NCBI GenBank assembly: GCA_021469345.1
Contig: GCA_021469345.1_3049.1
Length of the DNA: 64,000 bases
Strand: one strand, 5' to 3'
From: a phage
Shown here: positions 1 through 64,000 of the stretch, piece after piece
Position numbering within the stretch: the first letter of the stretch is position 1
Layout of the letters: the number at the start of each line of letters is the position of its first letter
Notes under the pieces: model-generated
The model's database searches: none
Seen by the model: only the letters and a program-made list of their open reading frames with translations
Told to the model about the DNA's origin: nothing
Made by a program: the position numbers and the translations under genes

Positions 1-19
1 AAAAAAAAAAATTCACAAA

Positions 20-58
20 ACAGTTTACATACCACAAGGACTGTGGTACTATACAACT
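20..58 (+). promoter_or_regulatory. T4-type early promoter (GTTTAC -35 at 23-28; TGGTACTATACAAC -10 region)
   Basis: Conserved ~40-bp motif that recurs upstream of early ORFs on the + strand; followed by GGAGG SD and ATG at 80. Confidence 0.6.
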
Positions 59-79
59 ATCAGCTACGGAGGAGTAAAA

Positions 80-343
80 ATGAAATTTAAATTTTATTAC
101 GCTAAACATAAAATTACCGGTGAATTTATTGCATTTACGACTTCAACTACAGGTGAAGGAGATATTTTTACTGCAGTATTTTTATCAAAATGGGAATCAG
201 ATCAACCTTACTTATCATCACGTGAAGATCTCCAACGATTAGTTAATGGAGAATATAATGATTCATGGTCATATTTAGTCCATGATTGTGTTAAAAAGGC
301 AATAAAACAAAAACACCTGGAAATCGTTGAGATTGAACTATGA
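80..343 (+). CDS. hypothetical early protein (87 aa)
   Basis: ORF track; strong SD; lies in the ndd-distal early region. Confidence 0.5.
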   Translation: MKFKFYYAKHKITGEFIAFTTSTTGEGDIFTAVFLSKWESDQPYLSSREDLQRLVNGEYNDSWSYLVHDCVKKAIKQKHLEIVEIEL

Positions 344-525
344 GTTCACTGTGGTGGTGTTTTGTTTGGTTAATTAGTATTCCAGTAATTTGTTTAACAT
401 TTACTTTTGTGATGAGGTTATTATGAAAATTTTGAATTCTGTACTTATTGCTTGTGCGTGGTGGGTTGCACAGGTTTCAGCGGTAGTAGTTGGTATTCAC
501 ATTTATTACGAATATTTTTAAAAAA

Positions 526-562
526 GTTGTTTACAAGACTGTTCCTCTGTGGTACTATTACC
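526..562 (+). promoter_or_regulatory. T4-type early promoter (GTTTAC at 529-534; TGGTACTATT -10 region)
   Basis: Same conserved motif as 20-58. Confidence 0.55.
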
Positions 563-586
563 CTATCAACTACGGAGGAACAGAAA

Positions 587-700
587 ATGAAAAAGATTGT
601 TAAAGCTATATGGAATGTAGTTATAATACTAATAGTTTTGAGTATATTCCCAATCGTTTTAATGATTGATGTATTAAACGTTTACTTTGGATTTATGTGA
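587..700 (+). CDS. small hydrophobic protein (37 aa)
   Basis: ATG at 587 after GGAGG SD; the track ORF 452..700 is an upstream extension running through the promoter. Confidence 0.4.
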   Translation: MKKIVKAIWNVVIILIVLSIFPIVLMIDVLNVYFGFM

Positions 701-707
701 GGAAAAT

Positions 708-905
708 ATGAAACGTAAACGCAGTGCTTTTACATTTATTGAATGGTTTTTCGATAATATTTTTCCGGCTTTATTCATTTTCATGCTGATTTTTGCCTTA
801 GGTTCAGTTGTAGTTGGAATCTATTTGATGACAGTAGTCGGAATTGATATTCATCAAAATGGTTTAAAATCCGTAGTTGAAACAATTTGGAATGGTGTAA
901 AATGA
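708..905 (+). CDS. hypothetical membrane protein (65 aa)
   Basis: ATG at 708 with SD GAGGAAAA; hydrophobic core. Confidence 0.4.
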   Translation: MKRKRSAFTFIEWFFDNIFPALFIFMLIFALGSVVVGIYLMTVVGIDIHQNGLKSVVETIWNGVK

Positions 906-1012
906 TGAATTTACTAAACATTTGGTTTTATATTCTCATGTTTTACATTGGTGCAAATTTCCCATATTGGATGGGATGGTCAACAACTGCATTTGGATTT
1001 TATACTCCTTGA
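902..1012 (+). CDS. small hydrophobic ORF (36 aa)
   Basis: ATGA overlap with preceding ORF; manually translated; below the track size cutoff. Confidence 0.3.
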   Translation: MMNLLNIWFYILMFYIGANFPYWMGWSTTAFGFYTP

Positions 1013-1020
1013 GGTGAATT

Positions 1021-1236
1021 ATGAAAAGTTTTAAAGATGTAAAAGTTGGTGAAATTTTTTGTTTAGATAACGGTGATCAGTTAATTCGTATTTCACCTCT
1101 TAAGAGCACTAGCGAGAAACCGACAGTTAACGCTACTTTAGCAAATAACAGTAATGAACGTTTCTGTATTGAAAATGATACTGAAACTTATACCGTAGAA
1201 GAGTTTTGGGAATTGAGCGTCGACTGCGACGATTAA
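1021..1236 (+). CDS. hypothetical early protein (71 aa)
   Basis: ORF track; SD GAGGTGA; hairpin GGCCGC/GCGGCC downstream at 1242-1261. Confidence 0.5.
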   Translation: MKSFKDVKVGEIFCLDNGDQLIRISPLKSTSEKPTVNATLANNSNERFCIENDTETYTVEEFWELSVDCDD

Positions 1237-1293
1237 TTTAATGGCCGCGTATTCATGCGGCCTTGGAGTAGAAAATAATTAGAGGAAATTAAA

Positions 1294-1752
1294 ATGAAAT
1301 ATATGACTGTTACTGATCTGAACAATGCAGGCGCAACTGTTATTGGTACAATCAAGGGCGGTGAATGGGTTTTTGGAACTCCGCATAAAGATATTTTATC
1401 TAAACCTGGATTTTACTTTTTAGTAAGTAAATTAGATGGTCGTCCATTTAGTAATCCATGCGTGTCTGCACGATTTTATGTAGGCAATCAGCGTTCTAAG
1501 CAAGGATTCAGCGCAGTTCTAAGTCATATTCGTCAACGCCGGTCTCAGCTTGCGCGTACTATTGCAAATAACAATGTTCCATACACAGTATTTTATCTGC
1601 CTGCTTCTAAGATGAAACCTCTGACGACTGGATTTGGAAAAGGACAGTTAGCTTTGGCGTTTACTCGTAATCATCATTCTGAGTATCAAACGCTTGAAGA
1701 AATGAATCGTATGTTGGCTGATAACTTTAAATTTGTTTTGCAGGCATATTAA
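1294..1752 (+). CDS. ndd: Ndd nucleoid disruption protein
   Basis: 152 aa; sequence and position next to stp/ac match my recollection of T4 Ndd (151 aa). Confidence 0.75.
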
Positions 1753-1832
1753 TGAGTAATTTCCACAATGAACACGTGATGCAGTTCTATCGTAACAATC
1801 TTAAAACCAAAGGCGTCTTCGGACGCCAGTGA
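1752..1832 (+). CDS. stp: Stp peptide (26 aa), activator of host PrrC anticodon nuclease
   Basis: Manual translation [26 protein letters not shown]; ATGA overlap with ndd stop. Confidence 0.8.
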
Positions 1833-1839
1833 GGAAAAT

Positions 1840-1998
1840 ATGAATATCGCAAAATTATTAGGAGTTATTTCATTTATTTGTTGGATAGTAGCATGTGTTT
1901 TAACTATCTGTATCGATGCTAGCAGTGTGTTTTCGCAGGCTTTAGCTCAGGGTATGTGTGCATATTTAACATTTGTGTTGTTATCTACTAATGATTAA
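1840..1998 (+). CDS. ac: Ac (acriflavine sensitivity) small membrane protein, 52 aa
   Basis: Manual translation MNIAKLLGVISFICWIVACVL...; position between stp and gene 52. Confidence 0.65.
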   Translation: MNIAKLLGVISFICWIVACVLTICIDASSVFSQALAQGMCAYLTFVLLSTND

Positions 1999-2131
1999 GA
2001 AAATCTTGGGCTATTCATTAGCCCTTGCTACTTTATTGGTAGCATTATATTACGGAATAATGTTCGGATTAATTCAAGTCGTGCTTTTCATTTCTGATGT
2101 TATTATGGCACTACATTCACTAGTATGGTAA
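1991..2131 (+). CDS. small membrane ORF (46 aa), positional equivalent of T4 52.1
   Basis: Manual translation MIKKILGYSLALATLLVALYYG...; ends 4 nt before gene 52. Confidence 0.4.
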   Translation: MIKKILGYSLALATLLVALYYGIMFGLIQVVLFISDVIMALHSLVW

Positions 2132-2135
2132 ATTT

Positions 2136-3464
2136 ATGCAACTGAATAATCGCGATTTAAAAAGTATCATTGATAATGAAGCATTGGCTTATGCTATGTA
2201 CACGGTTGAAAATCGTGCTATTCCAAATATGATTGATGGATTTAAGCCAGTTCAACGATTTGTTATTGCTCGAGCTCTTGATTTGGCACGAGGAAATAAA
2301 GATAAGTTTCACAAACTCGCTTCTATCGCAGGTGGTGTAGCGGACCTTGGATATCATCATGGTGAAAAATCTGCGCAAGACGCAGGTGCTTTGATGGCTA
2401 ACACTTGGAATAATAACTTTCCTCTGTTAGATGGTCAAGGAAACTTCGGTTCTCGTACTGTCCAAAAAGCAGCAGCGAGTCGTTATATTTTTGCTCGTGT
2501 AAGTAAAAATTTCTATAACGTATATAAAGATACTGAGTATGCTCCGGTACATCAAGATAAAGAACATATTCCGCCTGCTTTCTATTTGCCTATTATTCCT
2601 ACTGTTCTTCTTAATGGCGTTTCCGGTATTGCAACTGGTTATGCAACTTACATTCTTCCTCATAGTGTTTCTTCTGTCAAGAAAGCTGTACTGCAAGCTC
2701 TTCAAGGAAAGAAAGTAACTAAACCGAAGGTAGAATTCCCAGAATTTCGTGGTGAAGTCGTTGAGATTGACGGTCAATATGAAATTCGTGGAACGTACAA
2801 GTTTACTTCACGAACTCAAATGAATATCACTGAGATTCCGTATAAGTATGATCGTGAAACTTATGTGAGTAAAATCTTAGACCCGCTTGAAGATAAAGGC
2901 TTCATTACATGGGATGATGCTTGTGGTGAGCATGGCTTTGGCTTTAAAGTTAAATTCCGCAAAGAATACGCTTTGAGTAATAACGAAGAAGAACGCCATG
3001 CAAAAATCATGAAAGACTTCGGGTTGATTGAGCGTCGTTCCCAAAATATTACAGTCATTAATGAGAAAGGAAAGCTGCAAGTTTACGATAACGTAGTTGA
3101 TTTAATTAAAGACTTTGTTGAAGTTCGTAAAACTTATGTCCAAAAACGAATTGATAACAAAATCAAAGAAACTGAATCAGCATTTCGTTTAGCCTTTGCC
3201 AAGGCACATTTCATTAAGAAAGTAATTTCAGGTGAAATTGTTGTACAGGGTAAAACTCGTAAAGAACTGACCGAAGAACTTTCGAAAATCGACATGTATT
3301 CTTCTTATGTTGATAAACTAGTTGGAATGAATATTTTTCATATGACTTCCGACGAAGCAAAGAAACTTGCTGAAGAAGCTAAAGCTAAGAAAGAAGAAAA
3401 CGAATATTGGAAAACTACTGATGTAGTTACCGAATACACCAAAGATTTAGAGGAAATCAAATGA
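2136..3464 (+). CDS. 52: DNA topoisomerase II medium subunit gp52
   Basis: 442 aa; GyrA-like N-terminal region (GFKPVQRF); length equals T4 gp52. Confidence 0.9.
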   Translation: MQLNNRDLKSIIDNEALAYAMYTVENRAIPNMIDGFKPVQRFVIARALDLARGNKDKFHKLASIAGGVADLGYHHGEKSAQDAGALMANTWNNNFPLLDGQGNFGSRTVQKAAASRYIFARVSKNFYNVYKDTEYAPVHQDKEHIPPAFYLPIIPTVLLNGVSGIATGYATYILPHSVSSVKKAVLQALQGKKVTKPKVEFPEFRGEVVEIDGQYEIRGTYKFTSRTQMNITEIPYKYDRETYVSKILDPLEDKGFITWDDACGEHGFGFKVKFRKEYALSNNEEERHAKIMKDFGLIERRSQNITVINEKGKLQVYDNVVDLIKDFVEVRKTYVQKRIDNKIKETESAFRLAFAKAHFIKKVISGEIVVQGKTRKELTEELSKIDMYSSYVDKLVGMNIFHMTSDEAKKLAEEAKAKKEENEYWKTTDVVTEYTKDLEEIK

Positions 3465-3610
3465 GTCCATTCATAGGTATTACAAGCGCTGCATTAGTAT
3501 CTGGTAGCATTTTACTAGCGGGCTTAGGTGTTGTTCCAGCCGTAGCAGGAGGTCTTCTTGCTTTTGGTATTCAGCGTGTTATCATGATAGTTATCACGGT
3601 CATGCAGTAA
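3461..3610 (+). CDS. small membrane protein (49 aa), motA.1 position
   Basis: ATGA overlap with gene 52 stop; hydrophobic; manually translated. Confidence 0.4.
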   Translation: MSPFIGITSAALVSGSILLAGLGVVPAVAGGLLAFGIQRVIMIVITVMQ

Positions 3611-3615
3611 TTTTT

Positions 3616-3640
3616 GGGGAGCTTCGGCTCCCCTTTTTTA
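3616..3640 (+). terminator. rho-independent terminator (GGGGAGC-TTCG-GCTCCCC + T-run)
   Basis: Perfect GC stem with tetraloop followed by T6. Confidence 0.7.
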
Positions 3641-3662
3641 TTTCAAAAATTTTTTTCACAAA

Positions 3663-3702
3663 ACGGTTTACAACCAAAGCATACTGTGGTACTATACAAC
3701 TA
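3663..3702 (+). promoter_or_regulatory. T4-type early promoter (GTTTAC at 3666-3671)
   Basis: Near-identical to the promoter at 20-58. Confidence 0.6.
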
Positions 3703-3736
3703 TCAACTACTGATACAGAATTACGGAGATTAGAAA

Positions 3737-4372
3737 ATGTCTAAAGTAACTTACATCATCAAAGCTTCTAACGATGTTCTGAATGAAAAAACTGCTGCGA
3801 TTTTAATTACCATTGCTAAGAAAGATTTCATTACAGCTGCAGAAGTTCGTGAGGTGCATCCAGATTTAGGTAACGCAGTAGTTAATAGTAATATTGGGGT
3901 ATTGATTAAAAAAGGCCTGGTGGAGAAATCTGGTGATGGATTAATCATTACTGGTGAAGCTCAAGATATTATTTCAAATGCAGCAACTTTATACGCGCAG
4001 GAAAATGCTCCGGAACTGCTGAAAAAACGAGCAACTCGTAAAGCTCGTGAGATTACTTCTGATATGGAAGAAGATAAAGACTTCATGTTAAAACTTTTGG
4101 ATGAAAATGGATTTGTTCTTAAAAAAGTTGAAACTTATCGTAGTAACTATCTTGCTATTTTAGAAAAACGCACTCACGGAATTCGTAATTTTGAAATTAA
4201 CAACAATGGAAATATGCGAATTTTTGGATACAAAATGATGGAACATCATATTCAGAAATTTACTGATATCGGAATGTCATGTAAAATCGCTAAAAACGGT
4301 AATGTGTATCTTGACATTAAACGCTCGGCAGAAAACATTGAAGCTGTAATCGCTGTAGCATCTGAACTGTGA
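3737..4372 (+). CDS. motA: MotA middle-transcription activator
   Basis: 211 aa; length and position between 52 and asiA match T4 MotA. Confidence 0.85.
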   Translation: MSKVTYIIKASNDVLNEKTAAILITIAKKDFITAAEVREVHPDLGNAVVNSNIGVLIKKGLVEKSGDGLIITGEAQDIISNAATLYAQENAPELLKKRATRKAREITSDMEEDKDFMLKLLDENGFVLKKVETYRSNYLAILEKRTHGIRNFEINNNGNMRIFGYKMMEHHIQKFTDIGMSCKIAKNGNVYLDIKRSAENIEAVIAVASEL

Positions 4373-4382
4373 GGAATAAATA

Positions 4383-4712
4383 ATGAACAAGTTAGAAATT
4401 GTTAATGAACTTCGTCGTTGTGCAGAACCTACTCAAGAGGGTTGGGATATTTGGTACCATGGAGCTTATCTTGGAACTATCGTAAAGATTAAGACTGGTA
4501 AATACATGATTATTCGTGAAAGTAAAGATGCTCCAGTAGGTATTCGCAATAATTTTATGGCAGCAATAAGTTCATTTACGGATGCAGCTTACGAAATTTA
4601 CCTTGCCGATTATAAAGAATTCCAGGAATCTCAACCGGTTATTCGTTCAATTGGTGTTAACAAAGCTCAACAGAAAACTTTGTGGCAACGTATTAAAGGG
4701 TGGTTTAAATGA
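4383..4712 (+). CDS. hypothetical protein (109 aa), arn.4 position
   Basis: ORF track; tightly packed between motA and arn. Confidence 0.5.
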
Positions 4713-5170
4713 ACCCATTTATCAATCGTTTAAAAATGTTAAATGTTCCTTTATCTCGTGAAACTCCAGAAAGTCTTGTTGAAAAATTTAAAGCGCATGG
4801 TTATAAATGCACAGAAGAAGATATTCTGAAAGAAGTTCCTGAAATCTGTTGGCAGACTGCGTATTGGGATGAAAACCAAAAGTATCAACGACGAATTGTC
4901 TGCGCAGCCAACCGTTTTAAATTAAAAGATGGACGAACTCTTATTATTCCAGGTGCTCGTCATTATTCTAAAGATATGGCAGAAGTTTTAGATGTAGTTA
5001 AACCTCAATTAGTTACTCAACAAGTTTGTGATGATGACCAAGGGTTTATTGACCAATATAGTAATTATTGGACACGTGAAGAAGCAATGATTATTGCAAC
5101 TTACGCTGGACAAGTACGTATTGAACGTGGTGGTAGTGAAAAAGAACTTTATTCTGAGGACCTTTACTAA
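4709..5170 (+). CDS. hypothetical protein (153 aa)
   Basis: ORF track; ATGA overlap with the upstream ORF. Confidence 0.5.
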
Positions 5171-5466
5171 TGAATATTAAACAGTTTCAAATTGATGGAA
5201 TTATGAATCAAATCCAGGCGCTGGAATATGCTAATAAAATGATGTCAACCAAATGGGGAATTTATGCCAATGAACCGGCATTTCAGTTCTGTAATATGGA
5301 ATTCACTAAAAAGCTCGTAGGAAAAGATTATGTATGTCCATTTAGTTCTCCAGTAAATGGAATGCTAAAACCTGCTTTACGCGATCTTTATATTGCGATG
5401 AACGAAGAAATGATAAAAGAGTTAAAACGTCAACTGAAGGTGATTCAATTTGGCCAGGGAAATTAA
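5170..5466 (+). CDS. hypothetical protein (98 aa)
   Basis: ORF track. Confidence 0.45.
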   Translation: MNIKQFQIDGIMNQIQALEYANKMMSTKWGIYANEPAFQFCNMEFTKKLVGKDYVCPFSSPVNGMLKPALRDLYIAMNEEMIKELKRQLKVIQFGQGN

Positions 5467-5668
5467 TTCAAAATCCGATTATTTTAATTCTCTCAATGAT
5501 AAAGATAAAAATCTAATACGGCATTTTATCGTTGAGATGGGATATACTGATACACGTGATTTAAGAGAACATATATTTGAATGTGGTGTAGCTAAAAAGT
5601 TTTCATTCACATGCAAATGTTTAAGAGAGGTAATTCAGCACTATGAACAATTTAGTCGCAAAACATAA
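5450..5668 (+). CDS. hypothetical protein (72 aa)
   Basis: ORF track. Confidence 0.4.
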   Translation: MAREINSKSDYFNSLNDKDKNLIRHFIVEMGYTDTRDLREHIFECGVAKKFSFTCKCLREVIQHYEQFSRKT

Positions 5669-5751
5669 TTTTAATAAAGCTTCTGTTCATAAGGATAAGA
5701 AGAAAGCGTTTAAAGAATCTAATCGCAAACAGAAACATAAGGGGAAGGTCT

Positions 5752-6030
5752 ATGATTATTGATTCTCAGTCCGTGGTTCAATACACAATCAAAATTGATA
5801 TTCTAGAAAAGCTATATAAGTTTTTACCAAACCTATACCATTCAATTGTTAATGAATTAGTTGAAGAACTACATCTTGAGAATAATGATTTCTTGATTGG
5901 AACTTATAAAGACCTCTCAAAAGCAGGATATTTTTACGTAATTCCAGCTCCAGGAAAAAGTATTGATGATGCATTAAAAACTATAATGATTTATGTCCAT
6001 GATTACGAAATTGAAGATTATTTCGAATGA
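5752..6030 (+). CDS. arn: Arn anti-restriction protein (McrBC inhibitor), 92 aa
   Basis: Length, acidic C-terminus and position upstream of asiA match T4 Arn. Confidence 0.6.
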   Translation: MIIDSQSVVQYTIKIDILEKLYKFLPNLYHSIVNELVEELHLENNDFLIGTYKDLSKAGYFYVIPAPGKSIDDALKTIMIYVHDYEIEDYFE

Positions 6031-6179
6031 GTCATAATCTTGAAAAAGTAATCGAGCATAATGTAGCTCAGGAACGTAAGTCGTTCAAAGAATTCGTAGA
6101 AAAAATTTTTGAAGAAAATAACACAGACCAGTTTACAAATCAAGCGTCTGATGATATTATAATAAAGTCAACTAATTGA
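6027..6179 (+). CDS. small ORF (50 aa), asiA.1 position
   Basis: ATGA overlap with arn; manually translated MSHNLEKVIEHNVAQERKSF... Confidence 0.4.
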   Translation: MSHNLEKVIEHNVAQERKSFKEFVEKIFEENNTDQFTNQASDDIIIKSTN

Positions 6180-6191
6180 GTGGTATAGTTA

Positions 6192-6464
6192 ATGAATAAA
6201 AATATTGATACAGTTCGTGAAATTATTACTGTTGCGTCTATTTTGATTAAATTTTCCAGAGAAGATATTGTTGAAAATCGTGCTAATTTTATTGCATTTC
6301 TGAATGAGATTGGAGTAACGCATGAAGGTAGAAAATTAAATCAGAATTCATTCCGTAAAATTGTTTCTGAATTAACTCAAGAAGATAAGAAAACCCTCAT
6401 CGACGAATTCAACGAGGGTTTTGAGGGTGTATATCGATATCTAGAGATGTATACGAACAAATAA
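6192..6464 (+). CDS. asiA: AsiA anti-sigma-70 factor
   Basis: 90 aa; MNKNIDTVREIITVASILIKFSRED... matches T4 AsiA. Confidence 0.9.
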   Translation: MNKNIDTVREIITVASILIKFSREDIVENRANFIAFLNEIGVTHEGRKLNQNSFRKIVSELTQEDKKTLIDEFNEGFEGVYRYLEMYTNK

Positions 6465-7121
6465 TTATTTAGCCCTTCCTAATATTCTGGCCGCCTGAGC
6501 ACATATTGATTCAAGGCGGTCATTACTTATATGATCATTTCTATACCAGTACATGGTTATTGTTCCAGCATAGATATTATCCAAATTGAAATATGGACAA
6601 CTGTACATGTAATTTATTTCGGGAGTAGGCTTTTTAGTTGGTAAAAAAGCAAATTTTGAGTTGGAATAATAATGACGTCCATTTAAATGAACTGTATATT
6701 CATCCATAGTTTTATCAACAGGATATCCTCCAAGTGATTTTTCACTTATTGTTGAAGGTAATTTTCCTTCGTATGCTATAATATCAACAAAATAGTTTAA
6801 GTTTTTAGGGCGGAAAGAATACACCGCACTAAAGTCTGCCTCAGATGATATATGAACTATCTGGAGTTGTTCCAGGGCGACAGATTCAAAGCGTGCAGTT
6901 CTTTCCTTTTCAATAATTTCACTGTATGTTTCATACTTTGATTGCTTATAGTACTCAAAGAAACTATCTCCCCTATACCAAACAATCGCCATTATAAACA
7001 AAAGAATTACGACAGCTACCCGGGAAGCAAGAACTTTCCCGGTAGCGTTATCTTTGAACAAGCGATCTAGAACACCAAATAGAATATCAGAGGGCGAAAA
7101 TGATATTCTAGGTGCTGCCAT
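6465..7121 (-). CDS. t: holin T
   Basis: 218 aa; N-terminal TM segment and large C-terminal domain; length equals T4 T. Confidence 0.9.
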   Translation of the reverse strand: MAAPRISFSPSDILFGVLDRLFKDNATGKVLASRVAVVILLFIMAIVWYRGDSFFEYYKQSKYETYSEIIEKERTARFESVALEQLQIVHISSEADFSAVYSFRPKNLNYFVDIIAYEGKLPSTISEKSLGGYPVDKTMDEYTVHLNGRHYYSNSKFAFLPTKKPTPEINYMYSCPYFNLDNIYAGTITMYWYRNDHISNDRLESICAQAARILGRAK

Positions 7122-7152
7122 AGACCCTCCTTTTAAGGATATTTATTCAAAA

Positions 7153-7959
7153 TTATACTCTTGAACCGTATATTGTACCAACTTTAGTCCAAGTTGGAGC
7201 ATTACCAGTAACAGCTTTACCCGCTGCACCAGCACCACTGGTATTATAGTTTAATGTACGGACAGCAGCGCCGCCAGCAGAACCAACATTACCACCTGCA
7301 CCACTCATGTTATTACCGTCAACGGTTACTTTACCACCTGCGGCGGTTAACGATGCATTACCACCATTACCTCGACCACCTCGACCACCAGTACCGAAAG
7401 GACGTCCGCCTCCACCACCAGCAACATTACCTAATGTGAAGTTATAATCTACGGACCAACCACCGCCGCCACCGCCACCGCCAGCAATTGCACCATTATT
7501 CGTAATACGTAAGCGTGTACCAATACCATTATTAATCGCTGTACCACCAGCAGTTGCTCGAACTAAAGCATCTCCAGAACCTCCACTAGATCCAGATCCA
7601 TTACCTCCTCGGCCATAAACAGTAACGCCAGAGTTAATAATCAATGTCACATATTCATTAGTTAATGAACTAGGAAAATCTAAGCACGGAATAGTTGAAG
7701 AACTAGAAACAATATCTCCTGTTATTGTTACAACAGCAGGAGCTGTTCAAATTGATTTAAGCCAATTAATTAAAGTATCTTTATTATATGAATGATTTGA
7801 GCCAATTGAATAAGCTTTTTCAACTGACTTTCCTGCCATTGAACTCATCCAACCGGGAACTGAAACACGAACTGCTCTCATCGCAGCATCCATCCAACGT
7901 TGTCCAGTTTCATTCACGGCAGATTCGCCAATCCAGCCAGGAACACCTACAATTGCCAT
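7153..7959 (-). CDS. 38: gp38 receptor-binding adhesin (T2-type, glycine-rich), interrupted by an in-frame TGA at 7747..7749
   Basis: N-terminal MAIVGVPGWIGESAVNETGQRW... (7959..7750) and glycine-rich C-terminal part (7650..7153) are in the same frame, separated by one TGA and 33 sense codons. Confidence 0.7.
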
Positions 7960-7970
7960 TAAAAATCCTT

Positions 7971-7988
7971 AGAGGGCCGAAGCCCTCT
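7971..7988 (-). promoter_or_regulatory. GC hairpin (AGAGGGC-CGAA-GCCCTCT) between genes 37 and 38
   Basis: Perfect 7-bp stem immediately upstream of the gp38 SD (AAGGA). Confidence 0.35.
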
Positions 7989-7989
7989 T

Positions 7990-10900
7990 TTACATAAGTT
8001 TAGATTCAAGTTCTTTTACACGAGAAGAAAGTGTTTTCACAGCTTCAACTAGAAGAGCAATCTGGGCTTGAGAAGAAACAGTGAGTATTTTATTACCCTT
8101 GCTATCTTCTGTTTCACGGACAGCTTCTGGTAAAACGTCTTGTAACGTTTGAGCCACAATACCCGCTTCAGTTTCAATTGCCTCTCCACCGATGTATTCA
8201 GCTTTATCGTAAATGACACCGTTAAGTTTTTCAACTTTATCAAGTGCATTTTCGATAGGCTTAAAGTTGGATTTTAAGCGAATATCAGAACGAATATAAA
8301 CGTTTGGAGCATTTATATTTTTGTATGAGTACAAATCACCGTTTTGGAAACGGAACACTTGCACGTTGTTCGCATATATGTCTAATAATCCATCGCCATT
8401 TTGCTTAATACCAGTATCAGTATCACCAAATGTTATACTGTTTCCACCAAGTGCGTTTGTTGTGTTAACACCAAATTGATTACACTGTGTTAATCCAGAA
8501 AGTGTAGCACTATTGAATGAAACTTGGTTTTGACCACCAGGTAATTTTTGGAAGTAAGCAATATAGTTTGTTTCATCAGCAATTTCAATGCGATTACCAC
8601 GAGTGCCATCACCTGCATGGAATATACGCATGTTTCTTGGGTTCGCACCGGCTTTTGTCCAACTTATGCTTCCATTTCCAGAAATATTAATATTATTTCC
8701 AAATGTTACTTCACCTGAAGTCATATTAATTTGGAAAGGTCGTTTACTGTTCCAATCACCTTCTGTAGCCGTTGTATTTCCATCTGCTGCATTTTTATCA
8801 GTTAAAAGAATATAAAACGTAGATCCATCGTTTCTGAATAATACTGAATTTGAACCAGATTTATCTCCATTACTTGTAATGCGTAATCCAGTTTGGTTAT
8901 TAATAGCTATTTCAGATTCAGCAACAAAACGCTTTGTTTTTCCTGAATCAACTAAGTTAGTCAATACATCTGCTACCTGTCCTTTAACATTTGTTTCCGG
9001 TAATGTATCAACAGGACTTTGAGCTGAGCTAAATGCGCCAATTATTTGAACTGTTGCATTATCAACAGAACTGTAATTGAATATTAACTGATTAGCATAT
9101 GTTCCCATATTGACATAAATGTCATATGTATCGCCAGATGTATTAACCCAAGCAATATTTCTAAATGAATTTAATCCTCTTCTGTATAAAACGGCATTTA
9201 ATCCCTTAGGAGTATTATTTCCCGTACGAAGAACAATTTCAGAAATTGCGCATTGATTAAATGAACCAGAATTAAATCCATTTCCACCAGTAACTGTAAT
9301 TGAAACCGTTGATGTAGCTTGAGGCATTGTTACTGTTGCAAACTTGTACCAACCTGCAGTTTTTCCATAAGTAATAAATCCAGAATTAACTTTACGGTTT
9401 AACGTGGTATTTAAGTTGGCAAAATTACCAGAACCACCAGTGATATTACCGTCAGTACCAATACGAACCGTACCCGCACCCAATTTACCAGGAGAGTAAA
9501 AATCCCCATTACGTTTAAATTCCCAGGAAATATCTTTTATAACTGCACCTGTTGAAGAACCGTCACCACCTTCATGGTATTGTAAACGGAAATCACCACC
9601 ATTAATTAGAGTTCCTAAAGAATAACAGCTATTTCCTTGAACATAACGTTGTTTTAAAATAGGAACATACATACTAGTATCAGTTCTATCAATATTCATA
9701 TAGAACGGAGCACGGACGTCTTCATTATTCTGGGAAGCAAATGAACCTGCACCAGCCGGTCGAACAGTATTAGTACATTCAGCATCAATATAAGATGAAT
9801 GACCTATCTGCATTCTGAAATTAGGAGAAATGCGACTATTACTAGTAACAACAACAAGTTTGCTGTCATTGTCCACGGTAATCATATTTCCACCTCTGCC
9901 ATCATCGCCTAACGTGACAGAATGGCGCATTTGTACCATACCATTATTAAGAGCAATACTTAACGGGCGGAGATTACTTATTCCACCATTTTCACCAGCA
10001 TCTTTAGGAGTCGGGATAATATGTAATGCTGTTTCTGAACGACGGAAAATTGCGCCATATTCAGCATTCCAAATTCTTAATGCATCTCTTGTTCCGCCAA
10101 TTTTAACTTGGCCGGTAATAGAAGAACCACCTTGAACAAACAAACCGTTCTTCATTGTAACATTACCGTTTAAAGTGCTTAAACCATCAACTTTAAGATT
10201 TCCTGCAGTGCTAATAGAGCCGTTAGCATTAACTGGTCCATTGAACTGGGTTACAACGGGCCCAACAGTTTCAGAACCTTCTGGGCGCTGGCGTTGTGAA
10301 TAAAAATAATAACCTTGTGAATCATATACTTCAAATACAGTTTCTCTAATACCGGGAACTGAGTTAAAGGCATTACCCCATGCTTTAATTGAAACAGTAT
10401 TTTTATTCTGTCCGTTACGAGTGCCTGCATCCCAGTTAATGGTTTTGGTTCCGTCAACACCGGTAGGAGCTTTAAACGATAAAGCATTAGTATTATCATC
10501 ACCATTTAAAAACAAGCCCGTACGCATAGAAATACGCTGGGTGGAGTTAATTGTTCCGTCCGCTCTAATAGCAACGCTATTAGAACCAGTTTTAATGTCT
10601 AAAATACCTGGCTCAACAATTAAACCTTCTGCCATACCAACAGCCATACGACCCCTGCCACGGAAATAGTGGTACATTTTAGAATTGCTGTTATAACCGA
10701 TATGAGTCTGACCATCACCGTTATTATTACCATCAACATCAGTACGCGCAGTAAACATTGCTTGGTTGTTATTTGGGAAAACCCAAGTAGAACCGGAATC
10801 TTGACTATAACCAACCATCAATTTTTTAGTACTATTAATACCATTATTAATAATAGTCGCCGCAGAAATACCGTTAGCCATTAAGTCAATAACGCCAGTA

Positions 10901-11886
10901 CGAACCCATTTAAGTCCAGAAGCAGTATCGCCAAGAGCTAAATACCTATCTCCCATTACCCCGGTATTTCCATAATCGCTTGACGGGTATCCTTCAGTCA
11001 CAGTACCAATGGCCAAGCTATTGCGGATAATCATTCTACCGTCGTTACGAATACCGTATAGTTTAAATAATGGTTTATTACCAGTCCACCAAGAAACTTC
11101 ATCAGCTAGCCCAGTCTGAGCTGTACAAATTTCATGGTAAATAGTTCCACCTGATTTAGCTCGAACTTTACGAAGATAGTTTACACCATTTGTTTCACCG
11201 GTTCCAGGATAAACATAGTTAACCAAAGATTGTGAATCGTATTGTCCAAATGCTTTTGCATCAAATGAAATATTTTTAGTTATAATAGATGGACCAATCA
11301 AAGAACCTGTTCTTGTTTCAATATTATTCTGAGCGACTAAATACCCACCAGATACTAATAAATTACCAGAATCAACTTGGAAATTACCATTACGATTAAA
11401 AGTCCAATATTTCGAATCCCCAGATTCATTGATATAATGAATCTTAAAACTTCCTTCATTTACTAACGTACCAACAGAAAAAGTTCCATCTTTAAAGCGT
11501 TGTTTAATTATAGGATTATATTCAGATGCGGAAAGAGCTGAGCTTAAATCTACAAAAATTGGAGCTTTTGCAGCGTGTTGACCAGACCACGAGCCGCTTC
11601 CAATCGTACGATAATTAAACTCAATATATCCACCGCTTGCTACAATTTGCGGACCAATTAAATTAAATTTTCCAGTCTGTGTATAATCTCCGGTTTGAGT
11701 GATATTTCCACTGATATTACCGCCAGCGGAAATACTTAAATCAATGATATTTCCTGAATCATCTTTAGTAAAAATTGTTCTATCTTTTAAGTTTATAGCC
11801 AATTCACCTTCGGCTAATACTGAAGCAGCAGGACGTGCACCTGCGGTTTTGCTTCTTTTAAATTGTATTTGTTTTAAAGTAGCCAT
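7990..11886 (-). CDS. 37: long tail fibre distal subunit gp37 (1298 aa) with C-terminal chaperone-like domain
   Basis: N-terminal [13 protein letters not shown]... and central region match T4 gp37; C-terminus carries an SDIRLK motif. Confidence 0.9.
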
Positions 11887-11894
11887 AAGTCCTC

Positions 11895-12560
11895 TTAATA
11901 ATAGCCGAAATCTTGAACAGAATCCTTAATTACGATTTGGTCAAATCGCGGAACGTGTGAAGGTTGAGACGCAGGATTCTGCGAGAAAAAATTTGGTGCG
12001 GTTAAGTTTCCTGTCATAGTGTCACCTTTACGGAAAACTCTAGAATCCGCATTTGCCGTAACAGTATTTATTGCTCCATCGACGTAGTCCTTTCTAGTAA
12101 GGTCATTTGCTGCAATTGGCGTCGGCATATCACTTCTTACTTGACCTGCAGCGGATACAACGCCTTTTGTACTAATATCACCATTACGTGTATTGATTAC
12201 TACAGTTCTGGCTGCTGAACCCTGTGATGATTTAAAACCAATACCATACCATGAAACAATATCAATATTTGCTGTAGCAAAAGTAGCTGCATCACCGTTA
12301 CCAGGAAAAATACCACTTTGGTTTGTATTGTTTATAGCATATGGTACTTGAACACCAGCATTAAATGTTACCTTTGATGCATAAGTACCACCATTAGCTT
12401 TAGAAACGAAATCGTTATCAGCAGCTTGTGGTTTATTATATTCTGAATATATTTTAAATGATTTATAGAGTACATCGTCACCGGCCGGATTCAATGGAAA
12501 ATTTCCTTGATGCCAAATGACAGAGCCTCCAGTTGTTGAACCTACTTTTAAATCAGCCAT
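11895..12560 (-). CDS. 36: long tail fibre subunit gp36
   Basis: 221 aa, the same length as T4 gp36; position between 35 and 37. Confidence 0.85.
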
Positions 12561-12583
12561 TGTATGCCCCTTTATTTTAATAG

Positions 12584-12591
12584 TATTTATA
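12584..12591 (-). promoter_or_regulatory. late promoter TATAAATA for gene 36
   Basis: Exact TATAAATA on the - strand about 25 nt upstream of the gene 36 start. Confidence 0.6.
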
Positions 12592-12618
12592 AAGAAAAAA
12601 GGGAACCCGAAGGCTCCC
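12592..12618 (-). terminator. terminator after gene 35 (GC stem + T-run on the - strand)
   Basis: GGGAGCC-TTCG-GGTTCCC followed by TTTTTTC on the - strand. Confidence 0.5.
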
Positions 12619-12623
12619 TCAAT

Positions 12624-13739
12624 TTATACTTCTCTAAATTCTTGCCCAAACACTTTACCAGTTTTAGACGATGCTTGCGTAGGAAGTACCATTATATCCG
12701 GAGGTGAAGCAGATTCACAAATATAATTAACACGAATACCATTGACGCCAAATTCAGCAGGTTTTGAAATACCGCCGTTTCTTGATACTTCAGAAAAGCT
12801 TAAATTTCTCATGCCACCTTGGCCAGCTTGTGCAGTTCTTTGTGCATATATCGTAAATCCTACTGCGTTTTCTGGAACAACTACATAATCTTCCTTTAAT
12901 TCCCATGACCCAGCTTGCCCAGTAAATTCAGCTTGTGTCGAGGAAATATATCCGTTAGATGCATTATAAAATCGAATGGATATATTCGTAGTTCCAAGCG
13001 CAAGTAAATCGGCATCGGCGTATAGCTGTGTTTTAAGATAAAGAACATCACCAGGAATTAAATTATAATCAGAGAGTTTACTTATAGCAGCTGAAGTTGG
13101 TAGACGCGCAATTTCGTTATTAGTTCCACCAACTGCTGACATAAATTGCTCAACGCTTTCATACGTTCTTCTTGGAAACCCGGTAGCTCCGACGTCTTCT
13201 AAACTGTCAAATACAACATCTAAAATAGTTTGATAATCATCTGTGCTTTTTCTATTACTTAATTTAACATGCTCTAATGCAATAGCTCTTTTAGAAGAAG
13301 TATAAAAAGCAGCATATGATACGTCAAATCTTGACAATATAGAGTCAGATGGAAAAGCAGACGTTCCGGCGGTTCTTAGCCAAGATACTACTTCAGGAGG
13401 AAAATTAACCTTTCCATTAGTTAATATAGCAACAATTCGATTATTCGTCAAAGAATTCATGAAACTAACAAAAGCAGCTGATGTAGTATCATTTGAAGTC
13501 GAAAAAGCATATGACTTACTATCAACTAATGCTCCTGTAGAAGGGTCAAAAACTCTTAAATGAAGGCCTGCGCTAAATGTTTGATTTCCGATAGGATTAT
13601 CCTGAAATTTAACGTATGGTCCTGCTGTAGAAAGCGGGCAAGAACCCGCTATGCTTATTTTGTATCTTACTGAATTACTTTCCGATAAAAATGGCGTTTG
13701 GACATATCCTTGTCCAAACTTTGCCATAAATTTTTCCAT
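12624..13739 (-). CDS. 35: long tail fibre hinge protein gp35
   Basis: 371 aa; position between 34 and 36. Confidence 0.85.
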   Translation of the reverse strand: MEKFMAKFGQGYVQTPFLSESNSVRYKISIAGSCPLSTAGPYVKFQDNPIGNQTFSAGLHLRVFDPSTGALVDSKSYAFSTSNDTTSAAFVSFMNSLTNNRIVAILTNGKVNFPPEVVSWLRTAGTSAFPSDSILSRFDVSYAAFYTSSKRAIALEHVKLSNRKSTDDYQTILDVVFDSLEDVGATGFPRRTYESVEQFMSAVGGTNNEIARLPTSAAISKLSDYNLIPGDVLYLKTQLYADADLLALGTTNISIRFYNASNGYISSTQAEFTGQAGSWELKEDYVVVPENAVGFTIYAQRTAQAGQGGMRNLSFSEVSRNGGISKPAEFGVNGIRVNYICESASPPDIMVLPTQASSKTGKVFGQEFREV

Positions 13740-13747
13740 AATACCTC

Positions 13748-16700
13748 TTATTCAACCCATTCAAATTTAACCGTTTTATTCACTGGGTCAGGAACAATGC
13801 GAACATTACCAATTCGCAAGAAATCACGAATAGTAAGATTTCCCATTGTAGCATTATCAGATGGTAAAGCACCAATATCAGATGGTTGAGGAGGGTTACC
13901 TCCGTCAAATACCTGAACAAAACTTGACCAAGAGTTTTTGGTTTTCTGCCATGTACGTGTCCAGCGAGTGGTACGTGCTTCTGGAGTCGTTGGATAAGTA
14001 ATCCAATCTTGGTAAAGCGAATCAAGTGTGTTACCAAACTGAGTCAATGTACCAGGAGATTTAACTTCTTCGCCGCGTTCTAAGTATGGAAGCCCAGTCA
14101 CTTCATTAGTTTTTTCAACCATTTTAAAATAACCCGGGAACTGGTTATAAGTGGCTGAATCGTTAATATCAATTGACCAAAATCCTACTGTATCAGATGT
14201 TGGCGCACGGGTATATAAATCAGATGTTTTATTACCCTGAGAACGAATTCTCGAGTTAACAGTCAAACCGCCTGAATTTATAGTAGCACCTTTGGCAATA
14301 ACAAGACCTTCGGCAATAGTTACTAAACCGGAGGAATTATTAATAGCTAAAGGACGTAATCCATTAAAACCACCTGTCTGGTCACCTGAATTAGTTAGCA
14401 GAAAATAGATATTAGCACTATCATTACGAATAAAGAATCCGTAATTACCATTTATTGCTCTGAAAGCATTTGCAGACTTGCTAATGAATTCACCATTGGC
14501 TGTAACTGAACGGCCGAATGTTGCAACACCATTCACATTCATCAAGCCGGAAGCATTAATGTTTATTGGCATTACAGTACCATTAATGCTAAACGCTATA
14601 TTCCCGTCTTCTTTATTACGTTGAGAATAAAAGTGATAAGATGTTTCATCACCAACTTCAAATACAGTAGAACGTGCTGTATTTGATCCGCCACCAAACT
14701 GATTTCCCCAAACTTTGATAGTCATCGTCTGTGCTGGGTTAGTTCCAGTTTGAGGTCCTTTCTCAAAAATCAGACGAGTTGCCGTTCCAGTATTAGAAAT
14801 AGTTAATGTGCTGTTTGCCGAAACTGATCCACCAAACGTAGCAGTACTAGATGATACAAGAGGGGCACTCAGATTCGTTTGTTGAGTTAAGGTTAGTGAA
14901 CCATTAACCGTCTGTGCAATATCCCTACGAATGAACTGAGATGAATCTAGACCATCCAGTAAATTACTATCTACAGCTTTTGCTTTTAACGGCAAATAAT
15001 TTGCTAATACACGGTTTAATTCATATGGTGATACCGCATAGCTATTTTTCTCATATGATTCTAACGGTTGCGTTGAACCTACCGTATCATTACCAACGAA
15101 TGTAATTGAACCAGATGAAGTTTTAACAAAACCTCTTATCGCAGTAGTAGCTGCCCAGGTAGGTTCACTCTGCACAATCCACTTTAAATTTTTTGGAGAT
15201 ACAGCAGTATTTGCTGATGTTCCAGTCACAGTTTCAGACTGGGTTGCAACTTTAATAACACCTTCCTGTGCTTCAGTAGATTTAGTACCTAAAAGCTTTT
15301 TAGGAGTTATTAAAACATTATCTAATTTTCCTGCAGCAGCTTCAACTTGTGTAGCTACACGAAGTGTACCACGCTGTGTCTCATTTGCTTCAAGAATATT
15401 AAGGGTATAATGGTCCCAGAGAGTTCCTGATTCAACTAATCCAGATAGAGCAACAACAGAAGTACGATCAGTACTATTAAATCTGGTTTTAATTTTTAAT
15501 GGTGTAGAGATACGAGTATCGTCGACGCCTGCGTCGAATTCAACTTGTGTAGCAATTTCAGCTATACCACTTAAACTTTCAGTTGCTTTACGGTCATTTA
15601 AAGTTTTAGGAGTGACTGCACGAGTATAATCAGTTCCTGTATTAACTTCACTTTGCGTAGCAATTTCAATTAAACCAATTCTTCCATCAGTTGATGTCTT
15701 TTTATGTAACGTTTCTGGCGTTACAACAGCATTTGCCCATCCTTGCTGACTTTGTCCAGCAATTACTTCACTTTCAACTGCTAAAATTACTGCACCCTGT
15801 TGAGTAGGCGTAGCTTTATACTGATCCAAAGCTTTAGGTGAAACAACTAAATTATTAGTGTTTTTATTATAAACATTCGTACCATTTAATTCACGGCTAG
15901 AAGCCGGAGTAGCACCTGCAGTAGATACAAAAGTTACAATACCAGATAATGATTCAGAACCTTGACGAGCTTGAAGTTTTTTAGGAGTGATGATTGTAGT
16001 GTCATCAGTACCTGCATTAGTTTCTTGCTGCGTAGCAATTTCAGCAACACCTCTACGAGTTTCAGTAGCAGTTCTTTCATTCAGCTTTTTAGGAGTAATG
16101 ATAAGGTCATCTGCAAAAGAGAATGTGGTGTTCTGATTCACTTGAGCAGTAGTTGCTATTCTTGCAATACCTCTGCGAGTTTCTGTAGCAGTACGGTTAG
16201 CTAATGTTTCTGGAGTAATTGCTAATTCTTTTTGTGGAGAATTTTCTAAATCGACGTTAGCTTGAGCTTGTGTAGCTAAAGCAATTACGCCTAATCTTGC
16301 TCTAGTAGAATCATTTAAAGAATCAACTCTTTCTACAGTTGGAACGTTTTGCTGTACAACCCAATATTTTCCATCAGAATCTTCAATATAAGCAAGTTGC
16401 AAAACTGGAACATAATTAGTTTCACCGTTAAAAACTAATTCTTGGACTGTAACCCATTCAGCTTCAGGCGGATATTCTGAGCGTTTTGGGAATTGCAACA
16501 ATTGAACTGAAGAAGCAATTTTATCTTCGCCCGCAGCTTTGATTTTAACTGTTTGTCCTTTTCTCATGTAATTCATGGAAATTTTAACAGTATCACCAAC
16601 AGAAATATTAGTTGGAAGCTGAAGCTCAATTGTTTGAGTTGTTCCGTTATTCGCACCAAATACCATAACTTCTTCATTTGGACGAATGTTTGAATTAGTC

Positions 16701-17620
16701 GTTATAATGCGTAAACGCGCTTTACTATCCCCGTCAAACAATCTCCACAATTTCTCATTATCATCAAACATCAAGAAACCATCAATCGTTGTACGGCCTT
16801 CAATGGAATGAGTTCCAACTTCTTGTATTGAAGTCGTTTCATCGTATGTAGTAACAATTGTATGATAAAGCGGATTTAGTTTATCTAAATCGACGAAATT
16901 AATAATATCGCCATGATTAGCAAATCTTGGAAGTTTAACATTAATTGGTGCAGCAGAAGTAAATCTACGTACGATAAAATCGTTGGATTGCGCTTGATAA
17001 GTATTCGCTGGTGTTACAACTATAGCTTCTCTACTATAATCAGCAACATACATTTGCCACAGACGATTACTAAAAATTAAAACTAGCTGTGACTTTGGAT
17101 GAGTCATTAGTACTGAACGTACTTGTTCACCTCTAAAGTTTACAATACTTTGCACTGGAGCTACAATTAAAACTTGGTTAACTCCAGGTTTTCCTCCAAT
17201 ATCTTGGAGAATGATAGTATCACCATCAATTGGAGAAGACGGTAAAGTAAACGTAATGTCATTTCCAGCTGCAGTGTTAACCGAAATTGCTTCACCAGAT
17301 TTTAATTGATATGAACCAGATGAAACCGTAATCCAGTTTGCATCGGTACGTAATGCTCTCCAGCGTCCGCTATTAAAAGCTCCTGCTGGTTTTGGAATAT
17401 CATTTATAGCAGCCCAAAAGCGGTTATCATAAATGATTACAAAATCTTTTAAATATCCACGAGTTGGATCATATTGTTGAACTGTGTTTTCTTGAATTAG
17501 ATAATCAACGTTAACACCGTCAGTTCCTACGGTACGATCAGCTAAAGCTACGTTGATTATTTTATCACCACCTGCGTCCAGACCATCTTCTGCTCTGAAC
17601 TTTCTTTTAATCTCGGCCAT
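13748..17620 (-). CDS. 34: long tail fibre proximal subunit gp34
   Basis: 1290 aa (T4 gp34 is 1289 aa); first gene of the fibre operon. Confidence 0.9.
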   Translation of the reverse strand: MAEIKRKFRAEDGLDAGGDKIINVALADRTVGTDGVNVDYLIQENTVQQYDPTRGYLKDFVIIYDNRFWAAINDIPKPAGAFNSGRWRALRTDANWITVSSGSYQLKSGEAISVNTAAGNDITFTLPSSPIDGDTIILQDIGGKPGVNQVLIVAPVQSIVNFRGEQVRSVLMTHPKSQLVLIFSNRLWQMYVADYSREAIVVTPANTYQAQSNDFIVRRFTSAAPINVKLPRFANHGDIINFVDLDKLNPLYHTIVTTYDETTSIQEVGTHSIEGRTTIDGFLMFDDNEKLWRLFDGDSKARLRIITTNSNIRPNEEVMVFGANNGTTQTIELQLPTNISVGDTVKISMNYMRKGQTVKIKAAGEDKIASSVQLLQFPKRSEYPPEAEWVTVQELVFNGETNYVPVLQLAYIEDSDGKYWVVQQNVPTVERVDSLNDSTRARLGVIALATQAQANVDLENSPQKELAITPETLANRTATETRRGIARIATTAQVNQNTTFSFADDLIITPKKLNERTATETRRGVAEIATQQETNAGTDDTTIITPKKLQARQGSESLSGIVTFVSTAGATPASSRELNGTNVYNKNTNNLVVSPKALDQYKATPTQQGAVILAVESEVIAGQSQQGWANAVVTPETLHKKTSTDGRIGLIEIATQSEVNTGTDYTRAVTPKTLNDRKATESLSGIAEIATQVEFDAGVDDTRISTPLKIKTRFNSTDRTSVVALSGLVESGTLWDHYTLNILEANETQRGTLRVATQVEAAAGKLDNVLITPKKLLGTKSTEAQEGVIKVATQSETVTGTSANTAVSPKNLKWIVQSEPTWAATTAIRGFVKTSSGSITFVGNDTVGSTQPLESYEKNSYAVSPYELNRVLANYLPLKAKAVDSNLLDGLDSSQFIRRDIAQTVNGSLTLTQQTNLSAPLVSSSTATFGGSVSANSTLTISNTGTATRLIFEKGPQTGTNPAQTMTIKVWGNQFGGGSNTARSTVFEVGDETSYHFYSQRNKEDGNIAFSINGTVMPININASGLMNVNGVATFGRSVTANGEFISKSANAFRAINGNYGFFIRNDSANIYFLLTNSGDQTGGFNGLRPLAINNSSGLVTIAEGLVIAKGATINSGGLTVNSRIRSQGNKTSDLYTRAPTSDTVGFWSIDINDSATYNQFPGYFKMVEKTNEVTGLPYLERGEEVKSPGTLTQFGNTLDSLYQDWITYPTTPEARTTRWTRTWQKTKNSWSSFVQVFDGGNPPQPSDIGALPSDNATMGNLTIRDFLRIGNVRIVPDPVNKTVKFEWVE

Positions 17621-17653
17621 TCTCCCGGGCTCCTATTGTGTTTTCAATAATAA

Positions 17654-17661
17654 GTATTTAT
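17654..17661 (-). promoter_or_regulatory. late promoter TATAAATA for gene 34
   Basis: Exact TATAAATA on the - strand about 35 nt upstream of the gene 34 start. Confidence 0.65.
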
Positions 17662-17724
17662 ACTTGTCTACTTTAAGATTTGGATGGTATATAATAGAAA
17701 TCTCACTAATTGAACGAGGTTCAT

Positions 17725-18642
17725 ATGGATTTAGAAATGATGCTGGATGAAGATTACAAAGAAGGAATCTGCTTAATTGACTTTAGTCAAATTGCGCTTT
17801 CAACTGCTCTGGTAAACTTCCCAGATAAAGAAAAAATTAATTTATCAATGGTTCGTCATTTGATATTGAACTCAATTAAGTTTAATGTCAAAAAAGCAAA
17901 AACGCTTGGATACACTAAAATTGTACTGTGTATTGATAACGCGAAATCTGGATACTGGCGTCGTGATTTCGCGTATTATTACAAGAAAAACCGTGGAAAA
18001 GCACGAGAAGAATCTACTTGGGACTGGGAAGGTTATTTTGAATCCAGCCATAAAGTTATAGATGAATTGAAAGCTTATATGCCATACATCGTTATGGATA
18101 TTGATAAGTATGAAGCAGATGACCATATTGCTGTTCTTGTTAAAAAGTTCTCTTTAGAAGGACATAAGATTTTAATCATTTCGTCGGATGGTGACTTTAC
18201 ACAGCTTCACAAATATCCAAATGTTAAGCAATGGTCACCGATGCACAAGAAATGGGTTAAAATTAAAAGCGGTTCTGCTGAAATTGACTGTATGACTAAA
18301 ATCCTTAAAGGCGACAAAAAGGATAACGTTGCTTCAGTTAAAGTACGATCTGACTTTTGGTTTACCAAAGTTGAAGGTGAACGAACTCCTTCAATGAAAA
18401 CTTCAATCGTTGAAGCTATTGCTAATGACCGTGAGCAAGCTAAGGTGCTTCTCACAGAATCTGAATATAATCGTTATAAAGAAAATCTAGTTCTAATTGA
18501 TTTTGATTATATTCCTGATAATATTGCTTCAAACATTGTGAATTACTATAATTCATATAAATTACCACCGCGTGGCAAAATTTATTCATATTTTGTAAAA
18601 GCGGGTCTTTCTAAATTAACTAATAGCATTAATGAATTTTGA
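17725..18642 (+). CDS. rnh: RNase H (5'-3' exonuclease)
   Basis: 305 aa from ATG 17725 (SD GAGG 5 nt upstream); MDLEMMLDEDYKEGICLIDF... matches T4 RNase H. Confidence 0.9.
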   Translation: MDLEMMLDEDYKEGICLIDFSQIALSTALVNFPDKEKINLSMVRHLILNSIKFNVKKAKTLGYTKIVLCIDNAKSGYWRRDFAYYYKKNRGKAREESTWDWEGYFESSHKVIDELKAYMPYIVMDIDKYEADDHIAVLVKKFSLEGHKILIISSDGDFTQLHKYPNVKQWSPMHKKWVKIKSGSAEIDCMTKILKGDKKDNVASVKVRSDFWFTKVEGERTPSMKTSIVEAIANDREQAKVLLTESEYNRYKENLVLIDFDYIPDNIASNIVNYYNSYKLPPRGKIYSYFVKAGLSKLTNSINEF

Positions 18643-18650
18643 GGTGAATA

Positions 18651-18920
18651 ATGGCTAAAAAAGAAATGGTTGAATTTGATGAAGCTATCCATGGCGAAGA
18701 CTTGGCTAAATTTATTAAAGAAGCATCTGATCATAAACTGAAAATTTCCGGTTATAATGAACTGATTAAAGATATTCGAATTCGTGCTAAAGATGAACTT
18801 GGCGTTGATGGTAAGATGTTTAATCGTCTATTAGCTTTGTATCATAAAGATAACCGTGATGTGTTTGAAGCTGAAACTGAAGAGGTAGTTGAACTTTATG
18901 ACACAGTTTTCTCTAAATGA
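18651..18920 (+). CDS. dsbA: DsbA dsDNA-binding protein
   Basis: 89 aa; position between rnh and 33. Confidence 0.8.
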   Translation: MAKKEMVEFDEAIHGEDLAKFIKEASDHKLKISGYNELIKDIRIRAKDELGVDGKMFNRLLALYHKDNRDVFEAETEEVVELYDTVFSK

Positions 18921-19236
18921 TATTCGTCCGGTCGATGAGACCGGTCTTTCAGAAAAAGAACTTTCAATTAAGAAAGAAAAGGATGAAATTGCAAAGCTTC
19001 TTGATCGTCAAGAAAATGGATTTATTATTGAAAAAATGGTAGAAGAGTTTGGAATGAGTTATCTTGAAGCTACGACAGCATTCTTGGAAGAAAACTCTAT
19101 TCCTGAAACTCAATTTGCTAAATTTATTCCTTCGGGTATAATTGAAAAAATTCAGTCAGAAGCTATCGACGAAAATCTTTTACGTCCTTCTGTTGTTCGT
19201 TGTGAAAAAACTAATACATTAGATTTTCTGCTATGA
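18898..19236 (+). CDS. 33: gp33 late-transcription co-activator
   Basis: 112 aa from ATG 18898; acidic. Confidence 0.8.
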   Translation: MTQFSLNDIRPVDETGLSEKELSIKKEKDEIAKLLDRQENGFIIEKMVEEFGMSYLEATTAFLEENSIPETQFAKFIPSGIIEKIQSEAIDENLLRPSVVRCEKTNTLDFLL

Positions 19237-19886
19237 TTAAACTCCGCATGCCTGCTGGTGGTGAAAGATATATTGATGGTAAATCAGTTTATAAATTATA
19301 CTTAATGATAAAACAACATATGAATGGAAAGTATGATGTAATTAAGTATAATTGGTGCATGCGGGTGTCTGATGCCGCTTATCAAAAGCGAAGGGATAAG
19401 TATTTTTTCCAGAAGTTATCAGAAAAATATAAATTAAAGGAACTTGCTTTAATCTTTATAAGCAATCTGGTTGCTAACCAAGATGCTTGGATTGGTGACA
19501 TCTCTGACGCTGATGCACTTGTGTTTTATCGTGAATATATCGGACGCTTAAAGCAAATTAAATTTAAGTTTGAAGAAGATATTCGCAACATTTATTATTT
19601 TAGTAAAAAAGTTGAAGTTTCTGCTTTTAAAGAAATTTTTGAATATAATCCAAAAGTTCAATCAAGTTATATTTTTAAACTACTTCAATCGAATATAATT
19701 TCGTTTGAGACGTTTATCTTGCTTGATTCGTTTTTAAATATAATTGATAAACATGATGAACAGACTGATAATTTAGTCTGGAATAATTATTCTATAAAGT
19801 TAAAGGCTTATAGAAAAATTTTAAATATTGATTCACAGAAAGCTAAAAGTGTTTTTATTGAAACTGTGAAATCTTGCAAGTATTAA
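19233..19886 (+). CDS. 59: gp59 helicase loader
   Basis: 217 aa; length and position match T4 gp59. Confidence 0.9.
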   Translation: MIKLRMPAGGERYIDGKSVYKLYLMIKQHMNGKYDVIKYNWCMRVSDAAYQKRRDKYFFQKLSEKYKLKELALIFISNLVANQDAWIGDISDADALVFYREYIGRLKQIKFKFEEDIRNIYYFSKKVEVSAFKEIFEYNPKVQSSYIFKLLQSNIISFETFILLDSFLNIIDKHDEQTDNLVWNNYSIKLKAYRKILNIDSQKAKSVFIETVKSCKY

Positions 19887-19894
19887 TTGCTTAT

Positions 19895-19902
19895 TATAAA
19901 TA
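19895..19902 (+). promoter_or_regulatory. late promoter TATAAATA upstream of gene 32
   Basis: Exact TATAAATA on the + strand. Confidence 0.5.
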
Positions 19903-19924
19903 GATTATAATTATCTCACTGACC

Positions 19925-19995
19925 AGCTATGAGGTCATACATCGTCATAGCACCAACTGTTAATTAAATTAAATTAAATTAAAAAGGAAATAAAA
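19925..19995 (+). promoter_or_regulatory. gene 32 translational operator / 5' leader with (UUAAA)n tract
   Basis: TTAAATTAAATTAAATTAAAAAGGAAATAAAAATG directly upstream of gene 32. Confidence 0.6.
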
Positions 19996-20901
19996 ATGTT
20001 TAAACGTAAATCTACTGCTGAACTCGCTGCACAAATGGCTAAACTGAATGGCAATAAAGGTTTTTCTTCTGAAGATAAAGGCGAGTGGAAACTGAAACTC
20101 GATAATGCGGGTAACGGTCAAGCAGTAATTCGTTTTCTTCCGTCTAAAAATGATGAACAAGCACCATTCGCAATTCTTGTAAATCACGGTTTCAAGAAAA
20201 ACGGTAAATGGTATATTGAAACATGTTCATCTACCCACGGTGATTACGATTCTTGTCCAGTATGTCAGTACATCAGTAAAAATGATTTGTACAACACTGA
20301 CAATAAAGAGTACAGTCTTGTTAAACGCAAAACTTCTTACTGGGCTAACATTCTTGTTGTAAAAGACCCAGCTGCTCCAGAAAACGAAGGTAAAGTATTT
20401 AAATATCGTTTCGGTAAGAAAATCTGGGATAAAATCAATGCAATGATTGCAGTTGATGTTGAAATGGGTGAAACTCCGGTTGATGTAACTTGTCCGTGGG
20501 AAGGTGCTAACTTTGTACTGAAAGTTAAACAAGTTTCTGGATTTAGTAACTACGATGAATCTAAATTCCTGAATCAATCTGCGATTCCAAACATTGACGA
20601 TGAATCTTTCCAGAAAGAACTGTTCGAACAAATGGTTGACCTTTCTGAAATGACTTCTAAAGATAAATTCAAATCGTTTGAAGAATTGAGCACTAAGTTC
20701 AGTCAAGTTATGGGAACTGCTGCTATGGGTGGTGCCGCAGCAACTGCCGCTAAGAAAGCTGATAAAGTTGCTGATGATTTGGATGCATTCAATGTTGATG
20801 ACTTCAAAACAAAAACTGAAGATGATTTTATGAGCTCAAGCTCTGGCAGTTCATCTGGTGCTGATGACACAGACCTGGATGACCTTTTGAATGACCTTTA
20901 A
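19996..20901 (+). CDS. 32: gp32 single-stranded DNA-binding protein
   Basis: 301 aa; [23 protein letters not shown]... and acidic Ser/Asp-rich C-terminus. Confidence 0.95.
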
Positions 20902-20923
20902 CAGATTATATTACTAATTAATT

Positions 20924-20950
20924 GGGGACCCTAGAGGTCCCCTTTTTTTA
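20924..20950 (+). terminator. rho-independent terminator after gene 32
   Basis: GGGGACC-CTAGA-GGTCCCC + T7. Confidence 0.75.
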
Positions 20951-20969
20951 TTTCAAAAATTTTTTCACA

Positions 20970-21012
20970 AAGCTGTTTACATCCCTGTTCTTCCATGGTA
21001 CTATACAACTAT
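20970..21012 (+). promoter_or_regulatory. T4-type early promoter (GTTTAC at 20975-20980)
   Basis: Conserved early promoter motif. Confidence 0.6.
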
Positions 21013-21047
21013 CGGCAATACTGCTGATGATTAAAGAGGAAAATAAT

Positions 21048-21275
21048 ATGGCTAAAGTTGATATTGACATCGTTGATTTTGAATATATTGAAGAGATTAT
21101 TCGTAATCGTTATCCTGAACTTAGTATCACAAGCGTGCAAGATTCTAAGTTTTGGAGTATTCAAATCGTTATTAAAGGTCCTCTTGAAGACCTCACCCTC
21201 TTTATGGCTAATGAATATTGTGATGACATGGGTTCTGAAGACGCAGAATTTTACATGGGATTGATTGAACAATAA
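21048..21275 (+). CDS. hypothetical acidic protein (75 aa), frd.3 position
   Basis: ATG at 21048; the track ORF 20922..21275 is an extension across the terminator and promoter. Confidence 0.5.
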
Positions 21276-21305
21276 TTATCAAGGGGCTATTAAGCCCCTA
21301 TTAAA

Positions 21306-21707
21306 ATGAGGAAAATCAAAATGGAAATCGGCAAAAAATACGAGTTAAATCCACACCGTATTAAATCTTTCATTGATATTAGTTCATCAAATGCTAATAT
21401 GGTCGGCATCATTCAAGAAAATGGTGGTTGGTTTGAAGTTAAATCAATATCAAGTTTAGATGGCTTTGATTATGTAACCGAAATCATTTGTGCTAATGGT
21501 GAAATCTATAATGATGATGGTATGGGTGATGATTATTTTGAACTTAGTGAAGAAGAGTTTTATTGTTTCCGCGAATATAAAGAACCAACTTCTGAAGAAG
21601 ATGAAGTCAAAGACAAGGTTTCTGGCGTAACAAAAATTCACTGCATTGTTGACGAAAACAATGTAGATGAAATCATTGAACTTTTGCGAAAAACTTTCAA
21701 AAAGTAG
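21306..21707 (+). CDS. hypothetical protein (133 aa; may start at 21321)
   Basis: ORF track; better SD before the second ATG. Confidence 0.5.
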   Translation: MRKIKMEIGKKYELNPHRIKSFIDISSSNANMVGIIQENGGWFEVKSISSLDGFDYVTEIICANGEIYNDDGMGDDYFELSEEEFYCFREYKEPTSEEDEVKDKVSGVTKIHCIVDENNVDEIIELLRKTFKK

Positions 21708-21742
21708 TTTACAGCAGGGTAGTAGTGTGATACTATTACCCT
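21703..21742 (+). promoter_or_regulatory. T4-type early promoter (GTTTAC at 21707-21712)
   Basis: Conserved early promoter motif. Confidence 0.5.
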
Positions 21743-21845
21743 ATCAAAACTAATGGAGAAAAGAAAATGTTAGCACCTTATATTATGGCAGCAGTTATGT
21801 TGGTTTGTTTATATCTTTTGATTAAAGCTTGCTAAGGAGAATAAA

Positions 21846-22088
21846 ATGAGATTACAACGTCAGAGCATCAAAGATTCAGAAGTTAGAGGTAAATGGTATT
21901 TTAATATCATCGGTAAAGATTCTGAGCTTGTTGAAAAAGCTGAACACCTTTTACGTGATATGGGATGGGAAGATGAATGCGATGGATGTCCTCTGTATGA
22001 AGACGGAGAAAGCGCAGGATTCTGGATTTACCATTCTGACGTTGAACAGTTTAAAGCTGATTGGAAAATTGTGAAAAAGTCTGTTTAA
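21846..22088 (+). CDS. hypothetical protein (80 aa)
   Basis: ORF track; SD AAGGAGA. Confidence 0.5.
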   Translation: MRLQRQSIKDSEVRGKWYFNIIGKDSELVEKAEHLLRDMGWEDECDGCPLYEDGESAGFWIYHSDVEQFKADWKIVKKSV

Positions 22089-22098
22089 GGAAAATAAT

Positions 22099-23295
<1,197 letters not shown>

Positions 23296-23340
23296 TTATT
23301 TAGCTTCATAAAATGTATTATAATTTATATAAGGTACTAA

Positions 23341-23889
23341 ATGAAACAATACCAAGATTTAATTAAAGACATTTTTGAAAATGGCTATGAAATCGATGAC
23401 CGAACAGGTACAGGAACAATTGCTTTGTTCGGTACTAAATTGCGTTGGGATTTAACTAAAGGTTTTCCTGCAGTAACAACTAAGAAGCTCGCCTGGAAAG
23501 CTTGCATTGCTGAGCTAATATGGTTTTTATCAGGAAGCACAAATGTCAATGATTTACGATTAATTCAACACAATTCATTAATTCAAGGCAAAACAGTCTG
23601 GGATGAAAATTACGAAAATCAAGCAAAAGATTTAGGATATCATAGTGGTGAACTTGGTCCAATTTATGGAAAACAATGGCGTGATTTTGGCGGTGTAGAC
23701 CAAATTATAGAAGTTGTTGATCGTATTAAAAAACTACCAAATGATAGACGTCAAATTGTTTCTGCATGGAATCCAGCTGAAATCAATCAAATGGCATTGC
23801 CGCCCTGTCATATGTTCTATCAGTTTAATGTGCGTAATGGTTATCTTGATTTACAATGGTACCAGCGTTCTGTGGATGTATTCTTAGGT
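23341..23889 (+). CDS. td: thymidylate synthase, exon 1
   Basis: 183 codons ending ...QRSVDVFLG; 5' exon ends in U before the intron. Confidence 0.9.
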
Positions 23890-24904
23890 TAATTTAGGCC
23901 TGGGTATAAGGTGACTTATACTTGTAATCTATCTAAACGGGGGACCTCTCTAGTAGACAATCCCGTGCTAAATTGTAGGACTGCCCTTTAATAAATACTT
24001 CTATATAAAAGAGGTATTTATGAAAAGTGGAATTTATCAGATTAAAAACACTTTAAATGGTAAAGTGTATGTTGGAAGTGCTAAAGATTTTGAGAAAAGA
24101 TGGAAGAGACATTTTAAAGACCTTGAAAATGGTGTTCATTCTTCTATAAAATTTCAAAGGTCTTTTAATAAATACGGTAATGTTTTTGAATGCTCTATAC
24201 TGGAAGAAATTCCATATGAGAAAGATTTGATTATTGAACGAGAAAATTTTTGGATTAACGAGCTAAATTCTAAAATTAATGGATATAATATCGCCGATGC
24301 GTCCTTTGGTGATACATTTTCAAATCATCCATTAAAGGAAGAAATTGCTAAGAAACGAGCTGAAACGGTTAAAGCCAAGATGCTTAAGCTTGGATCTGAT
24401 GGTCGAAAAGCTATTTATGGTAAACACGGAAGTAAAAATGGTAGATGGAATCCGGAAAACCACAAGTTTTGTAAATGTGGTGTTCGTATACCAACTTCAG
24501 CCGACACCTGTGGAAAGTGTCGAAAACGTTCAGGTGAAAATAACCCGTTCTTTAATCATAGGCATTCAGAAAAAACTAAAACTAAACTATCAGAAAAGAT
24601 GAAAGGCAAAAAGCCATCTAACATCAAAAAGATTTCATGCGATGGGATTATTTTTGAATGTGCAGCCGATGCAGCTAGACATTTTGAAATTTCATCCGGA
24701 TTAGTTACTTACCGTGTAAAATCTGATAAGTGGAATTGGTTCTACATAAATGCCTAACGACTATCCCTTTAGGGAGTAGGGTCAAGTGACTCGAAACGAT
24801 AGACAACTTGCTTTAACAAGTTGGAGATATAGTCTGCTCTGCATGGCGACATGCAGCTGGATATAATTCCGGGATAAGATTAACGACCTTATCTGAACAT
24901 AATG
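23890..24904 (+). mobile_element. td group I self-splicing intron (1015 nt) with homing endonuclease ORF
   Basis: Starts TAATTTAGGCCTGGGTATAAGG..., ends ...CTGAACATAATG; exon 2 resumes LPFNIASYA. Confidence 0.85.
24020..24757 (+). CDS. I-TevI GIY-YIG homing endonuclease
   Basis: 245 aa; GIYQIKNTLNGKVYVGSA N-terminus and zinc finger CKCGVRIPTSADTCGKC. Confidence 0.9.
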   Translation: MKSGIYQIKNTLNGKVYVGSAKDFEKRWKRHFKDLENGVHSSIKFQRSFNKYGNVFECSILEEIPYEKDLIIERENFWINELNSKINGYNIADASFGDTFSNHPLKEEIAKKRAETVKAKMLKLGSDGRKAIYGKHGSKNGRWNPENHKFCKCGVRIPTSADTCGKCRKRSGENNPFFNHRHSEKTKTKLSEKMKGKKPSNIKKISCDGIIFECAADAARHFEISSGLVTYRVKSDKWNWFYINA

Positions 24905-25216
24905 CTACCGTTCAACATTGCATCATATGCTGCGTTAGTTCATATTGTAGCTAAGATGTGTAATCTTATTCCAGGAGATTTGATATTTTCCGGTGGTAAT
25001 ACTCATATCTATATGAATCATGTCGAACAATGTAAAGAAATTTTGCGTCGTGAACCTAAAGAGCTTTGTGAACTGGTAATAGGCGGATTGCCTTATAAAT
25101 TCCGTTATCTTTCTACTAAAGAACAATTGGAATATGTTCTTAAACTCAGGCCTAAAGATTTCGTTCTCAAAGATTATCAGTCCCACGGTGTTTTGAAAGG
25201 AAAAATGGCGGTGTAA
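24905..25216 (+). CDS. td: thymidylate synthase, exon 2
   Basis: 103 codons; joined product is 286 aa. Confidence 0.9.
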
Positions 25217-25224
25217 TTTTATTA

Positions 25225-25500
25225 TTGCGAGGATGTATGATTTTACGATTTAAAGATACTTCTGGTGTTGTTCTTTTTACACTTCCTAACCCAAGCGAGT
25301 TAGAAGTTCCAGGACCAGAACAGCCTATTACCATTTATGGTAAAAAATACTATACTCATAAAATGACTCGTGAGTATTTTGACAATAAAATTTCCACAGT
25401 TAAAACTTCTTCTGACTGTTACTACGATATTACTGTTTTAACGGAAGAACAATATGAACACCTACAACCGCGCGGGCCGTCTATGCCGGGTAGTGAATAA
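25225..25500 (+). CDS. hypothetical protein (91 aa)
   Basis: ORF track. Confidence 0.45.
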
Positions 25501-25780
25501 ATATAAATCCGACTTTGATGTTAATATTCACCGTGGTACATTTTGGGGAAATTACGTCGGTAAAGATGCTGGCAGCCGGGAGGCTGCCATTGAATTATTC
25601 AAAAAAGATTTTATACGTCGAATTAAATCTGGAGAAATAACTAAAGCACATTTAGAGCCTTTACGTGGAATGAGGCTAGGATGCACATGTAAACCAAAGC
25701 CGTGTCATGGTGATATAATAGCTCATATAGTTAACCGATTGTTTAAAGACGATTTTCAAGTTGAGGACTTATGCAATTAA
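25454..25780 (+). CDS. hypothetical Cys/His-motif protein (108 aa; [13 protein letters not shown])
   Basis: ORF track; overlaps the preceding ORF by 47 nt in another frame. Confidence 0.45.
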
Positions 25781-28035
25781 TTAATGTTATCAAAAGTAGT
25801 GGTGTTTCTCAGAGCTTTGACCCGCAAAAAATTATTAAAGTTTTATCTTGGGCAGCTGAAGGAACATCAGTCGATCCTTATGAATTATATGAAAATATTA
25901 AATCTTATCTCCGTGATGGAATGACAACTGATGATATTCAGACTATTGTCATTAAGGCTGCTGCGAATTCTATTTCAGTTGAAGAGCCTGATTATCAATA
26001 TGTAGCTGCACGTTGTTTAATGTTTGCTCTTCGTAAGCATGTTTACGGGCAGTATGAACCGCGTTCATTTATTGACCATATTTCTTACTGTGTAAATGAA
26101 GGTAAATACGACCCTGAATTATTGTCAAAATATTCAGCAGAAGAAATTACATTTTTAGAATCAAAAATTAAGCACGAACGGGATATGGAATTTACTTATT
26201 CCGGGGCGATGCAATTAAAAGAAAAATATCTAGTTAAAGATAAAACCACTGGTCAAATTTATGAAACTCCGCAGTTTGCATTTATGACTATTGGAATGGC
26301 ATTGCATCAAGATGAACCTGTTGATAGATTAAAACATGTTATTCGTTTTTATGAAGCAGTATCTACTCGACAGATTTCACTGCCAACTCCTATTATGGCT
26401 GGTTGTCGTACTCCGACTCGACAGTTTAGTTCATGCGTTGTTATTGAGGCAGGAGATTCATTGAAGTCTATCAATAAGGCTTCCGCTTCAATTGTTGAAT
26501 ATATCTCTAAACGCGCTGGAATTGGTATTAACGTTGGTATGATTCGTGCTGAAGGTTCTAAGATTGGCATGGGTGAAGTACGCCATACTGGTGTTATTCC
26601 TTTTTGGAAACATTTTCAGACTGCTGTTAAATCATGCTCACAGGGTGGAATTCGTGGCGGCGCTGCTACTGCTTATTATCCTATTTGGCATTTGGAAGTT
26701 GAAAATCTTCTCGTTTTGAAAAATAACAAAGGCGTAGAAGAAAACCGTATCCGTCATATGGATTATGGTGTTCAGCTGAATGACCTGATGATGGAACGTT
26801 TTGGAAAGAACGATTACATTACTTTGTTCAGTCCACACGAAATGGGTGGAGAGCTGTATTATTCTTATTTTAAAGACCAAGACCGTTTCCGTGAATTATA
26901 CGAAGCAGCAGAAAAAGACCCTAATATTCGTAAAAAGCGTATTAAAGCCCGTGAACTATTTGAATTGCTCATGACTGAACGTTCAGGAACAGCAAGGATT
27001 TATGTGCAGTTCATTGATAATACAAATAACTACACTCCGTTTATTCGTGAAAAGGCACCTATTCGTCAGAGTAACTTGTGTTGTGAAATTGCTATTCCAA
27101 CAAATGATGTGAATAGCCCTGATGCTGAAATTGGATTGTGTACCCTTAGCGCATTTGTGTTGGATAACTTCGATTGGCAAGACCAAGATAAAATTAATGA
27201 ATTGGCAGAAGTTCAAGTTCGTGCTCTTGATAATCTTTTGGATTACCAAGGATATCCAGTTCCTGAAGCAGAAAAAGCTAAAAAGCGTCGTAACCTCGGT
27301 GTAGGTGTTACTAACTATGCAGCTTGGCTGGCAAGTAACTTTGCTTCTTATGAAGATGCTAACGATTTAACACATGAACTATTTGAGAGATTACAGTATG
27401 GACTCATTAAAGCATCCATTAAGCTCGCCAAAGAAAAAGGACCTTGCGAATATTATTCAGACACTCGTTGGTCTCGAGGCGAATTACCTATCGACTGGTA
27501 CAATAAAAAGATTGACCAAATCGCAGCTCCAAAATACGTTTGTGACTGGTCGTCGCTGCGGGAAGACCTTAAGCTCTTTGGCATCCGTAATAGCACATTA
27601 TCAGCACTTATGCCATGTGAGTCATCTTCCCAAGTTTCTAACAGTACAAACGGTATCGAGCCTCCACGTGGACCAGTCTCTGTTAAAGAATCAAAAGAGG
27701 GCTCCTTTAATCAAGTCGTGCCCAATATTGAGCATAACATAGACCTCTATGATTATACATGGAAATTAGCTAAGAAAGGTAATAAACCTTATCTTACGCA
27801 GGTAGCTATTATGCTGAAATGGGTATGTCAATCAGCTTCAGCGAATACATACTATGACCCACAGATTTTTCCAAAAGGAAAGGTTCCAATGTCAATAATG
27901 ATTGATGACCTTTTGTATTTTTGGTATTTTGGCGGAAAAAATTTCTATTATCATAATACCCGTGATGGTTCTGGTACTGATGATTATGAAATAGAAACTC
28001 CAAAAGCTGAAGATTGTTCATCCTGTAAATTATGA
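25771..28035 (+). CDS. nrdA: ribonucleotide reductase large subunit
   Basis: 754 aa; N-terminal ATP-cone; length equals T4 NrdA. Confidence 0.95.
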   Translation: MQLINVIKSSGVSQSFDPQKIIKVLSWAAEGTSVDPYELYENIKSYLRDGMTTDDIQTIVIKAAANSISVEEPDYQYVAARCLMFALRKHVYGQYEPRSFIDHISYCVNEGKYDPELLSKYSAEEITFLESKIKHERDMEFTYSGAMQLKEKYLVKDKTTGQIYETPQFAFMTIGMALHQDEPVDRLKHVIRFYEAVSTRQISLPTPIMAGCRTPTRQFSSCVVIEAGDSLKSINKASASIVEYISKRAGIGINVGMIRAEGSKIGMGEVRHTGVIPFWKHFQTAVKSCSQGGIRGGAATAYYPIWHLEVENLLVLKNNKGVEENRIRHMDYGVQLNDLMMERFGKNDYITLFSPHEMGGELYYSYFKDQDRFRELYEAAEKDPNIRKKRIKARELFELLMTERSGTARIYVQFIDNTNNYTPFIREKAPIRQSNLCCEIAIPTNDVNSPDAEIGLCTLSAFVLDNFDWQDQDKINELAEVQVRALDNLLDYQGYPVPEAEKAKKRRNLGVGVTNYAAWLASNFASYEDANDLTHELFERLQYGLIKASIKLAKEKGPCEYYSDTRWSRGELPIDWYNKKIDQIAAPKYVCDWSSLREDLKLFGIRNSTLSALMPCESSSQVSNSTNGIEPPRGPVSVKESKEGSFNQVVPNIEHNIDLYDYTWKLAKKGNKPYLTQVAIMLKWVCQSASANTYYDPQIFPKGKVPMSIMIDDLLYFWYFGGKNFYYHNTRDGSGTDDYEIETPKAEDCSSCKL

Positions 28036-28051
28036 TATAATTACCACAAGG

Positions 28052-29644
28052 ATGTGGTTAACTAAGAATAACGCTATGTTTGATAATATATACAAAAACG
28101 GAAAGTTTCTTCCATTTGGAGAAGAAAAACTTAAATCTAGACTAACAGAAGAAGATAAAGCTCTTCTAACTGATGGAATAGATTTTAAGCTCAATGTGTT
28201 TCAAATTATGGAAGGCATTGACATTAACGATCTAAAATGTGCAGTTTGTGGAAATTTCATTTCTCTGAAAACAGCAAAGAAACGTGTATTTCCAGCAACA
28301 TGTAGTAAATCCTGCTCAGGGATATTTTTCGCGGATAAGAGAATTCAAAGCCGTGATACAAATTTTGGCGGAAAAGAAAAATATAAAAAATATTTGTCTG
28401 AACTTCAACACAAAAATTCTTTAGAAAAATATGGAACAACTCATCAAAAAATTTCAAGAAATAAAAATAGAAAAACTTTAATTGAACGATATGGGGTAAC
28501 GCATAATTCACAATTAGAAAGTGTGAAAGAAGCGAGAAAAGTTATAGAAAACGGTAAATCAGTTGATATTCTGCATTCTAAAAAATCTCGCGAAAAATCT
28601 AAGAAGACTAAATTAAATTGGACTGAAGAATATAAGGCATCGTTATATTCATCTATAGGAAAATCTATTAAAAATAACGGTCATATTAATCATGATATAC
28701 TAGATAAAATCAATTACAAAATTTCTATAGAAGAACTACAACAATTAGCAAATTGTTCTCGGATGACGGCTTATAGAGCTCTTTCATCCAAAGGACTAAT
28801 TGACGTTCATTATACTCAAAGTTCTATAGAGCAATTCATTTTAGATCTAGGATTTGATTGCGTAGAAACTAGAAAAATTATTCCTCCGTATGAATTAGAT
28901 ATTTACATTCCTGAGAAAAAATTGGCTATAGAATACGATGGAATTTATTGGCATTCTAGCGGGTCAAAGGAAACAGATAAAATTAAAGAAACTTATCATT
29001 TGATGAAGACAGAGATGTGTGAAGCACAAGGAATTCAATTACTTCACATCTTCGAAAATGAATGGATTGATGATACAAAAAGAGAGATCTGGAAATCCAT
29101 TATAAAGCATAAATTAGGATTATCAGAAAGAATACCAGCCCGAAAATGCAAAGCGCGTTTTGTTAATAAGGATGAGGCAAAAGAATTTATTAATAAGAAT
29201 CATCTTCAAGGATTTTGCTCGGGAGCTCATACGTATAAAGGACTTTATTACAATAATGAGTTAGTTCAAATTATTTCTATCGGTAAATCTAGATATAGCA
29301 CAGGTGATGAACTTTTAAGGATGTGTTCAAAATTGGGGGTTTGTGTTGTAGGAGGAGCCTCAAAATTATTAAAAGGAATTAATTGTCTATCTTATGGCAA
29401 TCGAAGATGGTGCAGTACATTATCAAATGTTTATGACTCTGTCATGGAATTTAGTCATATCTCTGAGCCATGTTATTGGTACGTCGATAAAGGAGAGGTA
29501 TTTCACCGCTCAAGCTATATGAAACATAAGCTTAAAAACAAGCTTAAAAATTATGATGATACAATAACTGAAGTAGAAAATTGTTATGCAAATGGTCTTA
29601 GAAGAATCTGGGACTGTGGAAATTTAGTTTACAGGACAAAATAA
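28052..29644 (+). CDS. 530-aa putative freestanding homing-endonuclease-like protein (zinc ribbon + Vsr/DUF559-like nuclease motif)
   Basis: CAVCGNF...CSKSC ribbon, repeated YG(T/V)THxxQ motifs, and YELDIYIPEKKLAIEYDGIYWH; sits where T4 carries mobE. Confidence 0.5.
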   Translation: MWLTKNNAMFDNIYKNGKFLPFGEEKLKSRLTEEDKALLTDGIDFKLNVFQIMEGIDINDLKCAVCGNFISLKTAKKRVFPATCSKSCSGIFFADKRIQSRDTNFGGKEKYKKYLSELQHKNSLEKYGTTHQKISRNKNRKTLIERYGVTHNSQLESVKEARKVIENGKSVDILHSKKSREKSKKTKLNWTEEYKASLYSSIGKSIKNNGHINHDILDKINYKISIEELQQLANCSRMTAYRALSSKGLIDVHYTQSSIEQFILDLGFDCVETRKIIPPYELDIYIPEKKLAIEYDGIYWHSSGSKETDKIKETYHLMKTEMCEAQGIQLLHIFENEWIDDTKREIWKSIIKHKLGLSERIPARKCKARFVNKDEAKEFINKNHLQGFCSGAHTYKGLYYNNELVQIISIGKSRYSTGDELLRMCSKLGVCVVGGASKLLKGINCLSYGNRRWCSTLSNVYDSVMEFSHISEPCYWYVDKGEVFHRSSYMKHKLKNKLKNYDDTITEVENCYANGLRRIWDCGNLVYRTK

Positions 29645-30319
29645 TGAGTACAGTTTTTAATACTAAACAGGTTGATGTTTTAACAGAACCCATGTTTTTT
29701 GGGTCTGGTCTTGGAATTGCGCGTTATGATATTCAACGACATAGGGTATTTGAAGAACTTATTGAACGTCAGCTCTCGTTTTTCTGGCGTCCTGAAGAAG
29801 TAAACTTGATGATGGATGCTACTCAATTTAATAAGCTTCCTCAGTATCAACAAAATATTTTTACTAATAATCTGAAGTATCAATCATTACTTGATAGTAT
29901 TCAAGGACGTGCGCCGTCTGCTGTACTTATGCCATTGCTTTCAGACCCAAGCCTTGATACATGGGTTGCTACGTGGACTTTTAGTGAAACTATTCACAGC
30001 CGTTCATATACACATATCATGCGAAATCTTTATACTGATCCATCGAAGGTATTTGATGAGATTGTATTAGATGAAGCTATTATGAAACGTGCTGAATCCA
30101 TTGGACGTTATTATGATGATGTTCTGATTAAAACCCGTGAATGGGAAAATGCTAAAGAATTTGTAGAACTAGCTAAAGAATCTCCTGATGCTGATTTTCG
30201 TTTAAACCGAGCTATTAAACAAGAAGCCGAAGCTAAACGTGCTTTAATGAAGTCTCTTTATCTCTGTTTGCACGTTATTAATGCCTTAGAAGCTATTCGT
30301 TTTTATGTATCTTTTGCGT
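29644..30319 (+). CDS. nrdB: ribonucleotide reductase small subunit, exon 1 (splice site inferred)
   Basis: Ends ...EAIRFYVSFA plus T; the in-frame stop begins the intron. Confidence 0.8.
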
Positions 30320-30402
30320 AAAATGCGCCTTTAAACGGTAACGTTTATCGAAAACTCCTTTAATTGCTGGAAAGTCCTTTATAGGAAAACTAGCAGCCAA
30401 GG

Positions 30403-30437
30403 TTTTGCTTGCACCTTTAATTAGTATAATATAAATA
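30403..30437 (+). promoter_or_regulatory. intron-internal promoters for I-TevIII: MotA-box-like TTTGCTTG + TATAAT, then late TATAAATA (30430-30437)
   Basis: TGCTT 14 nt upstream of TATAAT; exact TATAAATA overlapping it. Confidence 0.5.
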
Positions 30438-30464
30438 TGATTATACTTTTAAGAGGATGCACAA

Positions 30465-31274
30465 TTGAACTATAGAAAAATTTGGATAGATGCTAACGGA
30501 CCTATACCTAAAGATTCTGATGGAAGAACATACGAAATCCATCATAAAGACGGTAACCGTGAAAATAATGATTTAGATAATTTGATGTGCCTTTCTATAC
30601 AGGAACATTATGATATACATTTAGCTCAAAAAGATTACCAGGCTTGTCATGCTATAAAGCTTAGAATGAAATATTCTCCTGAAGAAATTTCTGAATTAGC
30701 TTCTAAAGCCGCAAAATCTAGAGAAATCCAGATTTTTAATATCCCTGAAGTACGAGCTAAAAACATTGCCTCTATTAAATCTAAGATAGAAAATGGTACA
30801 TTTCATCTTTTAGACGGTGAAATACAGCGTAAATCTAATTTAAATAGAGTTGCATTAGGTATACATAATTTTCAACAAGCTGAGCATATTGCAAAAGTTA
30901 AAGAACGCAATATTGCAGCTATAAAAGAAGGTACTCATGTATTTTGCGGTGGTAAAATGCAGTCAGAAACTCAATCAAAACGGGTAAATGACGGTTCACA
31001 TCATTTCTTGTCAGAAGACCATAAGAAAAGAACATCAGCAAAAACATTAGAAATGGTTAAGAACGGGACCCATCCTGCACAAAAAGAAATCACATGTGAT
31101 TTCTGCGGTCACATTGGTAAAGGTCCTGGATTTTATCTAAAACATAATGACAGATGTAAATTAAATCCAAATAGAATTCAATTGAATTGTCCATATTGTG
31201 ATAAGAAAGATTTATCACCATCAACATATAAACGATGGCACGGCGACAATTGCAAAGCAAGGTTCAACGACTAG
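30465..31274 (+). CDS. I-TevIII-like H-N-H homing endonuclease, full length (269 aa)
   Basis: H-N-H-like YEIHHKDGNRENNDLDNLMCL and C-terminal CDFCGH...CPYCDKK zinc motifs; apparent TTG start after SD AAGAGGA. Confidence 0.75.
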   Translation: MNYRKIWIDANGPIPKDSDGRTYEIHHKDGNRENNDLDNLMCLSIQEHYDIHLAQKDYQACHAIKLRMKYSPEEISELASKAAKSREIQIFNIPEVRAKNIASIKSKIENGTFHLLDGEIQRKSNLNRVALGIHNFQQAEHIAKVKERNIAAIKEGTHVFCGGKMQSETQSKRVNDGSHHFLSEDHKKRTSAKTLEMVKNGTHPAQKEITCDFCGHIGKGPGFYLKHNDRCKLNPNRIQLNCPYCDKKDLSPSTYKRWHGDNCKARFND

Positions 31275-31410
31275 TCTTCGGACGTAGGGTCAAGCGACTC
31301 GAAATGGGGAGAATCCCTCTGGGATTGTGATATAGTCTGGTCTGCATAGTAATATGTAGCAGTTCATAAGAGAACGGGTTGAGAATTAGCGAGCTCAATC
31401 GAACATAACG

Positions 31411-31913
31411 GTACCTTTAACTTCCACAAGAATATGGAAATCATGGAAGGTAATGCCAAGATTATGAAGTTCATTGCACGTGATGAGCAGCTTCACCTTA
31501 AAGGCACCCAATATATTATTCGTCAGCTTCAATCCGGTACTGATGGTGATGAATGGGTTAAAATTGCTCAAGAGTGTGAACAAGAAGCAGTTGATATTTT
31601 CATGGAAGTTAACCGTCAAGAAAAAGATTGGGCAGTTCATTTATTTAAAGATGGTGATGTTCCTGGATTAAATACAAATAGCATGTGGAGCTTTATTGAT
31701 TACTTAACTGTATCTCGTATGAAACAGTGCGGTCTTCCATGCCCAATTACCGATGCTCCGGTTAAACATCCATATCCTTGGATTCGTGAATATCTTAATT
31801 CTGATAATGTTCAATCTGCGCCACAAGAAGTAGAACTGTCATCTTACCTTGTTGCACAGATTGATAATGATGTTGATGATAAAGTTATGATGAGTTTTAA
31901 AAAATATTTTTAA
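31411..31913 (+). CDS. nrdB: ribonucleotide reductase small subunit, exon 2
   Basis: ...MEIMEGNAKIMKFIARDEQLHLKGTQYII...; joined product about 392 aa. Confidence 0.8.
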
Positions 31914-31917
31914 GGAG

Positions 31918-31940
31918 TGGGCCGCAAGGCCCATTTTATT
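31918..31940 (+). terminator. hairpin after nrdB (GGGCC-GCAA-GGCCC + ATTTTATT)
   Basis: GC stem followed by a T-rich tract. Confidence 0.4.
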
Positions 31941-33528
<1,588 letters not shown>

Positions 33529-33531
33529 GCT

Positions 33532-33585
33532 GTTTACAAGTCCCTCGTGTTGTGTTATAGTAGTCTTACTGACATAACATGAGGA
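33532..33585 (+). promoter_or_regulatory. T4-type early promoter, copy A of a 54-bp exact repeat
   Basis: GTTTAC at 33532-33537, TATAGT at 33556-33561; identical to 46740-46793. Confidence 0.6.
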
Positions 33586-33589
33586 CTTT

Positions 33590-34096
33590 ATGATGGATTT
33601 ACAACTTATTACTACTGAAATGGTCGTTGAAGCATACGGTGATACTACAGATGGGATTTCTGTATTCAAAGGAAATCGTCGAGTTGGATATATCACCGAT
33701 CTTAAGAAAGATTTAGCTAAGCAAGTCAAGCGGAAAACGACCATTAAAGAATATCGAAATCGTCGTCTTGAGCAAGCCCGTGATATGCTTCCTGATGCGG
33801 TTGAAGAGATGAAAGTCTTTTTAGAAAATCAGCTTGCGAAATATGATTGTGAAGTATTCATTAATCAGACTCAACCTAATGTTCATATCAATAACTGTAA
33901 ATGCTATATCATCGTTAATCCTTTGACGGGAAAACACCGCCTTGGGATTAGTAATCCAAATCGTAGTGCATCGGATATGGCAGAAGATGTTGAGGCGTGC
34001 TTTAAAATTTCTAAATCTCCGGCTGAACATCATATTTTAATTAACGGTCTTTCTCAAGACGATATTGTAGAGGTTATTAAAACTTTATGCATGTAA
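33590..34096 (+). CDS. alc: Alc (blocks transcription of cytosine-containing DNA)
   Basis: 167-168 aa; position between rnlA and the pseT cluster. Confidence 0.8.
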   Translation: MMDLQLITTEMVVEAYGDTTDGISVFKGNRRVGYITDLKKDLAKQVKRKTTIKEYRNRRLEQARDMLPDAVEEMKVFLENQLAKYDCEVFINQTQPNVHINNCKCYIIVNPLTGKHRLGISNPNRSASDMAEDVEACFKISKSPAEHHILINGLSQDDIVEVIKTLCM

Positions 34097-34440
34097 GTAA
34101 TTTTACAGCTGGATTGCTATTACTTGTAATAGCATTTGGCGGAACATCTATTATTTTAAAAAATAAGGTAGAAAGATTAGAAACATCGGTTACTGAAATT
34201 ACAAAAACGGCCAATGAAAACGCTTTAGCATTAGATAATTTGCGAATTCAATATAATTATATTGATGCGATGAATAATAAAAATCGTGAGGCAATTGCTG
34301 CTATTGAGCGTGAAAATGAAAAACTGCGCAAAGACGCAAAGAAGGCGGATGTGGTGGCTCATAAGCCAGGATTGGTTGAAAAACAAATCAACAACTCCTT
34401 CAACAAGTTCGCAGAAGACATCCAGGACCTTTCTAAATGA
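34087..34440 (+). CDS. i-spanin (Rz-like), pseT.3 position
   Basis: 117 aa; N-terminal TM helix FTAGLLLLVIAFGG and coiled-coil-like remainder. Confidence 0.6.
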   Translation: MHVSNFTAGLLLLVIAFGGTSIILKNKVERLETSVTEITKTANENALALDNLRIQYNYIDAMNNKNREAIAAIERENEKLRKDAKKADVVAHKPGLVEKQINNSFNKFAEDIQDLSK

Positions 34441-34736
34441 TTAAACTATCAGCAGTAATATTATCTATTGGACTTCTAGTTGGTTGTTCTACAAAGCCTC
34501 TAGAAGTAAAGAAAGAAACAGTTCATCCTAATTGGCCTGTACAAATAAAGTCATATGACGAAGCTAAACTATCTTGGCAAGTTAAAGTTATCGATGGTAA
34601 AGCTTGGGTCGGTATGCCATTTGAAGATTCCCAGGAATTTCGTATTTGGCTTAATGATGTAAAACGATATGTACATGACCAGAAAACTATGATATGTTAT
34701 TATCGTCAAGAGTTAAAAGAGGATAAATGTAAATGA
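34437..34736 (+). CDS. o-spanin lipoprotein (Rz1-like), pseT.2 position
   Basis: 99 aa; signal peptide with lipobox LLVGC. Confidence 0.6.
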   Translation: MIKLSAVILSIGLLVGCSTKPLEVKKETVHPNWPVQIKSYDEAKLSWQVKVIDGKAWVGMPFEDSQEFRIWLNDVKRYVHDQKTMICYYRQELKEDKCK

Positions 34737-34957
34737 TTTCATGGCATCAATTTGAACATCTCAAAGGATTGATTTATGAATCCGAGATGGCTGCAATGAT
34801 TTATGGACGCCAGATTCAGCGATTAGAATCTTTACCTCCAACTAATGATGTTTTATTAGCTCAATCACGTGCTAATCTCAAAAATGAATATCAAAATAAG
34901 TGGGGTAAAGCATCTAAAGACCTACATGATTATATTCAATCATTGGTTGAGAAATAA
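34733..34957 (+). CDS. hypothetical protein (74 aa)
   Basis: ORF track. Confidence 0.5.
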   Translation: MISWHQFEHLKGLIYESEMAAMIYGRQIQRLESLPPTNDVLLAQSRANLKNEYQNKWGKASKDLHDYIQSLVEK

Positions 34958-34960
34958 TAA

Positions 34961-36168
<1,208 letters not shown>

Positions 36169-36232
36169 TGGCGTGGCATCATGAAACTTGGGATATTATT
36201 AATTGGCTTGAAGAAAATTATGTGAGGTAAAT

Positions 36233-36508
36233 ATGTTTCCGACTTATTCTAAAATCGTAGAAGTAGTGTTTAGTCAAATTATCGCTAATAATATGTTTGA
36301 AAAGCTTGATAACGCAGCCGAACTTCGAATCCACGCTCAAGTGACTCATGTATTGAACACTTTGCTTCCAGACCAGGTGGATTCTGTTGCCATTACGCTG
36401 TATCCAGGTTCCGCGCATATCATTGTCGTATTCGATCTTGATGCTGAGTTAGTTATCAAAGGCGATATTCGTTTTGAATCACAGACATCAGAATTCAAGG
36501 CAATTTAA
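36233..36508 (+). CDS. hypothetical protein (91 aa)
   Basis: ORF track. Confidence 0.45.
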   Translation: MFPTYSKIVEVVFSQIIANNMFEKLDNAAELRIHAQVTHVLNTLLPDQVDSVAITLYPGSAHIIVVFDLDAELVIKGDIRFESQTSEFKAI

Positions 36509-36545
36509 CAGTTTACTTTACGGTAGAGTTGTGATATTATAGCTC
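36507..36545 (+). promoter_or_regulatory. T4-type early promoter (GTTTAC at 36511-36516)
   Basis: Conserved early promoter motif. Confidence 0.5.
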
Positions 36546-36569
36546 TACCAAACAAATGAGGAAAACAAA

Positions 36570-36806
36570 ATGCTAAGTGAAAAACCAATTACTGTTAAAG
36601 AATTCCAAGAAAAAGTTAAACTATTTGCTCAGGAATTGGTAAATAAGGTTTCTGAACGATTTCCAGAAACATCGGTTCGTGTTATTACCGAAACTCCTCG
36701 TTCAGTATTAGTAATTGTGAATCCAGGTGATGGCGATCAAATATCGCATCTTAAATTGGATTTTGATGGATTAGTTGAAGCACAAAGGGTGTATGGCGTA
36801 CTATGA
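36570..36806 (+). CDS. hypothetical protein (78 aa)
   Basis: ORF track; SD GAGGAAAA. Confidence 0.5.
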   Translation: MLSEKPITVKEFQEKVKLFAQELVNKVSERFPETSVRVITETPRSVLVIVNPGDGDQISHLKLDFDGLVEAQRVYGVL

Positions 36807-37141
36807 TGAATTTAACTGATATAATTGATAATTGTCTTGAAAACGATACTGGTGATCATAGAGCGCTTGACTCTGAAACAGCAAAGTTCATTAGAATAAC
36901 TTTAATGAATGATACTCTGGTGAATAGTATTCATCCTTCTGTGTATGATGCTATTATTGTGACGAAGTATCCAGTTGAGCTTCACAAAAAGATGACTGGC
37001 GCAGTTTTTATTGATAAGAAAAACCGCTTTAAAGATGGGCAGAATATAATTAGTTCTGTTATTAAAAGTATAACTAAACTTCGTCACGAAATTTATCGTG
37101 TTGAAACTACTAAATCTGCTTATCTGGTGGTTATGAAATGA
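36803..37141 (+). CDS. hypothetical protein (112 aa)
   Basis: ORF track. Confidence 0.5.
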   Translation: MMNLTDIIDNCLENDTGDHRALDSETAKFIRITLMNDTLVNSIHPSVYDAIIVTKYPVELHKKMTGAVFIDKKNRFKDGQNIISSVIKSITKLRHEIYRVETTKSAYLVVMK

Positions 37142-37719
37142 AAGCGAGTACAGTACTTCAAATTGCATATTTAGTATCACAGGAATCAAAATGTTGCTCC
37201 TGGAAGGTAGGAGCAGTAATTGAAAAGAATGGACGTATTATTTCTACTGGGTATAATGGTTCACCCGCAGGGGGTGTGAACTGTTGTGATTATGCTGCTG
37301 AGCAAGGATGGTTGTTGAATAAGCCTAAACATACTATCATTCAAGGCCATAAGCCTGAATGCGTATCATTTGGTTCAACTGATCGTTTTGTCTTGGCGAA
37401 AGAACATCGTAGTGCTCACTCGGAATGGTCATCTAAAAATGAAATTCATGCTGAACTAAATGCAATTTTGTTTGCTGCACGAAATGGTTCTTCTATTGAA
37501 GGTGCTACTATGTATGTAACACTTTCTCCTTGTCCAGATTGCGCAAAAGCGATAGCTCAATCTGGTATTAAAAAGCTAGTTTATTGTGAAACATATGATA
37601 AAAATAAACCTGGCTGGGATGATATTCTGCGAAATGCAGGTATTGAAGTGTTTAATGTTCCTAAGAAAAACTTGAATAAGTTAAACTGGGAAAATATCAA
37701 CGAATTCTGCGGTGAATAA
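37138..37719 (+). CDS. cd: dCMP deaminase
   Basis: 193 aa; zinc-binding HAE and PCPDC motifs. Confidence 0.9.
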   Translation: MKASTVLQIAYLVSQESKCCSWKVGAVIEKNGRIISTGYNGSPAGGVNCCDYAAEQGWLLNKPKHTIIQGHKPECVSFGSTDRFVLAKEHRSAHSEWSSKNEIHAELNAILFAARNGSSIEGATMYVTLSPCPDCAKAIAQSGIKKLVYCETYDKNKPGWDDILRNAGIEVFNVPKKNLNKLNWENINEFCGE

Positions 37720-37955
37720 TGAAATTTCGTTTGGTAAAGCTCACAGCAATTAGTTCTTATTCTAATGAGAACATCTCGTTTGCTGTAGAGTATAAGAAAT
37801 ATTTTTTCTCTAAATGGAAACAGTATTATAAGACAAATTGGGTTTGTATTGATAAACCATATAGTTGGAAATCTGATTTAGAAAAATGCCAAAAATTGCT
37901 TTCCACTCTTAAAGAACGCGGAACAACTCATATTAAAACTGTGATAGGTAAATAA
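37719..37955 (+). CDS. hypothetical protein (78 aa), 31.2 position
   Basis: ORF track. Confidence 0.5.
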   Translation: MKFRLVKLTAISSYSNENISFAVEYKKYFFSKWKQYYKTNWVCIDKPYSWKSDLEKCQKLLSTLKERGTTHIKTVIGK

Positions 37956-38264
37956 ATGAAACTGACAACTGAGCAGAAAGTAGCAATTCGTGAAATTTTG
38001 AAAACTAAATTGTCCATGGGTATTTCAAACGTAGTTTTTGAAAAGTCTGACGGTACTATTCGTACTATGAAAGGTACTCGTGATGCAGACTTTATGCCAA
38101 CCATGCAAACTGGTAAATTGACTGAATCTACTCGGAAAGAATCTACTGACATGATTCCAGTATTTGATGTTGAGCTTGGTGCATGGCGAGGTTTTTCTAT
38201 TGACAAATTGATTTCCGTTAATGGTATGAAAGTTGAGCATTTGCTTCAATTTATTGGTAAATAA
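37956..38264 (+). CDS. hypothetical protein (102 aa), 31.1 position
   Basis: ORF track. Confidence 0.5.
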   Translation: MKLTTEQKVAIREILKTKLSMGISNVVFEKSDGTIRTMKGTRDADFMPTMQTGKLTESTRKESTDMIPVFDVELGAWRGFSIDKLISVNGMKVEHLLQFIGK

Positions 38265-38320
38265 ATGCTTTAAGAATTATTTGTTATTATTAATTCATCT
38301 GTTAACAAAAAGGAAAAACG

Positions 38321-38656
38321 ATGTCTGAAGTACAACAGCTACCAATTCGTGCTGTAGGTGAATATGTTATTTTAGTTTCTGAACCTGCACAAGCCGGTGA
38401 TGAAGAAGTTACAGAATCAGGACTTATTATCGGTAAACGTGTTCAAGGTGAAGTTCCTGAACTGTGTGTAATTCACTCTGTTGGTCCTGATGTTCCTGAA
38501 GGTTTTTGTGAAGTTGGTGATTTGACTTCTCTTCCAGTTGGTCAAATTCGAAACGTTCCGCATCCTTTTGTAGCTCTGGGTCTTAAGCAGCCAAAAGAAA
38601 TTAAACAAAAATTCGTTACCTGTCACTATAAAGCTATTCCGTGTCTTTATAAGTGA
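38321..38656 (+). CDS. 31: gp31 co-chaperonin (GroES-like)
   Basis: 111 aa; [29 protein letters not shown]... matches T4 gp31. Confidence 0.9.
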
Positions 38657-38663
38657 TATAAAT
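38656..38663 (+). promoter_or_regulatory. late promoter TATAAATA upstream of rIII
   Basis: Exact TATAAATA on the + strand. Confidence 0.4.
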
Positions 38664-38803
38664 AATAATATGAATTGGGTGTCGGAATAATAAGTTAACC
38701 GAACAATTCTACGTGGTAGTCTACAACTGAGAGATCTGTCGAAAGAAGATGAAATTCAGAAGAACGTGACTACCGAGTTTTAATCTCTAACGAGAATTTT
38801 TAA

Positions 38804-39052
38804 ATGATTAAACAATTACAACACGCTCTTGAACTGCAACGAAACGCATGGAATAATGGTCACGAAAACTATGGCGCATCTATTGATGTTGAAGCCGAAG
38901 CTCTTGAAATCCTGCGTTATTTCAAACATCTGAATCCTGCTCAAACTGCATTAGCTGCTGAGCTCCAGGAAAAAGATGAACTTAAGTATGCTAAGCCTCT
39001 GGCTTCTGCTGCACGAAAAGCAGTTCGTCACTTTGTGGTAACACTGAAGTAA
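38804..39052 (+). CDS. rIII: RIII lysis-inhibition accessory protein
   Basis: 82 aa; position downstream of gene 31. Confidence 0.75.
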   Translation: MIKQLQHALELQRNAWNNGHENYGASIDVEAEALEILRYFKHLNPAQTALAAELQEKDELKYAKPLASAARKAVRHFVVTLK

Positions 39053-39297
39053 TTTATTGGAGATTCACTGCCTTAGTGTGAGCTAAAATCGAGGAGCCGT
39101 CGAACTGTCTGATTAATGATTTGCGAATCATTATAGTTTTAAGACCCCGGCAGTTTTACGGTGTACCTCTTGAATGTGAATGATGACGGGTTTATGGTTA
39201 TCCTGGTCGTTAAATATCCAAAAACCTATGTTCCCCTTGAGGGCTTGCGCAGGCAATGCCAATAAGTCCTGCATTTTCATTTAAAAGAGAATTTATA

Positions 39298-39474
39298 ATG
39301 GCAAAACAAGCTAAAGCAAAGAAAGCAGTTGAAAAGAAAGTTGGTGATTCTAAACGCGCTGGCTACAAGCGTGGGTCGAACTCTCGTATCAATCAAACTG
39401 TTGAGAAGATCATGCGCCGAGCACGTGCGGTTCTTCGAGATGATGCTTCTCGTTTTGGTAAGCAGAAAGCATAA
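39298..39474 (+). CDS. small basic protein (58 aa), 30.9 position
   Basis: MAKQAKAKKAVEKK...; ATG 39298; the track ORF 39256..39474 is extended upstream. Confidence 0.45.
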   Translation: MAKQAKAKKAVEKKVGDSKRAGYKRGSNSRINQTVEKIMRRARAVLRDDASRFGKQKA

Positions 39475-39477
39475 GTT

Positions 39478-39504
39478 GAGGACTCCTTCGGGAGTCCTTT
39501 TTTA
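39478..39504 (+). terminator. rho-independent terminator (GGACTCC-TTCG-GGAGTCC + T6)
   Basis: Perfect stem with tetraloop and T-run. Confidence 0.75.
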
Positions 39505-39523
39505 TTTTCCAAAGATTGCATAA

Positions 39524-39562
39524 AGTTGTTTACAGTATGGTTCCTTTGTGATAGTATTATTT
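39524..39562 (+). promoter_or_regulatory. T4-type early promoter (GTTTAC at 39528-39533)
   Basis: Conserved early promoter motif. Confidence 0.55.
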
Positions 39563-39584
39563 TACACAAACAAAGGAGAATAAA

Positions 39585-39917
39585 ATGAAAACGATTAATC
39601 TGAACGCTGCAGTTAAAACTAAATGCTTCAATGGTAAATATGATGAAACTATGTGGTTCTTAATGGCAGTTGAAGGTGATATTATTGAAGTAGAAACAAC
39701 AGAAGGTATGGGAACAGATTTCACCTTTACAATTCAAGTTCATAATTTCTTTACTGGTTGGATTTATGAATTGAATACAGTAATCGTTGGAAAAATTGAA
39801 CAAAATGAATTAGGTGAATGGTATTATGTTACAGCTCGCCAACGTGCCGAACGCTTAATTGAGAAGATGAAAAAAGTTGGTAAACTTGACATGAAGCACT
39901 GGAAAGTAGTAAAATAA
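39585..39917 (+). CDS. hypothetical protein (110 aa)
   Basis: ORF track; SD AAGGAGA. Confidence 0.5.
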   Translation: MKTINLNAAVKTKCFNGKYDETMWFLMAVEGDIIEVETTEGMGTDFTFTIQVHNFFTGWIYELNTVIVGKIEQNELGEWYYVTARQRAERLIEKMKKVGKLDMKHWKVVK

Positions 39918-39955
39918 TTGTTTACTTTGGTACAGGATATGATATTATATACCTG
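39916..39955 (+). promoter_or_regulatory. T4-type early promoter (GTTTAC at 39920-39925)
   Basis: Conserved early promoter motif. Confidence 0.55.
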
Positions 39956-39972
39956 TACCGCAATTAAACATC

Positions 39973-40350
39973 TTGGAGAATAAAATGAACTACATTAACT
40001 TTGAACGTAAATATGTTTCTAATGGTATTGCAGGTTCTATTGATACTATTTGCCTTTGGAAACATCAAAATGGATCAGTATGCGAAATCGATCAGTATAT
40101 GACTCCTAATTACGTTTATATGCGATTTGAAAATGGCATCACGGTTTCAATCACAATGGAAGGTTCCAACTTTAAAATCGCTCTGGATGATGATTTTCGT
40201 CAACGCGATTTAGGGACTCATCCTTGCTGGAATGGTGCTAATCGCAAGCTTTTGGTTAAAACTTGGATTCGTCATATTCTGAGTAACAGAGCTAAACCTA
40301 AGCATCTTGAAGCAATCTTTGATGTAGTTCTTAACGAATTTGATATTTAA
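39973..40350 (+). CDS. hypothetical protein (125 aa)
   Basis: ORF track; SD GGAGAA. Confidence 0.5.
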   Translation: MENKMNYINFERKYVSNGIAGSIDTICLWKHQNGSVCEIDQYMTPNYVYMRFENGITVSITMEGSNFKIALDDDFRQRDLGTHPCWNGANRKLLVKTWIRHILSNRAKPKHLEAIFDVVLNEFDI

Positions 40351-40390
40351 AATAAATGAGGGGCTTCGGCCCCTTACTGAGGAAAATACT

Positions 40391-40678
40391 ATGTTTATGA
40401 CTACTTATTTTGATACCCGTAAAAATTTCTGTGAAGTGGTTTTCTCAAAGGCACCCAAAGACCTTCCTGCTCATTTGCAACCTACCAGTGAATCGATTAA
40501 AAATTATGTTAATGTAGTCTGCCCTTTAGAGTTCCGTACTGTAAATGGGCGCGATACTTTAGCTATCACTAAACTTAATCGTGAAATTGACATTGATCCT
40601 TCAATTGCGCGTGAAATTAACATTTCTGATATTGGCGGCGGTAATGTTAAATCGCACGGTTTTCAGATGAGGTTCTAA
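40391..40678 (+). CDS. hypothetical protein (95 aa)
   Basis: ATG 40391 after SD GAGGAAAA; the track ORF 40340..40678 is extended through a hairpin. Confidence 0.5.
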   Translation: MFMTTYFDTRKNFCEVVFSKAPKDLPAHLQPTSESIKNYVNVVCPLEFRTVNGRDTLAITKLNREIDIDPSIAREINISDIGGGNVKSHGFQMRF

Positions 40679-40875
40679 TGAAATTCTTTTTAGGTCAAAC
40701 TGTTGAATTAAAGGGAGTTGGTATACCTGGATTAATTTCTAAGGTTCTACCTCCATTTAAATGGAGCGATGTTCAAATAAAAGAGGCTTATATTGTTTCC
40801 TGGGTAGATGGAAATGAAGACCTTCGTATGGGTGATGAATTATCTCCTATTTACGGATTAAAGGAATTAGTATGA
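40678..40875 (+). CDS. hypothetical protein (65 aa)
   Basis: ORF track. Confidence 0.45.
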   Translation: MKFFLGQTVELKGVGIPGLISKVLPPFKWSDVQIKEAYIVSWVDGNEDLRMGDELSPIYGLKELV

Positions 40876-41078
40876 ATATAATTAATAAGATTTTTGGAAT
40901 TCAGTACATTAAGGTCACATATAAAGTAACAGATAAAAATCCGTATACTGATGAACATGAAGAACCACAAGTTAAGTCTATTATATTAGAAAAGGACCCT
41001 AACTGGCCAGTTGAATTTCGTCTTCCTTGCTATGGTCATTGGGCTGATGTTGAAATTATAAGTATTGAAAATGCCTGA
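40872..41078 (+). CDS. hypothetical protein (68 aa)
   Basis: ORF track. Confidence 0.45.
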   Translation: MNIINKIFGIQYIKVTYKVTDKNPYTDEHEEPQVKSIILEKDPNWPVEFRLPCYGHWADVEIISIENA

Positions 41079-41529
41079 GTTAGAGATTAGAAGCAATTTT
41101 AGATGGCCATCATGCGCATTAAGCAATTTCGCCCAATGGCCTTTCGTTATGGATGGTATCCAATTTGGAGGTCTCGAAGGATTCCTCCAAGGATGTAAGG
41201 TGAAAAATGTTGAACAACAAAGACGTATATTTGGGTTGTCTGGATTGGCTGCACAGCAAGCTGGAAGGTCTTATGCAAGAGCTCAGGACCGTGGAACTCT
41301 CTTCTGGTTAGGAGTTCCGTTTTCAAGATACTCCGAAGCGTGGAAAGAATTATACACAAATGCATATTTTGAAGCCGCGATCCAAAATAAGGGGTTTCGT
41401 GATGCCTTACAAGCCTCTAAAGGAAAAATTTTGAAGCACAGCATGGCCAGCCACCTAACAAAAGATGATACAATACTAACTGAAGCTGAATTTATTGATG
41501 TGTTAAACCTATTAAGAGACTCTTTATGA
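41065..41529 (+). CDS. NADAR-like (YbiA/DUF1768-type) protein, candidate ADP-ribose-processing enzyme; 30.3 position
   Basis: LSNFAQWPFVMDGIQFGGLEGFLQGCKV resembles the FSNFxxWP...DG...SEHYFQAxKF core of E. coli YbiA, as recalled. Confidence 0.55.
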   Translation: MKMPELEIRSNFRWPSCALSNFAQWPFVMDGIQFGGLEGFLQGCKVKNVEQQRRIFGLSGLAAQQAGRSYARAQDRGTLFWLGVPFSRYSEAWKELYTNAYFEAAIQNKGFRDALQASKGKILKHSMASHLTKDDTILTEAEFIDVLNLLRDSL

Positions 41530-42365
41530 AGCCTACTATTTTAACTGATATTGATGGAGTATGTTTAAGCTGGCAATCAGGCCTTCCTTATTTTGCTCAG
41601 AAATATAATCTTCCGTTGGAACATATTTTAAAAATGATCCAAGATGAAAAATTTATTTCTCCTGGTAAACTTTTTAATTGTGATGAAGAACTTGGCGTCA
41701 AGTTAATTGAAAAATACAATCGTTCGGATTTTATTCGTTACTTGTCTCCATATAAAGATGCTCTGTGTGTAATTAACAAATTAAAAGAAGATTATAATTT
41801 TGTAGCTGTTACAGCATTGGGTGATTCTATTGACGCTCTGTTGAATCGTCAATTTAATTTGAATGCTCTTTTTCCTGGTGCCTTCTCAGAAGTAATGATG
41901 TGTGGTCATGATTCTTCAAAAGAAGAGTTGTTCAAAAAGGCAAAAGAGAAATATAACGTAATTTGTTATATTGACGATCTCGCTCACCACTGCGATCATG
42001 CGAGTGAAATATTAAATGTTCCTGTTTATTGGATGGCTCGAGGGGAGCGTGACAGTATTCCAAAAACTGCTCAGCGAGTTTATACATGGAACGATGTAGA
42101 GAATAAGCTTTTTTCACCAAAGGAAAATAAAGAAAGTTTTGATCGTGAAAAAGCTATAAAAGATGCAATCGAGAAGATGATTAAAAACGATTCTTTTCGT
42201 TGGAACACTACTTGGAGAACTCCTGGATTTAATCCTTATAATCATCTATATCATCCATATCAGACGCATCCGTTTCAGACATGGAACTATATTAAACCCG
42301 GCGGTATAGAGTATTTGTATAATAGACCTACTTGTGGTGATAATATTTTCCAAGGAGCATTCTAA
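41526..42365 (+). CDS. HAD-superfamily hydrolase-like protein (279 aa), 30.2 position
   Basis: N-terminal LTDIDGV motif I of HAD phosphatases. Confidence 0.55.
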   Translation: MKPTILTDIDGVCLSWQSGLPYFAQKYNLPLEHILKMIQDEKFISPGKLFNCDEELGVKLIEKYNRSDFIRYLSPYKDALCVINKLKEDYNFVAVTALGDSIDALLNRQFNLNALFPGAFSEVMMCGHDSSKEELFKKAKEKYNVICYIDDLAHHCDHASEILNVPVYWMARGERDSIPKTAQRVYTWNDVENKLFSPKENKESFDREKAIKDAIEKMIKNDSFRWNTTWRTPGFNPYNHLYHPYQTHPFQTWNYIKPGGIEYLYNRPTCGDNIFQGAF

Positions 42366-42634
42366 TGTTTGTTGTTCACACTATTTATGAAAATGAAGGT
42401 AATACTACACGTGATTACGGTCACGTAAATCAATTTTTTAGATGCAATCCAGAATTCCGATCTCAAAAAGACGAACGAATTTTTAAAAAATGCGTAGAGC
42501 AAGGTTTCATTTATATCAAGCACTGGATGCAAGGAAATAAAGTTAGAACTACATATCATAAGTCTTTGCCTGAGCTTAATGATGAATTGATTTATAATAG
42601 AGCTGTAAACCAAACTCTAAAGGATGAACAATGA
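42365..42634 (+). CDS. hypothetical protein (89 aa), 30.1 position
   Basis: ORF track. Confidence 0.5.
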   Translation: MFVVHTIYENEGNTTRDYGHVNQFFRCNPEFRSQKDERIFKKCVEQGFIYIKHWMQGNKVRTTYHKSLPELNDELIYNRAVNQTLKDEQ

Positions 42635-44094
42635 TTCTTAAAATTCTGAACGAAATAGCATCTATTGGTTCAACTAAGCAGAAGCAAGCAATTCTTGAAA
42701 AGAATAAAGATAATGAATTGCTTAAACGAGTATATCGTCTGACTTATTCTCGTGGGTTGCAGTATTATATTAAGAAATGGCCTAAACCTGGTATTGCTAC
42801 CCAGAGTTTTGGAATGTTGACTCTTACCGATATGCTTGACTTCATTGAATTCACATTAGCTACTCGGAAATTGACTGGAAATGCAGCAATTGAGGAATTA
42901 ACTGGATATATCACTGATGGTAAAAAAGATGATGTTGAAGTTTTGCGTCGGGTGATGATGCGAGACCTTGAATGTGGTGCTTCAGTATCTATTGCAAACA
43001 AAGTTTGGCCAGGTTTAATTCCTGAACAACCTCAAATGCTTGCAAGTTCTTATGATGAAAAAGGCATTAATAAGAATATCAAATTTCCAGCTTTTGCCCA
43101 GTTAAAAGCTGATGGAGCTCGGTGCTTTGCCGAAGTCAGAGGTGATGAATTAGATGATGTTCGTCTTTTATCACGAGCCGGTAATGAATATCTAGGATTA
43201 GATCTTCTTAAGGAAGAATTAATCAAAATGACCGCTGAAGCCCGCCAGATTCATCCAGAAGGCGTGTTAATTGATGGCGAATTGGTATACCATGAGCAAG
43301 TTAAAAAGGAACCAGAAGGCCTAGATTTTCTTTTTGATGCTCATCCTGAAAACAGTAAAGTTAAAGACTTCACAGAAGTAGCTGAATCACGTACTGCATC
43401 TAATGGCATCGCCAATAAATCTTTAAAGGGAACCATTTCTGAAAAAGAAGCTCAATGCATGAAGTTTCAGGTCTGGGATTATGTTCCGTTGGTAGAAATA
43501 TACGGTCTTCCTGCATTTCGTTTGAAATATGATGTACGTTTTTCTAAACTAGAACAAATGACATCAGGCTATGATAAAGTAATTTTAATTGAAAACCAGG
43601 TAGTAAATAACCTAGATGAAGCTAAGGTAATTTATAAAAAGTATATTGACCAAGGTCTTGAAGGTATTATTCTCAAAAATATCGATGGATTATGGGAAAA
43701 TGCTCGTTCAAAAAATCTCTATAAATTTAAAGAAGTAATTGATGTTGATTTAAAAATTGTAGGAATTTATCCTCACCGTAAAGACCCTACTAAAGCAGGT
43801 GGATTTATTCTTGAATCAGAGTGTGGAAAAATTAAGGTAAATGCTGGTTCAGGCTTAAAAGATAAAGCCGGTGTAAAATCGCATGAACTTGACCGTACTC
43901 GCATTATGGAAAACCAAAATTATTATATTGGAAAAATTCTAGAGTGCGAATGCAACGGTTGGTTAAAATCTGATGGCCGCACTGATTACGTTAAATTATT
44001 TCTTCCGATTGCGATTCGTTTACGCGAAGATAAAACTAAAGCTAATACATTTGAGGATGTATTTGGTGATTTTCATGAGGTAACTGGTCTATGA
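42631..44094 (+). CDS. 30: ATP-dependent DNA ligase
   Basis: 487 aa; adenylation-site KADGAR; length equals T4 ligase. Confidence 0.95.
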   Translation: MILKILNEIASIGSTKQKQAILEKNKDNELLKRVYRLTYSRGLQYYIKKWPKPGIATQSFGMLTLTDMLDFIEFTLATRKLTGNAAIEELTGYITDGKKDDVEVLRRVMMRDLECGASVSIANKVWPGLIPEQPQMLASSYDEKGINKNIKFPAFAQLKADGARCFAEVRGDELDDVRLLSRAGNEYLGLDLLKEELIKMTAEARQIHPEGVLIDGELVYHEQVKKEPEGLDFLFDAHPENSKVKDFTEVAESRTASNGIANKSLKGTISEKEAQCMKFQVWDYVPLVEIYGLPAFRLKYDVRFSKLEQMTSGYDKVILIENQVVNNLDEAKVIYKKYIDQGLEGIILKNIDGLWENARSKNLYKFKEVIDVDLKIVGIYPHRKDPTKAGGFILESECGKIKVNAGSGLKDKAGVKSHELDRTRIMENQNYYIGKILECECNGWLKSDGRTDYVKLFLPIAIRLREDKTKANTFEDVFGDFHEVTGL

Positions 44095-44279
44095 AAGCTT
44101 ACTTAGAAACAATTGTCATTGCTCAAAAAGAAGGTGGAGATGTTTCTACTTCTGTATCACAAGTCATTCTCGAATTTGTAGATGCATATGCTTATAATAA
44201 ATTCACAGAAACATTTGATGCCTATGAAAAAGGTCCAAAGTTTGAAATATACCGTACTCTCTTACCACTAGATTATTAA
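44091..44279 (+). CDS. hypothetical protein (62 aa)
   Basis: ORF track; followed by hairpin AGGCC-TTCG-GGCCT. Confidence 0.45.
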   Translation: MKAYLETIVIAQKEGGDVSTSVSQVILEFVDAYAYNKFTETFDAYEKGPKFEIYRTLLPLDY

Positions 44280-44300
44280 AGGCCTTCGGGCCTTTAATTT

Positions 44301-44308
44301 TATAAATA
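44301..44308 (+). promoter_or_regulatory. late promoter TATAAATA upstream of alt
   Basis: Exact TATAAATA about 20 nt upstream of the alt SD. Confidence 0.5.
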
Positions 44309-44331
44309 GAATAAACACTAGAGAGGTTATG

Positions 44332-46380
44332 ATGGAACTTATTACAGAATTATTTGATGAAGATACTACTCTTCCGATTACAAACTTAAATCCAAAGAAG
44401 AAAATACCACAAATTTTTTCAGTTCATGTTGATGACGCAATTGAACAACCAGGCTTTCGTTTATGTACCTATACATCTGGAGGTGATACTAATCGTGATT
44501 TAAAGATGGGCGATAAAATGATGCATATTGTTCCTTTTACATTAACCGCTAAAGGTTCAATTGCTAAATTGAAAGGTCTTGGTCCAAGCCCAATTAATTA
44601 TATCAATTCGGTTTTTACTGTTGCAATGCAAACAATGCGTCAGTATAAAATTGATGCCTGCATGCTTCGTATTCTTAAGTCTAAAACCGCCGGTCAAGCT
44701 CGACAAATTCAAGTTATTGCTGATAGACTTATCCGTAGTCGTTCAGGTGGCAGATACGTCCTTCTTAAGGAACTCTGGGATTATGATAAAAAGTATGCAT
44801 ATATTCTTATACATCGCAAAAATGTATCACTAGAAGACATTCCAGGGGTTCCGGAAATTAGTACCGAGCTCTTTACTAAAGTTGAATCGAAGGTCGGTGA
44901 TGTTTATATCAATAAAGATACTGGAGCTCAAGTAACTAAAAATGAGGCAATTGCAGCATCTATTGCACAAGAAAATGATAAACGTTCTGACCAAGCTGTA
45001 ATCGTTAAAGTTAAAATTTCCCGTAGAGCAATTGCACAAAGTCAGTCATTGGAATCTTCTAGATTTGAAACACCGATGTTTCAAAAATTTGAGGCTTCAG
45101 CGGCAGAATTAAATAAACCAGCGGACGCGCCTTTAATTTCTGATTCTAATGAATTAACGGTAATTTCTACTTCAGGATTTGCACTAGAGAATGCTCTTAG
45201 CAGTGTTACAGCTGGGATGGCATTCAGAGAAGCTTCTATAATTCCTGAAGATAAAGAATCCATTATTAATGCAGAAATAAAAAATAAAGCTTTAGAAAAA
45301 TTACGAAAAGAATCTATTACTTCAATAAAAACTTTAGAAACTATTGCTTCTATCGTCGATGATACTTTAGAAAAATATAAAGGTGCTTGGTTTGAAAGAA
45401 ATATTAACAAACATTCGCATTTAAATCAAGATGCTGCAAATGAGTTAGTACAAAATTCTTGGAATGCAATAAAAACAAAGATTATTCGAAGAGAATTACG
45501 TGGATATGCTCTTACCGCTGGATGGTCATTACATCCTATAGTCGAAAATAAAGATTCATCTAAATACACACCAGCGCAAAAACGCGGAATTCGTGAATAT
45601 GTAGGTTCAGGATATGTAGACATGAATAATGCTCTTTTGGGATTATATAATCCAGATGAGCGTACAAGTATTTTAACAGCATCTGAAATAGAACAAGCCA
45701 TTGATAATTTAGATTCAGCCTTTAAAAATGGTGAACGATTACCAAAAGGTATTACTTTGTATCGTTCACAACGAATGTTACCTTCAATATATGAAGCAAT
45801 GGTAAAAAATCGAGTTTTTTATTTTAGAAACTTTGTGTCAACATCATTATATCCAAATATTTTTGGTACTTGGATGACTGATTCATCTATAGGTGTTTTA
45901 CCAGACGAAAAGCGTCTAAGTGTTTCTATTGATAAAACTGATGAAGGACTAGTAAATTCTAGCGATAATTTAGTTGGAATTGGATGGGTTATTACTGGGG
46001 CTGATAAGGTCAATGTTGTTTTACCCGGTGGAAGTTTAGCGCCTTCAAATGAAATGGAAGTCATTTTGCCACGTGGATTAATGGTCAAAGTTAATAAAAT
46101 AACCGATGCATCTTACAACGATGGAACAGTTAGAACTAACAACAAGCTTATTCAAGCTGAAGTTATGACCACAGAAGAACTCACCGAATCGGTAATCTAT
46201 GACGGAGACCATTTAATGGAAACTGGTGAATTGGTTACAATGACAGGTGATATAGAAGACAGAGTTGACTTTGCATCATTTGTTTCATCAAATGTTAAAC
46301 AGAAAGTAGAATCATCTCTTGGAATTATTGCGTCTTGCATAGATATTGCAAACATGCCTTACAAGTTCGTTCAAGGATAA
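44332..46380 (+). CDS. alt: Alt ADP-ribosyltransferase (packaged; modifies host RNA polymerase)
   Basis: 682 aa from ATG 44332; MELITELFDEDTTLPITNLNPKKK... matches T4 Alt. Confidence 0.9.
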   Translation: MELITELFDEDTTLPITNLNPKKKIPQIFSVHVDDAIEQPGFRLCTYTSGGDTNRDLKMGDKMMHIVPFTLTAKGSIAKLKGLGPSPINYINSVFTVAMQTMRQYKIDACMLRILKSKTAGQARQIQVIADRLIRSRSGGRYVLLKELWDYDKKYAYILIHRKNVSLEDIPGVPEISTELFTKVESKVGDVYINKDTGAQVTKNEAIAASIAQENDKRSDQAVIVKVKISRRAIAQSQSLESSRFETPMFQKFEASAAELNKPADAPLISDSNELTVISTSGFALENALSSVTAGMAFREASIIPEDKESIINAEIKNKALEKLRKESITSIKTLETIASIVDDTLEKYKGAWFERNINKHSHLNQDAANELVQNSWNAIKTKIIRRELRGYALTAGWSLHPIVENKDSSKYTPAQKRGIREYVGSGYVDMNNALLGLYNPDERTSILTASEIEQAIDNLDSAFKNGERLPKGITLYRSQRMLPSIYEAMVKNRVFYFRNFVSTSLYPNIFGTWMTDSSIGVLPDEKRLSVSIDKTDEGLVNSSDNLVGIGWVITGADKVNVVLPGGSLAPSNEMEVILPRGLMVKVNKITDASYNDGTVRTNNKLIQAEVMTTEELTESVIYDGDHLMETGELVTMTGDIEDRVDFASFVSSNVKQKVESSLGIIASCIDIANMPYKFVQG

Positions 46381-46382
46381 AT

Positions 46383-46739
46383 CATGGAACTTATTACATA
46401 ATTATTTGACGGCGCTTCGGCGCCGGTTGTTAACTTAAATCCTAAGCATAAAATACCACAAATTTTTGCTATTCAAGCCGGCGAAGAAAGCGTGCTTCCT
46501 GGATTTAGATTTTGTACATACACCTCTGGCGGTGATACAGATAAAACGTTAAACCAGGCGACAAAATGATGCATATCGTAATGATAGGTGTTAATGAGAA
46601 ACTATCATTAGTTAAGCTTAAAAACTTGGGTGGAAATCCAATTGGTGTCATTAATGCTGTTTTGATACTGCTCTTCAAACAATGAAACAGTATAAAATCG
46701 ACGCATGCCTATTACGCGTACTAAAAAGTTCAAAATGTG
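46383..46739 (+). pseudogene. decayed partial duplicate of the alt 5' region
   Basis: ATGGAACTTATTACATAA (MELIT-stop), then LFDGASAPVVNLNPKHKIPQIF...FCTYTSGGDT..., frameshifts, ...QYKIDACLLRVLKS; parallels the Alt N-terminus. Confidence 0.65.
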
Positions 46740-46793
46740 GTTTACAAGTCCCTCGTGTTGTGTTATAGTAGTCTTACTGACATAACATGAGGA
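46740..46793 (+). promoter_or_regulatory. T4-type early promoter, copy B of the 54-bp exact repeat
   Basis: Identical to 33532-33585. Confidence 0.6.
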
Positions 46794-46800
46794 ACACAAA

Positions 46801-47091
46801 ATGAAATCTTCTTTACGCTTTTTAGGTCAAGAACTTGTAGTTGAAGGCGTTATTCCTGCTGATAACGCTTTTAATGAAGCAGTTTATGATGAATTTATCA
46901 AAATTTTCGGAACAGATAAAAAGTTTGGAATTTTTCCTTCTGAAAATTTTTCAAAGCCAGAACAGACTGAAAGTATTTTTCAGGGTGTAGTAACAGGTAA
47001 ATTTGAGTCAGAAGCTCCGGTAAAAATTGAAGTTTATATTGAAGACAGTTTAGTTGCTTCAGTTGCTGCTTTTATTTCATTCCGTAAATAA
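46801..47091 (+). CDS. hypothetical protein (96 aa)
   Basis: ORF track; SD GAGGAACA. Confidence 0.5.
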   Translation: MKSSLRFLGQELVVEGVIPADNAFNEAVYDEFIKIFGTDKKFGIFPSENFSKPEQTESIFQGVVTGKFESEAPVKIEVYIEDSLVASVAAFISFRK

Positions 47092-47093
47092 AA

Positions 47094-47120
47094 ACATGGG
47101 GACCGAAAGGTCCCCATTGT
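47094..47120. terminator. bidirectional terminator hairpin (GGGGACC-GAAA-GGTCCCC) between convergent genes
   Basis: Perfect GC stem flanked by A-rich and T-rich tracts. Confidence 0.6.
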
Positions 47121-48085
47121 TATATTGCTCCTAATATTTTACTTTGCGAATTGACAATTCCTGTCATAGTATTAATGTTTGAAATGCTTCCTGCAGTTCC
47201 CCCTAATCTACTGAGTCGTGAAAGCGAATTAGATAGTCCAGTAACACCTCCACTATTTCCGAGAACGCTTTGAATACCATTTATAGCAGCAGATTCAAGC
47301 CATTCAAGCGCAGCTTGCCTATCAACTGCTCCAGCCTGCATCACTCTATATGCAAAAGTAACATCAAATGTAGTTATTTGGTTATCTCCATCATATGATA
47401 GCTCAGGAGCGCTCACTGATATTGGAATGCATCCGGTGAACATCACCGCAGTATGAGGCAATCCATTGCGAGAATGAAGATTAACCTGAATATCTGCCTC
47501 GACATCTTGCGGCAAAGCACGCAGTCCAGTTACTGGGTCTTGAACAGAGTTAACCCAGTCTTGCATTGCACGATAGTTACAAGCTTCTGAATCCATTCTA
47601 AATGAAATAACCAAAGGGTCTAATTCTCTCCCAGTTATACGAATATTAGGAGAATTATAGTTCCAGTCAGTTTCATAGGATAATCTATTCTCTGGCATTT
47701 TTACAGAGTATATCATCAATCCAGATGAGTTATATGCCATGTTAAAGAAGTCAATTAAATATGTACCAACTGTAAATGAGCCTAATAAACTTTGAACTGT
47801 ACGTTGACTCATGGCACCAATAAGATATTTACTAACCCCTGATTTTCTTATCAGTTTTTGTGTGCCAGCTGTAATTAGCGTGGTAATTCCCTGATTAATA
47901 TCACCTTGAGTTAATCCTAACCAATTTGAATTTAGGCCCAAGTTATTATAAGAAAAGTTGCTAATTGAACTTATCAACGAAGAGCTTTTAGTTGATGGAG
48001 TTGTTGCAAAAACGCAGCTAAACATATTATTACGTTGGAAATCTGCGTTTATTGCTTGATTATTAAATTCCTCTAAAGAATACAT
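47120..48085 (-). CDS. 54: gp54 baseplate tail-tube initiator
   Basis: 321 aa; gene order 48-54 and length match T4. Confidence 0.85.
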   Translation of the reverse strand: MYSLEEFNNQAINADFQRNNMFSCVFATTPSTKSSSLISSISNFSYNNLGLNSNWLGLTQGDINQGITTLITAGTQKLIRKSGVSKYLIGAMSQRTVQSLLGSFTVGTYLIDFFNMAYNSSGLMIYSVKMPENRLSYETDWNYNSPNIRITGRELDPLVISFRMDSEACNYRAMQDWVNSVQDPVTGLRALPQDVEADIQVNLHSRNGLPHTAVMFTGCIPISVSAPELSYDGDNQITTFDVTFAYRVMQAGAVDRQAALEWLESAAINGIQSVLGNSGGVTGLSNSLSRLSRLGGTAGSISNINTMTGIVNSQSKILGAI

Positions 48086-49179
48086 TAAAAAGTCCCCGCA
48101 TATAAAGAAGCACGGTTTAACGTGATAATTTCTCTCATAGTAATCTCGAGAGTAAATGTACTAGGGAGGTTTGGAGCAATAGCTAATCCGTTAAAGTTAC
48201 CATTAGGTGTTTTATCAAATCTGATGCTCTGTATTTGGCATGGACCAAATATTTCCGTTTTTCCATCAAACTTAGATGTTGCACCAAAGTTTTTCACCAT
48301 CCAAACTGTCGGGTTTGAAACTACAAGAACGTTCGTTAAACTTGCTGTCATTTTCTCAAATAGTGTTTTATTTTTAGCTGCGTCTTCCGGAGATAAAGGT
48401 TCAATTAACGTAGAACGATACCAATCATCTAAATACCCCTTTATTTCAGCAGCGTATTGAGATTTACCTGTTTCACCATAAGAAAGATAGTTAAAATATT
48501 GATAGATATTAATAATAGCCATTAAATCTTCTGTTGAACGTGGAGTCAAATCCCATGTAAACACTTTAGTTCTATTTTCAGCACCACCATACATACTTCT
48601 GGCTGTCGTATAAATCTGTTCATTATTATCAGCCATTATACCTTGTGTTATACTTTCCAGTGCCCCAAATACTGCGGTTGAAGCAATATTACTTAGCACA
48701 CCGGTAGCAGTACCTCCGCCTCTACTGATAAGGCTTTCTTGAACATCATTAAATCTATGTGATGATGTGTCAACATCAGATTTAGATCTCGGTAAAAGAA
48801 TGTTTGCGACAGGAGCTTTACTTATTGTTCCTGAATTATTATTTGATATTAATCCATTTGATAGTTTTGATACTGTACTACTAATAGTGTTTCTAGCTGT
48901 ACTTAAAATACTCGAAGATGAAGAAGAGTAGTTAGATCTCATCGATCTAAGACTTCCAGAATCCCTAGATGACATATTGTATGCAGTAAATAATAATCCA
49001 TTCTTATATAGATCTGTTACCTGGAAGTCCCCTGTAGTGTCATTACCACTAGCACGCCCAGTTGGAAACTGGGCAGTGTATGTTTTAGTTACTACTTCTG
49101 ATTTAGTGCTCTGTCCGGCTGAAATTTTCTCACCGGACTTTTTAATTAAATCGGTAGTCATTTCTTTAACAATTGCCAT
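48085..49179 (-). CDS. 48: gp48 baseplate-tail tube junction protein
   Basis: 364 aa, the same length as T4 gp48. Confidence 0.85.
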   Translation of the reverse strand: MAIVKEMTTDLIKKSGEKISAGQSTKSEVVTKTYTAQFPTGRASGNDTTGDFQVTDLYKNGLLFTAYNMSSRDSGSLRSMRSNYSSSSSSILSTARNTISSTVSKLSNGLISNNNSGTISKAPVANILLPRSKSDVDTSSHRFNDVQESLISRGGGTATGVLSNIASTAVFGALESITQGIMADNNEQIYTTARSMYGGAENRTKVFTWDLTPRSTEDLMAIINIYQYFNYLSYGETGKSQYAAEIKGYLDDWYRSTLIEPLSPEDAAKNKTLFEKMTASLTNVLVVSNPTVWMVKNFGATSKFDGKTEIFGPCQIQSIRFDKTPNGNFNGLAIAPNLPSTFTLEITMREIITLNRASLYAGTF

Positions 49180-49187
49180 ATTATTCC

Positions 49188-50960
49188 TTAATTAACTCCA
49201 GTCGCATCAAATACACCAGGAGCAGTTGTGCTTGTGACAGGTGTCATATTATGAACGACAGTATTTTTCTTAATAACATTATTAGTATTATTGATTGAAG
49301 GAGATGCTTGCTGAACAGGAGCTTGCTGTGCTTTGTTCTTTTCAATAACCTGGACCTGTTTCGCTTCTGGCGATTTAGCAGAAGTTTCAGGTTTGGCATT
49401 AGGCTGATTTTTCTTGAGCTCTTGATAAGTAGCATCAATTTTAGAAAATCTAGCAGCAAGTTCTTTTTTAACTGCCGGTGAATTGTTTAAATCCGGGTCA
49501 TCCATCCGTTTTTTAAGGTCTTCATAGGCAGATTCAACAGATTTAACCGTTGAGTCTTTACTCATATCAGCTGAATCAGCATATTTTTCAAAACGAATCA
49601 TCGCGGCACGTGCTTCATTAGCCTTCATTAAAGCATTTTTTCTTTCTTCAGGTGAAAGCTGCTTTAATTTTTCTTCTTCTGCTGCACGTTCTTCGTCGGT
49701 AGTTAGTGCTTCTTTATTATCAACACCGCGAATCCAATTAGATGCACGAGTTTTCCAATTAGCAATTTTATCTAATCCTTTTGCTATCGGACCAAGGTCT
49801 CCGTTCATTCGTTTATCTTGATAATTTGCAGCTTTTTCCTGGTCTTCTTTATTGAGAGATGCTCCAGTAGAATTTTGGAAATTTTCTAGTGCTCTTCCTT
49901 CTACTTCATCAGCAGTATCTTTCATACCAGGAATAACTCGAAGAATTGCCGCAGATAATTTAGCCATACCTAATTGAATAAGCTCTCCTAAATTAAAAAG
50001 AACCTTTCCAAGCCCTTCAACAATAGCTACTGTTAATCCACCCCAATCTCCCGCTTCCCAGAACTTTTTAATTTCATCAATAGAACTAAAGATGCTCTGT
50101 AATAAAGGACCCCATGTTCCGGTTTCGCTAGAGAATTTAGTAAAGTCTGTATTAAACAAATCCCAAGCCTGTGAAAATTTATCTGACCAATATTTAAAAT
50201 GAACCATCAACAGGTCTATTCCAACAACAACAGCCAATATCATTGCAGTCATTTTAGCAGCTTCAATAGCAGCACTGACGGTATACTTAAATAGCATGCT
50301 TGATATTTTATCAGTAATTGAAATGGATTTCTTAAATCCAAAATCAACAGTCTTTGTTAATTTATCTAAAGCTTGTGATAATTTTAAGTTAAATGCTTCT
50401 TTTTTCTGTTTTTCTTCTGGTGATTCTTGCTTTGGCTCAACTGGCTGAGGGGTCGGGAAAAAATCAGCGTCAGGATCATTATTAACTGCTTCAGGAGCTG
50501 GTAATAAAGGACCCACAGATTCGGCAGTATCATCCTCAACGACTTTAACAGGAATAGCGCTTTCAACTGTAGCTAAACTAGTTCCTGTTTGTTGAATTCC
50601 AGCTGTCTGGATTTTTTGCTCTAGTAAACTTGTTAATTTATCTAATTTGCTTCCGAGTGATTCACCGATTTCTTTATTAATATTGTTGCCAATTTCGACA
50701 GTTTCAGCAATTAACTCAGAACCGGCAGTAGTATCACTCACTGCGCTTTCTACGTTATCAATTGCTTCAATTATTTCATTCGATTTTTCTTCGACAGTTT
50801 GAGCTATTAATTCAGAGGCAGCTTGAGCATCATCCAATTTCGTAGATATATCATTAAGTCCAGATAAAGTATTAGAAGCGGATTTAGCCGCTTCCTGTGT
50901 TGGTTTATTATCTGAAATAACTTTTCTACGCATCGTTTGCATTTCTTGTGGCTTTTTCAT
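49188..50960 (-). CDS. 29: gp29 tail tape-measure / baseplate hub protein
   Basis: 590 aa, the same length as T4 gp29. Confidence 0.85.
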   Translation of the reverse strand: MKKPQEMQTMRRKVISDNKPTQEAAKSASNTLSGLNDISTKLDDAQAASELIAQTVEEKSNEIIEAIDNVESAVSDTTAGSELIAETVEIGNNINKEIGESLGSKLDKLTSLLEQKIQTAGIQQTGTSLATVESAIPVKVVEDDTAESVGPLLPAPEAVNNDPDADFFPTPQPVEPKQESPEEKQKKEAFNLKLSQALDKLTKTVDFGFKKSISITDKISSMLFKYTVSAAIEAAKMTAMILAVVVGIDLLMVHFKYWSDKFSQAWDLFNTDFTKFSSETGTWGPLLQSIFSSIDEIKKFWEAGDWGGLTVAIVEGLGKVLFNLGELIQLGMAKLSAAILRVIPGMKDTADEVEGRALENFQNSTGASLNKEDQEKAANYQDKRMNGDLGPIAKGLDKIANWKTRASNWIRGVDNKEALTTDEERAAEEEKLKQLSPEERKNALMKANEARAAMIRFEKYADSADMSKDSTVKSVESAYEDLKKRMDDPDLNNSPAVKKELAARFSKIDATYQELKKNQPNAKPETSAKSPEAKQVQVIEKNKAQQAPVQQASPSINNTNNVIKKNTVVHNMTPVTSTTAPGVFDATGVN

Positions 50961-51490
50961 TCAAATAATCCAATAATATTGCCAATTCCAGTTATTGGAC
51001 CATTAGGGCCAGGAATTGCTAAAGTTGTAAAAATATCATTTGCCCATTTTAAAACGAATGCTGGCATCTCAAGAAAATTAATTTCTTTAACTTCATCGTT
51101 GACCTTAAGCAAGCATTTAGATAACATATCGCTCACCGTTAAAAATTGTTCAAATTTTCCAGGAGGTCTAAAATAAAATGTATTTCCTTGGTATTGAAAT
51201 TCTAATCTTTGGCATACATAGACATCATTAATGTCATAAGTATAGCCATCTATTTCTTTACGAGATTTAATCTTTCCATTAAATTCCAATAAATGAATAG
51301 AAACGAAATCAACTTCTGCCGGTGATAAATTCGGACAAATAGAATCAATAAGAAGTTTTAAATTTTCATCAGGACCTTTAACATCCTTTAAAATGTTATA
51401 ATGTTTAAGACCCATTTTAGGAATAGAAACTTCTTTATTGCTTATTGGAAGAACTACTTTCTTCAGTGGTAGTATCAGATTTAAATTCAT
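50957..51490 (-). CDS. 28: gp28 baseplate hub distal subunit
   Basis: 177 aa; synteny. Confidence 0.8.
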
Positions 51491-52610
51491 TTTTAACCTT
51501 AACTGGGTCTATTGTTTCCAGTTTCGTTGCATTAGTGAACATATATAGATGAGTTACTGAATTATTATTGGATAATTCATGGATAACTTCATCAACGTAA
51601 AATTCTGTTTTAAATTGGTTTTTACTATCATTAAAAATAATTTTAACACCAGGAGTCAAGTTAAAATTACCGACAGTAGAACATTTAGCATAACCGTCAT
51701 ATTGTGCCATAGTTTGAAGACGAATAGCTTCTTCATATCCATTCCTATAAGTCATTTCAGAATAAGCACCTGACCTTGACACTACAATAGAGTTTTCGCC
51801 CTTTCCTGTAGTAATCATTGGCAGTGAAGAATCTAAAAATGAATGAGCATAGATAGTAGCATTTTTCATTGGGTCACGTTTGTGAGGATTCGATTTAGTC
51901 AACCAAACAAAATCATATGCTAATGGATATTTTAATTCTTGGATGAATTGACCTATTAAAGATGGCTCACCGACAATCATTGGATATGGTTCTTGATTTA
52001 TCATCATATCATAGTCCATCATGTTAACTCCCATGATGTCTTGCCACACAAATACAAATTTGTCGCTTTCTACAGCTAGAGCAACTTCTCTTACATATGA
52101 CAAATAGTTTTCAAATGTGCTAGTCCATGGAATATCAGGAACATAAGCATTTATAGCATTTATTGCTGGAGTTAATAATGTGCGATCCTGATAAATGACG
52201 CCAAGCATTTCCTTTATAGATTCACCTGCATCAGGGAAAAATGGTCTACCAAATTTAAGATTTTCTATAGAATGAATAGTTCCCAATTCAATAGCAATGA
52301 TGTTATCACCTTTTGAATCTACTGACACGGAAAAATGCTTACATCCATAAATTCGTGTTTTAACATTATTAATATCATTTGCATTAGCTACAGAAATCTG
52401 AATTATTTCATTTCCATCCATTTTTGTATGGATGTTTTTAGAATCATAAAACTGCAGCATTCCTTCATTTCGGCCATAAAGAGAATCCCGCATAGTTAAT
52501 GTAGTAATAGTAGCAGCTAATTCAACAAATCTATTATTACTCCAAGCGTCGTAGCTATCAAATAATTTAACGCTGAGATTTGGATATCCGGGGCGTTGCA
52601 ACATACTCAT
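51435..52610 (-). CDS. 27: gp27 baseplate hub subunit
   Basis: 391 aa; synteny. Confidence 0.85.
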
Positions 52611-53359
52611 TATTGTTTATCCTTCTCAATCAGTTTTAATACGAATCCGCGCTCAGCAGGAATCATTTTCATTATTGAATTTAAGCTATAATTACTTTTT
52701 ACGAGTGTGTGATTAATTTGATAAAAAGTAAATATCTCATCTGGGTTAACTAATAGCTTAAACACGTCTACTATATCAGTGTATTTTTTAATGTACTTAT
52801 TACAGCATGACATATGTAGAGTTAAATTAATAGGATTCATTGCATCGAGAATTTTTTCTAATGTTTCTATTTCGATGGCGTCAACGAGTTCTATTTGACT
52901 GGACTCGCTAATTTCCTTCCAATCATACCAAGCTTCATCTACTTGAACAGAATGAATATTTTCAGTAATCATCTTTGCTTTATTTTCATAAAACTCAGAA
53001 GGAAACTTTAATTTAATTTTAACATTAGCTACATCAAAAACAGGTTCCTTTAATTCTTTTTGATATATTTCAAATGGAACTGTCTTTTCTTTTTTACATT
53101 TTGGACATACAAATGTGACTGGTACTTTAGTTTTACCTATTGACCCTACAAATACCTGCAAAAATATAAATGGTTGCCAAGTCTTTGGATAGTCTCCAAA
53201 ATAATCAGCAATTAAATCAGCAATTACTTCTTTTTGTTCTTGTGGTGACCGATGTTCTATATCGTTTCGAACTAACAAAAAATCTCGATAATCTTCTACC
53301 GTAAATGGTTTAAAACGATGAACACCATCTGGTAATTTACAACGAATAATGTTTGCCAT
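52610..53359 (-). CDS. 51: gp51 baseplate hub assembly catalyst
   Basis: 249 aa; synteny. Confidence 0.8.
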
Positions 53360-53376
53360 AGATGCTCCTTTTATTC

Positions 53377-53388
53377 TATTTATAAATA
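53377..53388. promoter_or_regulatory. divergent overlapping late promoters (TATAAATA on both strands) for genes 51 and 26
   Basis: + strand TATAAATA at 53381-53388; - strand TATAAATA at 53377-53384. Confidence 0.55.
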
Positions 53389-53409
53389 TGATAAATAAAG
53401 GAGCTAAAT

Positions 53410-54036
53410 ATGTATGAATACAAATTTGATGTGAGAGTTGGTTCTAAAATAATCAATTGTCGCGCATTCACGCTTAAAGAATATCTAGAACTTATTACTG
53501 CCAAAAATAATGGTTCTGTAGAAGTAATTGTTAAAAAGCTAATCAAAGACTGCACAAATGCAAAAGATTTAAACCGCCAAGAATCAGAACTATTGTTGAT
53601 TCATTTATGGGCGCATTCTCTTGGAGAAGTTAATCACGAAAACTCCTGGAAGTGCACCTGTGGAACTGAAATACCAACCCATATAAATCTATTACATACA
53701 CAAATAGATGCACCAGAAGACCTCTGGTATACACTGAGTGACATTAAAATTAAATTCCGATACCCTAAAATTTTTGATGATAAAAATATAGCCCACATGA
53801 TAGTATCATGCATAGAAACGATTCATGCTAACGGGGAAAGCATTCCAGTTGAAGACTTAAATGAAAAGGAACTAGAAGATTTATATTCTATCATCACAGA
53901 GTCAGATATTGTAGCTATAAAAGATATGCTTTTAAAACCTACCGTTTATTTGGCTGTTCCAATTAAGTGTCCAGAGTGTGGAAAAACCCATGCTCACGTA
54001 ATAAGAGGCCTCAAAGAGTTCTTTGAGTTACTATAA
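53410..54036 (+). CDS. 26: gp26 baseplate hub subunit
   Basis: 208 aa; SD AAGGAG. Confidence 0.85.
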
Positions 54037-54434
54037 TGGCAAATATTAATAAGCTTTATTCTGATATTGACCCGGAAATGAAAATGGATTGGAACAAAGA
54101 TGTTTCCAGATCACTTGGATTAAGGTCAATTAAAAACAGTCTTTTGGGAATTATTACAACAAGAAAAGGTTCAAGACCGTTTGACCCTGAATTTGGATGT
54201 GATTTATCAGACCAGCTTTTTGAAAATATGACTCCTCTTACTGCTGACACAGTTGAGCGCAATATTGAAAGCGCAGTAAGAAACTATGAACCACGTATTG
54301 ATAAATTATCAGTTAATGTGATACCAGTTTATGATGATTATACTCTGATAGTAGAAATACGCTTTTCGGTCATCGATAACCCTGATGATATTGAGCAGAT
54401 AAAACTGCAGCTGGCTTCCAGTAATAGAGTATAA
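54036..54434 (+). CDS. 25: gp25 baseplate wedge / sheath initiator
   Basis: 132 aa; ATGA overlap with gene 26. Confidence 0.85.
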   Translation: MANINKLYSDIDPEMKMDWNKDVSRSLGLRSIKNSLLGIITTRKGSRPFDPEFGCDLSDQLFENMTPLTADTVERNIESAVRNYEPRIDKLSVNVIPVYDDYTLIVEIRFSVIDNPDDIEQIKLQLASSNRV

Positions 54435-54460
54435 TGCTTCACGTTAAAACGTGGTATAAT
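54432..54460 (+). promoter_or_regulatory. MotA-dependent middle promoter for uvsY (MotA box AATGCTTCA + TATAAT)
   Basis: TGCTT at 54435-54439; TATAAT at 54455-54460. Confidence 0.5.
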
Positions 54461-54500
54461 GAATCTAAGTCCATCCAATAACAATTGAATAGAGAACAAT

Positions 54501-54914
54501 ATGAAATTAGAAGATCTTCAAGAAGAATTGAAGAAAGATGTGTTTATAGATTCGACTAAATTACAGTATGAAGCAGCTAATAATGTGATGTTATATAGTA
54601 AATGGCTTAATAAGCATTCAAGTATTAAAAAGGAAATGCTTAGAATTGACGCACAGAAAAAAGTTGCTCTTAAAGCTAGATTAGACTACTACTCGGGACG
54701 AGGAGATGGTGATGAATTTAGTATGGATCGTTACGAGAAATCAGAAATGAAGACAGTTCTATCAGCTGATAAGGATGTTTTAAAGGTTGATACCTCGTTA
54801 CAGTATTGGGGGATTTTATTAGATTTCTGTAGCGGAGCTCTTGATGCTATCAAATCACGAGGATTTGCTATTAAGCATATTCAAGACATGCGAGCATTTG
54901 AGGCTGGAAAATAA
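54501..54914 (+). CDS. uvsY: UvsY recombination mediator
   Basis: 137 aa; length and position match T4 UvsY. Confidence 0.9.
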   Translation: MKLEDLQEELKKDVFIDSTKLQYEAANNVMLYSKWLNKHSSIKKEMLRIDAQKKVALKARLDYYSGRGDGDEFSMDRYEKSEMKTVLSADKDVLKVDTSLQYWGILLDFCSGALDAIKSRGFAIKHIQDMRAFEAGK

Positions 54915-55138
54915 TGAGATACAGCATTGATGATGCTTTTAATTATGAAGAAGAATTTGAAACGGAAATTCAATTCTTAATTAAAAAGCATAATCTTAAG
55001 CGTCAGGATATTCGTATCCTGGCCGACCACCCGTGTGGTGAAGATGTCCTTTATATTAAAGGAAAATTTGCCGGATATCTTGATGAATATTTTTATTCTA
55101 AAGATATGGGCATTGATATGCATATGAGAGTTGTATAA
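54914..55138 (+). CDS. hypothetical protein (74 aa), uvsY.-1 position
   Basis: ORF track; ATGA overlap. Confidence 0.5.
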   Translation: MRYSIDDAFNYEEEFETEIQFLIKKHNLKRQDIRILADHPCGEDVLYIKGKFAGYLDEYFYSKDMGIDMHMRVV

Positions 55139-55169
55139 ATAAGATATATATAATTCAGAGGAGACAATC

Positions 55170-55337
55170 ATGTCAGATAAGATTTGTGTTGTCTGTAAAA
55201 CTCCAATCGATTCTGCATTGGTTGTTGAAACAGACAAAGGTCCTGTACATCCTGGGCCTTGTTATAATTACATTAAAGAACTACCAGTTTCAGAAAGTTC
55301 GGAAGAACAATTAAATGAAACACAACTTTTGCTATAG
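55170..55337 (+). CDS. small zinc-ribbon-like ORF (55 aa), uvsY.-2 position
   Basis: Manual translation MSDKICVVCKTPIDS...PGPCYNY; SD GAGGAGA. Confidence 0.35.
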   Translation: MSDKICVVCKTPIDSALVVETDKGPVHPGPCYNYIKELPVSESSEEQLNETQLLL

Positions 55338-55360
55338 TGTGACCTTTAGTCTATAGTTTT

Positions 55361-55390
55361 GGCCCTTCCTTTTTGGTTGGGCCTTTTTTA
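55361..55390 (+). terminator. terminator-like hairpin + T-run
   Basis: GGCCC...GGGCC stem followed by T6. Confidence 0.45.
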
Positions 55391-55392
55391 AT

Positions 55393-55635
55393 TTAAAAGC
55401 TTTCTTCTACTTCATCGTCTGAATCTTCTAATTCAGCTCTTTTTCCTGCCAAAGCATCTCTGACTGAGATGTCATCAGTATCTTTTAATTCAGTTTCTTT
55501 GACTCTTTTCTTATAATAAGCTTCAAGTTCTTCTAAACCTTCTAATGTTTGACAAGAGGCAATTTTACCCATAAATTCATCAATAGAAGCTTCATAAAGA
55601 AATTGTTTAAATTTTAGTAACATCTTTTTCTCCAA
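55393..55635 (-). CDS. small acidic protein (80 aa), uvsW.1 position
   Basis: ORF track; directly downstream of uvsW. Confidence 0.55.
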   Translation of the reverse strand: MEKKMLLKFKQFLYEASIDEFMGKIASCQTLEGLEELEAYYKKRVKETELKDTDDISVRDALAGKRAELEDSDDEVEESF

Positions 55636-55648
55636 AGGGCCGAAGCCC

Positions 55649-57160
55649 TTATAAATTAACTGTTTTCATTACGTAATTAAATTTTTCATCTGCGTAGCGC
55701 TGAATACGATCAATGCCGTGTTTTAAAAGATAGTTCAAATGAACATATTTCTTTTTCGTATTAGCAGATTTTGGTTTAACGCCACAATCATCTATGAGGT
55801 CCCAGACTGTTGCGATTGTTTTAGAACCATGCTTACGTAATACACGACCGATTGTTTGTAATACAATGATTTTTGATTTAACGCCGTGCGCTAAAACAAC
55901 ATGATGCAGATTTTTAACTGAAATACCAGTAGAAAATACACCATAACTCGCTACTATAATTATTCCTTTACCATTTTCAGCTAAGGTTTTCATTACGTTG
56001 CGTGTTTCAGTATCAACTTCCCCTGATACGTAATAAACTTTATCGTATTCATTTTTAATTAAATCGAAAATAGCTTTACCATGCGATACATGTTTAAACA
56101 TGACAAAAGCGTTTTCATCTTTTTGCGCAAGCTTAATAGCTAATTTAGCGATCCATTTATTTCTTTTACTAAGCCCAGTAATAATTTTTATTTCTTCTTG
56201 ATAAGTTTTTCCCTTTAATTTAGTAGTGAACTCATCGGGATAGCGAAGAAAAATACTATTAATTTTTAGCTCAGTTACTTGTCCATCTTCCATTAATTTA
56301 GAAGTCGTTACTGGCTTAAATATTTCACCAAACATTCCAACATACTGCATGATATTGGCTTTGCCATCACGTAATGAACCAGACAAACCGAATTTGAACA
56401 TGCAGTTATTTAAACCTGATATGATAGATGAAATACTTTTTCCTGTAGCAAGATGGCATTCATCATTCATCATCATTCCAAATTGGGAGAACCATTCTTT
56501 CGGTTGTTTTACTACAGTTTGCCATGTACCAACAACGACTGGTGCATCATTTTTATATTTATCATCTTTTGATGCTCCGCCACCAATTTTCTTTATCATT
56601 GCATGGCTGAATAAACGATAGTCGACGAAGTCATCAGCCATCTGAGTTGTCAGAGCAGTTGTTGGAACAATGATAAGAATTTTACCTTCATAATTTTCCA
56701 AATAATATCGCGCAAGCAAAGCTTGGATTAACGATTTACCAGCGGATGTTGGAAGATTAAGAATTCTACGACGATTAACTAATCCTTCGAACACTGCATC
56801 TTTTTGATACCAGTGCGGTTCAATTCTTTTATTTCCTGAATAGATTTCTAATTTAGAAAGCCATTCATCAAAATCTTTTCTTGATAATTCTTCTTTTTCG
56901 TTAATTTGTGGGTCAATCCAGGCTTTATAGCCAAAGTTATCACAGAACTTTTTAATTTGCCCGACTAAGCCGAATGGAAGAAGACGATTATAATCTAAAA
57001 GACGGATTCGTCCATCCCAGTGGCCATATCTGTATTTCGGATTAAAACGATACCCATCAGCTTCAAAGCTAAAGAAATCACGGAGTTCATGAAATGTACT
57101 TTCTTCACAGTCAATTCTCACGTGACTAAAATCATAAAAATGTACTTTAATGTCAGTCAT
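55649..57160 (-). CDS. uvsW: UvsW DNA/RNA helicase
   Basis: 503 aa; Walker A GKS and DECH helicase motifs. Confidence 0.9.
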   Translation of the reverse strand: MTDIKVHFYDFSHVRIDCEESTFHELRDFFSFEADGYRFNPKYRYGHWDGRIRLLDYNRLLPFGLVGQIKKFCDNFGYKAWIDPQINEKEELSRKDFDEWLSKLEIYSGNKRIEPHWYQKDAVFEGLVNRRRILNLPTSAGKSLIQALLARYYLENYEGKILIIVPTTALTTQMADDFVDYRLFSHAMIKKIGGGASKDDKYKNDAPVVVGTWQTVVKQPKEWFSQFGMMMNDECHLATGKSISSIISGLNNCMFKFGLSGSLRDGKANIMQYVGMFGEIFKPVTTSKLMEDGQVTELKINSIFLRYPDEFTTKLKGKTYQEEIKIITGLSKRNKWIAKLAIKLAQKDENAFVMFKHVSHGKAIFDLIKNEYDKVYYVSGEVDTETRNVMKTLAENGKGIIIVASYGVFSTGISVKNLHHVVLAHGVKSKIIVLQTIGRVLRKHGSKTIATVWDLIDDCGVKPKSANTKKKYVHLNYLLKHGIDRIQRYADEKFNYVMKTVNL

Positions 57161-57189
57161 GTCTAAATACCATGTAATAAATATATCTA

Positions 57190-57197
57190 TATTTATA
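57190..57197 (-). promoter_or_regulatory. late promoter TATAAATA for uvsW
   Basis: Exact TATAAATA on the - strand about 30 nt upstream of the uvsW start. Confidence 0.5.
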
Positions 57198-57210
57198 CTG
57201 AGGAAATATT

Positions 57211-57891
57211 ATGATAGATAAAGATTATATTGCAGAGCTGAAGGCTCTTGATGATAACAAAGAAGCTAAAGCTAAATTAGCTGAATACGCTGAACAGTTT
57301 GGTATAAAGGTCAAAAAGAATAAATCTTTTGATAATATCGTTGCTGATATTGAAGAAGCCCTCCAGAAGCTCGCTAGTGAACCTATGCCAGAGACTGATG
57401 GGTTATCTATTAAAGACTTAATTAATGCTGCTGATGCTGCAGAGGGGTTAAAATATGACGATGAAGAAGTCAATCCAGAAGCAGCACTTCTGATTGATTC
57501 TCCGGTTAAATCTGACATTAAAATTGAAGTAGTAGAAACGGATAAAATTCCTGAAAATACCGATGTTTTGATTGAAGATACTCCTTTTGTTGAAGAAAAA
57601 TTTGAACAGGCTGTAGCTGAGATTATCGAATCTGAAAAGCCGTCTGTATTTACTCTTCCGGAAAACTTTAGCCCAAATCTTCAGCTGATTGGAAAAAATC
57701 CAGGATTCTGCACTGTTCCTTGGTGGATTTATCAATGGATAGCTGAAACTCCGGATTGGAAATCTCACCCAACTAGTTTTGAACACGCATCGGCACACCA
57801 AACTTTATTTAGCTTAATTTATTACATTAACCGCGACGGATCAGTTTTAATTCGTGAAACACGCAATTCTTCTTTCGTAACATTAAAATAA
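57211..57891 (+). CDS. inh: acidic protein (226 aa), positional equivalent of T4 Inh
   Basis: Position upstream of hoc; assignment from synteny only. Confidence 0.5.
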   Translation: MIDKDYIAELKALDDNKEAKAKLAEYAEQFGIKVKKNKSFDNIVADIEEALQKLASEPMPETDGLSIKDLINAADAAEGLKYDDEEVNPEAALLIDSPVKSDIKIEVVETDKIPENTDVLIEDTPFVEEKFEQAVAEIIESEKPSVFTLPENFSPNLQLIGKNPGFCTVPWWIYQWIAETPDWKSHPTSFEHASAHQTLFSLIYYINRDGSVLIRETRNSSFVTLK

Positions 57892-57900
57892 GGATAACTT

Positions 57901-59021
57901 ATGGCTTTTACAGTTGATATAACTCCTAAAACACCAACAGGGGTTATTGATGAAACCAAGCAGTTTACTGCTACACCCAGTGGTGAAACTGGAGGTGGAA
58001 CTATTACCTATGCTTGGAGCGTAGATAATGCTCCCCAAGAAGGATCAGCAGCAACTTTTGATTATGTATTAAAAGGACCTGCCGGTCAAAAGACCATTAA
58101 AGTAGTTGCAACAAATACACTTTCTGAAGGAGGTCCGGAAACGGCTGAAGCGACAACAACTATCACAGTTCAAAACAAGACACAAACGACTACCTTAGCC
58201 GTAACTCCTGATAGTCCTGCGGCTGGAGTGATTGGAACAGCTGTTGAATTTACTGCTGCTTTAGCTTCGCAGCCATCAGGTGCATCTGCTACGTATCAGT
58301 GGTATGTAGATGATTCACAAGTTGGTGGAGAAACTAACTCTACATTTAGCTATACTCCAACTACAAGTGGAGTAAAAAGAATTAAATGCGTAGCCCAAGT
58401 AACCGCGGCTGATTATGATGCAAAGGAAGTTACTTCTAATGAAGTATCATTAACGGTTAATAAGAAGACAATGAATCCACAGGTTACATTGACTCCTCCT
58501 TCTATTAACGTTCAGCAAGATGCTTCGGCTACATTTACCGCTAATGTTACTGATGCTCGCAAATTACTTATTCATGGAAGAAAGATTCTTCTCCTGTAGA
58601 AGGGTCAACTAACGTATATACTGTCGATACCTCATCTGTTGGAAGTCAAACTATTGAAGTGACTGCCGTCGTTACTGCAGATGACTATGATAGCAAAACT
58701 ATTACAGCAGAAGGTCAAGTTCAAGTAACCGATAAAGTTGCTCCGGAACCAGAAGGTGAACTACCTTATGTTCATCCTCTTCCACATCGTACTTCAGCTT
58801 ACATCTGGTGCGGTTGGTGGGTTATGGATGAAATCCAAAAAATGACCGAAGAAGGTAAAGATTGGAAAACTGACGATCCAGATAGTAAGTACTACTTGCA
58901 TCGTTACACTCTCCAGAAGATGATGAAAGAATATCCAGAAGTTGATGTTCAAGAATCGCGTAATGGATACATCATTCATAAAACTGCTTTAGAAACTGGT
59001 ATCATCTATACCTATCCATAA
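57901..59021 (+). pseudogene. hoc: hoc (outer capsid Ig-like protein), disrupted by a frameshift near 58558-58563
   Basis: Track ORFs 57901..58599 and 58659..59021 are in different frames; together they encode a Hoc-like protein. Confidence 0.7.
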
Positions 59022-59025
59022 TCAT

Positions 59026-59055
59026 AAGGGGCTTCGGCCCCTTTCTTCATTTTGA
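59026..59055 (+). terminator. rho-independent terminator after hoc (AGGGGC-TTCG-GCCCCT + T-rich)
   Basis: Perfect stem with tetraloop and T-rich tail. Confidence 0.6.
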
Positions 59056-59110
59056 AAGCACACAAAACACAATCAGAAAATGATGTATATAATGGCACCA
59101 ACTCGATAAC

Positions 59111-59326
59111 ATGAGATTGATTATGAGAACTGAGGTTGTGGTGTTTACTCTTCATGAGTCTGGAAAGTCATTCATTGAAATTGCTCGTGAATTAAACTTA
59201 CAGGCGAAAGAAGTGGCTGTATTATGGGCTCGAGCTATGACTGCTAAGAATAAATTTGAGACTCGAGAAAAAGTTGTCTATAGAAAAAGACATATTAATA
59301 AAAAGGTGAAAAATGGAACAGTATGA
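59111..59326 (+). CDS. hypothetical protein (71 aa), 24.3 position
   Basis: ORF track. Confidence 0.45.
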   Translation: MRLIMRTEVVVFTLHESGKSFIEIARELNLQAKEVAVLWARAMTAKNKFETREKVVYRKRHINKKVKNGTV

Positions 59327-59591
59327 TCTTTATGAAAATGAATCTTTTGCTAATCAATTACGCGAAAAAGCACTTAAAAGCAAACAGTTCAAGCTAGAGT
59401 GTTTTATTAAAGATTTTTCGGAACTTGCTAATAAAGCAGCTGAACAAGGTAAAACATATTTTAGTTATTATTGCACTGCTCGCGATAAATTGATTACTGA
59501 AGAAATTGGTGATTGGCTGAGAAAAGAAGGATTTAGCTTTAAAGTCAATAGTGATCAGCGTGATGGTGATTGGTTAGAAATTACATTTTGA
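59313..59591 (+). CDS. hypothetical protein (92 aa), 24.2 position
   Basis: ORF track. Confidence 0.5.
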   Translation: MEQYDLYENESFANQLREKALKSKQFKLECFIKDFSELANKAAEQGKTYFSYYCTARDKLITEEIGDWLRKEGFSFKVNSDQRDGDWLEITF

Positions 59592-59600
59592 GGATTAATT

Positions 59601-60605
59601 ATGTTTAAAAAGTATAGCAGTCTTGAAAATCATTACAACTCTAAATTTATTGAAAAACTTTATAGCCTGGGATTGACTGGCGGCGAATGGGTAGCTCGTG
59701 AAAAAATTCATGGAACAAACTTTTCTTTGATTATTGAGCGTGATAAAGTAACTTGCGCTAAACGTACTGGACCGATTCTTCCTGCTGAAGATTTCTTTGG
59801 GTATGAAATTATTCTAAAGAATTACGCTGATTCCATTAAAGCAGTACAAGATATTATGGAAACTTCAGCGGTTGTATCTTATCAAGTTTTTGGCGAATTC
59901 GCTGGACCTGGCATTCAGAAGAATGTTGATTATGGTGATAAAGATTTTTATGTATTTGACATTATTGTCACTACAGAAAGTGGTGATGTAACTTATGTTG
60001 ATGATTACATGATGGAATCGTTTTGTAATTCATTTGGGTTTAAAATCGCTCCACTTTTGGGTCGTGGTAAATTTGAAGATCTTATTAAACTTCCAAATGA
60101 TTTGGATTCTGTTGTTCCGTCTTATAATTTTACCGTAGATAATGCAGGTTTAATTGACGCTAACAAATGTGTTTGGAAAGCTGAAGCAAAAGGCGAAGTA
60201 TTTACCGCTGAAGGATATGTATTGAAACCTTGTTATCCTTCTTGGATGCCTAATGGCAATCGTGTAGCAATTAAATGCAAGAACTCTAAATTTAGCGAAA
60301 AGAAAAAGTCTGATAAGCCTATTAAAGCTAAAGTTGAGCTATCAGAAGCTGATAATAAATTGCTGGGAATTTTAGCTTGTTACGTTACACTGAACCGGGT
60401 AAATAACGTTATTTCTAAAATTGGCGAAATTGGTCCTAAAGATTTTGGAAAGGTGATGGGACTAACTGTTCAAGATATTTTGGAAGAAACTTCTCGTGAA
60501 GGTATTACTCTAACTCAAGCGGATAATCCTTCTTTGATTAAAAAGGAATTAGTTAAAATGGTACAAGATGTACTTCGTCCGGCTTGGATTGAATTGGTAA
60601 GTTAA
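59601..60605 (+). CDS. rnlB: RNA ligase 2
   Basis: 334 aa; nucleotidyltransferase motif KIHGTN; matches T4 Rnl2. Confidence 0.9.
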
Positions 60606-60608
60606 ATA

Positions 60609-60634
60609 AAAAGGGACCGAAAGGTCCCTTTGTT
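60609..60634. terminator. bidirectional terminator (AGGGACC-GAAA-GGTCCCT) between rnlB and gene 24
   Basis: Perfect stem flanked by A-run and T-run. Confidence 0.65.
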
Positions 60635-61918
60635 TTATTTATCAACAATAATTTTTGGTAGCTTAACACCTAATAAAACAGACAAATCTGAACGACCCGC
60701 CATTTTATCCATGTCTCCACCATCAATTACTCTTGCTTCTTTTTCATCTTTTGCTACGGTATAAGGATTTGCCGATAAAGCATATCTAACTAATAAACTG
60801 ATAGACGGTTGTAAGCTTTCTGGGTCAACAACAACTTTAAATGCACCTACATGTTCAGGGTCATCTAAGTCGAGACCTTCTGTATACGGAGCATAGAAAA
60901 TTGATCCAACAATTTCTTTTTCACCGATATTTTCTACTACGCCAACGATTACATAATCTAATGGGCTGTTAGTATCGCAATAAAGCGGTAAACCATTAGC
61001 TAATAACCCGTAGGCATTTTGTGAAAGATATTTGTCATCTTCTGGTTTATGTTTTAACCAACCTGATGCAGCAAGAATCGCAGCAGCACGAGCTGAAGCT
61101 ACACAAAATGTTGCTGTATAAGTTGATTCTTTTTGGATATGCGAAACCATTTCACACACCATTCGGTATAATGAACGACCAGCTTCAGGTGCAGATGCAT
61201 AACTCAAATCAATGAATCCAGTATCAGTAATTCCTGTAACTTTATAACGTTTTGATACTGTAATCAAAGACTGCAGAATATCTTTATTGATTTCATCTGC
61301 CATTTCAGTTGCAAGCAAATCTTCTAGGAAATTAGGAGCGTCGAATCCGTTTGCTTCTAAATCTTGAGCCAATTCAACTGTGATGCCAGTTTTAAGTTTA
61401 CGAGATTTAACGGCGGTTTGCCATTTATTAATCTGGAATCTAGCATCTGCAATTTCGCTATCAGAGCTTTCAAATTTGCTTGTTGATGCTGCATCAGAAA
61501 ATAGACGAACCTTTAAAAGAACAATTGCAATCTGAAGAGCTAATTCTAGATCGCTTTCTTCAATATCAGCAAACGGTGTATCTTCTAATACTTTATAAAC
61601 GATATTATTATATTTGAATAAATCGCCTTTATTGAGAGTTAATTTAGACTCTTCTGTTAATTCTGTGATTTGTTCTCGGTCTACATATCCGGCTTCGCCA
61701 GCGTAAGTAGCACCAGTTTTAAATGTAAATTCATTGTCTGGGTTAAGGTATTTGATACCATAAAAAGCAGCAACAGGTTGATTAGTTCTTTGCGTTGCTA
61801 CAATGTCAGAATATATTAATTTAGTGGTAGCGCGAGTCAAAGCAACGAGATTTGGGCGACCGATTGAGTTGCTGTTCGTTGTGGTTGATTCGCGCAGAAG
61901 TTCGTTGATTTTAGCCAT
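60635..61918 (-). CDS. 24: gp24 head vertex protein
   Basis: 427 aa; paralogous fold to gp23; synteny. Confidence 0.9.
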   Translation of the reverse strand: MAKINELLRESTTTNSNSIGRPNLVALTRATTKLIYSDIVATQRTNQPVAAFYGIKYLNPDNEFTFKTGATYAGEAGYVDREQITELTEESKLTLNKGDLFKYNNIVYKVLEDTPFADIEESDLELALQIAIVLLKVRLFSDAASTSKFESSDSEIADARFQINKWQTAVKSRKLKTGITVELAQDLEANGFDAPNFLEDLLATEMADEINKDILQSLITVSKRYKVTGITDTGFIDLSYASAPEAGRSLYRMVCEMVSHIQKESTYTATFCVASARAAAILAASGWLKHKPEDDKYLSQNAYGLLANGLPLYCDTNSPLDYVIVGVVENIGEKEIVGSIFYAPYTEGLDLDDPEHVGAFKVVVDPESLQPSISLLVRYALSANPYTVAKDEKEARVIDGGDMDKMAGRSDLSVLLGVKLPKIIVDK

Positions 61919-61945
61919 TGCGCTTTCCTTTTGGTTTATATGATT

Positions 61946-61953
61946 TATTTATA
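61946..61953 (-). promoter_or_regulatory. late promoter TATAAATA for gene 24
   Basis: Exact TATAAATA on the - strand about 28 nt upstream of the gene 24 start. Confidence 0.6.
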
Positions 61954-61961
61954 CCATAAAA

Positions 61962-61990
61962 ACAACTAAAGGGACCCGAAGGTCCCTTAA
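61962..61990 (-). terminator. terminator after gene 23 (GC stem + T-rich on the - strand)
   Basis: AGGGACC-TTCG-GGTCCCT followed by a T-rich tract on the - strand. Confidence 0.55.
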
Positions 61991-62001
61991 ATCGTCAAAG
62001 A

Positions 62002-63567
62002 TTAGATACCTTTAACATATACACGGCGGAAGTAAGCGTTTTTACCAAGGCTATTCAGAATAGAAGGCATACCGCTCTGGATGCGAGAAGCCGGAGCCTG
62101 AGCAGCGGATTCTGCAAATGGGTTGATACCGATACCGTAACGAGTTTTGAATCCCATTACCGGTTGGAAGTTCTTCGGATCGGAACCACGCAGCGGAGTC
62201 AGAGCTACATATGGAGCGTAGTAAATACCAGCATCCATTTCGTTCGGACCTTTATAACCTACAGTGAAATAATCCTGTTTAGCATACTGGTCGATATATA
62301 CACGGTATTTACCACCCAGAACACCAGCAAATACTGACTTGGTAGTATCAGTGTTAAAGCCGGTAGCCAGACCCTGTGCAGCATAAGAAATGCCGGTATC
62401 AACTGAAGCCAGAACGTTAACTACGTTACGGGAAGCGATAATGAAGTTACCTTCACCACGACCGGTCTGACGAGCAATTTCAACTGCTTCTTTGTCAATC
62501 TGGAACAACAGAGCTTTAAAGGATTCACCTGCCCAGCGAGCACCACGAATATCGATTGGGTCCTGGAAGTCAAATACACCAGCTTTAGAACCCGGAGTCA
62601 GGGTCATACCAGATTTACCAACCTGGGCTGAGTAGTTAATCCAATCAACAACTTCACGGTTGATTTCCAGCATAATTTCTGTAGCCAGAATACCAGACAG
62701 TTCAGCGTCAGCATCCATACCGTGAACAGCGCGGAGGTCTTGTGCTAATTCGATAGAGTAAGCAGCTTTCAGCTGGCGAGATTTAGCTTCGATAACTTGT
62801 TTATCGATACGGAAGCCCATTTCATTCCATGGGTTATCGGTAGAACCATTGAAACCTTCCTGAAGTTCAGCGATAGAAGTAGCCATACCTTCAGCGATTT
62901 CTACCAGTGCACCAGCTTCCATTTGTTTCTTAATTTCAGCATCTAATTTAGCTGCATCATCGGCACTTGAACTAATTGTTACTACAGCGGAAGCTTGCAG
63001 ATACACAGTACCAGTGTCCTGGAAGAAGTGAGTATAGATATCACCTACAACGGTTTGTGTGCTAGCAGCCAGAGCTGTGAATTTCTTAGCAGCACCCTGA
63101 CCAGAGAACATTGCATCTGGACCATACATTGGGTGGAATGCTTCTTTAGCACCGGAAGCGACCGGGTCTTTACCGTATACTGCGCGCAGTGCGAATACCT
63201 GGCCAGTCGGGCTGTTCATCGGCTGAACACCGCAAATATCGAAAGCAATCAGGTTAGGAATAGCACGACGTACCATACCCATAACAGCTGGGCCAATCTG
63301 AGTTACTGCGCCAGAAGTCTGACCTGCAGCGATGTTAGTAGCATTGTAACCGTGGTCACCACCGATTTCAGCTTCTGTTAAGAAAGAACCGAATGCCTGA
63401 GCAATTTTTTCGTCTTTATATTCCGGAGCTGTCTGGAAATCTTTTTCCTGGTTTTCAAAGATTTTAGCGATAATCGCTTGTTTGCTATTAGCAATTTCCG
63501 GTAAACCTTCACCTTCCAGTAATGGCTTCCATTTGTTCAAAAGTTCAGCTTTAGTTTTGATAGTCAT
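62002..63567 (-). CDS. 23: gp23 major capsid protein
   Basis: 521 aa; MTIKTKAELLNKWKPLLEGEG... matches T4 gp23. Confidence 0.95.
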   Translation of the reverse strand: MTIKTKAELLNKWKPLLEGEGLPEIANSKQAIIAKIFENQEKDFQTAPEYKDEKIAQAFGSFLTEAEIGGDHGYNATNIAAGQTSGAVTQIGPAVMGMVRRAIPNLIAFDICGVQPMNSPTGQVFALRAVYGKDPVASGAKEAFHPMYGPDAMFSGQGAAKKFTALAASTQTVVGDIYTHFFQDTGTVYLQASAVVTISSSADDAAKLDAEIKKQMEAGALVEIAEGMATSIAELQEGFNGSTDNPWNEMGFRIDKQVIEAKSRQLKAAYSIELAQDLRAVHGMDADAELSGILATEIMLEINREVVDWINYSAQVGKSGMTLTPGSKAGVFDFQDPIDIRGARWAGESFKALLFQIDKEAVEIARQTGRGEGNFIIASRNVVNVLASVDTGISYAAQGLATGFNTDTTKSVFAGVLGGKYRVYIDQYAKQDYFTVGYKGPNEMDAGIYYAPYVALTPLRGSDPKNFQPVMGFKTRYGIGINPFAESAAQAPASRIQSGMPSILNSLGKNAYFRRVYVKGI

Positions 63568-63585
63568 TTGTGTTAACCTTTAAAA

Positions 63586-64000
63586 TTAGAAACGAGATGC
63601 GACTTTCGCATATACACTTACAATATCTTCTGCACCCTGTGCAGCTTTATCTTCTACAGCTTCAGTGACGAAATTCAGTCCGGCTGCTTCAGTATCAGGA
63701 GTATTTATACTCTCAGTAATAGTGCTTTCATCTTTATTAGACTTCTTCACCATTTCTACGATGGCACTCAATTTACTTGAGAATGCATCTGAATAATCCA
63801 TACCTTCGACCAGAGCAGAGACTTTTTCTTTTTGAGACTCAGTCAGATCTTTAGTACTTTCGCTCAATGCCACTTCACGCTGCACATAATTGATATATGC
63901 GTCGCGCATGCTGAGTTCTTCGAACAGACGAGCTGATTCTTCTTTATGTTCTTGCAGCTCTTCTTCCATTTCAGCTACAATATCAACTGATTCTTCTGGA
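63586..64000 (-). CDS. 22: gp22 prohead core scaffold protein (3' part; 5' end beyond the window)
   Basis: Acidic coiled-coil sequence ending ...VSVYAKVASRF; frame stays open to the window edge. Confidence 0.8.
   Translation of the reverse strand, partial: PEESVDIVAEMEEELQEHKEESARLFEELSMRDAYINYVQREVALSESTKDLTESQKEKVSALVEGMDYSDAFSSKLSAIVEMVKKSNKDESTITESINTPDTEAAGLNFVTEAVEDKAAQGAEDIVSVYAKVASRF

Follow-up and report, generated by a model that had tools for sequence, protein, structure and literature searches.

Gene 38, which encodes a long-tail-fibre adhesin of the T2/S16 type, lies on the minus strand at 7959..7153 of the 64,000-nucleotide stretch of phage DNA that we analysed (the window), and it is interrupted at codon 71. 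The reading frame opens with an ATG at 7959, continues for 70 codons to an in-frame opal TGA at 7749..7747 (context ATT-TGA-ACA), and is then open to a TAA at 7155..7153, giving 268 codons plus the terminal TAA. Upstream on the same strand is the intact gene for gp37 (7990..11886; 1298 aa), the distal subunit of the long tail fibre, on whose tip gp38 docks; it has Peptidase_S74 and Gp34_trimer matches and is unbroken relative to phage G8. A terminator-like hairpin (7988..7971, minus strand) lies between the two genes, at a site homologous to one at which G8 annotates a terminator, and the AAGGA Shine-Dalgarno sequence of gene 38 comes after this hairpin, ahead of the ATG. The downstream neighbour is holin t (6465..7121, minus strand; 218 aa), an intact frame in the ORF list, which fixes the gene order as 37-38-t. 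The same order of gp37, gp38 and holin t is found in phages FJ1, G8, Lutter, IsaacDaniel and SH-2.

When the stop is bridged, the resulting 268-aa sequence matches Pfam family Gp38_N (PF21721) over residues 1–42 (E = 8.5e-18) and family GP38 (PF05268) over residues 47–268 (E = 1.8e-65), the second match spanning the break. It also aligns over residues 8–266 with the solved gp38 of Salmonella phage S16 (6F45_D; E = 5.9e-43). Tryptophans W9, W22 and W37 are all present in the window protein, and W9 and W22 are invariant across 39 homologues. Because the frame stays free of stops for 197 more codons in A+T-rich DNA, and because the homology extends over the full length, a single broken gene is established beyond chance: 7959..7153 is one gene 38 with one in-frame stop. 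An earlier reading of this DNA, made from the sequence only, had proposed that the N-terminal 70 codons of a T2-type gp38 end at this TGA and that the two listed ORFs are one adhesin gene with a single stop. The sequence and Pfam agree with the first proposal, and the Pfam match and 6F45_D alignment that cross the break confirm the second. That reading had also considered that gp38 might naturally be encoded as two proteins with this same boundary; we found no such case, and intact single-ORF genes are the rule.

Predicted content of the 70-residue product

The N-terminal attachment domain of gp38 consists of three helices, each presenting a conserved tryptophan to gp37; beyond this docking domain come a linker of six residues, a beta-helix domain capped by helix alpha4, and the receptor-binding loops of a polyglycine-II sandwich (PMC12032242, PMC6851490). 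In order to place codon 71 within this architecture, we used an AlphaFold2 model of an intact homologue that is 97% identical to the window protein (P0002; mean pLDDT 86.5). The model has helices at residues 13–29 and 38–41, a hairpin at 48–58, a helix at 60–69, a turn, and the first beta-helix strand at 75–79, and codon 71 falls in the turn between helix 60–69 and strand 75–79.

Codons 1–70 (7959..7750) would thus encode the gp37-attachment domain with its tryptophans at 9, 22 and 37, the linker, the beta-hairpin at 48–58 and capping helix alpha4 at 60–69. The sense codons immediately past the stop (7746..7651; TAPAVVTITGDIVSSSSTIPCLDFPSSLTNEY), which number 32 and not 33 as counted in the sequence-only reading, correspond in the translation and the model to the first rungs of the beta-helix. 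They are followed by a 165-aa ORF that starts from a GTG (7650..7153) and that, by its alignment with 6F45_D, covers the remaining beta-helix and the glycine-rich polyglycine-II sandwich with its hypervariable receptor-binding loops. With codon 71 in the post-helix turn, the 70-aa product is predicted to keep the whole gp37-docking module together with the capping helix, and to be without the beta-helix and the receptor-binding polyglycine sandwich, that is, without all of the parts devoted to host recognition.

Codon 71 in related phages

The closest records in the phage collection, FJ1, G8, Lutter and IsaacDaniel, are 94–97% identical to the window in the nucleotide sequence of gene 38, and all are intact. 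These are the four cultured relatives of the subtype, and every one of them has GGA at the position homologous to codon 71; the more distant SH-2 has GGT. Over the first ~460 nt of the gene, the window is the same as FJ1 save for the one base at 7749. Since all four relatives have GGA and the sequence is otherwise that of FJ1, the lesion is a single G-to-T substitution at 7749, which puts a T in place of the first G of the codon and converts Gly71 to opal. The alignment check suggested from the sequence had anticipated a sense codon one substitution away from TGA, either TGG or GGA; the codon proved to be GGA, and among the options put forward at that time the relatives, including SH-2 with its GGT, support an opal nonsense allele. 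Glycine occupies column 71 in 38 of 39 diverse family members and is also present in S16 gp38. Substitutions with this consequence are a small part of those available, as only 94 of the 2412 possible single substitutions in gene 38 create a stop.

A 61-nt probe centred on the T matched only these phages in the phage collection (6 records), with exactly one mismatch in each, and no record in that collection carries the T allele at 7749. Complete E. coli genomes gave no match. In JGI metagenomes neither the T-allele nor the G-allele 29-mer was present, a result that is uninformative on allele frequency, and in IMG/VR the sole representative of the subtype is G8.

Independent assemblies carrying the T

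Exact look-up of the 70-aa product identified two further assemblies with the allele, L007 and L008. The first, a Logan assembly of sequencing run SRR17583572, matches the window with 100% identity across 3530 nt, the T included; it is evidently, to judge from this identity, the same phage put together by another pipeline. The second is a contig from an ENA metagenome (ERZ24909961; 2285 nt, coverage 2.6x) that has the same TGA at the same codon, with an intact frame beyond it, and that is only 92% identical to the window overall. Within gp38, 41 of 807 nt separate this contig from the window (the codon differences being 32 synonymous and 6 non-synonymous), which is as large a distance as that between any two intact alleles of the cluster, such as the 39 nt between FJ1 and G8. 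Their gp37 ends are 90% identical, and their closest cultured relatives differ: the metagenome contig is nearest to Sf24/PinkRuby, the window to FJ1. Neither carrier has a further lesion downstream of the stop, and neither has a near-identical cultured relative.

A tract of 155 nt around the T is identical in all relatives, and it therefore cannot separate shared ancestry from recurrence of the T or date the allele. The metagenome contig could be a low-coverage chimera whose T came from another strain, similar to the window, in that sample, and the apparent two backgrounds could be one lineage seen twice. Whether by ancestry, recurrence or chimera, a second data set, unrelated to the first, has the allele. 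So few of the substitutions possible in the gene make a stop that chance is a very unlikely source of the same base change, be it through error or through an unrelated dead-end mutation.

Source of the genome and a second lesion

In the public record, the 70-aa ORF is HBN1578388.1, "TPA: hypothetical protein L1W13_001480 [Escherichia coli]", on a contig of 167,936 bp, and a first protein search with the fragment returned a single candidate. The downstream part is HBN1578387.1, a PGAP call of 190 aa that begins at an ATA at 7725. Thus, two public "hypothetical proteins" are one interrupted gp38. Neither the downstream 165-aa ORFs nor the truncated Hoc described below had an exact match on record. 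The locus-tag number, near 1480, implies that more than a thousand genes precede this one in the assembly, from which we infer that a complete T4-like (Tequatrovirus) genome was assembled together with that of an E. coli isolate. Many other gp38 proteins in the database likewise bear the names of bacteria and come from contigs of 60–430 kb, one of them labelled Bacillus cereus; such co-assembly is therefore common, and phage contigs are often filed under the name of a host or contaminant.

To look for other damage, we ran tblastn with all G8 ORFs of >=70 aa against the window. Among annotated genes, gp38 and hoc alone are broken relative to G8, the remaining flagged ORFs being antisense to, or out of frame with, annotated G8 genes. 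The gene for the head outer capsid protein, hoc (57901..59021, plus strand), has lost 10 nt between 58556 and 58557 by comparison with G8; the resulting frameshift leaves a 232-aa N-terminal ORF (57901..58599) and a 120-aa remainder (58659..59021) that is out of frame. When a 321-nt hoc query was searched, the top records listed span 331 nt and so have the 10 nt that the window lacks, and identity in full-coverage matches did not exceed 93.4%; by these comparisons, the deletion appears private to the window genome. The genome is otherwise clean, and both lesions are in proteins of the virion surface. Separately, a gap between tblastn segments at about 39579..40379 of the window marks ~800 bp that are not in G8, beside the homologue of G8_00211; an additional or mobile ORF may account for them.

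Other natural gene 38 lesions

Gene 38 is also found broken in other subtypes. In a T2/T6-like subtype, a 1-nt deletion at codon 61 (GGT CAA TGG to GGT CAT GG...) produces a 74-aa ORF (P0016) whose TAG overlaps the GTG that opens a 185-aa ORF. This allele was read on 12 contigs, with 6 samples listed; its loci, L009–L014, come from Logan assemblies SRR8960615, SRR8960497 and SRR11126505 and from ENA assemblies ERZ28576877, ERZ28578217 and ERZ27232763 (for example, L009, 2501–3282). Loci L009–L012 are identical over the gene, L013 has the same 74-aa ORF on a variant background, and L014 comprises the 74-aa ORF only. In an SH-2/slur07-like gp38, a 1-nt insertion at codon 57–58 yields ORFs of 58 aa and 210 aa; it is present at L022 (1047–1833 of scaffold_8, 167,918 bp, in ENA ERZ28619516) and at L023 (Logan ERR2241733), and is not in the five closest records of the phage collection. 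Neither this insertion nor the codon-61 deletion is carried by any record in that collection. A third lesion, at L027 (420–1260; Logan SRR26419622_1497), shifts the frame close to codon 36, within helix three of the docking domain. These occurrences suggest that crippled adhesin alleles are visible mainly where phages are sequenced without plaque purification. We do not claim a hotspot for breaks after the docking module, because the survey favours N-terminal breaks: these leave a long C-terminal piece that scores well and is detected.

Two other kinds of variation were observed among gp38 genes. At L026 (601–1771; Logan SRR28381592_48, 71.9 kb), two tandem genes have a common Gp38_N docking domain, the first being gp38, probably from a non-ATG start, and the second a 167-aa ORF whose C-terminus is unrelated; the pair may encode two adhesins. 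In addition, four gp38 variants of 167–212 aa (P0085, P0100, P0103 and P0110) have in-frame internal deletions between glycine-rich motifs, consistent with recombination between glycine-rich repeats that shortens the receptor-binding sandwich.

Decoding of the interrupted frame

UGA is an ordinary terminator in the window, as 15 of the 58 long ORFs end in TGA. In 5 of these 15 the TGA is followed by A, so that the leaky-context feature of the gene 38 stop is weak. No tRNA was found within the 64-kb window, and a search of the coding strand against Rfam families, including selenocysteine elements, gave nothing near threshold. A stimulatory RNA structure downstream of the UGA was not significant when compared with shuffled sequence (z = -0.8), and this stretch of RNA is identical in the relatives that have GGA; it therefore did not evolve for bypass of the stop. 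The in-frame starts past the stop (ATA at codon 79, ATT at 83 and 90, GTG at 104 and TTG at 106) include none with a properly spaced Shine-Dalgarno sequence. The first canonical start among them, the GTG at codon 104, is 33 codons downstream and inside the beta-helix.

These results allowed several forms of recoding to be rejected. An alternative genetic code with UGA as a sense codon is incompatible with the use of TGA to end 15 of the 58 long ORFs, and the window has no tRNA; selenocysteine recoding has no SECIS or Rfam match near threshold and no significant fold. Frameshifting by +1 or -1 at AUU-UGA would be unproductive, as the downstream part of gp38 is in the zero frame. Programmed read-through of the kind that produces Qbeta A1 would require a conserved stop, and all five aligned relatives have GGA or GGT. 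Of the leaky or programmed UGA read-through that had been offered as one possibility, the programmed half is therefore not supported by the sequence, given a stop absent from cultured relatives and no recoding signal; an unprogrammed leak remains plausible.

Discussion

The gp38 adhesin sets the host range of most T-even phages, many of which have been put forward for use in therapy and diagnostics. Opal mutants are classically leaky, and RF2 is weak where codon 246 of the host prfB encodes Thr. How often UGA is read through in E. coli depends on how Trp-tRNA competes with RF2 (PMC10570021). The context of the gene 38 stop, AUU-UGA-ACA, has UGA-AC in common with that of the leaky stop of the Qbeta coat gene, UAC-UGA-ACU, whose record annotates ~5% read-through, and by this analogy a small percentage of full-length gp38 with Trp71 is plausible.

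We favour, with moderate confidence, the explanation that the window carries a GGA-to-UGA nonsense allele yielding a 70-aa fragment together with rare, leaky, full-length G71W protein, in a phage that would be strongly attenuated (hypomorphic). Most ribosomes would stop at codon 71 and release the 70-residue docking fragment without the receptor-binding parts. Full-length adhesin would arise only through unprogrammed, near-cognate read-through, where Trp-tRNA competes with RF2 at UGA-A, and the yield would be a small amount of G71W gp38. The phage would be strongly attenuated for adsorption through its long tail fibres rather than normally infective, and selection would presumably tolerate or favour this attenuation for as long as phage and host persist together. 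We infer both that read-through reaches a useful level and that the G71W protein folds. A T2 phage deleted for g38 forms plaques only when gp38 is supplied in trans (PMC12892980). Because gp38 is needed for T2 plaques and the allele occurs in two data sets, a carrier probably keeps some function or receives help, and the lack of any cultured isolate with the allele fits poor or no plaque formation. Three considerations argue against a useful leak: tryptophan may not be tolerated at a glycine as conserved as Gly71, the abundant 70-aa fragment could out-compete the rare full-length protein for gp37 tips, and an A after the stop is no distinctive feature, given the ordinary TGA terminators of the window that have it as well. 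In a T-even phage that travels with its host, the allele is best seen as a natural opal mutation by which production of the adhesin is strongly reduced and perhaps abolished.

Possible, but clearly less probable, is a null allele in a defective genome. Here no useful read-through would occur, and the allele would be a dead end, seen while transient, while complemented by co-infecting wild type, or within a carrier culture. The conservation of Gly71 speaks against a functional G71W protein and so for a null, as do the essential role of gp38 in T2 plaque formation, the absence of the allele from cultured isolates of the subtype, and the second private lesion, in hoc, in the same genome. The other inactivating gp38 lesions, the frameshifts at codons ~36, 57 and 61, are likewise known only from culture-independent data. 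Against a null, an unrelated data set shows the same substitution in a fibre module of different appearance; with so small a share of substitutions making a stop, two independent dead-end events at the same one are unlikely. In addition, the reads of the isolate gave T as the consensus base in each of two different assemblies. As a null allele should not spread alone and this one has been seen twice, the evidence tilts, though not strongly, towards a severe hypomorph over a pure null.

A more elaborate possibility, which we regard as doubtful, is a circulating, selected device for attenuation. A trickle of adhesin would be made through the leaky UGA, or by a suppressor derived from tRNA-Gly (UCC to UCA), while free fragment caps most fibres and a carrier state is maintained; the breaks at codons ~36–61 in other subtypes would be cruder versions of the same device. 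A simpler selective reading is a shade more doubtful still. It holds that a leaky UGA is favoured for its own sake, since less adhesin would mean slower adsorption and let a virulent phage coexist with its host, and that free fragment might cap fibres. Several observations are in keeping with it: the phage was co-assembled with an E. coli isolate, the allele is in two data sets, the stop context is of a leaky type, a second surface protein (Hoc) is also damaged, and the natural gp38 breaks all fall after or within the docking module. However, no clade of relatives has conserved the allele, the survey that yielded the other breaks is biased to N-terminal lesions, and the hairpin downstream of the stop is not significant and is identical in GGA relatives. 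We searched the literature on disrupted gp38 alleles and on T4-like carrier states in E. coli and found nothing directly relevant.

Efficient decoding of the UGA by a suppressor tRNA, supplied by the host or from elsewhere in the phage genome and restoring glycine if it were a Gly(UCC to UCA) variant, is highly improbable. The tRNA cluster of the window's phage would be outside the 64 kb, and phage G8 has eight T4-type tRNAs, four of which, Gly(UCC), Arg(UCU), Ser(UGA) and Leu(UAA), are each one anticodon change from UCA. Yet the window itself contains no tRNA, the long ORFs that end in TGA would all be exposed to read-through, and no natural suppressor is annotated in G8, the relative that we examined; a Gly(UCA) suppressor, which would restore the wild-type protein exactly, is unlikely.

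We give even less credence to a two-piece adhesin, in which the downstream part would be made separately, by internal initiation or re-initiation, and would join the 70-aa fragment. PGAP and ORF callers do produce the downstream ORF, and the frameshifted allele of a different subtype has a GTG that overlaps the stop of its first ORF; however, the candidate starts past the gene 38 stop have no usable Shine-Dalgarno sequence, and a piece that has no docking domain is unable to bind gp37 through the known interface. Finally, a base-call or assembly error with G as the true base, another option of the sequence-only reading, might be suspected from a single-base difference between the window and otherwise near-identical relatives, but it is very unlikely, as the T is in the NCBI third-party assembly, in the Logan assembly of the same run and in an unrelated, 8%-divergent metagenome assembly, and the sole other broken gene in 64 kb, hoc, has a 10-nt deletion that is not of an error type.

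The leaky nonsense allele that we favour has consequences beyond this phage. Consensus genomes obtained without plaque purification can carry crippled receptor-binding genes, and uncritical prediction of host range from them is unsafe. The allele also offers a concrete and cheap test case for whether reduced adsorption helps a virulent phage and its host to coexist.

Comparison with known systems places the allele among familiar ones. Like T2/S16-type gp38 (PF21721 and PF05268; 6F45), the window gene has the docking domain with its tryptophans, the beta-helix and the polyglycine-II sandwich with its glycine-rich motifs, and the position between gp37 and holin t. In contrast to the uninterrupted polypeptide of ~250–270 residues that typifies this group, it has a UGA at the conserved Gly71, and its default product would be the docking module and capping helix; it is a member by descent that, as written, encodes 70 residues. 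Relative to the other natural gp38 alleles, the break is similarly placed, within or just after the docking module, but those alleles are frameshifts that read-through could not rescue, and the window allele is the only stop-codon substitution seen.

The leaky UGA of the Qbeta coat gene, which gives rise to A1, is similar in that the UGA is followed by AC, that Trp-tRNA competes there with RF2, and that the host-interacting portion of a virion protein would be in the extension. In Qbeta, however, the stop is fixed and required and both products are functional, whereas the stop in the window is missing from cultured relatives and takes the place of a conserved glycine within a folded domain. 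Further parallels are the classical amber and opal mutants of T-even tail fibres and the side-tail-fibre frameshift of laboratory lambda, in which a point lesion likewise removes or reduces a receptor-binding component of the fibre. Unlike the classical nonsense mutants, the window allele comes from the reads of a bacterial isolate and from a metagenome and, as far as can be told, was neither made nor selected in a laboratory. It is thus a new instance of a familiar kind of event, which gains slightly in interest from its reappearance in an unrelated sample, from the hoc lesion that accompanies it, and from a testable link to the coexistence of phage and host.

Follow-up and report, generated by a model that had tools for sequence, protein, structure and literature searches.

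The window analysed here, a 64,000 nt stretch of DNA, carries an ORF of 1298 codons on its minus strand that is gene 37 of a Tequatrovirus, as identified by its neighbours (Table 1). Upstream lie the genes for gp36, gp35 and gp34, and downstream a gp38-type gene, holin t, asiA, motA and gene 52. A Pfam scan of gp37 found two domains, Gp34_trimer and Peptidase_S74, and it is the second of these, formed by the last 99 of the 1298 residues at the extreme C-terminus of the distal fibre subunit, that is the subject of this analysis. A preliminary description of the locus had placed a chaperone-like domain with an SDIRLK motif at 7990..8289. This interval corresponds exactly to residues S1200-M1298 plus the TAA stop codon, and both peptides quoted there (31 and 19 residues) are read as written in the translation. 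Across the six frames of the window, the SDIRLK motif is encoded a single time, at gp37 residues 1200-1205. The window matches proteins HBN1578387-9 of an NCBI third-party assembly labelled Escherichia coli, whose contig of 167,936 bp is a complete T-even genome under a bacterial name.

Table 1. Features of the gene 37-gene 38 region, in coordinates of the window
Feature	Coordinates	Strand	Basis
Gene 38, T2/S16-type glycine-rich adhesin, 268 codons, TGA at codon 71 (7747-7749)	7153..7959	minus	Pfam, comparison with relatives
Hairpin AGAGGGC-UUCG-GCCCUCU between gp37 stop and gp38 Shine-Dalgarno/ATG	7971..7988	minus	Fold, -13.4 kcal/mol
Gene 37, long tail fibre distal subunit, 1298 aa + TAA stop	7990..11886	minus	ORF list, Pfam, neighbours
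C-terminal intramolecular chaperone (IMC / Peptidase S74) domain, S1200-M1298; predicted released fragment 99 aa, 10.8 kDa	7993..8289	minus	
PF13884 core, residues 1200-1257	8116..8289	minus	Pfam, profile positions 1-58 of 58
Predicted scissile bond R1199|S1200, codons CGT TCT; S1200 (codon 8287-8289) predicted nucleophile	8287..8292	minus	Alignment to homologues
K1205, predicted general base of Ser-Lys dyad	8272..8274	minus	Conservation, alignment to homologues
Long C-terminal helix ~1272-1297, expected trimeric coiled coil	7996..8073	minus	AF2 helix H90-115 of 116-aa query, pLDDT >90

The resemblance of the gp37 C-terminus to the chaperone domains that end other phage fibres and tailspikes, originally suggested from the sequence, was borne out by three kinds of comparison: profile, homology to solved structures and predicted fold. 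The profile search that had been named as a check matched Peptidase_S74 (PF13884, 'chaperone of endosialidase') with E = 1.3e-16 and a score of 61.1 bits, the Pfam gathering cut-off for this family being 22 bits, and the profile was covered in full (58/58 positions). In a single-sequence search of the PDB, the closest solved relative was gp37 of Salmonella phage S16, the distal subunit of its long tail fibre (6f45_A, E = 3.9e-13), in an alignment that spans the GDxDTG...ANN tip region and the complete C-terminal domain; second came the ICA domain of MyRF (7dc3), with E = 1e-3. A profile search of PDB sequences strengthened both matches (1.8e-17 for 6f45_A and 6.8e-11 for 7dc3) and added 8jov, a phage tail fibre (2.5e-13), and 3gud, the chaperone of the GA-1 neck appendage (3.9e-4). 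The AF2 monomer model of gp37 residues 1183-1298 had a mean pLDDT of 80.5 and consisted of two short helices, four strands and a long C-terminal helix. When this model was compared with the PDB by Foldseek, the only matches with E <=0.06 were 7dc3 (TM 0.74), the endosialidase chaperone 3gw6 and 3gud. The chaperone structure of T5 pb1 (4UW8) was absent from both the sequence and the Foldseek matches. By profile, homology and predicted fold, the last 99 residues of gp37 are a Peptidase S74 intramolecular chaperone domain.

A Ser-Lys dyad with S-x4-K spacing (S1200/K1205) is located at the N-terminal edge of the domain. In the alignment that also served for the profile and the AF2 model, which was built from 16 homologues including short fragments and is a conservation check, not a broad family survey, K1205 was invariant (16/16, at identities down to 34%) and S1200, D1201 and R1203 were nearly so, the sole exception at S1200 being a truncated fragment. 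S1200 aligns with residue 1 of 3gud (SDERHK), the chaperone released from the GA-1 neck appendage, and S1200 and K1205 align with S587 and K592 of MyRF, which are the counterparts of the catalytic dyad S911/K916 of endoNF (PMC8326128, PMC3742443). Mutation of either dyad residue abolishes self-cleavage in both endoNF and MyRF (PMC8326128, PMC3742443). The autocleavage site of S16 gp37 is DLNVS^SDRRIKK, and that of related T4-like phages of Yersinia is DVYIR^SDGRLKI (PMC7917993); gp37 of the window reads NVYIR^SDIRLKS at the corresponding position. From the alignment of these sites we predict that gp37 is cut between R1199 and S1200. The predicted mature protein has 1199 aa and a mass of about 128.8 kDa, compared with 139.7 kDa at full length, and ends in ...NAPNVYIR. 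Drexler et al. (1986) are said to have estimated the number of residues lost from T2 gp37 at about 120, which somewhat exceeds the 99 of our prediction.

The fibre tip had been described as T2-like, not T4-like, and the domain content of the two fibre genes agrees with this. Pfam detected S74 in gp37 of the window, without Collar or Phage_fiber domains, and in gp37 of T2 (residues 1243-1300), whereas T4 gp37 has Collar and Phage_fiber domains and no S74. The gene downstream is likewise of the T2/S16 type, its two halves matching Gp38_N (E = 1.4e-19) and GP38 (E = 2.1e-54); T4 gp38 is unrelated to this adhesin and matched no Pfam family. The suggested agreement with C-terminal processing of T2-type gp37 also holds, since the last 156 residues are 97% identical to those of T2 gp37, for which such processing is reported, at least as later literature cites it. 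Specifically, gp37 of T2 and T6 is described as undergoing cleavage, after which gp38 caps it (PMC3157838, citing Drexler et al. 1986). Trojet et al. described a lock-and-key pairing between subtypes of the gp37 C-terminus and of the gp38 N-terminus (PMC3157838), and the gp37/gp38 pair of the window fits this scheme.

Family membership, conservation of the dyad, the predicted fold, a C-terminus nearly identical to that of T2 gp37 and a gene order of the T2 type, all observed at this locus, led us to favour a model in which the chaperone domain directs trimer folding and the Ser1200/Lys1205 dyad then cleaves the chain, exposing the docking tip for gp38; we give this reading a probability of about 0.93. 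In this model, the three chaperone copies of a nascent gp37 trimer would associate through the coiled coil of their C-terminal helices, and the chaperone domains would nucleate, register and so template the folding of the upstream fibrous region and tip. A role of the C-terminal coiled coil in trimerization has been described (PMC8326128), and the chaperone domain is needed for correct trimerization of endoNF and MyRF (PMC3742443, PMC8326128). Once the trimer had folded correctly, the dyad would cut the R1199-S1200 bond in each chain and the 10.8-kDa fragment would leave. The newly exposed tip, ...NAPNVYIR, would then dock the N-terminal domain of the gp38 adhesin. In S16, gp38 docks on the gp37 tip through a tryptophan-bearing N-terminal domain, and docking needs the chaperone to have been removed (PMC7917993); gp38 of the window has W9, W22 and W37. 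For gp37 of the window, we infer from T2, S16, endoNF, GA-1 and MyRF that the chain is cleaved, that it cleaves itself and that the domain acts as a chaperone.

The domain could be a genuine S74 homologue and the C-terminus nevertheless be removed by a separate protease, from the host or the phage. This possibility draws on the 1986 work on T2, which, judging by its title and by later citations, established processing and did not identify the protease (PMC3157838). However, the Ser-Lys dyad of gp37 is intact and conserved, mutants in the equivalent residues of endoNF and MyRF lose self-cleavage (PMC8326128), and S16 gp37 is described as autocleaving (PMC7917993); we therefore consider a separate protease very unlikely. 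Still less probable is that the domain stays in the mature fibre as a non-cleaving, S74-like trimerization module. We found nothing in favour of retention, and against it stand the presence of the catalytic residues, the 97% identity to the C-terminus of T2 gp37, a protein reported in later citations to be processed, and the dependence of gp38 docking on chaperone removal that is stated for S16 (PMC7917993). A resemblance arising by chance or driven by coiled coils, which might be suspected because dozens of influenza HA2 chains also matched in the single-sequence PDB search (E = 0.03-0.6, over query residues 19-72, most of which precede the chaperone domain), is refuted by the Pfam, profile PDB and Foldseek searches and deserves almost no weight: the Pfam match (E = 1e-16) extends over the full profile, the matched core at 1200-1257 precedes the predicted helix at ~1272-1297 and includes the SDxRxK motif, the fold search returned chaperone domains only, and the HA2 matches, weak, non-significant and probably coiled-coil or compositional noise, were gone in the profile search.

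Autocatalytic release of the chaperone would prepare the fibre for gp38, which had been proposed as the tip adhesin. The presence of both gp38 domains upholds this proposal for the gene as a type, but an in-frame TGA means that the adhesin is not guaranteed for the genome as assembled. Gene 38 is preceded by a hairpin with a perfect, GC-rich stem of 7 bp and a C(UUCG)G tetraloop; the identical element in phage G8 is annotated as a putative terminator. The gene does not form an intact translatable frame, and a full-length adhesin would need readthrough of codon 71. The TGA (context AUU UGA ACA) falls just after the attachment domain and linker, and the NCBI assembly annotates the gene as a pair of hypothetical proteins, one of 70 aa and the other of 190 aa. 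The closest alleles, those of G8 and FJ1, have GGA at codon 71, the only difference from the window within the surrounding 101 bases. Glycine is also found at this position in T2, IsaacDaniel and L006 (GCA_019566135.2, ABBWCH020000010.1), a T-even contig filed under E. coli. In L006, the last 114 aa of gp37, containing S74, are called as a gene (6001-6345), and ~3.5 kb upstream of it are without a gene call, which points to a gp37 that is either disrupted or was missed in gene calling.

The TGA allele is rare. It was absent from 50,697 phage records, IMG/VR, JGI metagenomes and GTDB genomes: scanning IMG/VR with a 32-mer for the gp38 TGA returned nothing, and 20-mer scans of IMG/VR, the JGI metagenomes and the GTDB genomes gave mostly chance matches, the sole real gp38 among them being that of the G8 genome, with GGA. 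In the gp38 cluster at 90% identity (54 members, 40 of them read), the 15 proteins listed were mostly intact, at 267 or 268 aa. A Logan contig from SRR17583572 is 100% identical to the window and probably derives from the same reads. The same TGA was found in one further contig, L009 (ERZ24909961 NODE_2009, from an ENA metagenome), the gp38 of which differs from that of the window at 41 other nucleotides. Downstream of the TGA, the dN/dS between the window and L009 was 0.08 (29 synonymous versus 7 non-synonymous differences); between the intact alleles of FJ1 and G8 it was 0.11, and all pairwise values fell between 0.07 and 0.14. There is thus no sign of relaxed constraint downstream of the stop codon, as dN/dS is no higher there than between intact alleles. 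The gp38 alleles are mosaic, and that of the window, taken as a whole, resembles the intact alleles of FJ1 and G8 more than it does L009. The window contains no tRNA gene and so no suppressor tRNA either, and its other large genes are intact.

The TGA may be a recurrent or recombining nonsense allele that is kept alive by leaky decoding of UGA, it may mark a defective phage, or it may be a shared error. A more specific proposal, in which readthrough of a maintained UGA would yield a 70-aa attachment-only cap together with a minor full-length adhesin, strikes us as unlikely. If the interruption of gp38 is real, a phage with a defective adhesin would be in circulation, or else the adhesin would depend on readthrough; we found no description of the latter for T-even fibres in the literature searched, and a search on gp38 with readthrough or opal likewise returned nothing relevant.

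The 99-aa domain is widespread. A tblastn search found it in 1696 of the 50,697 phage records, in almost every case as the terminal part of a gene with a fibre annotation. Among the hosts are Escherichia, Salmonella, Klebsiella, Vibrio and Aeromonas, and the matching records also comprise cyanophages and T5-like L-shaped fibres. Phage records ESh26 and teqsoen encode the identical 99-aa domain. So does the independent contig L009, despite 12 nucleotide differences within the 300 bases. As all 12 differences are silent, the comparison indicates purifying selection on a domain that would be discarded after assembly, as expected of a folding chaperone.

The complete gp37 is a singleton in clustering at 90% identity, and no phage record covers at least 80% of positions 7100-12000 (the 3' end of gp36, gp37, gp38 and the 3' end of the holin) by megablast; in complete E. 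coli genomes, no match exceeded 5% of the query. This gp37 is a new mosaic, which is usual for T-even fibre genes and has no bearing on the chaperone domain. In other parts, the window shares ~96% identity with phages FL23, SG1 and SHFML-11. The S74 family, its presence in gp37 of the T2/S16 type, the cleavage motif and the link to capping by gp38 are all published and already known. In annotation, the mature gp37 would end at R1199 and receptor specificity would be assigned to gp38, not gp37, and fibre-engineering constructs would have to keep residues 1200-1298 for correct folding. The consequences for annotation are nothing new for phages of the T2/S16 type.

Among known systems, T2 (PV648364) is the closest. 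Within the near-identical gp37 terminus, the 99-aa chaperone differs only at A1288S, and gp38's N-terminal attachment domain is identical at 42/43 residues. The remainder of gp37 is a different mosaic, with 1341 aa in T2 versus 1298 aa here, and the specificity domain of the window gp38 is G8/FJ1-like, with 96-97% nucleotide identity to those two phages and only 66% amino acid identity to T2 gp38. S16 (6F45) is homologous from the GDxDTG...ANN tip through the chaperone and shares both the SDxRxK motif at the cleavage site and the gp38 adhesin architecture, although little identity remains beyond the motifs; in S16, 113 residues are released by a cut at S^S, whereas 99 residues and a cut at R^S are predicted for gp37 of the window. 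The chaperones of endoNF (K1F, 3GW6) and GA-1 (3GUD) share the Pfam/MEROPS family, the Ser-Lys dyad and the fold class, yet they serve triple beta-helix tailspikes or appendages, not a T-even fibre tip, and their identity is 13-22%. The best structural match to our model, at TM 0.74 and 26% identity, is the ICA domain of MyRF (7DC3), a eukaryotic membrane-bound transcription factor in which cleavage frees the N-terminal part of the protein for entry into the nucleus.

Follow-up and report, generated by a model that had tools for sequence, protein, structure and literature searches.

The hef homing endonuclease gene in the nrdA-nrdB gap of a T4-like phage: insertion site, linked nrdB variant, Vsr-like nuclease domain and Mom-family C-terminal domain

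The window, i.e., the whole stretch of 64,000 nucleotides of phage DNA analyzed here (GenBank assembly GCA_021469345.1), carries an intact nrdA gene (25771..28035, 754 aa) followed by the first exon of nrdB (29644..30321). As described in the sequence-only reading of this DNA, the gap between the two is filled by an ORF of 530 aa on the plus strand (28052..29644), which begins with ATG in the ORF listing of the window. This ORF is very probably hef, a gene for a freestanding homing endonuclease originally reported from the T-even-like phage U5, and is called hef in the following. The TAA stop of hef and the ATG of nrdB overlap by one base (TAATG). A Shine-Dalgarno-like AGGA for nrdB can be read directly at 29633..29636 (+), within the last hef codons and 7 nt 5' of the nrdB ATG, and by its position the insert would thereby supply nrdB with a ribosome-binding site. 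The G+C content of the insert is 0.28-0.33, compared with 0.36-0.43 for nrdA.

Three kinds of hef start codon occur among GenBank entries, corresponding to window region 28010-28076. The start lies 42 nt (14 codons) upstream of 28052 in the entries of U5 and Lv5cm, at the equivalent of 28052 in those of N2 and Manna, and at the equivalent of 28076 in that of LH2. The upstream ATG used by the U5 entry is absent from the window. The true start is probably the ATG at 28076 (M9; 522 aa), eight codons downstream of the listed one, since M9 ("MFDNIYK") is the aligned N-terminus of nearly all close homologues and residues 1-5 of the structure model have a pLDDT below 50. The start codon of hef is thus probably mis-annotated in several GenBank entries.

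Neither sigma-70-like promoters nor terminators scored above chance near hef, and no T4 late-promoter consensus (TATAAATA) adjoins the gene. Its expression would be explained most simply by read-through from nrdA. A 6-bp hairpin at 28043-28058 (ACCACA / UGUGGU, loop AGGA) would cover both an AGGA and the ATG of the listed ORF (28052). It is not unusual in energy (z -0.16), and carriers of hef show no variation in this region. Other endonuclease genes of T4 are known to have sequestered ribosome-binding sites.

Other endonuclease genes were found close to hef. The intron-like insert of nrdB (30322-31433) contains a full-length H-N-H ORF of I-TevIII type (30465-31274, 269 aa), and the late-promoter consensus TATAAATA occurs at 30430-30437, 28 nt upstream of it. 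I-TevIII is truncated ("defective") in T4, while phages N2 and ZCEC15 have no nrdB intron. On the other side of nrdA, a GIY-YIG ORF of I-TevI type (24020-24757, 245 aa) lies just upstream of an ORF resembling td exon 2 (24902-25216). Three different endonuclease genes are found within 8 kb of window sequence. A second hef-like gene was not detected in the window by tblastn.

The assignment to hef is carried by direct comparison. The window protein is identical to U5 Hef (GenBank ABI48935) at 530 of 530 positions, and the two genes differ by 1 nt in 1593. Among the PHROGs, the protein matched PHROG 3339, "homing endonuclease", with an E value of 5e-151. A megablast search of 50,697 phage records with this region as query yielded 758 T4-like records, 17 of which covered the whole query, among them AY262133 ("Bacteriophage U5 ... 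Hef (hef)"). The Pfam search with the window protein alone gave only sub-threshold matches and the NCBIfam search none, so that the class of the protein had to be determined from a family alignment of 87 homologues, a structure model and PHROGs. A PADLOC search for defence systems returned only a "homing endonuclease" model.

The presence of hef at this site is already known. The gene received its name in 2005, and the nuclease was assigned to a family in 2011. By its title, the paper of Sandegren, Nord and Sjoberg (2005, Nucleic Acids Res) describes the Hef homing endonuclease as replacing mobE. A freestanding homing endonuclease in place of mobE is also what had been proposed for the window ORF from its letters alone. 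Papers citing this work report that U5 Hef cleaves nrdB, and secondary citations describe site-specific cleavage of the hef-free allele and preferential inheritance in mixed infection. Taylor et al. (2011) placed the Hef-type enzymes of bacteriophages in the Vsr-like "EDxHD" family of homing endonucleases. In the U5 record, a short stretch at nrdB nt ~122-140 (about 1990-2010 of that record) diverges strongly from the window and from the other carriers; it seems to contain an indel, and the ungapped identity to the window over nrdB exon 1 is 76%.

The boundaries of the insert were defined by comparison with hef-free relatives. In the alignment with the hef-free phage AV119, homology extends through the nrdA TGA and a further 7 nt and resumes exactly from the nrdB ATG, which leaves 28043..29643 (+) as DNA found only in hef carriers. 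The insert replaces 44 of the 51 spacer bases of hef-free phages, the first 7 nt after the nrdA stop being common to both. The distance between the nrdA stop and the nrdB start is 1608 nt in six hef carriers, 51 nt in four hef-free phages with a short spacer and 696 nt in T4. The latter carries mobE at this position, as had been stated in the sequence-only reading, together with nrdB.1. The ORF is not conserved at this site in all relatives: the full hef insert was present in 17 of the 758 matching T4-like records, and the full T4 mobE/nrdB.1 segment in 20 records.

Among the six carriers, hef shows 1-10 differences in 1593 nt (99.4-99.9% identical) with 0-4 amino acid differences, and the ORF is intact in all of them. 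The nrdA genes of the carriers are 96.2-97.1% identical to that of the window, while that of the hef-free phage TadeuszReichstein is nearer to it with 98.0%. Because hef is far more alike among the carriers than its flanks, this points to a recent lateral spread of the gene among them. The carriers are mosaic in other respects, differing in intron content and in the splitting of nrdA. The nrdB of N2, a hef carrier, is without intron; the I-TevIII-type intron ORFs of Lv5cm, LH2 and Manna are short (annotated as "defective" in Lv5cm), and that of the window is full-length. In Manna and e11/2, a gene for a MobE-like endonuclease (1347-2057 of each locus) divides nrdA into two parts, and Manna has both this gene and hef. 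The signs of hef mobility are strong.

Several Hef-like genes located beside conserved genes have been described in other T4-related phages, with four in LIMEstone1. Three diverged Hef-family proteins (P0086, P0107, P0117) were found here on one contig of 305,307 bp, and two (P0082, P0111) on another of 203,348 bp, both of which are as large as jumbo phage genomes. Multiple diverged copies on one large contig would fit a multi-copy selfish gene family.

The nrdB gene of hef carriers differs consistently from that of hef-free phages in one short stretch close to the insert. Codons 7-9 (29664..29670, +) read ACT AAA CAG (T-K-Q) in the presence of hef and ACA AAT CCA (T-N-P) without it. The bases concerned, nrdB nt 21, 24, 26 and 27, are the only fixed hef-specific differences in the 678 nt of nrdB exon 1, and the 1000 nt at the end of nrdA contain none. 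Used as a 40-nt query, the carrier allele retrieved 16 records, all of them hef carriers, while the hef-free allele retrieved 407. The database-wide linkage between hef and nrdB nt 21-27 marks a candidate immunity or target position, and we infer that the variant may be a form of the Hef target that resists cleavage. Alternatively, the four bases may mark no more than the right edge of a co-converted cassette.

The domains of the protein were assigned from the alignment of 87 homologues and from an AlphaFold2 model built on it (mean pLDDT 94.5). The N-terminal half (residues ~1-250) is mainly helical in this model. The cysteine ribbon that had been noticed near the N-terminus is a zinc-ribbon-like motif of four residues, C63, C66, C84 and C88 (28238..28315, +), which are kept in 82-83 of the 87 homologues. 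It is presumed to belong to a DNA-binding N-terminal region and would bind zinc as well as DNA. The YG(T/V)TH motifs, likewise noticed before, form tandem 20-residue repeats of the DUF7487 type at residues ~118-154 (28403..28513, +) in a self-comparison of the protein. YGTTH occupies residues 127-131 and YGVTH residues 147-151, the two repeats being 20 residues apart, and the comparison of 120-133 with 140-153 gave a BLOSUM score of 38 over 14 residues. Y147 and G148 are present in 75 and 74 of the 87 homologues, respectively. Pfam DUF7487 was matched by 36 of the 87 family members, the window protein itself being sub-threshold.

Ahead of the nuclease domain, the model suggests, if weakly, a helix-turn-helix-like pair at residues ~222-246 (28715..28789, +), formed by helices 226-233 and 237-246. 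The Pfam match of the window protein to HTH_11 is weak (E 0.13), and an analogous putative helix-turn-helix has been described for I-Bth0305I. In the wider family, many matches are confined to the C-terminal 48-59% of the query, with different domains at their N-termini (for example DUF723 or DUF4379). Such a variable N-terminal half is compatible with a role in target recognition.

A nuclease domain of Vsr/DUF559-like type, derived from PD-(D/E)xK, covers residues ~254-354 (28811..29113, +). The resemblance to Vsr and DUF559 that had been seen in the segment YELDIYIPEKKLAIEYDGIYWH was borne out by profile and structure searches, in which a nuclease fold was found. The model has structural matches to DUF559, I-Bth0305I and Vsr, and the family profile matches 3r3p with an E value of 1.3e-4. 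The Pfam families MTES_1575 and DUF559 were matched below threshold, and the PADLOC "HEase" model at E 5e-5. Within the segment, D283, A292 and H301 are invariant and E294 is present in 86 of the 87 homologues. D283, H301, H316 and K319 are invariant in the whole set (87/87), D283 and H301 being aligned with D196 and H213 of I-Bth0305I. The position of N208 is taken by D296 (Asn in 51 and Asp in 35 family members), and the last Asp of the motif aligns with the invariant H316 in the HMM alignment, while D309 is one residue off in the ungapped alignment. At the position of the first catalytic Glu, the window protein has Q256, where 76 of the 87 homologues have Glu.

This replacement of a Glu conserved in most of the family, together with the lack of a detected dedicated promoter near hef, would suit a decayed or domesticated remnant, which was once mobile but is now inactive as a nuclease and inherited vertically. 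We regard such a history as highly improbable. The intact ORF of the six carriers, with its 0-4 amino acid differences, and the invariant D283, H301, H316 and K319 speak against decay, while the much higher similarity of hef than of its flanks among carriers speaks against vertical inheritance. In addition, the identical U5 protein is named as an active homing endonuclease in the literature.

The under-described feature of Hef is the C-terminal third of the protein, which the sequence-only reading had passed over. Residues ~357-530 (29120..29641, +) form a GNAT-fold domain of the Mom family. The best solved structure in Foldseek was Mu Mom (8bv8) with an E value of 1.9e-6, while ordinary acetyltransferases gave values of 4e-3 or worse. 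A profile of the Hef C-terminal region matched a profile of 120 Mom relatives with E 4e-5 over 128 columns. The Pfam family Mom (PF25680) was not matched by the window protein at E values up to 1, so that its threshold was not reached; among the 87 homologues, 15 matched it at E values up to 0.001, and only one (P0061) scored above the gathering threshold (30.1 vs 27.1 bits).

The Mom residues described as important for activity are H58, Y59, R111, S124, D149, R151 and Y159. Four of these have identical counterparts in Hef: H384 for H58 (85/87 homologues), R423 for R111 (86/87), R452 for R151 (87/87) and Y461 for Y159 (86/87). Y59 corresponds to L385, with Leu in 85 of 87, and D149 to N450, with Asn in 77 and Asp in 10. 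S124 falls into an alignment gap in Hef, and no counterpart was confidently aligned by pairwise BLASTP, by hhalign with Mom alone or with the Mom family profile, or by an HMM of Mom relatives. The first turn of helix alpha-3, in which the Ser of Mom is described, contains the invariant S437. As judged from these alignments, the Mom-like domain of Hef appears strongly constrained at Mom active-site positions, yet it is no typical Mom. We know of no DNA modification activity for Hef.

The nuclease and Mom-like domains co-occur in all 87 homologues. Jumbo phages have been noted to encode Mom fused to restriction-type nucleases (Iyer et al., 2021). Several Hef relatives are located on contigs of 200-317 kb, and these may represent the Mom-REase fusion family of Iyer et al. 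The mechanism of Mom has since been solved, with glycyl-tRNA as the donor (Nat Commun 2026), which makes DNA modification by Hef a practical question. In the literature searched, no paper was found that connects Hef with Mom (both "Hef-like" and "Mom").

The Mom-like domain could contribute to Hef by binding the target, flipping bases, mediating dimerisation or genuinely modifying DNA. Handling of DNA, such as target binding or base flipping, is favoured here over a modification activity. That the domain actively modifies DNA, perhaps in dependence on aminoacyl-tRNA as in Mu Mom, and couples cutting with the chemical marking of adenines, is rather doubtful in our view. If this were true, the target site of the carrier itself could be protected by adenine marking, or the base targeted in recognition could be marked or flipped. 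Hef would then combine homing with a modification activity in one protein, a type of homing endonuclease that is not known to have been described before, and some T4-like phages would carry a so far undetected adenine adduct.

The same two domains could be understood as a single-chain weapon resembling a restriction-modification system, in which the Mom domain modifies adenines in the phage's own DNA and the nuclease turns on host or competing-phage DNA that lacks the modification. A Mom-family fold is indeed present and always accompanied by the nuclease in the 87 homologues, 85-87 of these retain counterparts of Mom H58, E108, R111, R151 and Y159, with S437 invariant, and Iyer et al. predicted such a function for the Mom-REase fusions of jumbo phages. 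The replacement of D149 by Asn (77/87) and of Y59 by Leu (85/87) argues in the other direction, as does I-Bth0305I, which homes without a Mom-like domain. The distribution of hef follows the pattern of a homing element, the gene being either present or absent at a single intergenic site, nearly identical in otherwise diverged genomic backgrounds and linked to a variant of the neighbouring gene, while several diverged Hef-like copies per genome beside conserved genes would be unusual for restriction-modification. Together with the site-specific cleavage of nrdB reported in the citing papers, this makes a weapon of that kind very unlikely, and homing remains the preferred explanation of the locus.

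Under the homing model, the N-terminal region of Hef with its zinc ribbon, DUF7487 repeats and helix-turn-helix would bind DNA in a mixed infection with a hef-free T4-like phage, and the Vsr-like domain would cut the hef-free genome at or near the nrdB start. Recombinational repair templated by the hef-carrying genome would then copy hef and a short flank into the gap between nrdA and nrdB. The four differences in nrdB codons 7-9 are probably what spares the carrier genome from being cut. Harm to the host phage would be little, given the intergenic site, the stop codon overlapping the nrdB start and the supplied ribosome-binding site of nrdB. The C-terminal Mom-family domain is an integral and conserved part of the enzyme. 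While the identity to Hef, the two folds, the insert boundaries, the sporadic distribution and the linked nrdB variant come directly from the comparisons made here, the parts proposed for the N-terminal modules, for the nrdB variant in immunity and for the Mom-like domain are those that we infer.

Four known systems can be compared with the gene in the window. The closest is U5 Hef, with the same position between nrdA and nrdB, the same 1608-nt spacing and the same 530-aa protein. The window is nevertheless not simply the U5 record, because the flanking nrdA and nrdB differ between the two at several positions. T4 MobE occupies the same gap and is also reported to cleave nrdB, but it is an unrelated protein of 141 aa with an H-N-H fold, accompanied by nrdB.1 in a spacer of 696 nt as opposed to 1608 nt. 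I-Bth0305I (PDB 3R3P), the "EDxHD" prototype, is intron-encoded and has 266 aa, the nuclease domain being its C-terminal part, whereas Hef is freestanding and twice as long. Unlike I-Bth0305I, Hef has a zinc ribbon and DUF7487 repeats in its N-terminal region, a Gln in place of the first Glu of the motif and an extra Mom-family domain. Mu Mom (PDB 8BV8), finally, is a tRNA-dependent DNA adenine-modifying GNAT enzyme to which the C-terminal domain of Hef is ~16-20% identical; unlike in Mu Mom, this domain is fused to a nuclease in Hef.

Follow-up and report, generated by a model that had tools for sequence, protein, structure and literature searches.

The nrdB locus of a T-even-like phage: a probable full-length, RB3-type group I intron with the I-TevIII gene

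Described nrdB introns and their endonucleases

The closest described system is the nrdB intron of phage RB3 (X59078, AY262130, NC_025419), the full-length form of which was described by Eddy and Gold (cited in PMC1865063). Purification of the RB3 endonuclease, I-TevIII, was reported by Robbins et al. 2007 (PMC1865063), who also found that it drives homing and that the intron of RB3 is mobile. Each of the substitutions H26A, H27A, N39A and H48A abolishes cleavage, and C211/C214 together with C242/C245 define two CX2CX12-13HX3C zinc fingers that are needed for DNA binding (PMC1865063). I-TevIII is a dimer and makes the double-strand break as a dimer, which distinguishes it from the GIY-YIG monomers I-TevI and I-TevII. 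It also differs from I-HmuI of phage SPO1, which likewise combines an H-N-H module with an extended DNA-binding region in a phage group I intron but nicks one strand and cuts intron-containing alleles too (PMC1865063). The T4 td intron with I-TevI and the nrdD intron with I-TevII resemble the locus described here in that a group I intron interrupts a nucleotide-metabolism gene and an open reading frame (ORF) is looped out of the core.

In phage T4 (NC_000866), autocatalytic, guanosine-dependent splicing of the nrdB intron was shown in literature cited by PMC2790892. The H-N-H domain of T4 I-TevIII has been lost, and homing therefore depends on MobE in trans (PMC2790892). In the T4 record, the nrdB intron is labelled 'group 1A intron' and the I-TevIII entry reads 'defective DNA endonuclease encoded by group 1A intron in nrdB, deletion in proximal half'. 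The T4 intron ORFs have their own middle and late promoters, which were mapped for all three by primer extension, a hairpin that sequesters the ribosome-binding site (RBS) and an operator-like copy of the homing site, for which a role as putative autorepression operator has been put forward (reviewed in PMC2988022).

The window analysed here is a phage DNA stretch of 64,000 nucleotides (GCA_021469345.1), and the intron that interrupts its nrdB gene is, with a probability of about 95%, the full-length (RB3-type) mobile group I intron of T-even nrdB with an intact I-TevIII. Insertion site, boundaries and length (1,091 nt) are those of RB3, and 1,089 of the 1,091 nt match. One of the two differences, at position 30764, is synonymous, and the other, at 30531 (T here, G in RB3), replaces one residue (Y23 here, D23 in RB3), with 268 of the 269 amino acids identical. 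Both introns share the 269-aa ORF with its TTG start, the H-N-H domain, the two zinc fingers, the promoters and the hairpin, and the original RB3 record X59078 annotates the same I-TevIII CDS. The two loci differ in the gene upstream of nrdB, which is mobE in RB3 and hef in the window. Comparison with a T4-type copy, for which RB59 (classified as Tequatrovirus T4) was used, showed that insertion site and ribozyme core are the same and that the C-terminal, zinc-finger portion of the ORF is retained. At 598 nt, the T4-type intron corresponds to the window intron minus 30529-31019 (491 nt), minus two single bases and with 7 substitutions, two of which together turn an A-U pair of P9 into G-C, a compensatory change. 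An earlier note on this DNA, which had suggested aligning it with the RB3 and T4 introns, described the T4 ORF as truncated and inactive; the T4-type alignment and the NC_000866 annotation agree with this.

The RB3-type nrdB intron and its I-TevIII are already known in detail and widespread in sequenced phages, and their presence here is not unusual. A megablast search with 30200-31500 against 50,697 phage records matched 664 T4-like records, 85 of them over the whole query. The best matches were AV121 and NIC06P2 (99.8% identical), while RB3 and its siblings RB5-RB10 were 99.3% identical over the 1,301-nt query; the records of the RB3 group annotate 'nrdB (joined CDS)' and 'I-TevIII homing endonuclease'. 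In a translated search with I-TevIII, at least 80% of the ORF was recovered in 88 records and the C-terminal third only (T4-type) in about 30, so the full-length form is present in about 85-88 GenBank phage records. A coordinate coincidence with phage Pu-Krd-SF1 (one-base offset) was dismissed, as this phage lacks hef and is only 98.3% identical. The result matters little beyond annotation: the phage has a textbook intron in its mobile, full-length form.

Exons, splice junction and ribozyme core

The coordinates of all features are collected in Table 1. The nrdB-like ORF 29644-30321 terminates in ...AIRFYVSFA followed by a stop codon, at the point (after ...YVSFA) where the earlier note had placed the interruption. 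The junction proposed there, 30319/31411, turned out to be exact, and the intron, estimated at ~1.09 kb, measures 1,091 nt. Joining the two exons, of 676 and 503 nt, gives a length divisible by 3 and so leaves the frame intact; the product is a 392-aa NrdB that reads ...YVSFACTFNFHKNMEIMEGNAK... over the junction and is colinear with the intronless NrdB of T6, the alignment of the spliced protein being gapless across the junction (...RFYVSFACTFNFHKNMEIMEGNAK...). At the nucleotide level, intronless T6 reads TTTTGCTTGTACC and the joined exons of the window read TTTTGCGT followed directly by GTACC. The junction is unique, since a shift of one base either way alters the spliced sequence. A group I intron follows a 5′ exon whose last base is U and itself ends in G; the U pairs as a U.G wobble with the internal guide sequence in P1. 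Both bases are found where the earlier note had claimed them: a T (U in the RNA) is the last base of the exon at 30319, the U30319.G30325 wobble closes a 4-bp P1, and G31410 is the last base of the intron.

Table 1. Positions of the nrdB exons, the intron and its elements in the 64-kb window, with the basis of each assignment
Feature	Position	Strand	Description or basis
hef	28052-29644 (possibly from 28010)		530-aa ORF between nrdA (25771-28035) and nrdB; 99.9% nt identical to U5 hef
nrdB exon 1	29644-30319	+	676 nt; ORF list and T6 NrdB comparison; last base U30319
5′ half of ribozyme core	30316-30413	+	fold model, pair counts, SP21535 Rfam alignment
P1	30316-19/30325-28	+	fold model
Intron	30320-31410	+	1,091 nt, group I (probably subgroup IA2-type), ends G31410; RB3 match and Rfam RF00028
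P2	30332-37/30342-47	+	GUAA loop; fold model; two compensatory pairs
P3	5′ strand 30355-60, 3′ strand 31306-11	+	fold model
P4	30364-70/30390-96	+	fold model
P5	30375-78/30383-86	+	fold model; one compensatory pair
P6/P6a	5′ strands 30397-98 and 30405-13; 3′ strands 31251-62	+	fold model
MotA-box-like TTTTGCTTGC	30403-30412	+	8/10 consensus positions, including TGCTT core
Homing-site copy, putative I-TevIII operator	30403-30420	+	16/18 nt match to TTTTGCGT joined to GTACCTTTAA
RNA hairpin predicted to sequester RBS	30410-30461	+	folding against shuffled sequences
-10 element TATAAT (sigma-70)	30425-30430	+	putative middle promoter, read from sequence
Late-promoter motif TATAAATA	30430-30437	+	overlaps TATAAT; read from sequence
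Shine-Dalgarno AAGAGGA	30451-30457	+	of I-TevIII ORF
I-TevIII ORF	30465-31274	+	TTG start, 269 aa; ORF list, RB3 alignment, Pfam
H-N-H domain	30474-30608 (aa 4-48)	+	Pfam HNH_3
Segment absent from T4-type intron	30529-31019	+	491 nt; I-TevIII aa ~22-185 including H-N-H motif
Linker repeats	30738-31079 (aa ~92-205)	+	five tandem ~21-24-aa repeats; sequence inspection
Zinc finger 1	31095-31157 (aa 211-231)	+	CX2CX12-13HX3C motif
Zinc finger 2	31188-31253 (aa 242-263)	+	CX2CX12-13HX3C motif
3′ half of ribozyme core	31251-31410	+	Rfam RF00028, fold model, pair counts
P7	31269-73/31333-37	+	fold model; pseudoknotted with P3
P7.1	31274-76/31281-83	+	UUCG loop; fold model
P7.2	31287-91/31296-31300	+	fold model
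P8	31312-17/31321-26	+	fold model
P9	31342-48/31353-59	+	GUAA loop; fold model; compensatory A-U to G-C change
P9.1	31362-65/31372-75	+	fold model
P9.2	31377-83/31394-31400	+	fold model
nrdB exon 2	31411-31913	+	503 nt including stop codon; ORF list and T6 NrdB comparison

Detection of the ribozyme core by covariance models was affected by the ORF. A scan of 4 kb (29000-33000) with Rfam gave no match to RF00028 (Intron_gpI), because the 0.8-kb ORF interrupts the model, and the 3′ half alone (31150-31430) scored 29.2 bits (E = 7.5e-6), below the gathering score of 50, again because the ORF splits the model. The T4-type locus was scanned as well, together with the natural ORF-less allele of Shigella phage SP21535. 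This 300-nt allele, whose sequence equals that of the window over the 273 nt compared (core and exon ends), reached 69.1 bits (E = 1.3e-17) against the gathering score of 50. It is through the SP21535 allele, above the RF00028 threshold, that the conserved P3-P8 core with its P3/P7 pseudoknot is recognised. The Rfam alignment of this allele places P2, P3, P4, P5, P6, P8 and P9 as in the fold that was written out by hand for the window.

The folding of the intron from P1 to P9, which the earlier note had proposed as a check, was carried out as a model that runs from P1 to P9.2 with P7.1 and P7.2 and contains 75 pairs in 14 helices, all 75 of which form. Pairs were counted over six distinct nrdB introns (window, T4-type, S16, AV109, Pu-Krd-SF1 and HY03). 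Paired cells amounted to 99.3%, against 33-41% when the partners were slid by 1-3 columns, but the fold was derived from the window's own sequence, one of those aligned, which inflates the percentage and makes it weaker evidence than the compensatory changes. Such double changes were found in four pairs, with P2 contributing two and P5 and P9 one each; covariation backs only these three helices, because the remaining ones are invariant among the six introns and hence uninformative. An unconstrained minimum free energy (MFE) fold of an ORF-deleted construct recovered ten helices (P1, P4, P5, P6a, P7, P7.2, P8, P9, P9.1 and P9.2); it was dropped as a structural model because it missed P2, P3 and P7.1 and wrongly joined 30337-45 to the 3′ end in a long-range pairing. 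Two local variations accompany the model: in T4-type alleles a C.A mismatch takes the place of the P6a pair 30408-31257, and the alternatives for P9.1 are local pairing or pairing with 31401-04.

In subgroup IA2, to which the phage T4 introns belong, the extra helices P7.1 and P7.2 lie between P7 and the 3′ strand of P3. In the window, the interval between P7 and P3′ holds two hairpins, 31274-83 with a UUCG loop and 31287-31300, and all of their pairs are invariant in the alignment. The stop codon of I-TevIII (UAG, 31272-31274) falls within P7/P7.1, so that the last bases of the ORF also belong to the ribozyme core. A BLASTN search with the 3′ core (31251-31410) found a related segment in hundreds of phage records, whose hosts include Staphylococcus, Bacillus, Pectobacterium and Yersinia; among the matches inspected, one is annotated 'intron_gpI' and another as a split td gene.

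An arrangement without any intron, in which nrdB would be split or pseudogenised, its halves translated separately and a free-standing HNH gene placed between them, corresponds to the annotation found in many deposited T4-like genomes. The GenBank records listed by megablast frequently show two separate nrdB CDSs ('ribonucleotide reductase beta subunit') together with a 'homing endonuclease' or a 'hypothetical protein'. Contrary to this, the second half would have to start at an internal methionine (31434) and would not contain the residues that are conserved across the junction. The intervening sequence includes a complete group I core, whose score exceeds the Rfam threshold when the ORF is absent, it shows compensatory base changes, and the RB3 and T4 records annotate a joined CDS, with that of T4 naming a group IA intron. 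The split-gene arrangement is therefore extremely improbable, and annotation as two nrdB fragments plus a hypothetical protein is wrong in many records. The appropriate annotation of nrdB is a single joined CDS (29644-30319 + 31411-31913) within which I-TevIII is nested.

The intron is real and in all likelihood functional. Its sequence identity to the introns studied previously suggests that it is self-splicing: it would excise itself from the nrdB pre-mRNA by a guanosine-initiated two-step transesterification that joins U30319 to G31411, and the spliced mRNA, which would encode the 392-aa NrdB, would read ...TTTTGCGT joined to GTACCTTT.... Just 3′ of the nrdB stop codon, a GC-rich hairpin (GGGCC-GCAA-GGCCC) followed by a U-rich run occupies 31917-31948 and overlaps the start region of denA (ATG 31942); it is probably a terminator or an RNA-stability element. 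The only Rfam match in the scan of 29000-33000, to L20_leader, falls on this hairpin and was attributed to chance.

The I-TevIII gene and its expression signals

The intron contains, as the earlier note had claimed, a 269-aa ORF with H-N-H-like and zinc-finger motifs. Pfam recognises the HNH_3 domain in aa 4-48 (E = 6e-13, 48.7 bits against a cutoff of 24.8), and all residues found by experiment to be required in RB3 I-TevIII (H26, H27, N39, H48, C211, C214, C242 and C245) are present together with both finger motifs (aa 211-231 and 242-263). The proposed TTG start lies 8 nt after the Shine-Dalgarno (SD) sequence, is conserved in every homologue examined and is the start annotated in the RB3 records. 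Between the H-N-H domain and the two zinc fingers lies a linker made of repeats, each of which ends in G-[TSI]-[HF] (aa 111, 132, 156, 177 and 201). Pfam did not recognise these repeats (aa ~92-205), and the deletion of T4 removes four of the five. A Pfam match to FlgM over aa 74-114 (26.2 bits against a cutoff of 25) was judged spurious, and a sequence search of the PDB with I-TevIII gave no significant match to solved structures.

Closer alignment uncovered no inactivating change, in line with the expectation of an intact endonuclease. The sole amino acid difference from RB3 I-TevIII is D23Y (Tyr here, Asp in RB3), three positions before H26. Tyrosine occurs in all six other sequences examined, among them those of AV121, U5, S16, Pu-Krd-SF1 and HY03. 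Y23 is thus the usual residue, with D23 of RB3 as the outlier, and D23Y was rejected as an inactivating change. Because RB3 I-TevIII, with D23, is the only assayed enzyme and residue 23 is so close to the catalytic H26/H27, it could still be argued that the intron splices while the Y23 enzyme is inactive or weakened, the intron being a passenger moved in trans by Hef in the way that MobE moves the defective T4 intron. The gene hef lies immediately upstream of nrdB, Hef is reported to cleave nrdB (PMC2988022), and homing of a defunct I-TevIII intron in trans through a neighbouring endonuclease has been documented (PMC2790892). The distribution of sequences argues against this explanation and makes it very unlikely. 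Y23 is also found in S16, the most divergent full-length orthologue (89% amino acid identity over 268 aa), the 269-aa frame is open in about 88 records, and genuine decay in this family has come about through frameshifts or deletions (U5, T4, AV109 and SP21535), none of which is present in the window copy. As judged from sequence, the I-TevIII of the window, with Y23, would be expected to cut and home like the assayed D23 enzyme. Its gene would be looped out of P6a and would specify a dimeric H-N-H endonuclease with two C-terminal zinc fingers; in a mixed infection, repair from the intron-containing genome would copy the intron and flanking exon into the intronless allele, that is, homing.

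The signals that may control the ORF lie in the 5′ part of the intron. The earlier note had mentioned a MotA-box-like and a TATAAATA promoter, and both motifs are present (30403-30412 and 30430-30437) in an arrangement that matches the published regulation of the T4 intron ORFs (PMC2988022). In T4 middle promoters the MotA box, (a/t)(a/t)(a/t)TGCTTtA, precedes a good sigma-70 -10 element by 12 ± 1 bp (PMC2988021); the spacer between TTTTGCTTGC and TATAAT is 12 bp, so that the predicted MotA/AsiA-dependent middle promoter has the published geometry. These motifs were read directly from the sequence because the sigma-70 promoter and terminator scan, which was uninformative (13 sites against 11.5 expected), models neither MotA nor late promoters. 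The hairpin 30410-30461 has a folding energy of -14.9 kcal/mol (z = -4.4), and none of 200 shuffled sequences (0/200) folds as well. It pairs the GAGG of the SD sequence (30453-30456) with CCUU (30414-30417) and carries the late promoter in its loop and upper stem. The copy of the homing site at 30403-30420 is the only match in the 64-kb window; it has two mismatches, 0.10 such matches are expected by chance, and it overlaps the MotA box TTTTGCTTGC. Taken together with the T4 precedents, these elements are consistent with transcription of the I-TevIII ORF from its own MotA-dependent middle promoter and from the TATAAATA late promoter. In read-through nrdB transcripts the hairpin would hide the ribosome-binding site, whereas transcripts from the intron's own promoters would not contain the 5′ arm of the hairpin and would expose it. 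With its position over the promoter, the operator-like homing-site copy may permit autorepression.

The hef gene, the mosaic exon 1 and other intron forms

Upstream of nrdB, hef occupies the place of mobE. The Hef homing endonuclease was reportedly first described in phage U5. In Pfam, the hef product of the window gives a weak, sub-threshold match to REase_MTES_1575 only. The hef-nrdB locus of U5 (AY262133) has a hef that is 99.9% identical in the same place and an nrdB intron that is also of the long type, but its I-TevIII is interrupted by a 2-nt deletion (window 30620-21) whose frameshift leaves 65 aa, and a 6-nt deletion (window 30428-33) affects the promoter/hairpin region. The 15 hef genomes listed cover at most 92% of a 6-kb locus query, which is consistent with a shortened intron. 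Five of the hef genomes (G8, FL23, F26, Manna and FL12) match only I-TevIII aa ~181-269, as T4 does, and others keep still less: FL18 and ESh36 match from aa 188, SG1 over aa 226-268 only, and SP21535 has no ORF. Among the matches listed from the collection of 50,697 phage records, no other record combined hef with an intact full-length I-TevIII. The presence of hef instead of mobE beside nrdB is only a mildly new point.

Exon 1 of nrdB is a mosaic. Its ~676 positions include 108 that differ from exon 1 of U5, most densely within the last 180 nt. The first 50 nt show 1 difference from U5 and 7 from RB3, while the last ~180 nt show 5 differences from RB3 and 66 from U5 and are thus RB3/AV121-like. 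This terminal part is very unlike U5, T4 and T6, and it includes the indel that makes NrdB 392 instead of 388 aa long. The pattern points to recombination or to co-conversion tracts originating in the homing elements on either side. There are roughly even odds that the mosaic reflects two overlapping co-conversion tracts and that the full-length, functional-looking I-TevIII intron and the intact hef supply two unrelated nrdB-targeting endonucleases that are active side by side; if this is true, the locus could serve to study cooperation or competition between homing elements. The combination of hef, an intact I-TevIII and a mosaic exon 1 adds one more data point on the shuffling of homing elements in the T-even nrdA-nrdB region.

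Two further deletion forms of the nrdB intron were encountered. In SP21535 (PQ615101; 1121-1420 of the compared locus sequence) the entire I-TevIII ORF is deleted precisely between two ACAATTG direct repeats (window 30459-30465 and 31246-31252), and 6 nt of the late-promoter region are also absent, as in U5. A third deletion form, found in AV109 (Mosigvirus), is 592 nt long (421-1012 of the compared locus sequence) and joins codons 1-22 of I-TevIII, in frame, to the C-terminal portion with the zinc fingers, which results in a 101-aa ORF. Elsewhere in the window, td (thymidylate synthase) is split as well (23341-23892 + 24902-25216, within the region 23341-25216), and a 245-aa ORF between its halves (24020-24757) matches the GIY-YIG, zinc-finger and DNA-binding domains of I-TevI; by these matches, the phage apparently also carries the td intron with I-TevI intact.

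Follow-up and report, generated by a model that had tools for sequence, protein, structure and literature searches.

Two genes of a T4-like phage that lie 13 kb apart are preceded by the same 54 bp, and the question is what this sequence does there and why its two copies are identical. The sequence, GTTTACAAGTCCCTCGTGTTGTGTTATAGTAGTCTTACTGACATAACATGAGGA, lies in a 64-kb stretch of phage DNA, referred to below as the window. An earlier note, made from the letters of the window alone, took the two copies for early promoters related by a recent cassette transfer or recombination, and regarded the pair as a substrate for deleting the intervening 13 kb. Here we describe the repeat, its anatomy and its distribution among relatives, and use these data to weigh this and other readings.

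Results

Two exact copies in front of alc and alt.-3

The 54-mer occurs exactly twice in the 64-kb window, both times on the + strand, at 33532-33585 and 46740-46793. The copies form a direct repeat (repeat family D5) in which 54 of 54 bases match, and the identity has sharp limits at both ends of each copy. Copy 1, before alc, is flanked by ...AAGCT and CTTTATG; copy 2, before the ORF at 46801, is flanked by ...ATGTG and ACACAAAATG. The genes and elements around them are as follows:

32404-33528, + strand: rnlA (gene 63, RNA ligase 1 / tail-fibre attachment), from the T4 annotation and the ORF 32368-33528; the start at 32404 is taken from the length of the T4 CDS
33532-33585, + strand: copy 1 of the cassette, at alc, from exact repeat, promoter scan and fold; -35 box TTTACA at 33533-33538, TG-extended -10 box TATAGT at 33556-33561, hairpin at 33543-33584, Shine-Dalgarno sequence (SD) GAGG at 33581-33584; predicted transcription start near A33568, from the -10 spacing
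33590-34096, + strand: alc (inhibitor of host transcription; Pfam ALC, 2.6e-92), with copy 1 as its predicted promoter; the T4 annotation begins alc at the second ATG, at 33593
44329-46380, + strand: alt (RNA polymerase ADP-ribosyltransferase; ORF, ADPrib_exo_Tox), preceded at 44301 by the late-promoter-like motif TATAAATA
46381-46729, + strand: decayed remnant of a second, tandem alt paralogue (T4 alt.-1/alt.-2), from repeats of 72-93% spaced 2049-2052 nt (families D3 and D12) and from the T4 notes
46721-46729, + strand: junction of a 1.69-kb deletion, with a single surviving 9-bp CTAAAAAGT, from breakpoint alignment
46740-46793, + strand: copy 2 of the cassette, at alt.-3, from exact repeat, promoter scan and fold; -35 box at 46741-46746, -10 box at 46764-46769, hairpin at 46751-46792, SD at 46789-46792; predicted start near A46776
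46801-47091, + strand: alt.-3 (96 aa; DUF5498, 1.4e-64), with copy 2 as its predicted promoter
47096-47117, no strand assigned: bidirectional terminator-like hairpin between alt.-3 and the convergent gene 54 (terminator scan; family D4), closing the copy 2 unit

The exact identity at a distance of 13 kb, which the earlier note had reported, was confirmed, with the two copies being the only matches in the window at 3 or fewer mismatches. Its placement of the copies upstream of alc and of ORF 46801 was likewise correct, the latter being alt.-3, a DUF5498 gene. In T4 alt.-3 is non-essential, and mutants with a C-terminal extension of its product let the phage escape the CmdTAC defence system (PMC11618068).

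The genes upstream of both copies are co-directional with them, and the scan found no terminator-like site in between. On the alc side, rnlA ends 3 nt before copy 1, and no terminator-like site was found between rnlA and alc; rnlA is the likely source of a read-through RNA that would hold the entire copy 1 hairpin. The hairpin GGGACC(G)AAAGGTCCC that lies downstream of alt.-3 (family D4) exists in three copies, at 47096-47117, 60613-60628 and 61971-61986. A weak repeat (D11) links the N-terminus of alt.-3 with the ORF at 40678; this seems to be a trivial likeness of N-termini.

For comparison with other early promoters, all TTTAC-N17-19-TANNNT sites in the window were listed, which gave 120 pairs on the + strand. 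After the 54-mer pair, the most similar of these pairs shares 39 of 54 positions, and the median is 21 of 54. As had been claimed, therefore, the other early promoters have only the core motif in common. In addition, no match to the 54-mer arose in 100 dinucleotide-preserving shuffles. The 54-bp feature is real and non-random.

A promoter, a hairpin and a Shine-Dalgarno sequence in 54 bp

In both copies, the 54 bp extend exactly from the -35 box to the SD. The promoter scan gives TTTACA-17-TG-TATAGT for each (10/12, with a 17-bp spacer and TG present), a strong predicted early promoter of the sigma-70 type. At both loci the -35 box is preceded by A/T-rich DNA, whose sequence is not common to the two. 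Cassette positions 12-31 pair with 36-53, forming an 18-bp helix across the spacer, the -10 box and the leader. The energy of this hairpin is -22 kcal/mol (z -5.39; 0 of 200 shuffles equally stable), or -27.3 and -24.4 kcal/mol when local flanks are included. The 5' arm (CCUCGUGUUGUGUU...) begins five bases past the -35 hexamer, and the -10 box is split, with one part in this arm and another in an internal bulge. At the end of the 3' arm, the SD GAGG (G50-G53) pairs with CCUC (C12-C15). The AUG sits 4-8 nt outside the helix in both copies, with GAGGA 4-7 nt ahead of the ATG.

A sigma-70 transcript is predicted to begin about 7 nt past the -10 box, i.e., near cassette position 37 and beyond the 5' arm. 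Thus, if this promoter is active and its start is where we infer it to be, its RNA would contain no 5' arm; folding from the predicted starts leaves such RNA with almost no structure (-1.8 and -2.2 kcal/mol, z about -0.3).

An intrinsic (rho-independent) terminator was considered for the hairpin and rejected. No U-tract follows the helix at either copy, the tails being CUUUAUG and ACACAAA, and the intrinsic-terminator scan was negative at both. Nor was an Rfam family found for the element: the best hit was MIR8643 at chance level (16.8 bits, E 0.78; gathering score 135). RegB cuts the motif GGAG or GGAU (PMC3014915), and this motif is absent from the cassette SD, GAGGA.

Other early promoters of the window also carry hairpins. 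Two of them share the design of the cassette, in that an anti-SD arm in the -35/-10 spacer pairs with the SD downstream: those at 529-582 (arms GTTCCTC...GAGGAAC, -19.6 kcal/mol, z -4.8) and at 39528-39581 (arms TTCCTTTG...CAAAGGAG, -12.1 kcal/mol, z -2.6). SD-sequestering early-promoter cassettes may therefore recur as a class in T4-like genomes. At 36511-36564 (GGTAGAG...CTCTACC) and 39920-39973 (GGTACAGG...CCTGTACC), the early-promoter hairpin encloses the -10 box and not the SD, which is similar to promoter-early stem-loops (PeSLs, see below).

The pair is found throughout Tequatrovirus

The window belongs to Tequatrovirus; both regions are 95-99% identical to about 500 genomes of this genus. 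Identity to T4 is about 97.5%, the + strand of the window being the minus strand of T4. T4 carries both copies, with 0 mismatches before alc and 1 (G40A) before alt.-3. A blastn search with the 54-mer matched 999 places in 500 Tequatrovirus records, that is, about two per genome, and in every genome read the copies reside at the same two loci, namely between rnlA and alc and between the alt region and alt.-3. The proposed recent transfer of a promoter cassette is not borne out by this distribution. Because T4 has the pair and the 54-mer is genus-wide, the pair predates the phage of the window; it is probably ancestral to Tequatrovirus, having arisen before the radiation of the genus.

A separate deletion next to copy 2

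Most Tequatroviruses have two full-length alt paralogues in tandem, of about 2094 and 2058 nt (1498-5652 of the region in T6). In T6, PP01, KIT03, UFV10, SA20RB, wV7 and others, the full-length 2058-nt paralogue is followed by the same cassette and alt.-3. In T4 and in the window, only about 350 nt of this second paralogue are kept, a truncated layout that about 91 of 528 records show in one piece. Decay of the remnant has gone further in the window than in T4: its first ATG has become ATC, and an early stop follows. The T4 GenBank note derives alt.-1/alt.-2 from an old duplication of the beginning of alt; contrary to this note, it is evident from the relatives that the whole gene was duplicated and that a deletion followed.

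The 1.69-kb deletion is apparent when the window is aligned with T6, ES12 and BCH953P2. Both breakpoints in T6 carry the 9-mer CTAAAAAGT, the left-hand copy having one mismatch in ES12 and BCH953P2, and the single 9-mer that survives at 46721-46729 ends 10 nt upstream of the cassette and its -35 box. The statement that copy 2 lies right where the alt-like pseudogene is truncated is therefore approximately correct, the junction being 10-19 nt upstream of the repeat. Truncation by the cassette itself was rejected, because the deletion occurred between 9-bp repeats outside of it; having its own repeats at both breakpoints, the truncation is a separate microhomology deletion beside the cassette.

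We also searched for the products of recombination between the two copies. Formally, the repeat could serve as the substrate for a 13-kb deletion as proposed. Nevertheless, 0 of 500 genomes have the corresponding junctions: no phage record covers at least 80% of a chimeric query for the deletion (end of rnlA, cassette, alt.-3), and none covers at least 80% of the reciprocal query (alt remnant, cassette, alc). In relatives such as PP01, the interval comprises alc, pseT.3 to pseT, cd and its neighbors, 31, rIII, 30.9 to 30, alt.1, and alt. Two of these genes, 30 (DNA ligase) and 31 (co-chaperonin), are essential in T4. As with the mini-circles of PeSLs, reciprocal exchange between the copies may take place transiently, but it leaves no viable sequenced phage.

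Variation within and between the two loci

To compare the two copies across relatives, we used 19 genomes from GenBank, IMG/VR and metagenome contigs, which were hand-picked for spread and are phylogenetically related. Cassette scans of IMG/VR and of the metagenome contigs gave 8 and 11 loci, respectively, adding six usable pairs or contig pairs. In these 19 genomes, the copies within a genome differ at 0 to 5 positions, with no difference in the window, one IMG contig, PP01, UFV10 and BCH953P2, and five differences in T6, SA20RB and LF73P3. The consensus sequences of the alc and alt.-3 copies are identical; that is, there is no fixed difference between the loci. The mean distance between paralogues of different genomes, 2.40, is similar to the diversity within each locus, 1.71 and 2.88. 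Within genomes the copies are slightly more alike, with a mean of 2.05 versus 2.40 between genomes and a permutation p of about 0.04 in this hand-picked, related sample.

The two loci also share variants. Among the 19 related genomes, 6 of 9 variants at the alc locus are also found at alt.-3 (hypergeometric p 1e-5; 4e-4 if only transitions are allowed). The linked changes G29A+G32A are carried by both copies in PP01 and the UFV phages; at least five other phages and one metagenome contig have this haplotype at alt.-3 only, and G28 and KMB40 have it at alc. Furthermore, per-site diversity among orthologues is 3.2% and 4.9% in the cassettes versus 0.3-3.0% in their flanks. Because the diversity of the cassettes is not below that of the flanks, constraint alone does not explain the likeness of the paralogues.

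A comparable pair exists in Jiaodavirus. In phage W7-3, a second promoter (33826-33879 of its region) lies 13.85 kb downstream of alc, before a 92-aa ORF between alt and gene 54. This promoter is 83% identical to the alc cassette of the same phage and 68-71% identical to the Tequatrovirus cassettes; from the -10 box to the SD, 30 of 33 bases match its own alc cassette. The SD is not sequestered at this second promoter, since the 5' arm differs. Pfam does not assign the 92-aa ORF to DUF5498, and its similarity to Alt.-3 is weak (E 0.003), so we refer to it as syntenic with alt.-3 and not as homologous.

Taken together, these patterns suggest that the alc and alt.-3 copies exchange sequence occasionally. 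They favor a combination of selection and occasional ectopic conversion between the loci over selection alone, and part of the shared polymorphism could reflect transitions that arose more than once at the same unconstrained positions. Recombination between the copies thus gains partial support in the form of gene conversion, suggested by the shared polymorphisms, and none in the form of the 13-kb deletion or its reciprocal product, whose junctions are absent from the 500 genomes.

The hairpin design is conserved in other genera

The rnlA-alc spacer was read in five other genera; four of them, and one further Jiaodavirus, were folded sequence by sequence. The spacer arms are CTCCATTTGGTTG / CAACCAAATGGAG in Karamvirus RZH (z -5.64), TCCTCATCAG / CTGATGAGGA in Jiaodavirus KP182 and W7-3 (z -3.21 and -5.75), and TCTCCTCAT / ATGAGGAGA in Dhakavirus KIT01 (z -4.52). 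In the alc promoters of these three genera, the order of elements is the -35 box, the anti-SD arm, the -10 box and the arm that holds the SD, and the arms differ in sequence yet remain mutually complementary. Because this layout is kept in three other genera with different complementary arms, the helix, and specifically its pairing with the SD, appears to be under selection; the cross-genus layout is the strongest evidence for this. RNAalifold gave no information on a MAFFT alignment across genera, in which the arms of different genera do not line up. There are also exceptions, so that the anti-SD design is common and not universal: RB69 (Mosigvirus) has an early-type promoter before alc with no SD-sequestering helix (z -0.20), and the Gaprivervirus rnlA-alc spacer looks different.

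Within Tequatrovirus, 39 of 54 columns are invariant in 19 distinct cassette variants. Pairing is retained in 97.7% of helix pair cells, and most changes preserve it (GU to AU or the reverse, or CG to UG). Covariation within the genus is not significant, in that 128 of 500 shuffles reach the observed value, since variation is too low. Two variants illustrate how the helix is altered. In the alt.-3 copy of vB_ECOLIGBLB0003, the double change C15T+G50A replaces a C-G pair by U-A, turning the SD from GAGG into AAGG. In the T6-type alt.-3 haplotype (C11T, C15T, G16A), the helix is longer by virtue of a downstream flank that is specific to alt.-3 (-24.1 kcal/mol).

Related cassettes were also seen elsewhere. 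Upstream of regB, phages from other groups, for example ST0, LF82-8, mar005P1 and the Edwardsiella phages PEi20 and PEi26, have cassettes that are 82-86% similar to the Dhakavirus or Karamvirus alc cassette; one cassette family thus fronts different early genes in different genera. In Dhakavirus CLBP2, an early promoter at 11985-12042, before an ORF of the frd.3 family (Pfam Phage_FRD3), has its own hairpin enclosing the -10 box, and shares 22 of 24 nt with the -10-to-SD segment of the alc cassette of that phage.

Discussion

A cassette that would gate translation

The reading that we favor, at a probability of roughly 70%, is that the repeat represents two copies of a composite cassette of the PeSL type, in which an early promoter is combined with an SD-sequestering hairpin, and that this pair is ancestral and its members are alike through selection and probable conversion. 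According to this reading, RNA that reads through from co-directional rnlA, or from alt and its paralogue, would contain both arms of the hairpin. In such RNA a helix of -22 to -27 kcal/mol would sequester the SD and keep alc and alt.-3 untranslated; read-through transcription might also be attenuated at the hairpin. By contrast, RNA begun at the cassette promoter would start inside the hairpin, without the 5' arm, and would be freely translated. In this way, expression of alc and alt.-3 would be tied to the brief period in which early promoters fire. The source and timing of the read-through RNA at alc are assumptions of this model; a search of 31000-34000 for a late-promoter motif upstream of rnlA was negative. 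We infer promoter activity, the start site, such translational gating, and conversion at the cassettes; the anatomy, the distribution over the genus, the recurrence of the design in other genera and the shared polymorphism are observed. Selection on the promoter, the helix and the SD, probably together with occasional ectopic gene conversion across 13-15 kb, would keep the copies alike, and the exact identity in the window would be one state of this process.

Alternative explanations

The simplest alternative is that the identity is a coincidence, or just the consensus of T4 early promoters. That consensus is indeed extended, consisting of GTTTAC and then TGTGGTACTAT (repeat families D1 and D2), but with no match among the shuffles and no other promoter pair in the window above 39 of 54, this explanation is already refuted and we give it practically no weight. 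More appealing at first sight is a recent transfer in this phage lineage, whereby a single event both truncated the alt paralogue and placed a copy of the alc cassette before alt.-3, or of the alt.-3 cassette before alc. The copies are, after all, identical and sharply bounded here, copy 2 is only 10 nt from the truncation junction, and in all truncated-type genomes read the alt.-3 copy equals the reference or is one base off. However, T4 and every relative read have both copies at the same loci (999 places in 500 records); the genomes with a full-length alt paralogue have the cassette at the same place, where in BCH953P2, ES12 and IMG 2938479101 it differs from the alc copy at 0-1 positions; and the truncation occurred at a 9-bp microhomology of its own, outside the cassette. 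A recent transfer is thus largely refuted by these comparisons, and we consider it very improbable.

The remaining two alternatives deserve more consideration. One is that selection suffices: after a single ancient duplication nearly every base would be constrained, there would be no exchange, and the shared variants would be recurrent mutations at the few free sites. Helix, -35 box, -10 box and SD do together span most of the 54 nt; the 39 invariant columns among 19 distinct variants point the same way, as does the conservation of the design across genera, and most of the shared variants are transitions that keep pairing or are sited in the bulge or loop. However, orthologous cassettes are at least as diverse as the coding DNA that flanks them, the linked G29A+G32A changes occur at both loci, the overlap of 6 in 9 variants exceeds expectation even with transitions only (p 4e-4), and the Jiaodavirus paralogues are closer to each other than to the Tequatrovirus cassettes. 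We therefore regard selection without exchange as unlikely. The other alternative concerns function, namely that the hairpin mainly stops or attenuates transcription from upstream, or protects the 3' ends of rnlA and alt mRNA, the pairing of the SD being incidental. The stem-loops of PeSLs in RB49/phi1 lowered lacZ read-through to an extent similar to that of the strong rrnB T1 terminator (PMC2839356), and the annotators of SA20RB labelled the alt.-3 copy a rho-independent terminator. Yet neither copy has a U-tract or is called terminator-like by the scan, and across four genera, for all the differences in arm sequence, the SD is invariably part of the 3' arm and the -35 box is invariably followed by the 5' arm. 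This constant placement fits sequestration of the SD and not mere termination, and a hairpin that serves chiefly as an attenuator or stabilizer seems to us improbable to much the same degree as selection without exchange. Sequestration of the SD and attenuation are not mutually exclusive.

Significance

The tempting interpretation of the pair as a fresh rearrangement is hereby corrected, its identity being a feature of the genus, T4 included. The overall importance of the finding is modest. The alc/alt.-3 pair is an instance of a known regulatory kind, carried by T4 itself, and the current understanding of T4 regulation is unchanged by it. It does provide a concrete case of two linked ideas about T4, namely that early promoters, hairpins and SDs form composite cassettes, and that such cassettes exchange sequence. 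Worth keeping are the anti-SD design that recurs at alc across genera and the indications that two copies of 54 bp, separated by 13-15 kb, evolve in concert. The conserved pairing between the SD and the start of the spacer, directly behind the -35 box, suggests that Alc, which shuts off host transcription, and Alt.-3 are translated only in the period of early-promoter activity. Since variants common to the two copies occur across about 500 sequenced relatives, the pair could also serve as a natural reporter of short-homology gene conversion in T4-like phages.

Comparison with known systems

PeSLs are cassettes of T4-type phages, including the T4 relative PST (Arbiol et al. 2010, PMC2839356; Comeau et al. 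2014, PMC4122927). In these cassettes, A/T-rich DNA is followed by a sigma-70-like early promoter (TTTACW-N17-TAYWAT in T4/PST), a stem-loop that overlaps it, and the SD and start codon of a small early gene (PMC2839356, PMC4122927). The role first proposed for them was transcription attenuation or protection of mRNA 3' ends, and attenuation was demonstrated in RB49/phi1 (PMC2839356). The alc and alt.-3 cassettes have all of these parts, i.e., the A/T-rich upstream DNA, the promoter, the stem-loop, and the SD and start codon; they are also repeated in the genome, and PeSLs have been proposed as recombination substrates. However, the alc/alt.-3 copies are 100% identical over the whole element, and they lie 13 kb apart around essential genes instead of flanking a dispensable ORF. 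Neither do they act as recombination end points for insertions, deletions or replacements, as far as the 500 genomes tell: no indel or exchange bounded by the copies is found among them, the junctions are absent from the 500 records, and the 1.69-kb deletion near copy 2 used its own 9-bp microhomology and ends 10 nt outside. Finally, the helix specifically pairs the SD, which is not stressed in the PeSL papers.

The relationship between the two copies resembles concerted evolution by ectopic gene conversion, in that there are no fixed differences, polymorphisms and haplotypes are shared, and paralogues within a lineage are closer than orthologues between lineages. The difference is that the tract is only 54 bp long and that the evidence is population-genetic and modest.

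The proposed mode of action is closest to that of T4 e, soc, 49 and I-TevI, in which a long read-through RNA hides the SD in a helix while the RNA from an inner late promoter is translated (PMC3014915). As in these genes, the SD of the cassette is in the 3' arm of a stable helix, with the promoter in or near the DNA of the 5' arm. Their inner promoter, however, is late (TATAAATA) and their gating is late, whereas that of alc and alt.-3 is an early sigma-70 promoter, so that gating would fall in the first minutes of infection. By analogy, the alc/alt.-3 element would work like this family and yet stand outside its late-gated set. A bolder version of our reading, to which we accord somewhat less than an even chance, is that ectopic conversion between alc and alt.-3 on 54 bp across 13-15 kb is recurrent, and that a conserved anti-SD module of the Tevenvirinae limits translation of immediate-early takeover genes to RNA from their own early promoters. 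If this is true, the module would be an early counterpart, in mirror image, of the late gating known from gene e.

Follow-up and report, generated by a model that had tools for sequence, protein, structure and literature searches.

The window analysed here is a stretch of 64,000 nucleotides from a T4-like phage (Tequatrovirus; GenBank assembly GCA_021469345.1), in which the genes of this region follow one another as in T4, namely 30.7, 30.6, 30.5, 30.4, 30.3, 30.2, 30.1, 30 (ligase), alt.1 and alt. The genes flanking 30.3 are 95-99% identical to those of T4, their order is kept, with 30.3 positioned between 30.4 and 30.2, and a 2.4-kb region around 30.3 matches 723 phage records (best match 96.6%). 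The ORF list opens the frame of interest on the + strand at a TTG (41065..41529, 154 aa), two codons before the ATG at 41071. We consider this ATG the biologically likelier start of 30.3, giving a protein of 152 residues, because it reproduces both the length and the start of the annotated T4 30.3 (459 nt) and because it overlaps the end of ORF 40872..41078 just upstream, whose stop runs into the start of 30.3 (ATGCCTGA). At the other end, the stop of 30.3 overlaps the start of 30.2 within the ATGA at 41526..41529. The features of the region are collected in Table 1.

Table 1. Genes and sequence features at the 30.3 locus, in window coordinates.
Feature	Coordinates	Strand	Remarks
gene 30.4	40872..41078	+	68 aa; phrog_2042; stop overlaps the start of 30.3 by 8 nt, making coupled translation likely
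adfN / gene 30.3 CDS	41071..41529	+	152 aa from ATG; stop codon TGA at 41527..41529; PF08010 match and identity to T4 gp30.3
NADAR core motif LSNFAQWPFVMDGIQFGGLEGFLQGCKV	41119..41202	+	residues 17-44 (T4 numbering); aligns with FSNFAAWPIKVDGKTWPTSEHYFQAQKF of YbiA
E36 codon, catalytic Glu (distal ribose)	41176..41178	+	invariant in alignment A1; aligns with the Glu of YbiA SEHYF
K43 codon, phosphate-binding Lys	41197..41199	+	present in 90% or more of the A1 sequences
H123 codon	41437..41439	+	invariant in A1; last beta-strand (strand 120-123 in the model)
C-terminal helix, residues 138-151	41482..41523	+	intact here; helix in the model
gene 30.2	41526..42365	+	HAD-fold hydrolase (residues 1-200) with disordered C-terminal tail; 97% identical to T4 30.2
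gene 30.1 (DUF3045)	42365..42634	+	PF11243, E 8e-63
gene 30, ATP-dependent DNA ligase	42631..44094	+	PF01068, E 4e-33; 99% identical to T4 gp30
alt, protein ADP-ribosyltransferase	44329..46380	+	PF03496, E 3e-34; 99% identical to T4 Alt

Two further elements of the region deserve mention. T4 carries an annotated internal ORF, 30.3' (75 aa), in the +1 frame relative to 30.3; its counterpart here (41207..41434, + strand) meets a stop after 34 codons, and we rejected it as a gene of this phage, given that it is not conserved and is cut by the stop, so that it is probably no gene. The best sigma-70-like promoter match, TTGACA-18-TAAAAT (39886..39915, + strand), lies upstream of 30.7 and is a weak candidate that could drive the abutting chain of genes from 30.7 to 30. 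The promoter scan as a whole was not enriched over shuffled sequences (33 found vs. 29.5 expected), and as neither promoter nor terminator scanning exceeded the shuffles, the boundaries of the transcription units are uncertain.

The product of the frame matched the Pfam family PF08010, Phage_30_3 ('Bacteriophage protein GP30.3'), over the entire model (positions 1-138) with an E of 1.2e-69 and 232.9 bits vs. a cut-off of 36, and this resemblance to a known family is not a matter of chance. Compared with T4 gp30.3, 147 of the 152 residues are identical (97%), the five substitutions being S2P, P89E, V120I, I125M and G128H; two of these fall in the loop directly after H123, and M125 is the consensus residue of the family in an alignment of 68 relatives (alignment A1), which also served as a search profile. 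We conclude that the ORF is orthologous to gene 30.3 of T4, which has since been renamed adfN (anti-DarT factor NADAR). A tblastn search found homologues in 1,511 phage records: about 730 with at least 80% identity are T-even phages, and about 780 with less than 60% identity infect Klebsiella, Aeromonas, Acinetobacter, Vibrio and other hosts.

The first-pass annotation had likened the frame to the YbiA/NADAR core on account of the peptide LSNFAQWPFVMDGIQFGGLEGFLQGCKV, which indeed lies at 41119..41202 within the 154-aa frame, and had proposed a PF08719 search together with a structural comparison to YbiA. The outcome of the former depends on the sequence that is searched: the window protein itself gave no PF08719 match at E<=1, whereas 25 of the 68 relatives matched this model on their own (best E 1.5e-7), and the link also emerged from profile-profile and fold comparison. 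The test fails for the window protein because the phage clade has a Pfam model of its own, PF08010. Likewise, phmmer of the window protein against PDB sequences returned nothing at E<=10, and none of the NCBIfam and PADLOC models matched it. With the A1 profile, E. coli YbiA became the top match among PDB sequences (E 0.0044), and hhalign of this profile against YbiA yielded a probability of 93.7% (E 1.9e-7, 91 columns). An AlphaFold2 model built on A1 (pLDDT 93.1, pTM 0.89) was matched by Foldseek to the YbiA structure 2b3w (E 6.5e-5, TM 0.69), and the only two other meaningful PDB matches were the NADARs of Phytophthora (8bau) and Geobacter (8bat). The resemblance to YbiA is thus borne out by profile, relatives and fold alike. 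The kinship of the 30.3 protein to NADAR is real but remote, and since single-sequence searches miss it, profiles and structure are needed to recover it.

The residues expected of a NADAR enzyme are in place. Within the core motif, A16, L17, S18, N19, F20, E36, G37, F38 and Q40 are invariant in the 68 relatives, and E36 and K43, both conserved in the family, form an E-x6-K motif (LEGFLQGCK) that aligns with SEHYFQAQK of YbiA; K95 of the E. coli C7 NADAR, the equivalent of K43, is essential (PMC11543638). At the third catalytic position, in the last strand, the YbiA family has Glu and the DarT1-linked NADARs have Asp, while phage NADARs carry a His that marks the gp30.3 clade as defined in PMC11543638 and PMC11125620; the window protein has this mark as H123. 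Based on these features, we regard the product as, with high probability, a 152-aa single-domain N-glycosidase of the NADAR fold, encoded by a stand-alone early phage gene.

The role of this gene is already known from T4, the NADAR having been flagged by comparative genomics, with hydrolysis of guanine-ADP-ribose shown in 2024, the name AdfN given to the DarTG1 counter-defence in 2025 and confirmation by transposon sequencing. Iyer et al. 2022 (PMC9503650) described the NADARs of T4-like phages as early genes encoded along with ADP-ribosyltransferases (ARTs), and Schuller et al. 2023 (PMC11543638) established NADARs as DarTG1 antitoxins that hydrolyse guanine-ADP-ribose. In Cihlova et al. 2024 (PMC11125620), the phage clade is named 'gp30.3 proteins' and a T4 NADAR is reported as active on guanine-ADPr and inactive on thymine-ADPr. 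The Methods section of that study gives the construct 'E. coli T4 phage NADAR (gp30.3)' as residues 1-208 vs. 152 residues for the T4 protein; it may represent another phage homologue, or tags may have been counted in the length, and owing to this mismatch the in vitro evidence leans in part on PMC11825919, where the activity was assayed independently. The latter work (Nature Communications, 2025) traced the resistance of T-even phages against DarTG1 to 30.3, renamed the gene adfN, and reported that purified T4 AdfN strips ADP-ribose from DarT1-modified DNA with no binding of DarT1, that E36A and K43A impair the protein, and that T4 lacking adfN becomes sensitive to DarTG1, as shown by deletion and complementation. 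By the same account, full activity of T4 AdfN was seen only during T-even infection, suggesting an additional phage factor; DarT1 toxicity in uninfected cells was not rescued by T4 AdfN; and AdfN functioned poorly in T5 or Bas25 while ectopic AdfN functioned in RB69.

A transposon screen in T4 (2025 preprint 10.1101/2025.11.20.689424), which reported 30.3 as conditionally essential on DarTG1, allowed the neighbouring genes to be judged as well. We used supplementary Data S6 (control vs. DarTG1) and Data S7 (DarTG2), the sheet for Data S6 being recognised by the description tab and by the 'Data S7 ... DarTG2' header that follows it immediately. Mean insertions in 30.3 fell from 261.0 to 0.7 on DarTG1 (log2FC -7.25, adjusted p 0) and were unchanged on DarTG2 (0.03); the gene was dispensable on K-12 and mattered only when DarTG1 was present. 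No significant change on DarTG1 was seen for 30.2 (271.5 to 249.8, log2FC -0.12, p 0.61), 30.1 (log2FC -0.01), alt (log2FC -0.01) or adfA/61.2 (log2FC -0.34). The only other gene significantly depleted on DarTG1 was 30.4 (375.9 to 108.0, log2FC -1.79, adjusted p 0.014), which was neutral on DarTG2.

Taken together, we propose the following sequence of events for the window phage. Host DarTG1 would release DarT1, which would ADP-ribosylate N2 of guanine in single-stranded phage DNA and thereby block replication. AdfN would then bind the ADP-ribose moiety, with E36 at the distal ribose and K43 at the phosphates, while H123, which in the last strand substitutes for the Glu or Asp found in other NADARs, would lie near the scissile bond. 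Hydrolysis of the N-glycosidic bond between guanine N2 and ribose would free ADP-ribose and restore the unmodified guanine, allowing the phage to replicate. Orthology, fold, conservation of the catalytic residues and an intact full-length allele are established here; hydrolysis of guanine-ADPr and counter-defence against DarTG1 are, judging from the T4 protein, in all likelihood properties of the window allele too. The removal of ADP-ribose from guanine and the anti-DarT function, both of which had been suggested from the letters alone, have accordingly been demonstrated for a 97%-identical T4 orthologue, as reported in PMC11825919 and PMC11125620.

The state of the allele matters in view of RB69, which according to PMC11825919 is sensitive to DarTG1 owing to insertion of a T at nt 411 that truncates the last helix, C-terminal truncation being reported there to lower AdfN activity. 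When the DNA of the window was aligned with that of T4 and RB69, the extra T was present only in RB69; the insertion falls after nt 410 of the gene, corresponding to about 41481 in the window, and is absent from the window allele, which is full length and in the model keeps the C-terminal helix 138-151. At the DNA level, 30.3 is 93.7% identical to RB69 vs. 91.1% to T4, whereas its flanks are 95-98% identical to T4 and 30.4 and 30.2 are only 65-70% identical to RB69. This mosaic island at 30.3 points to a recent cross-genus exchange of a putative counter-defence gene. The island itself extends over 41043..41641, comprising 30.3 together with ~110 nt at the start of 30.2, with 85-98% identity to RB69 (Mosigvirus); beside it, identity to RB69 drops to ~60% in the adjacent 30.4 and ~50% in distal 30.2. 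Truncated 30.3 products of 89-126 aa also occur among protein-database cluster representatives (P0004-P0007, P0013, P0014), and broken alleles like that of RB69 may recur in nature, or these may be sequencing errors.

The neighbours named in the first-pass annotation, a HAD-like hydrolase, a DNA ligase and alt at about 3 kb, are all present, with alt beginning 2.8 kb downstream of 30.3. Gene 30.2, which no Pfam or NCBIfam model recognises, has D8 and D10 (the DxD nucleophile of HAD motif I) and K132 (the motif III Lys) invariant and D150 and D151 (the acidic pair of motif IV) nearly invariant in 43 relatives; its model has a pLDDT above 90 for residues 1-200, and among the matches listed from 99 PDB matches at E<=0.001 in Foldseek, the top ones were enzymes of the HAD superfamily, including 5'(3')-deoxyribonucleotidases. 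The C-terminal tail of ~80 aa is poorly conserved and disordered. From this neighbourhood it had been surmised that 30.3, the HAD protein, the ligase and Alt act as one pathway for processing ADP-ribosylated nucleic acid, in which, for example, the NADAR would remove the adduct, the HAD enzyme trim a phosphorylated remnant and the ligase seal the strand. The genes do abut or overlap on one strand, as exemplified by the ATGA at 41526, 30.2 is a genuine, deoxyribonucleotidase-like HAD-fold enzyme, and the T-even factor suggested in PMC11825919 as necessary for full T4 AdfN activity would leave room for a partner. However, insertions in 30.2, 30.1 and alt were without defect under conditions where 30.3 was lost, 30.2 being non-essential in T4 and neutral on both DarTG1 and DarTG2; as the ligase is essential in T4, the screen cannot judge this gene. 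In addition, hydrolysis by a NADAR, by the mechanism in PMC11543638, leaves an intact guanine, so that neither a nick nor a phosphate remnant would remain to be repaired.

Comparison with distant loci leads in the same direction. In favour of a shared pathway, 30.2 also adjoins 30.3 in L019 and in phage AC4 of Acinetobacter, and a different, NT5C-like HAD follows a 30.3 homologue in Vibrio phage CZ01, within other surroundings. Among 80 distant IMG/VR loci with a 30.3 homologue, however, neither 30.2 nor the ligase lay within 4 kb in about 55, both being near in T-even phages and a small number of related lineages only; the downstream neighbours were heterogeneous (helicases, the ligase directly, small ORFs), as were those upstream. 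Where 30.2 and 30.3 are apart (L020, L040, L041, L045 and L082), 30.2 stays beside the ligase and not beside 30.3. We therefore consider a common pathway of these genes very unlikely, and for DarTG1 it is already largely refuted; the adjacency of 30.3, 30.2 and the ligase is inherited T-even gene order. On the Tn-seq data and the lack of conserved linkage, we also rejected 30.2 as the missing potentiator of AdfN. In CZ01 (L004:4001-4952), the 30.3 homologue is followed by an overlapping HAD-family deoxyribonucleotidase and then gp47, unlike the ligase region of T4; we did not accept this HAD protein as a 30.2 orthologue, as its BLASTP match did not extend beyond the region of motif I (E 0.003), which indicates a different HAD subfamily.

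A separate observation on the distant loci concerns tRNA genes, one of which lay no more than 1.5 kb from the 30.3 homologue in 19 of 60 loci (around position 4000 of L034, L037, L051, L052, L055, L059-L063, L066, L067, L071, L075-L078, L026 and L005), with tRNAs on both sides in 17. A tRNA-Arg(UCU) is often directly downstream of the homologue, and the clustering spans several distinct contexts, including Ralstonia phage RSP15. Such siting could simply reflect a hot spot for accessory genes.

The depletion of 30.4 on DarTG1 raises the prospect that gp30.4 is the T-even-specific factor needed for full activity of T4 AdfN. Gene 30.4 is confined to Tevenvirinae, RB69 included, with no homologue outside this group found by a 30.4 HMM across 85 loci, and it would not be expected in T5 or Bas25, where AdfN functions poorly according to PMC11825919. 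Our literature search on gp30.2 and gp30.4 found nothing, and the main text of the preprint reporting the screen makes no mention of 30.4. We nevertheless judge such a role for gp30.4 to be unlikely. Loss of translational coupling to 30.3 is the more likely explanation of the depletion, because the Shine-Dalgarno sequence of 30.3 is weak and its start overlaps 30.4 by 8 nt; simple transcriptional polarity is unlikely, since insertions in 30.6 and 30.7 were neutral on DarTG1. One T4-like genome (IMGVR_UViG_2974742932, L010:3795-4010) has an intact 30.3 (95% identical) next to a frameshifted 30.4.

Two other readings of the substrate were weighed against the removal of guanine adducts from DNA. 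The 30.3 protein might chiefly hydrolyse small molecules, either as an N-glycosidase of riboflavin intermediates akin to YbiA or as a degrader of soluble immune signals derived from ADP-ribose. Fold and core motif are shared with YbiA, genomic context has led to the proposal that phage NADARs degrade such signals, and NADARs without linkage to DarT may have other physiological targets (PMC11543638). On the other hand, His123 stands where YbiA has its Glu, the removal of ADP-ribose from DNA was assayed directly (PMC11825919), and the DarTG1-specific phenotype required catalysis. Small molecules as the principal substrate are thus highly improbable, although the protein may have a second substrate besides DNA adducts.

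Alternatively, with alt starting 2.8 kb further downstream on this strand, and with NADARs of T4-like phages expressed early along with ARTs (PMC9503650), the 30.3 protein could reverse or tune the ADP-ribosylation brought about by Alt, ModA or ModB (protein Arg-ADPr or RNAylation), forming a writer-eraser pair. Against this, the cited work (PMC11125620 and PMC11825919) showed NADARs to be active on guanine-ADPr but not on thymine-ADPr; alt insertions were neutral on DarTG1; 30.3 is dispensable on K-12 and needed only with DarTG1; and most distant 30.3 homologues have no ART nearby. We regard a writer-eraser pairing as exceedingly improbable, and removal of ADP-ribose from guanine in phage DNA is the reading we retain.

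For the reading of raw sequence, 30.3 makes a good positive control, in that a motif-based inference turned out to be biologically correct, whereas the standard PF08719 test would wrongly have spoken against NADAR in this phage clade; the tempting idea of a repair module of HAD protein, ligase and Alt can be removed. Most database records still label 30.3 as 'hypothetical protein', so its annotation could be improved. One candidate component in PADLOC, PDC-M42C, was weakly matched by 46 of the 68 gp30.3-family members in A1 (best E 3.4e-5), the window protein not among them, and this candidate defence system may contain a NADAR-like protein.

Among known systems, T4 gp30.3 (AdfN) is the closest, the likeness comprising 97% identity over 152 residues, length, start context, flanking genes, E36, K43, H123 and the C-terminal helix; the window gene differs from it by the five substitutions and its mosaic DNA. 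With RB69 gp30.3, a natural loss-of-function allele, the locus and 93.7% of the DNA are shared, and RB69 alone has the T at nt 411. In contrast to DarG1 of DarTG1 (E. coli C7; Geobacter lovleyi, 8bat; BC4488 family), the window gene is an orphan: no DarT1 toxin gene lies beside it, its neighbours being 30.4 and 30.2 and the only nearby ART being Alt, and no PADLOC defence model matched. The window protein also lacks the N-terminal extension of DarG1 (152 vs. 219 aa) and has His123 where DarG1 has its catalytic Asp. Gene 30.3 is thus an orphan antitoxin-like gene and not a toxin-antitoxin system. Identity to E. coli YbiA (2b3w; PF08719 YbiA family) is ~20%, with His in the window protein vs. 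Glu in YbiA in the last strand; YbiA is encoded by a chromosomal gene adjoining dinG and has a described role in hydrolysis of riboflavin intermediates (PMC11543638 and PMC11125620). With AdfA (T4 61.2), AdfB and AdfM (T4 tk.4), the gene shares a purpose, the evasion of DarTG. AdfA and AdfB are small non-enzymatic binders of DarT and AdfM is a macrodomain protein aimed at DarTG2 (thymine); AdfN, by contrast, is an enzyme specific for the guanine adduct, and it does not bind DarT1.
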